DNA from: Promethearchaeati archaeon | GTDB lineage: Archaea > Asgardarchaeota > Heimdallarchaeia > Heimdallarchaeales > Heimdallarchaeaceae | Assembly: GCA_013166775.1 (NCBI GenBank) | Contig: JABLTJ010000041.1 | Span: 1-23,634, forward strand | DNA length: 23,634 bases | Direction of reading: 5' to 3' | Shown: one piece after another, positions 1 through 23,634 of the stretch | Layout of the letters: the number at the start of each line of letters is the position of its first letter | Numbering within the stretch: the first letter of the stretch is position 1 | Program-made: the position numbers and the translations under genes | The notes under the pieces: model-generated | Database searches by the model: none | What the model saw: only the letters and a program-made list of their open reading frames with translations | Told to the model about the DNA's origin: nothing

Positions 1-1
1 T

Positions 2-778
2 GATTTACCCGAGCTAGTAGAATATGCGGAGGATTTGGGTATAATCACCGGATTGGTTACTAATGGAAGAAAATTGAAAGATAAGAAACTTGTTGATGCC
101 TTGATAACTGCAGGTATAGATCACTTTCAACTAACAATAGAAAGCCATGATGAGAAAATTCATGATGAAATGAGTGCTTCAAAAGGAGCTTGGAAAGAAA
201 CTGTCCAGGCAATCAAGAACATCGTACCTACTCCTGTATATATAATGACAAATACAACTCTTACTCCTTATAATATCAAAGACATAGAGAAAACTATCGA
301 ATTTCTAGCATCCTTAGGAATCGATCATTTCGCTGCAAATAGCATTATAAAATCCGGAGGAGGAAAACAGGAAGATTTAGCTCTTTCAATTGAGGAGTTG
401 GATGACGTACTAACAAGAATAATGAAAAAAGCAGAAGAACTCAAAATGAGTTTTCTCTGGTATAGTCCAACTAGATATTGTGATTTTAATCCAATTGAGA
501 AAGATCTTGGTATGAAACAATGTTCAGCAGCTCACATAGCAATGGCGATAGAACCAGATGGCGCAGTTATACCCTGTCAAAGCTATTTTCAACCTCTAGG
601 AAATATCCTCACAACAAAATGGAGAAAGATTTGGAATCACAAAACTGCGAAATATCTAAGAAAAATGCAATATCTTACAGAAGAGTGTCTTGATTGTCCT
701 GAAAGAGAATTATGTGGAGGAGGTTGTCCATTAAGTTACACTGCTCCATCTAATGTTTGTAGAGAAGCTTTCTCATAA
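2..778 (+). CDS. Radical SAM/SPASM-domain protein (PqqE-like), 5'-truncated by window edge
   Basis: Frame is open from position 2 (DLPELVEYAEDLG...). Radical-SAM barrel motifs VTNG and HDEM..KGAW; SPASM cysteines CSAA..AIEPDGAVIPC..CLDC..RELCGGGC. The CxxxCxxC motif would lie upstream of the window. Confidence 0.85.
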   Translation, partial: DLPELVEYAEDLGIITGLVTNGRKLKDKKLVDALITAGIDHFQLTIESHDEKIHDEMSASKGAWKETVQAIKNIVPTPVYIMTNTTLTPYNIKDIEKTIEFLASLGIDHFAANSIIKSGGGKQEDLALSIEELDDVLTRIMKKAEELKMSFLWYSPTRYCDFNPIEKDLGMKQCSAAHIAMAIEPDGAVIPCQSYFQPLGNILTTKWRKIWNHKTAKYLRKMQYLTEECLDCPERELCGGGCPLSYTAPSNVCREAFS

Positions 779-808
779 CTTCTCTCTTTCATAATATCAG
801 GTGATTAT

Positions 809-1567
809 TTGACGGAAAAAGAAGATGAAATTGAATGGGGGCCTGAGATTGATTCACAGTTTATTCGTCAAGCTAGTTGGACAGAAATGTTCAGAAATCA
901 GATTTACAGAAGAATAAATTTGCTTAATGCAAAAAAAATCTTAGATGTTGGTTGTGGTACTGGAGTCATAACTAGAGAGATAAGAGAAAAATGTTCAGCG
1001 AAAATTACAGCAATAGACATTGAACCTGATATGATAAAATTAGCTAAGGAAAGAGTCTCTAACGTCGATTTTATAGTAGAGAATGTTGAAAATCTTTCTG
1101 CGAAGAAGGAAAGCTTCGATATTGTTTTCTTTCATTATGTTATGTTATGGATAGAAAACCCAGAGCTTGCTGTTAAAGAAATGGCGAGAGTTTGTAAGAA
1201 CAAAGGATATGTTGTTGCTTTAGCAGAACCAGATTATGGTGGTTGGGTAGAGTATCCAGATCTAAACTTAGGCAAAAAGCATATTGAGTATCTCCAGAGA
1301 GAAGGTGCGGATCCTTGCATTGGTAGAAAGATTCAAGCTCTCTTTGAATCTGCAGGCTTAGAAACAGAAATTTCTATAATTGCTCAAACTTGGGATAAAG
1401 AAAGCCTAAGAGACAATATTGAAGAGGAATGGAGAAGGGTTTTGGAAGCAGATTTGATTTCTGATGATGAATTCAATCAGAGGTTGAAATTAGAAAAAGA
1501 ATCAATTGCTAAGAATCAAAGATTAATCTTCATACCAGTTTTTACAGCAATAGGAAGAAAAAGATAA
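809..1567 (+). CDS. Class I SAM-dependent methyltransferase
   Basis: Motif I ILDVGCGTG, plus TAIDI and SFDIV; TTG start preceded by AGGTGA SD; 30 nt after the radical SAM gene. Confidence 0.9.
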   Translation: MTEKEDEIEWGPEIDSQFIRQASWTEMFRNQIYRRINLLNAKKILDVGCGTGVITREIREKCSAKITAIDIEPDMIKLAKERVSNVDFIVENVENLSAKKESFDIVFFHYVMLWIENPELAVKEMARVCKNKGYVVALAEPDYGGWVEYPDLNLGKKHIEYLQREGADPCIGRKIQALFESAGLETEISIIAQTWDKESLRDNIEEEWRRVLEADLISDDEFNQRLKLEKESIAKNQRLIFIPVFTAIGRKR

Positions 1568-1570
1568 GAG

Positions 1571-1694
1571 TGGTCGGGCTTCCGTGATTTGAACACGGGA
1601 CCGCTCGGTCTCTACCGGCTGACACCTTGATCATTGTTCACAAGGGCGTCTGTTGACTACAGCCGAGTGCTCTAAGCCACTGAGCTAAAGCCCG
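1571..1694 (-). tRNA. tRNA-Tyr(GTA) with 47-nt intron at 37/38 and encoded CCA
   Basis: Reverse complement folds as acceptor CGGGCTT/AAGCCCG with A73 and CCA, D stem GCTC/GAGC, anticodon stem CTCGG/CCGAG with loop CT-GTA-G^A, 5-nt variable loop, T arm CCGTG-TTCAAAT-CACGG. Spliced length 77 nt. C1-G72 and the short variable loop are archaeal/eukaryal Tyr features. Confidence 0.97.
1610..1656 (-). other. tRNA intron (47 nt) with relaxed bulge-helix-bulge splice motif and internal K-loop hairpin
   Basis: Removing it restores a 7-nt anticodon loop. C32-U33-G34-U35 can pair with intron GUAG (4-bp central helix, two G-U pairs) flanked by 3-nt bulges. Confidence 0.9.
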
Positions 1695-1883
1695 AGATTT
1701 GTGATACATCAATTAGTTTTGATGCACCTACTTTTTTCCTTTCTGCTTTCTTCTTAAATTTTTCTTTTCATCTCTACATTCAGAAACGTATTTTGACATT
1801 ACTTTCTTTAGAGAAGATTGAACCTTAAATCCCTCATTTGAGTAAACTTAAAAGTGAGTTTTTCATTTATTATTTGGATTATA

Positions 1884-2315
1884 ATGAGCCTATCTCAAGT
1901 ACAATATTTCAAACTAATGGAAAAAAAATATTCTATTGAAGAAGATATTTTCAATAAATTAAAAGACTTACAAGATCTTAAGAAAAAAATTGCTGATCAA
2001 AATAAGAAAAGAGCTAAAGATCAAAGAGAAAGAGAAGAACATTTGCTTAAGAAAGATGAACACGAAGCGGATGGTTTTCAAGATAAAGCTCTAAAAAGTG
2101 AAGTTGCATCTAAGAAAAAAGAAGCAAATATAGCTGAAAAGGATTATAAGATTCGGGAACTTGAAAGAAAGATTGTGAAAGTAGAAGAGGAGATTGATCA
2201 ATTAGAGCTTGAGTTAAGAGAATCGGAATCTGACATAAGTAAACATCAATCTGGTGCTCCTCTAGAACCTTCAGAAGAATTAGAACCTTCAGTTTTTGAA
2301 GATAATGAGTATTAA
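1884..2315 (+). CDS. Hypothetical highly charged coiled-coil protein (143 aa)
   Basis: K/E-rich heptad pattern and acidic tail. ATG at 1884 preferred over GTG at 1854, whose extension lies in AT-rich upstream DNA. Confidence 0.75.
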   Translation: MSLSQVQYFKLMEKKYSIEEDIFNKLKDLQDLKKKIADQNKKRAKDQREREEHLLKKDEHEADGFQDKALKSEVASKKKEANIAEKDYKIRELERKIVKVEEEIDQLELELRESESDISKHQSGAPLEPSEELEPSVFEDNEY

Positions 2316-2401
2316 TTAGCTATTTCTTTTTTTCTTTTATTTTTGTTGAAAGAAGTGAAGTTTTTTAAGCAGTACTCATTTTGTTTTTGTGGTGACATAT
2401 T

Positions 2402-2785
2402 ATGGAATTATATGGAACAGCTGATTGGAAAACAGAAAAACATGTACCAGTTATTGAGGTAGCTGATATCGTTAAGAGTGGAGAATTAACTCAAGTTATT
2501 GTTAGTGTGGGTAAAGAAATTGCTCATCCAAACAAAACTGAACACCACATATCTTGGATTAAATTAATGTTCTGGCCAGCAGAAGAAAAATATCCTTACC
2601 AAATTGGATATGTAAATTTTGATGCTCATGGTGCTTCTCTAAAGGGACCTGATTCAAGTGGTGTTTATTCGGAACCTTACACAGTCTTTCATTTAAAAAC
2701 AGACAAACCCGGTAAATTGATAGCTACTTCCTACTGTAATATTCATGGTTTTTGGAAAAATACAAAGGAAATAAAAGTAGAGTAA
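2402..2785 (+). CDS. sor: Superoxide reductase, neelaredoxin-type (1Fe-SOR)
   Basis: Iron-ligand motifs EKHVP, HPN..EHHI and YCNIHG; no desulforedoxin domain; GGTGA SD. Confidence 0.95.
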   Translation: MELYGTADWKTEKHVPVIEVADIVKSGELTQVIVSVGKEIAHPNKTEHHISWIKLMFWPAEEKYPYQIGYVNFDAHGASLKGPDSSGVYSEPYTVFHLKTDKPGKLIATSYCNIHGFWKNTKEIKVE

Positions 2786-2844
2786 TTCTTTCCTTTATTT
2801 TTCACTTCTTTCTTTTTGAAACTATGCTTTGGAATCAGATAGTA

Positions 2845-3774
2845 TTAGGATTTTTCTTCTCCATTGTTCTTTTCAGATGTTAGTACTTCTCTTAAAGTTG
2901 AAGGCAAATCTTCTTGTTGCTCATACCTTTGTTTCTGATGATTATACAATTCTCCCTCTACCTTCCTTTTTCTATATTTTAAAGGATCTAAGTACATGAA
3001 AACAAAGAAACTAATACCTATAGTAGTAACAAGAAGACCGATAAAGAATTTTCCAACTAAACTTAGTCCTCTTATTTTCAGAACAATAAGTATGTCTACA
3101 TTTTCCAAGCTAGATATACTTGTAACTAACCAATTTGTGGAACTGCCGGTTTCAATCTCAATTTTCAAATTTCCTTCAAAGCTAATTGGAGTTAGATATA
3201 CTGACCAATCTGGATTTTCTTGTGGATTCTCATGAGAAAGCCACAAATTTGCGTTCGTAATTCTATCTAGTGATATAAAAGTAAGAAAATAATTCCTTTT
3301 CTTCAGAGATTGAATTGGAAATTGTCTCAAACCTATAACATCATTTGTATTAAAAAACCAGCAGAACAATTCATTCTTGTATGAAAATCCGTTGATATCA
3401 TTATTTGTTTCTAAAACATAGTTTTCAAAATCTATCTTTAGAATTAAGATTTCATCATTATCATTTATGAATCTAGCTTTGAATTCACCAACTCCTACAT
3501 AACCTGTTGTAAATTGATTACCTATGTTTGTTTTTGAAATTAGAATATGACTTGAGGAATTTCTAAACTCGAAATCGTAGCTTAAATCTGTGTAAGAACA
3601 GTCTACTTCAATCAAAAATAAACTTCTTGCATTTTCAGATAATGTCAATGTTAGTGTTTGATTAGCTCCTATATTATATTTCTTACTCGCTTCTGTGAAA
3701 CGATTTACTTGTATAATTGACGAAAGAAAAACTAAAAAAATAATAAAAATAACTTCTCCCCTTCTCTTATTCAT
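2845..3774 (-). CDS. Hypothetical single-pass membrane/cell-surface protein
   Basis: N-terminal signal-like segment (MNKRR plus hydrophobic core), beta-rich middle, C-terminal TM (FFIGLLVTTIGISFFVFMYL) followed by basic KYRKRK and a ~45-aa tail. Confidence 0.75.
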   Translation of the reverse strand: MNKRRGEVIFIIFLVFLSSIIQVNRFTEASKKYNIGANQTLTLTLSENARSLFLIEVDCSYTDLSYDFEFRNSSSHILISKTNIGNQFTTGYVGVGEFKARFINDNDEILILKIDFENYVLETNNDINGFSYKNELFCWFFNTNDVIGLRQFPIQSLKKRNYFLTFISLDRITNANLWLSHENPQENPDWSVYLTPISFEGNLKIEIETGSSTNWLVTSISSLENVDILIVLKIRGLSLVGKFFIGLLVTTIGISFFVFMYLDPLKYRKRKVEGELYNHQKQRYEQQEDLPSTLREVLTSEKNNGEEKS

Positions 3775-3887
3775 TTGTGAATCAAGATACTTATCTCATA
3801 TTTGTTATTTAAATCATTTCAATCAAATTTACAAAAGAATGAAGGGTGAACCCAAAAAACTATATTCTTTCTGAGCAAACATATTTC

Positions 3888-4661
3888 ATGTCCAAAATAT
3901 CATCTAAAGAGAAAGATGAGCTCTTTGATTTCTATGTAAAAGAAGCTGAACACCCCTTCTCTGGATGGGATTTCTCATATATTGAGGACCGAATGGTTAC
4001 AGCCCCTTTTACTTGGAGTTATAGTAGTAAAATCCTCCCTGTAATTCGAAAAGTAGATTCTGTTTTAGATATGGGTACTGGGGGTGGAGAATTTTTCTCC
4101 TCCCTGCAACCTCTTCCAAAATATTCTTACGCTACAGAGAGCTATGATCCAAATTTTCTAATTGCAAAAAGAATGTTAGAACCACTAGGTGTCAAAGTTG
4201 TAAAACATGAGAACGATGACAATTTACCATTTAATGACGAATTTTTTGAATTAATAATCAATAGGCATGAATCATATTCTGTAAAAGAGATTTTCAGAAT
4301 TTTAAAACATGAAGGGTTATTTATTACGCAACAAGTGGGTGGAACGAATGATAATCAACTTAGAAAATTACTAACCGGTGAAGAGGGAAGTGAATACGCT
4401 GATTGGAATGTTGATTTCGCTGCAGAAGAATTAGTATCAGCTGGTTTTACTATACTAGAGAAGGAAGAGTGTTTTCCAATAACTCGATATTTTGACATAG
4501 GAACTATTGTTTACCATCTATTGGCAGTACCTTGGGAAGTGCCGGGATTTACAGTTGAGAAATATGTCAAGCAGCTTAAAGAAGTTCACAATCACATACT
4601 AACTACTGGTTACCTTGAAGTTGAGAGTCATAGATTCTATATCAAAGCCTTAAAACATTAA
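3888..4661 (+). CDS. Class I SAM-dependent methyltransferase
   Basis: FSGWDFS, VLDMGTGGGE, LPF.DE.FELII.RH, FITQQVGG. ATG at 3888 preferred over GTG at 3846. Confidence 0.88.
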   Translation: MSKISSKEKDELFDFYVKEAEHPFSGWDFSYIEDRMVTAPFTWSYSSKILPVIRKVDSVLDMGTGGGEFFSSLQPLPKYSYATESYDPNFLIAKRMLEPLGVKVVKHENDDNLPFNDEFFELIINRHESYSVKEIFRILKHEGLFITQQVGGTNDNQLRKLLTGEEGSEYADWNVDFAAEELVSAGFTILEKEECFPITRYFDIGTIVYHLLAVPWEVPGFTVEKYVKQLKEVHNHILTTGYLEVESHRFYIKALKH

Positions 4662-4739
4662 TGCACCTAAATCTGGACAAAGTAAAAATACTTCTTAACG
4701 AAGAAACAATGGAAGATAACTAAACTGGTGTTATAACTC

Positions 4740-5291
4740 GTGAATGAAAAAGAAGGATTTATTGATGATTTTCCTCGTCCAGGATCTGCAGAATATGGAC
4801 TATTGCTTGCTAAAAAAGAAGAAAAAAAGAAAACATTAAAACAATGGAAGAGATTGAATAAATATTTTACAATACCCCTTTACAGAATTGGCATTCTTCC
4901 TCTATTTGGAGGAGGAAAAATATTCTTACTCCTATTTACAAAAGGTAGGAAAACAGGAAAGCAACGGATTACACCCATTGAATATAGAACTAAAGATGGG
5001 ATAATTCATGTCGTATCAGGAAGAGGAAAAACTGCACACTGGTTCAAAAACCTAATAGCTCACCCTGAGCAAGCAAAAATAAAGGTAGGTTTCAAGAAAT
5101 ATGCAGTTAATTTTGAGATAATTCAAACTATTGAAGAAAAAAATGCTCTATTCAAATGGTATGTTGTCAAGTTCCCAAAAGCCGCAAAAATGCTATTTGG
5201 ATGGGATCCGAAAAATGACAAAGTGGAAAAAGCAGATTTTACATCTTTTTCTGAGTTAGTAGAAGTGGTAAAATTCTCTCCAAAAGAATAA
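4740..5291 (+). CDS. Deazaflavin (F420H2)-dependent nitroreductase/quinone reductase, Ddn/DUF385 family
   Basis: Signature LLL.TKGRKTGKQR.TP and W.KNL.A.P; GTG start with GGTG upstream. Confidence 0.85.
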   Translation: MNEKEGFIDDFPRPGSAEYGLLLAKKEEKKKTLKQWKRLNKYFTIPLYRIGILPLFGGGKIFLLLFTKGRKTGKQRITPIEYRTKDGIIHVVSGRGKTAHWFKNLIAHPEQAKIKVGFKKYAVNFEIIQTIEEKNALFKWYVVKFPKAAKMLFGWDPKNDKVEKADFTSFSELVEVVKFSPKE

Positions 5292-5343
5292 TTATTAGCT
5301 TGAGCAATGCTTATAACTATCTACTATGTGAAATTATATTACC

Positions 5344-7260
5344 TTGAATCAAGTGATTTCAAAACCTAAAGGATATAGGGGCACATACTTAGTTGTCAAT
5401 CTAAGTGATGAAACAATAATAAAAAGAGAAAGTGATTTTTCTATAATTAAGAAATTTCTTGGTGGTAGAGGGTGGGCAGTAAATTACTTGTTCGAGAATA
5501 TCCCTCAAGGAATTGAACCTTTAGAACAACAGAACATTCTTGCTATTTGTTTAGGACCTTTAACTGGAACATTGGCTCCTTCTTCAGCAAGATATACAAT
5601 TGCATCTAAATCACCTTTGACAGGAGGAATAGGGTATTCAAATGCAGGGGGTCATTTTGCACCAGAGTTGGCTTATGCAGGTTATGATGCTATATTTATT
5701 CATGGGAAAGCAAAGAATCCCCTCTATCTATTCATCGAAGATGATACTGTAGAACTAAGAAACGCAAGTCATTTGTGGGGTAAAGATACTTGGGAAACAG
5801 ATCATAAGCTCAAGGAAGAATTGAGCGATAAATTTCAAATTCTCTGCATAGGGCAGGGAGGAGAAAATTTAGTTAGGTATGCCGCGATTATGAATAATTT
5901 GTCCCGTGCTGCTGCTAGAACAGGAGTGGGTGCCGTTATGGGTTCAAAAAAACTAAAAGCTATTGCAGTTCGAGGAACTGGTGCTGTTGAAGTGGCAGAA
6001 CCAACTAAATTTATGAATATAGTACAAGAAACACTTGAGAAAATTTATGATGATCCTGCTTATCCGAGTTTATCATACTATGGGACTCCCTTCCTAGTCG
6101 ATTTAGCTTACATAAGCGGTGGATTAGCTACACGAAATAATCAGACAGGAATCTTTGAAAAATACGAAGAAATTTCAGCTGAGACTTTTGATGAAAAATA
6201 TAAAGTCAAATCAGAAAGCTGTTTTGGATGTCCAATTCACTGTGGAAAGTATTCAAAAGTAGATTCAGGAAAATACTCGGGAACTAAAGGTGGAAGTCCA
6301 GAATTTGAAACTATCGTATGTTTAGGATCAAAATGTGGAGTTGGAAATTTAGCTGCAATTCTTAAAGCGAATGAACTAGCAAACAAATATGGTCTCGATA
6401 CAATCTCTCTAGGAGATACAATTGCTTTTGCAATGGAAGCTTATGAAAAAGGAATTATTACATCAAAAGATACAGATGGTTTGGAATTAAAGTGGGGCGA
6501 TGATGACGTACTAATTCAGTTGATAGAAAAGGTTGCATTCAGAAAAGGATTAGGTAATTTATTAGCTGATGGAACAAAAAGAATGTCCGAGAAAATAGGA
6601 GGAGGATCCAATAAATTCGCATTAGAAATAAAAGGAATGGAACCTCCTGCATATGATGTAAGAACAGCAAAAGCTTTCGGTCTGGGTTGGGCTACCGCGA
6701 CAAGGGGAGCAGATCATCTAGCCGCTCTCCCTAATTTCGAGCTTCTAGGTTATAAACCACAGAAAGGAATTGAGTGGTTTGGATCAGAGAAAGCTGTTGA
6801 CCCTTTCGCTTGGGAAGGAAAACCTCGAATGGTTGTATGGCATGAGAATTTTGGTGCAATTGTAGATTCAGCAGAGATGTGCAAGTATACTTGCTTTTCA
6901 GCTTATGCAGTAAAACCAGAAGACATGGTATTGTTCATAAATTATGCTACTGGATGGAATCTAAAACCAGAAGAGATTCTTGAAATGGGGGAGAGAATAT
7001 ATAATTTGGAACGTCTTTTTAATTTGAGAGAGGGAATAAAAAAAGAAGCAGATACTTTACCACAGAGATTTACAAAAGAACCACTACCTGAAGGGCCAGC
7101 AAAAGGTCAGTATGTTGAACTTGATAAAATGCTTCCTGAATATTACAAATTGAGGAAATGGGACCTTAAAACAGGAATTCCATACAAATCCTTACTCTTT
7201 GAACTAGATCTTCTGAAGCACGCTGAAAAGTATGATTTAATTTGTAAAGAGGGTGATTAA
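5344..7260 (+). CDS. aor: Aldehyde:ferredoxin oxidoreductase family protein (W/Mo-bispterin)
   Basis: FLGGRG, KSPLTG, AARTGVGAVMGSKKLKAI, CFGCPIHC, EFET, GLDTIS, RGADH, ER.FN.REG and D.LP.RF motifs. Confidence 0.95.
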   Translation: MNQVISKPKGYRGTYLVVNLSDETIIKRESDFSIIKKFLGGRGWAVNYLFENIPQGIEPLEQQNILAICLGPLTGTLAPSSARYTIASKSPLTGGIGYSNAGGHFAPELAYAGYDAIFIHGKAKNPLYLFIEDDTVELRNASHLWGKDTWETDHKLKEELSDKFQILCIGQGGENLVRYAAIMNNLSRAAARTGVGAVMGSKKLKAIAVRGTGAVEVAEPTKFMNIVQETLEKIYDDPAYPSLSYYGTPFLVDLAYISGGLATRNNQTGIFEKYEEISAETFDEKYKVKSESCFGCPIHCGKYSKVDSGKYSGTKGGSPEFETIVCLGSKCGVGNLAAILKANELANKYGLDTISLGDTIAFAMEAYEKGIITSKDTDGLELKWGDDDVLIQLIEKVAFRKGLGNLLADGTKRMSEKIGGGSNKFALEIKGMEPPAYDVRTAKAFGLGWATATRGADHLAALPNFELLGYKPQKGIEWFGSEKAVDPFAWEGKPRMVVWHENFGAIVDSAEMCKYTCFSAYAVKPEDMVLFINYATGWNLKPEEILEMGERIYNLERLFNLREGIKKEADTLPQRFTKEPLPEGPAKGQYVELDKMLPEYYKLRKWDLKTGIPYKSLLFELDLLKHAEKYDLICKEGD

Positions 7261-7743
7261 ATGTCTCAAAAGCAAGTAAAACGTATTTTTGTTCAAAAAG
7301 AGAAATGCAATGGTTGCAGAATATGTGAACTAAGATGCTCATTTGAACACGAAGGTGTTTTTTCTCCTGCTCTTTCGAGAATATACATACATAAAGAGGA
7401 AGAAGAAGGAATTACAATTCCAAAAACATGTGTTATATGTGGTAAGTGCATAGATGCCTGCCCTGAGAATGCTATATCTAAATCTGAAAAAACAGGTGCA
7501 ATTTTTATTGAGGAGAGTAAATGTTCTGGACACAAGGACTGTGTTGATGCTTGTCCTTATAATGTGATGTCATTTAATCTATCTTTCAATATAGCTTTTA
7601 CCTGCGATTTATGTGATGGGAATCCGCAATGTGTAGAATATTGTCCTGAACAAGCTTTACATTATATGACAGCAAAGGAATTTGCACTCTATAAGAAATC
7701 TGAAGAATCAAAGATTACTAAACCTGAAATTATTCCTGAGTAA
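7261..7743 (+). CDS. 4Fe-4S polyferredoxin subunit (DmsB/CooF-like) associated with AOR
   Basis: Four Cys clusters (CNGCRICELRC, CVICGKCIDACP, CSGHKDCVDACP, CDLC..PQCVEYCP); starts directly after the aor stop; GGTGA SD. Confidence 0.92.
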   Translation: MSQKQVKRIFVQKEKCNGCRICELRCSFEHEGVFSPALSRIYIHKEEEEGITIPKTCVICGKCIDACPENAISKSEKTGAIFIEESKCSGHKDCVDACPYNVMSFNLSFNIAFTCDLCDGNPQCVEYCPEQALHYMTAKEFALYKKSEESKITKPEIIPE

Positions 7744-7767
7744 AACTCCAAAATAATTTTTCTAGAA

Positions 7768-8046
7768 CTAACCCCCTGCAATTGCAGGCATAATTGCTAC
7801 CAGATCATCATCATTTAGTTTAGTCTGAAATCCATCAAGAATATTTATGTTCCTCCCATTGACAACAATCCTGTAGATTTTCTTAATTTTACCTTCTTCA
7901 TCAAAGAGCTCGTCGGAAAATGCTGTTCCATATTTTTCTACTAACTTATTAATTAAATCTTCAACTGTTTTCGCAGAGAAGTCAATTTGCTTCTCCCCAA
8001 CAATCTGTTTTATTCCTGTAAATATGATTAGCTTAATTCTGCTCAT
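7768..8046 (-). CDS. moaD: MoaD/ThiS/SAMP ubiquitin-like sulfur carrier
   Basis: IVVNGRNI, TKL.D.D.VAI.PAIAGG with C-terminal Gly-Gly; adjacent to aor. Confidence 0.9.
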   Translation of the reverse strand: MSRIKLIIFTGIKQIVGEKQIDFSAKTVEDLINKLVEKYGTAFSDELFDEEGKIKKIYRIVVNGRNINILDGFQTKLNDDDLVAIMPAIAGG

Positions 8047-8114
8047 GATTCTATGTTACAAAAACCAACCAAACCTTTAATTCTTTGTGTTCAAAACTAA
8101 GCATTTTAGAAAAA

Positions 8115-8369
8115 TCATTCAGTGTCTTTTTCTCTAAGTATATCTAGTGCTTCACTTATTGTTAGAGTCTTTAATTCTTTAGCAGATTCATAATGATTGC
8201 TACAGAACCACTCAGCATAGGGTGGATGCCCTACAAATCCTTCTTTTCTCATCTCGTCTTCCCATTTTTCATCGCTTTTACGTTTTTGAAAATAAACTAA
8301 ACCCCCCTTGTCCTCGTCTAATTCTTCAAAAAACTCTCTGTAACAAATAATGCAAATAGGGGGTTTCAT
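8115..8369 (-). CDS. Small hypothetical protein with putative Zn site
   Basis: MKPPICIIC...GHPP..EWFCSNH (CxxC plus CxxH); TATA-like TTTATAA about 27 nt upstream. Confidence 0.75.
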   Translation of the reverse strand: MKPPICIICYREFFEELDEDKGGLVYFQKRKSDEKWEDEMRKEGFVGHPPYAEWFCSNHYESAKELKTLTISEALDILREKDTE

Positions 8370-8412
8370 AAATTTGCTTTGTTGTTGCTTATAAAAATCT
8401 ATGGGAATTCCT

Positions 8413-9300
8413 TTACTCCTCTAATCTTAGTGCTCTTCTTATTGATGTCATAGTCTCCGTCGCCATTAGTCTATTATTTGAATCTTCATCATTTATAGCT
8501 ATTTCTCCAAGAGGATCTAATGCACTAGGATCATTGAGCAGTCCTAGATTACTTATTGCTTGAAATCTAACTTTGGCATTTTCATCATTTAGCGCTGAGA
8601 GATTTATCTCTAAAAGTTTGGAATCTGTTCCCTCTAGCTTCTGAATGACTTTACTCAATTCCTTTAATGCTAAAAATCTAACATCCCATTCCTTATCCTG
8701 ATATGCTCTTTCTAGATGAGGTGTTGGGTTGCCTTCAACTCTAGATGTCAGAAACTCTACCACAACTTCTCGAACAAGTTTATTTGCATCCAAAAGAAAA
8801 CCAGCAACCATTGATGCTGGTACGTTAACAGAGAAATTCAATAGAGTACTTTTCGCTTCCTCTCTTACTGATTCTGTATCATCTTTGAGTGTTTCAAAAA
8901 GTGGTTTTATAACACTTGGACTTGTGAATTTTTTTAGTTCTCTAGCTGCAGAGAATCTCACTTGTGGATGCTCATCTTTCAATGCTGTAACTATAAATGG
9001 AACTGTATCGGGATTTTTAATCTTACCAAAAGAAGAAATGGTAGACTGTCTAACTTCCCATGCTGTATCTTCTAAAGAATGACTTAAGGCAATTAGTGCG
9101 TGTCTCTCTGTTGTTTTCCCTAAAATATCTGCTGCATAACTGCGAACATTTTTATCATTATCTTGAAGTGATTTGATTATAGCGTCAACTGCTTGATGAT
9201 TGCCTGTAAACTGAGCAAGCTGTTCCAATGCTAATTGACGAAGAGCTGGATTTTCATTCTGTAATAGTATTATATTTTTTACAATTTCTTCTTCTGTCAT
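8413..9300 (-). CDS. HEAT-repeat (PBS-lyase-like) protein
   Basis: About nine ~31-aa repeats of the form L.D....VR..AA..LG. Confidence 0.92.
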   Translation of the reverse strand: MTEEEIVKNIILLQNENPALRQLALEQLAQFTGNHQAVDAIIKSLQDNDKNVRSYAADILGKTTERHALIALSHSLEDTAWEVRQSTISSFGKIKNPDTVPFIVTALKDEHPQVRFSAARELKKFTSPSVIKPLFETLKDDTESVREEAKSTLLNFSVNVPASMVAGFLLDANKLVREVVVEFLTSRVEGNPTPHLERAYQDKEWDVRFLALKELSKVIQKLEGTDSKLLEINLSALNDENAKVRFQAISNLGLLNDPSALDPLGEIAINDEDSNNRLMATETMTSIRRALRLEE

Positions 9301-9510
9301 TACTATAACATCTCAATAACTTTCTTTGCGTCCTTAAGATTAGTTAAACGAACTAAATTTAAAACTAGCGGATACAAATAGAATACTTGCATCACTAAGA
9401 AACTAATCCTCCAACCAGAACTCTTAGCTGCTGAAAAAAGTTATTGCAAAATCTTATATAATTTCATAACTTTTTTATTTTTATTCATAATAAAGATTGG
9501 TTCACCTCTC

Positions 9511-10848
9511 ATGCTTACTCTATCCCAGAAAATTTCATACGGAATCTGTAGGTTTGGTACATCTATTCTCCTAAACATAGTAACTGTTTTTACTTTCTGG
9601 GCTTACAAAGATATCTTTGCTATACCTGCAGAATTAAGCGGAATAGGAAACGCTGTTGGAAAGATAGCAATTGCTTTCTCAGGATTCATATTTGGATATG
9701 TTTCTGATGCAATGGATCCTGCGAAAAGAAAACTAGGAAGAAGAAAATTCTTTATCTGGATTGGAGCACCATTACTCGCTTTTTCTTTTGTGATGCTATT
9801 TACTCCGCATTTGTTTATTTCAGCTGAACATTCCATGATGAGATTTGTTTGGTTGATGATATGGAATTCCATGTTTCATATATTCTATGGTTTCTTACTG
9901 ACTCCATTTCAAGCCTGGATGCCTGAAATAACAAGTGCAGATGAGAGGATAAACGTTTCAGCAATACAAAATATTTCTAATATCACTGCTAGTTTGATTG
10001 GAGCCGGTTATACTCTTATAATTGCACAATATTATACTCAAACTGGAAATTTGGACAGTAGAACTGGAATTCTGATGATTGTTTTTGCAATACTATTTGG
10101 AGTTGTAGAAGTATTGTTTTTCCTTCCAGCTCTTCTTAAAATCAAGGAGAAAAAGGTGCCTTTTGTTAAAAGAAATCTCAAAGAAGAGGTTTCGATTACT
10201 TTGCGAAACCGAAATTATGTAATTTACATGATAAGTTTTAGTATAATGTGGGTAGGTGTAATAATAATTACAGCTATGATTTTAGATTTTATAAACATAA
10301 TACTTGGTTTAGACACTATCCAAAAAACATTAGTCTTTGCTGTAGTAATGTTTCTTGCCCTAGTTGTTGGATTCACTCTATGGACGGTCATAGGGAATAA
10401 AATAGGTAAGAAGAAATCTTTGATTATTGGTTTTGCATGGTCAATGATTTGGATGCCTTTAACGCCTGCAATAGGTAGAATCCCATTTATTCCATTAATT
10501 GTGCAGGGTTATATCTTTGGAATAGGTGCAGTAATTGGAACATCTGCTGCATTTTTGTTTGGTTATGCTATCATTTCTGATTTCGCGGATAAGGATGAAC
10601 AAGAAACTTCTCAAAATAGGGCAGGAGTTTACACTGGATTTAAAAATATTCCAATAAATATAGGACAAGCTGCAGGATACATCATTGCAGGTTTTCTAGC
10701 TTCGTGGAAGGATGATTTAGGATTAACTTGGTTAGGGCCCATTGCTATAATCTTTATAGTGGTCGCCTTTCCTATTTTTCTTCTAGGAAATTATGATCCA
10801 TTTCTAAAACAAGAGAAGGAACAAGAAGTTCCAGTAAAAGCAGAATAA
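9511..10848 (+). CDS. MFS transporter, glycoside-pentoside-hexuronide (MelB-like) type
   Basis: About 12 hydrophobic segments; FGYVSD...GRRK, PFQAWMPEIT..DER, IISDFAD.DE....RAG.Y. Confidence 0.9.
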   Translation: MLTLSQKISYGICRFGTSILLNIVTVFTFWAYKDIFAIPAELSGIGNAVGKIAIAFSGFIFGYVSDAMDPAKRKLGRRKFFIWIGAPLLAFSFVMLFTPHLFISAEHSMMRFVWLMIWNSMFHIFYGFLLTPFQAWMPEITSADERINVSAIQNISNITASLIGAGYTLIIAQYYTQTGNLDSRTGILMIVFAILFGVVEVLFFLPALLKIKEKKVPFVKRNLKEEVSITLRNRNYVIYMISFSIMWVGVIIITAMILDFINIILGLDTIQKTLVFAVVMFLALVVGFTLWTVIGNKIGKKKSLIIGFAWSMIWMPLTPAIGRIPFIPLIVQGYIFGIGAVIGTSAAFLFGYAIISDFADKDEQETSQNRAGVYTGFKNIPINIGQAAGYIIAGFLASWKDDLGLTWLGPIAIIFIVVAFPIFLLGNYDPFLKQEKEQEVPVKAE

Positions 10849-10883
10849 AAATAACTGTAAAAATAAATAAGAAATAAAAAGAA

Positions 10884-11012
10884 TTATGCGCTAAGAAAGC
10901 CATTCTTTGCTGCCAAAGTTAATTGTTCAATTCTACTGACTTCTTTAGCGACTTGATAATTGAATAATTCTTGACCTTTTGTTTGTTTTCTTGTTTTTGT
11001 TTTTGAAGACAT
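10884..11012 (-). CDS. Unannotated small protein, 42 aa (MSSKTKTRKQTKGQELFNYQVAKEVSRIEQLTLAAKNGFLSA)
   Basis: ATG at 11012 preceded by AGGTG SD; TAA at 10884-10886 followed by T-rich tracts; fills an otherwise empty gap. Confidence 0.7.
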   Translation of the reverse strand: MSSKTKTRKQTKGQELFNYQVAKEVSRIEQLTLAAKNGFLSA

Positions 11013-11145
11013 TTTTTTGCACCTATCATAACATAAACTGCTCTTTTATTAAGGATTATTTTAATTAATTCATAAAATAGTTAAACTATTTGGTCATATT
11101 ATACAACTCGGAGTAAAATACACACAACTGTTTATATGATACATA

Positions 11146-11180
11146 AAATCGATCAGTTAGTAGCTTAAACCGATTGGTTA
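11146..11180. promoter_or_regulatory. Pair of quasi-palindromic operator-like boxes
   Basis: AAATCGATCAGTTA (11146-11159) and AAACCGATTGGTTA (11167-11180), 21-bp period, between divergent genes. Confidence 0.45.
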
Positions 11181-11227
11181 AACCATAAGAACAAAACATA
11201 TTTAGAGATGCAAACAATCTCTATTTC

Positions 11228-12034
11228 ATGGTAGAATATACCTTGATTTCTTGGAATGTGAATGGTATTCGAGCTATGTCAAAAAAAGTAATTTATGAAA
11301 AAATAAAATTCAACACATGGTTGAATAGGACTGCACCTGATGCTCTCTGCATTCAAGAAACAAAAGCTCATCCTGAACAGTTAACTGCCAAGCTTCTTAG
11401 TCCACAAGGATACAAGAGCTATTGGAATTCGGGAGAAAGAAAAGGCTATAGCGGAGTTGCTACTTATTCCAAAACTAAACCTCTCCGAGTTAACTATGAG
11501 ATAGGCGAAGAGAAATTTGATGATGAAGGAAGAGTAGTTGAAACTGAATATTCTGACTTTGTTCTCTTTAATGTTTATTTCCCAAATGGAAAATTGAATG
11601 CAGAAAGACTGAAGTACAAATTAGAATTTTATGATTTCTTCTTAGAGTATATAGAAAAGGTTAGATCTAAGGGAAAATCAATAGTTGTTTGTGGAGATGT
11701 TAACACAGCTCACACAGCAATTGATCTCACACACCCAAAGAATAACGAAGATGTTTCAGGTTTTCTACCAATAGAAAGAAAATGGATTGACAAATTATTA
11801 TCCTTGGGATATGTAGACACCTTTCGACATTTCAATAAAGAACCAGAACACTATACCTGGTGGTCTGTTAGAAACATAGTAAAAGGTGTTACTGCTAGAG
11901 AAAGAAATGTAGGCTGGAGAATAGACTATTTCATAGTTTCGGAGGATATAATTGATAAAGTTACAAAATCCTATATGCTGCCTGAAGTGATGGGTTCAGA
12001 TCATTGTCCTATTGTTCTAAAGTTGGCTCTCTAA
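11228..12034 (+). CDS. xth: Exodeoxyribonuclease III / AP endonuclease
   Basis: ISWNVNGIRA, CIQETK, GYSGVA, NVYFPNG, GDVNTAH, YTWWS, GWRIDY, GSDHCP. Confidence 0.97.
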   Translation: MVEYTLISWNVNGIRAMSKKVIYEKIKFNTWLNRTAPDALCIQETKAHPEQLTAKLLSPQGYKSYWNSGERKGYSGVATYSKTKPLRVNYEIGEEKFDDEGRVVETEYSDFVLFNVYFPNGKLNAERLKYKLEFYDFFLEYIEKVRSKGKSIVVCGDVNTAHTAIDLTHPKNNEDVSGFLPIERKWIDKLLSLGYVDTFRHFNKEPEHYTWWSVRNIVKGVTARERNVGWRIDYFIVSEDIIDKVTKSYMLPEVMGSDHCPIVLKLAL

Positions 12035-12098
12035 TATTAGTTGCTGTATAAAGATAAGATTTGACAAAGTTTATTTTTACCTAAAACATCTCCACTAT

Positions 12099-12884
12099 AT
12101 GTTTGAATTGGTAGAGCTAAATGATATAGACGAGAAGAAATTTTGGGATTATGTTCTCAGTGATATACCAAGATATTTCTTCTTCGTTCTAGATTTGAAA
12201 TATTATCCTGAAAGTTGTCGATTCTTTATTGCGATTGAGAATGATAGTATTGTTGGTTTATGCCTTATTTGGAAAAATCATGTTGCACAAGTACGAGGTC
12301 AAGATGAAGAAATCGTAAAAGCCTTAATTGAAATCATTCCAGAAGATATTCCTCTTGACGAGATTAGTGTTGAGTATAAGTATAGAGAGCTTCTGCATTC
12401 TTTGTTTCCTAAACCAAAGAACAGCTATTCAATTCACAGAATGGTGCTCCATAAAGAAAAAATGATTCCTCGATTTCCATTAGATCTACCTTTTACACAG
12501 AGGATTTTGACTAAAGACGATGCTCTAAAGATTGTCAAACTCATGACAAAAGCGGATCCATTCTATTGGGGTAAAACATCTGTTAATGATTTAACTTTTG
12601 ATGAAAATCAGAATTATTATGGTCTTTTTGATGGTAGCAAATTGATTTGTTTCACCTTAGCTTGGATTGATGAGACAGCAGCTATTATCGCAACTGCAGC
12701 TACACATCCCAAATATCAAAATAAAGGCCTTGCTACGTATTTAGTTAATGAGACTGTCCACAGGATGATGGAACATACAGAAATTGCAATTATACATGTG
12801 ATTATTGAGAACAAACCTGCGATAAAGGTATATTCTAAAGTTGGATATGAAGTATATGCAACTCATGAAAATATAAAATTATAG
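12099..12884 (+). CDS. GNAT family N-acetyltransferase (C-terminal GNAT domain)
   Basis: ATHPKYQNKGLA (motif A) and N.PAIKVY.KVGY. Confidence 0.88.
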   Translation: MFELVELNDIDEKKFWDYVLSDIPRYFFFVLDLKYYPESCRFFIAIENDSIVGLCLIWKNHVAQVRGQDEEIVKALIEIIPEDIPLDEISVEYKYRELLHSLFPKPKNSYSIHRMVLHKEKMIPRFPLDLPFTQRILTKDDALKIVKLMTKADPFYWGKTSVNDLTFDENQNYYGLFDGSKLICFTLAWIDETAAIIATAATHPKYQNKGLATYLVNETVHRMMEHTEIAIIHVIIENKPAIKVYSKVGYEVYATHENIKL

Positions 12885-12927
12885 AAATAGGTCAAAGAAA
12901 TTCGAGTTCACTAAACTCAACTGTTTC

Positions 12928-14196
12928 TTAATTATTAGATTTTTTCCGAGTTTTTACAATTAGAAATTCTGCAAAAATATCATTATCCAAATACGCTTTA
13001 CCTGGAAATCTCTGCACTAATTCTTCAGAAGCTTTTGGTTCACACATCTCAATGATCTCTAAACTGTTATTAATAAGTTCGTTAATGTAAGAACTAATAG
13101 GTCTATGAAAACAGAGATTAGGATAGTCTTCCGAGTAATCAATAAGTGCTGGTCTCTCATCAAAATAATTCTGCAATACTCTTAATCTGTCTTCATTTCT
13201 TCGACTACCTTTTGGGATTCGTAAGGTTGTAGTTGCTGGCCAACCAAAAGCAGGATGGACTATACTAAAAATAAAGGTTCCATTTTCTTTTAGAACATAT
13301 GCAATGTTTTTGATTGTAACCTTGTAGTTAGCAATATCCATCAAAGCCATATTGCATACAACTTTGTCAAAAGAACCTCTTTCAAAATTGTTATGAAGTT
13401 CTTCAGCATTTAGCTTCAACAAACAAATTCCTAATTCGTCTTTTTTTTCTCTCTCAATTGCTCTATCAATCATGTTTGAAATATCAATACCTGTTACTTT
13501 AGCCCCAAGTTTAGCTAAGTATCTCACAACAGTACCCTCACCACAAGCGACATCCAGAATTTCTTCATCTTTTTGAGCATCAAGCATTCTATATACATCA
13601 GGTAGGATCAAATGTGTGTGATGATATTCTTCTTCCTCCTCAGGTGATACCCATTTAGAGGCTAAAACATCCCAAGTAGATTTTGGAGTGTAATCATCTA
13701 ATGATTCCAGTCTCTTGTGTCTAACTGATTTTCCAGTTGAAAGAATTCTTTCTGATCCCCAAGCCTGATGAGGGAATTCCTGAGATTTTAATTCTTCTTT
13801 ATAGATGGGCATCCAAACTACTATTTCTTCTTCTGGTTTAAGACCCCCTATTTGGAAGGGGTGGGTACCATTATATTCTGCAAAATCTAAAGCAGGATTA
13901 AGTTTGTCACATTTATGACAAGGAATATTATAGTAGTAGTCATAAATCAAGAATTCTTCCTTTACCATCTTTTCTTCTACACAACTTTTACAAGTAAATT
14001 CTTTGCAAGAAGAACACCAAGCAATTCCATTGAAATGTATCATTCTCCCGCACTTACTACACTCATATTCCCAATGTAGATAACAACGAGGAGTAAAAGA
14101 ATCTACATCATAAGTTGCTTCGTTGAGTGGATAATTCTTTGTAATTTGATAGTATTCTTTACAATAGAAACACATTCCTGATTCAGAAGATGTCAT
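12928..14196 (-). CDS. Cys-rich multi-zinc-finger domain fused to class I SAM methyltransferase
   Basis: Residues 9-96 carry five CxxC and one CxxH pair; C-terminal ILDVACGEG, GIDIS, SFDKVVCNMALMD, FSIVHP, FHRPIS.Y. Confidence 0.85.
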   Translation of the reverse strand: MTSSESGMCFYCKEYYQITKNYPLNEATYDVDSFTPRCYLHWEYECSKCGRMIHFNGIAWCSSCKEFTCKSCVEEKMVKEEFLIYDYYYNIPCHKCDKLNPALDFAEYNGTHPFQIGGLKPEEEIVVWMPIYKEELKSQEFPHQAWGSERILSTGKSVRHKRLESLDDYTPKSTWDVLASKWVSPEEEEEYHHTHLILPDVYRMLDAQKDEEILDVACGEGTVVRYLAKLGAKVTGIDISNMIDRAIEREKKDELGICLLKLNAEELHNNFERGSFDKVVCNMALMDIANYKVTIKNIAYVLKENGTFIFSIVHPAFGWPATTTLRIPKGSRRNEDRLRVLQNYFDERPALIDYSEDYPNLCFHRPISSYINELINNSLEIIEMCEPKASEELVQRFPGKAYLDNDIFAEFLIVKTRKKSNN

Positions 14197-14241
14197 AATA
14201 AAAGAATGAAAAAAGGATATAAAAGTTCTATCTTAAGAAGT

Positions 14242-14838
14242 TCATATTTTTTTTGCTTTAATGAAGAACCAGTATTTATTCACTTCCCTCTCTTCAATAA
14301 TGAAACCTGCTTCCTTTAGATATTCCTCATAGATTCCCTCATCTTGTTTTGTGATTCTTGTCCCATAACCTGTGTTGAATTTCTCTTTATCTGGTAAGGA
14401 TATTGTTAAAGTAATAATGAACTGATCTTTATCAGTATCAATTTTCGAATCCCATATCCATAATTCTCCTCCGGGAGATATTACTCTATGAATCTCTTCG
14501 ATTATTTTCTTCTTATCTTCATGACTCATATACATTCCACTGAAGAAAGAAGTAGCATTATCAAATTCCTCATTTTCAAAAGGTAACTCAGTAGCATCAG
14601 CAACCATCCATTTTGCATTTGGAGCTTTATCTTTAGCTTCATCTATTTCTGATTGAAGCTTATCAATCGCTGTTACTCTCTCTCCCCCAACTTGAGCTAT
14701 TACACCTTCTCCTCCTGCTCCAATATCTATAATTGAGCCTAAAGGTATTTCATTAATGATTATTTCTTGAAAAGGAGTAATCTGCGTTTCAGTTGGATCT
14801 ACTCCGGGAATTTCAGGAATATTCTCATCTTCATTCAT
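14242..14838 (-). CDS. Class I SAM-dependent methyltransferase
   Basis: IIDIGAGGEGVI, ADATELPFENEEFD, HRVISPGG. ATG at 14838 preferred over 14904, but the start is uncertain. Confidence 0.85.
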   Translation of the reverse strand: MNEDENIPEIPGVDPTETQITPFQEIIINEIPLGSIIDIGAGGEGVIAQVGGERVTAIDKLQSEIDEAKDKAPNAKWMVADATELPFENEEFDNATSFFSGMYMSHEDKKKIIEEIHRVISPGGELWIWDSKIDTDKDQFIITLTISLPDKEKFNTGYGTRITKQDEGIYEEYLKEAGFIIEEREVNKYWFFIKAKKI

Positions 14839-14949
14839 GTTTGGAGAGTAATTCGAGAGACTTATAAAATCACTTGTCGATAGATAAGAAGAAACTGTTT
14901 TCATTATTTTGCAAAGCGGGAGACCTTTTTAGATGGGACACCTTATTAG

Positions 14950-14973
14950 AAAAAACCACCATACCGGCAGTGG
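14950..14973 (-). terminator. Hairpin plus U6 tract downstream of the GTPase genes
   Basis: Minus strand CCACUG-CCGGUA-UGGUGG followed by UUUUUU; a T7 run also follows the GTPase stop directly. Confidence 0.35.
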
Positions 14974-15002
14974 AAATAACCTTTATTTCGGATGGAAAAA
15001 AA

Positions 15003-15719
15003 TTAGCTCAAAACTTCTTTAGTTGCTTCTTCTATCTCCTTTATCCCTACACCCTGAATTCCATTAAAAGCAACCCAATGCATTATTGTATCTCTAAGAT
15101 TATGAATCCCTTCCATTGACACACAAGAAGTTTCGATAGTTATAATTTGATCTCCTTCAATGGGAAGTTCATGTTCCTTAGCAAATTCCTTAATATGCTT
15201 CAACGCTTGATTTATTGTTTTATCATCAGGTGTTTCAAGATCTACTTTGTTGGGAACTAGAATAATTAACGTATCTTTAAAAATCCAATCCTTTACATAT
15301 GCAAATCTTAACCAAGTATCCAGTGATTGTAAGGTTTTAACATTTGTTACATCATAAACTAATAATAGAACAGAAACTTTGATCAAAGCAGGAAAACAAT
15401 CAAAAACATCTAGAATTTCGTCAAATGTTGTCGCATGCGGATTATTTTTTTGTCTTTGGCCTGGAAAGATATAGAACTGTGGAGTTGAAGTTATTATCTT
15501 ATCTCCTACAAGAATCTTTTCAGTCATGAACTCAAGTTCGATGTTATAGGACTTCTTAGTCTTGAATAAAATATCTCCATGTTCGATTGAAGTTATATGT
15601 GGATTAATAATTAAACGAGAAAGAACAGACTTTCCAGTAAAACCGTCACCAAGAGGGATGATTGTGCCTGTAGCATAATTCTTCAGCTCGCTTGTCACTT
15701 TTTCACCAATTGAAATCAT
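15003..15719 (-). CDS. Ras-superfamily small GTPase (paralogue B) with non-canonical G3
   Basis: G1 GDGFTGKS; G3 region FYIFPGQ; LLVYDVT; G4 NKVD; G5 ETSC; EGI..L. Confidence 0.88.
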   Translation of the reverse strand: MISIGEKVTSELKNYATGTIIPLGDGFTGKSVLSRLIINPHITSIEHGDILFKTKKSYNIELEFMTEKILVGDKIITSTPQFYIFPGQRQKNNPHATTFDEILDVFDCFPALIKVSVLLLVYDVTNVKTLQSLDTWLRFAYVKDWIFKDTLIILVPNKVDLETPDDKTINQALKHIKEFAKEHELPIEGDQIITIETSCVSMEGIHNLRDTIMHWVAFNGIQGVGIKEIEEATKEVLS

Positions 15720-15867
15720 TTATGAATTCTATTCTAACATATGTAATATATTAATATATTTTGATTTTTACATGATTAAAGAATACTAATCGTATATTCA
15801 AAGAATATTTTCTCATATGGAAATAAAATGTTTGTTAAAGTATCAACGAAAGAAGAATTAGCAAACA

Positions 15868-16632
15868 TTATCTAGTACCTTTGCTTCTCAAACCATTTCT
15901 CCCTACCCAATCAGTTATAGTTTCTTTTAGCAGTTGGACACCCTCCATAGTAAAGCATGAAGTAGGTATCGCTCTGATTTGAAATTCATCTATGGCTATC
16001 CCTTTCTCTTTTATCATTCCATAAATTCCATCTAATAATTGCCAAACATAATTATTATCCGGAAGTTGCAAATCTGTTTTATTTGAAATAAGTATTATCA
16101 AGGTCTTTTCAAAAATCCATTCTCTTGCAAGAGCAACCTTCAACCACATTTCAAGTGACTTTAATGTGTTGGATCTTGAAGTATCGTAAACTAGTAGAAG
16201 AACACTTATTTTTTGCATCGCAGGAAAATAGTGAAATATGCTTAAGATTTCGTCAAATGTCGTTATGTTGGGTGATTCTTTCTGTCTTTGCCCTGGAAAA
16301 ACATAAAATTGCAGAGACGTTGTTACTAAATCTTTGCCTACAAAAATTTTTTCGCTAGAAAATTCTAATTCTATGTTAAGAGATTTTTTTGTATTATAAA
16401 GAATATATGCATGTTCAGTTGAAGATATATCTGGATTCAATAGTAAGCGTGTTAGAACAGATTTTCCCGTTAACCCATCTCCAAGAGGTAGAATAGAACC
16501 AGTTGCATAATATTTGGTTTGACAAAATTGCTCGATTTCCTTAGTACTTTCTTTATCATTATTTTGATTATATTCATTAGAATTTAACCTAGAGTCAGAC
16601 TCAGTGTCAAATTCTCTATCTTGATTCATCAC
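15868..16632 (-). CDS. Ras-superfamily small GTPase (paralogue A) with non-canonical G3 and acidic/Asn-rich N-terminal extension
   Basis: G1 GDGLTGKS; FYVFPGQ; LLVYDTS; G4 NKTD; G5 PTSC. Start (GTG 16632 or ATG 16629) overlaps the upstream TGA. Confidence 0.88.
   Translation of the reverse strand: MMNQDREFDTESDSRLNSNEYNQNNDKESTKEIEQFCQTKYYATGSILPLGDGLTGKSVLTRLLLNPDISSTEHAYILYNTKKSLNIELEFSSEKIFVGKDLVTTSLQFYVFPGQRQKESPNITTFDEILSIFHYFPAMQKISVLLLVYDTSRSNTLKSLEMWLKVALAREWIFEKTLIILISNKTDLQLPDNNYVWQLLDGIYGMIKEKGIAIDEFQIRAIPTSCFTMEGVQLLKETITDWVGRNGLRSKGTR

Positions 16633-23634: not shown

Follow-up and report, generated by a model that had tools for sequence, protein, structure and literature searches.

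The persistence of introns in tRNA genes is a long-standing question, and tRNA-Tyr is the classic case of a tRNA in which a modification, the pseudouridine at position 35 (Psi35) of eukaryotes, needs the intron. In the euryarchaea Haloferax volcanii and Pyrococcus, the intron of pre-tRNA-Trp encodes an L7Ae-binding box C/D guide aimed at its own anticodon arm. In eukaryotic pre-tRNA-Tyr, Psi35 formation by Pus7 is intron-dependent (cited in PMC2651775). Psi35 of tRNA-Tyr in the Sulfolobales is made by separate, classic H/ACA sRNAs that pair with the anticodon stem-loop and the intron (PMC2651775). Guides of this kind are Sso1, Sto1, Sac1, Mse2 and Ape7 of Sulfolobales and Aeropyrum, and sR115 of S. 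islandicus (PMC2651775, PMC11077068).

In archaeal H/ACA RNPs, L7Ae on a K-turn, Nop10 and Cbf5 are arranged along the upper stem; a re-analysis of guides from Pyrococcus and Pyrobaculum found that in productive ones ten layers are stacked between the pocket-closing pair and the second G.A pair, both included, and that an ANA box lies 14-15 nt downstream (PMC4652768). Atypical guides have also been described: sR203-210 of Pyrobaculum and sR109, sR136, sR148 and sR563 of S. islandicus (PMC4652768, PMC11077068). Four of the six H/ACA RNAs of S. islandicus have neither lower stem nor ACA and bind L7Ae and Cbf5-Nop10. These guides work in cells as well as in vitro, where they require L7Ae and Gar1, and Pyrococcus proteins accept them; moreover, Cbf5 pseudouridylates sR109 and sR563 themselves, in cis, at uridines of the 5' part that fold back on the 3' guide (PMC11077068).

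The window analysed here, 23,634 nucleotides of a contig from a Heimdallarchaeaceae genome, includes a tRNA-Tyr(GUA) gene, matched by the Rfam tRNA model RF00005 at 1574-1694 of the minus strand with 53.6 bits and a 50-nt insertion in the anticodon loop. ARAGORN, with or without its intron mode, makes no call for this gene, which was found with Rfam and custom covariance models instead. As read from the sequence, the tRNA has a C1-G72 pair, A73 and an encoded CCA. A genome-wide check of the assembly (3.85 Mb, 88.7% complete) found no second tRNA-Tyr gene. The neighbouring genes are ordinary and encode a radical-SAM protein, a class I methyltransferase, a desulfoferrodoxin and an aldehyde:ferredoxin oxidoreductase. 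The convergent methyltransferase ORF (809-1567) ends with a stop codon, at 1567, that lies 3 nt from the CCA end of the tRNA at 1571, leaving hardly any space for separate terminators. Weak Rfam matches to box C/D snoRNAs (E 0.4-7) at 1455-1518 of the plus strand, beginning CUGAUGAUGA, fall within this ORF and are probably due to chance. Coordinates of the tRNA-Tyr gene and of the predicted elements of its intron are given in Table 1.

Table 1. Features of the tRNA-Tyr(GUA) gene and its intron, with positions in the window
Feature	Positions	Strand	Basis
tRNA-Tyr(GUA) gene with intron and encoded CCA	1571..1694	-	Rfam RF00005, sequence, genome-wide check
5' exon, tRNA nt 1-37, starting with C1; anticodon G34 U35 A36 at 1660-1658	1657..1694	-	sequence, cloverleaf alignment
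Putative target arm 1, tRNA nt 28-34 (UCGGCUG), pairing with the 3' guide	1660..1666	-	helix 1, 87.9% of cells paired
U35 (1659) and A36 (1658), the sole bases left unpaired at the three-way junction, with U35 as proposed target	1658..1659	-	
Putative target arm 2, G37 and the first two intron bases (GUC), containing the 5' splice site	1655..1657	-	helix 2
Intron, 47 nt, after G37 at the canonical 37/38 site	1610..1656	-	sequence; conserved BHB register
Putative 5' guide GAC, pairing with G37-U-C across the 4-nt loop AACA (1654-1651)	1648..1650	-	middle-pair covariation
5' strand of the 10-layer GA stem, GCCCUUGUGA, ending in box-D'-like GUGA	1638..1647	-	sequence, published rule
K-loop apical loop ACAAU	1633..1637	-	U before the 3' GA in 46/48 relatives
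3' strand of the GA stem, GAUCAAGG[U]GU, with one bulged U and box-C'-like UGAUC	1622..1632	-	sequence
Putative 3' guide CAGCCGG, adjoining the closing pair of the stem	1615..1621	-	complementarity, alignment
Intron tail; GUAG (1615-1612) forms the 4-bp BHB central helix with C32-U35, and AG/A is the 3' bulge	1610..1615	-	
3' exon, nt 38-73	1574..1609	-	sequence
Encoded CCA	1571-1573	-	sequence

The intron is an ordinary BHB-spliced tRNA intron. It shows the 4-bp central helix and the two 3-nt bulges expected of an archaeal BHB tRNA intron; two of the four central pairs are G.U, and the bulges, AG/U and AG/A (slashes marking the cuts), carry the splice sites. Over the 63 Asgard sequences compared below, the central helix forms 3.7 of its 4 pairs in register as against 0.8-2.2 when slid, and the outer helix has 0-2 bp in most of them.

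The body of the intron forms a hairpin with the tip cuuGUGA-ACAAU-GAUCaag, in which A.G, G.A, U.U and G-C pairs can be read. These correspond to the tandem sheared G.A/A.G pairs, the 3b.3n pair and the Watson-Crick pair of K-turns and K-loops, the last being G-C here and C-G in the usual form. Judged by its sequence the hairpin is a K-loop, a predicted L7Ae-binding motif, and its G and A are invariant among the aligned K-loop sequences. The stem is best drawn as GCCCUUGUGA / GAUCAAGG[U]GU, with ten layers and a single bulged U. A different register, in which the hairpin is extended by GAC/GUC, was rejected for the A x C mismatch that it creates in most members of the genus. In the register adopted, the variable base of the 3' strand (U or C) becomes the bulge, and the G or A of layer 1 always stands opposite U across the variation within the genus.

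The sequences flanking this hairpin are complementary to the anticodon arm. On the 3' side, CAGCCGG can form six Watson-Crick pairs and one G.U with nt 28-34, ending beside U35 and displacing the 3' strand of the anticodon stem; on the 5' side, GAC can pair with G37-U-C. In the pocket fold that results, the K-loop hairpin sits with its 10-layer stem atop a three-way junction. In the whole assembly, no site other than the pre-tRNA-Tyr itself offers both guide arms at least 5+3 exactly complementary bases. The BHB and pocket folds are mutually exclusive, since the BHB needs the anticodon stem and a free G37, whereas the pocket pairs nt 28-31 and G37 elsewhere. The pocket is the unconstrained minimum free energy (MFE) fold in several relatives, one of them of the same genus, and in the present gene it lies 2.4 kcal/mol above the anticodon-stem fold, a figure in which the non-canonical pairs of the K-loop and bound protein do not count. 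Free MFE folding of the whole precursor gave neither cloverleaf nor pocket and was discarded as uninformative.

Related precursors were gathered by BLAST in 61 relatives and with a precursor covariance model applied to 151 genomes of the phylum. The comparison set comprises 63 distinct Asgard pre-tRNA-Tyr anticodon/intron regions from 15 families, and 48 of these regions, in 8 families, have a K motif in the intron. The 48 share one design: a K-loop or K-turn, a stem of about ten layers, a 3' flank that pairs from G34 downward, and a covarying mini-helix with G37. The motif varies in the manner expected of a genuine K-turn: it is GUGA/GAUC here and CUGA/GAUG or UUGA/GAUG in other relatives, U.U may be replaced by U-A, and the pair adjoining U.U varies among relatives (GC, 23; UA, 4; AU, 2; CG, 2). 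The U before the 3' GA is kept in 46 of the 48. K-loops and K-turns interconvert, the full K-turn having an inserted C-stem hairpin and a 3-nt bulge, and position 2n is sometimes A, a variant described as L7Ae-binding in PMC3985660. A spacing of 8 nt separates the 3' GA from the partner of G34 in 14 sequences; in 31 it is 9 nt and in 3 it is 11 nt. These values imply a stem of about ten layers, exactly ten in this gene.

Both flank pairings recur in these relatives. The base that follows the stem immediately on its 3' side is the partner of G34, and those after it pair with U33, C32, G31, G30 and usually C29, so that contiguous guide pairing spans 4-8 bp (7 bp here). Compensatory events are seen at nt 29 (C-G to U-A), nt 28 (U.G, U-A, C-G, G-C) and nt 31 (G-C to A-U); beyond nt 29 the guide pairs are imperfect in many relatives, and nt 28 is unpaired in 16 of 45. 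The mini-helix joins G37 and the two bases that open the intron to the triplet immediately 5' of the stem, across a loop of 3-6 nt whose sequence drifts freely. At its middle position UA stands in 19 sequences, AU in 15 and GC in 6, and this position is never unpaired. The recurrence of the motif and of both flank pairings in 48 of 63 precursors, with compensatory changes, is more than chance would give.

Covariation was counted on 45 sequences aligned with a second model that carries the pocket structure, a fitting that favours that structure: 84.8% of cells hold standard pairs, against 18-55% when the 3' partners are shifted by 1-3 columns; the score for covariation is 0.245, compared with 0.03-0.07 after such a shift; in nine pairs both bases have changed; and none of 500 shuffles reaches the observed values. 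Free of any structure fitting, RNAalifold on a plain MAFFT alignment of 12 same-family sequences predicts the stem and the helix between nt 28-34 and the 3' flank, not the anticodon stem. On a gap-rich alignment of the 45 sequences it predicts the G37 mini-helix alone. We conclude that the predicted K-loop/pocket structure is real, conserved and covarying. The initial annotation had read from this one gene a K-loop with G-C, U.U, G.A and A.G pairs, a G-C/C-G swap that compensates relative to CUGA/GAUG, CAGCCGG as a guide abutting U35, a possible pairing of GAC with G37-U-C, and a pocket leaving U35-A36 unpaired as an alternative to the BHB. All of these readings survive comparison. The K-loop is present, conserved and covarying; the swap is found across relatives; CAGCCGG recurs; the GAC helix covaries in its middle pair; the pocket is conserved with covariation in the alignments; and the two folds, each conserved, exclude one another. 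The alignment of related introns that it had suggested thus bears out the K-loop and guide in 48 of 63 sequences.

Several same-genus precursors have a second tRNA-Tyr intron, with the K-loop intron in the anticodon loop unchanged. In L013, L016 and L043 this second intron, of about 30 nt, lies in the D-loop; in L011, L014, L017-L019, L040-L042 and L044 it measures 30-38 nt and lies in the T-loop after 'GUUCAAA'.

Measured against known H/ACA guides, the intron hairpin has exactly the ten-layer GA stem, with its one bulged U, and a bipartite pocket formed by 7 bp with nt 28-34 and 3 bp between GAC and G37-U-C, which leaves U35 and A36 unpaired; guide and target segments meet in cis instead of in trans. 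An ANA/ACA box at 14-15 nt to the 3' side of the closing pair is absent, and such boxes show no enrichment at 14-16 nt in the 48 relatives, which agrees with the proviso of the initial annotation that a clean box was wanting. A lower stem of 7-9 bp is absent as well, and is topologically impossible because the 5' arm enters the substrate directly through a 4-nt loop. The two missing elements are those normally held by the PUA domain of Cbf5, and without them this is not a canonical H/ACA RNA. The features present (a K-turn-type hairpin of about ten layers with guide flanks and neither lower stem nor ACA) are those of atypical H/ACA-like guides, so that the element belongs, at best, to the atypical ACA-less kind. 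Thus the H/ACA-type assignment made at first stands for the K-loop, the 10-layer stem and the U35-A36 pocket, but not for the lower stem or the ANA box at 14-15 nt. The Sulfolobales precedent invoked with it, as a motif overlapping the intron, is actually a separate trans-acting sRNA that pairs with exon and intron (PMC2651775).

The likeness to those classic Psi35 sRNAs is nonetheless close: they address the same target U, pair with the same segments (5' of U35, and G37 with intron bases), leave U35 and A36 free and bear a K-turn on the upper stem. Unlike the present element, however, they occur where aPus7 is defective; here the guide would lie within the target's own intron, lacks lower stem and ACA, and coexists with a Pus7 that looks intact. 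The atypical guides of Pyrobaculum and S. islandicus share the K-turn or K-loop hairpin, the roughly ten layers, the guide flanks and the want of lower stem and ACA, but they are free sRNAs with mainly rRNA targets, whereas here guide and target would be one transcript, the 5' arm is just 3 bp closed by a 4-nt loop, and splicing removes the element. The box C/D intron of pre-tRNA-Trp is likewise an L7Ae-binding guide module in a tRNA intron that competes with the BHB fold; it differs in its fibrillarin/Nop5 RNP, in directing 2'-O-methylation, in its boxes and in its tRNA. In the eukaryotic Pus7 reaction, too, a tRNA-Tyr intron shapes the anticodon region for modification of U35 before splicing, but with a stand-alone enzyme and without K-turn or guide geometry. 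A literature search found no published description of a self-guide K-loop in a tRNA-Tyr intron.

The genome encodes all four proteins of the RNP, Cbf5, L7Ae (G000:C1:204790-205149, its closest named homologues being from Heimdallarchaeaceae), Nop10 and Gar1. The initial annotation had also raised the matter of aPus7/TruD: the enzyme is present with its catalytic motifs intact, namely the basic residue of motif IIIa and the D-K-R of motif II, as aligned to M. mazei TruD. No exact-sequence cluster match was found for this Pus7. Among Asgard archaea, 144 of 151 genomes have Pus7, both carriers of the K motif and genomes that lack it, and no correlation of the motif with loss or decay of Pus7 was seen in these 151 genomes. 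In the Sulfolobales the Psi35 guide coincides with a crippled Pus7 (PMC2651775); with an intact enzyme, that logic of rescue does not apply here. A stand-alone enzyme could make Psi35, and the case for needing a guide is the weaker for it. Possession of the gene is not decisive as to the source of Psi35, however, since Pus7 of S. islandicus is still required for Psi13.

We put at roughly one in two the probability that the tRNA-Tyr intron is an atypical H/ACA guide that would act in cis on U35, recruiting Cbf5 to form Psi35. U35 and A36 lie where H/ACA guides hold the target U and its 3' neighbour. L7Ae would bind the K-loop of the intron, and Nop10-Cbf5, possibly with Gar1, would dock at the distance set by the 10-layer stem and convert U35 to pseudouridine. 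Once the RNP had departed, the RNA would refold to the anticodon-stem/BHB fold, freeing the 5' splice site buried in the mini-helix, and the intron could then be removed. The case for such a cis guide, which we consider evenly poised, is made by the 10-layer spacing, the covariation, the ACA-less precedents with their cis reactions of the proposed type, the trans-acting Psi35 guides, the four RNP proteins and the unique two-arm match. On the other side stand the missing ANA box and lower stem, the intact Pus7, the 7 of 15 families without a K motif, an alignment fitted to its model, and the imperfect pairing past nt 29.

The main rival, to which we give a clearly smaller but appreciable chance, keeps the modification and dispenses with Cbf5: the pocket fold would be an L7Ae-stabilised scaffold that presents U35-A36 to stand-alone Pus7, an archaeal counterpart of the intron-dependent reaction of eukaryotes. 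It fits the intact Pus7 of this genome and the near universality of the enzyme in the phylum, as well as the context G-C-U-G-U-A-G around U35, which agrees with the Pus7 consensus quoted in PMC2651775, and the intron dependence of eukaryotic Psi35 (PMC2651775). Pus7 of P. abyssi, however, requires no intron (PMC2651775), and a constant spacing of about ten layers from K-turn to target is characteristic of the L7Ae-Nop10-Cbf5 ruler and not of Pus7. As a further point against the scaffold, we know of no case in which Pus7 is linked to L7Ae or to K-turns. A purely regulatory role is less probable again. Here the pocket would time splicing or maturation, the buried 5' splice site and melted anticodon stem delaying the BHB while L7Ae locks the pocket until some other step is done, for instance end processing of this C1-initiated tRNA. 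Two mutually exclusive conserved folds of similar energy, one of which base-pairs the 5' splice site, are what such a timer would show, but it leaves unexplained why exactly U35-A36 are free, why the guide abuts the stem and why about ten layers are kept.

Two further readings would direct the intron to other sites. Excised archaeal tRNA introns can be stable guide RNAs, as is the box C/D intron of Haloferax tRNA-Trp, and the excised, possibly circularised, tRNA-Tyr intron might similarly guide in trans on another target such as rRNA, its complementarity to the anticodon arm being merely a requirement of the BHB. We regard this as improbable: within the assembly both arms find a match of at least 5+3 only in the precursor, covariation links the 5' arm to the opening bases of the intron itself, and the BHB uses a different, separate segment, GUAG. 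Least credible of all is a box C/D-type (C'/D') half-guide for 2'-O-methylation in the anticodon arm, on the model of the euryarchaeal pre-tRNA-Trp intron. GUGA and UGAUC do resemble D' and C' boxes, and L7Ae also nucleates C/D RNPs; yet a terminal C/D pair is missing, the C'-like box has no CUGA 10-12 nt downstream, and the sequences flanking the boxes, which in a C/D guide would include a single-stranded guide ending 5 nt upstream of box D or D', are locked in the 10-layer stem.

If the cis-guide reading is correct, this would be the first H/ACA-type guide inside its own substrate, and the range of the atypical ACA-less guides, so far Crenarchaeota, would come to include Asgard archaea. The Psi35 task would then be carried out, in the archaea most closely related to eukaryotes, by an RNA guide built into the intron. 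We advance more tentatively the fuller proposal that pre-tRNA-Tyr of the Heimdall group and of many other Asgard archaea is a self-contained device, in which the ACA-less cis guide would recruit L7Ae-Cbf5 for Psi35, the pocket would hide the 5' splice site and splicing would follow only after the RNP leaves; modification would thereby be coupled to splicing through an RNA conformational switch. Such a device would be an RNA-guided forerunner of, or alternative to, the intron-dependent Psi35 pathway of eukaryotes, and there would be a selective reason for retention of the tRNA-Tyr intron. Should the guide reading be wrong, a conserved L7Ae-type K-turn in a pre-tRNA with a covarying alternative fold still needs another explanation.

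The K motif is missing from 7 of the 15 Asgard families, so the intron device is dispensable. A search of two K-less families for trans-acting guides to U35, using the patterns TGA-N8-9-CAGTCC-N8-9-ACA and TGA-N8-9-CAGCCG-N8-9-ACA, gave matches at control frequency, the recurrent ones lying in coding sequence. Stand-alone K-loop hairpins with ACA were likewise sought in the source genome, which yielded only AT-rich chance matches. In six precursors without the motif (L062:1529-1584, L072, L100, L101, L071 and L063) a segment of the intron, for example CAGCGGGCGCUC, complements about 12 nt of nt 22-34. As these are the 3' strand of the D-stem and the 5' strand of the anticodon stem, the segment could unfold half of the tRNA.

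Outside the Asgard archaea, searches with the pocket model gave two clear cases in the phylum to which a Bathyarchaeia MAG belongs (151 genomes) and none in those of an Archaeoglobaceae MAG and a Methanobacterium MAG (151 genomes each), counts that are lower bounds given the limited sensitivity of the model. Both cases, L192 (G268:C1:298910-298986, minus strand) and L195 (G193:C17:4006-4076, plus strand), are introns of tRNA-Tyr in which a 10-layer stem bears a K motif and is accompanied by a CAGCCG guide beside G34; the design is thus not limited to Asgard archaea.

Two other tRNA introns were noted in passing. In the source genome, a tRNA with a long variable arm (G000:C1:11939-12055, minus strand), called Met(cat) by ARAGORN and Leu(CAA) by eye, has a 32-nt anticodon intron containing CUGA...GAUGA; from these boxes it is possibly a second K-loop-bearing intron of this genome. 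In the intron of a tRNA-Trp(CCA) of the same genus (L106; G019:C63:73-220, minus strand), a hairpin precedes UGAAUAGCC, a complement of the 5' strand of this tRNA's own anticodon stem, which makes it a further intron that folds back on its anticodon arm.
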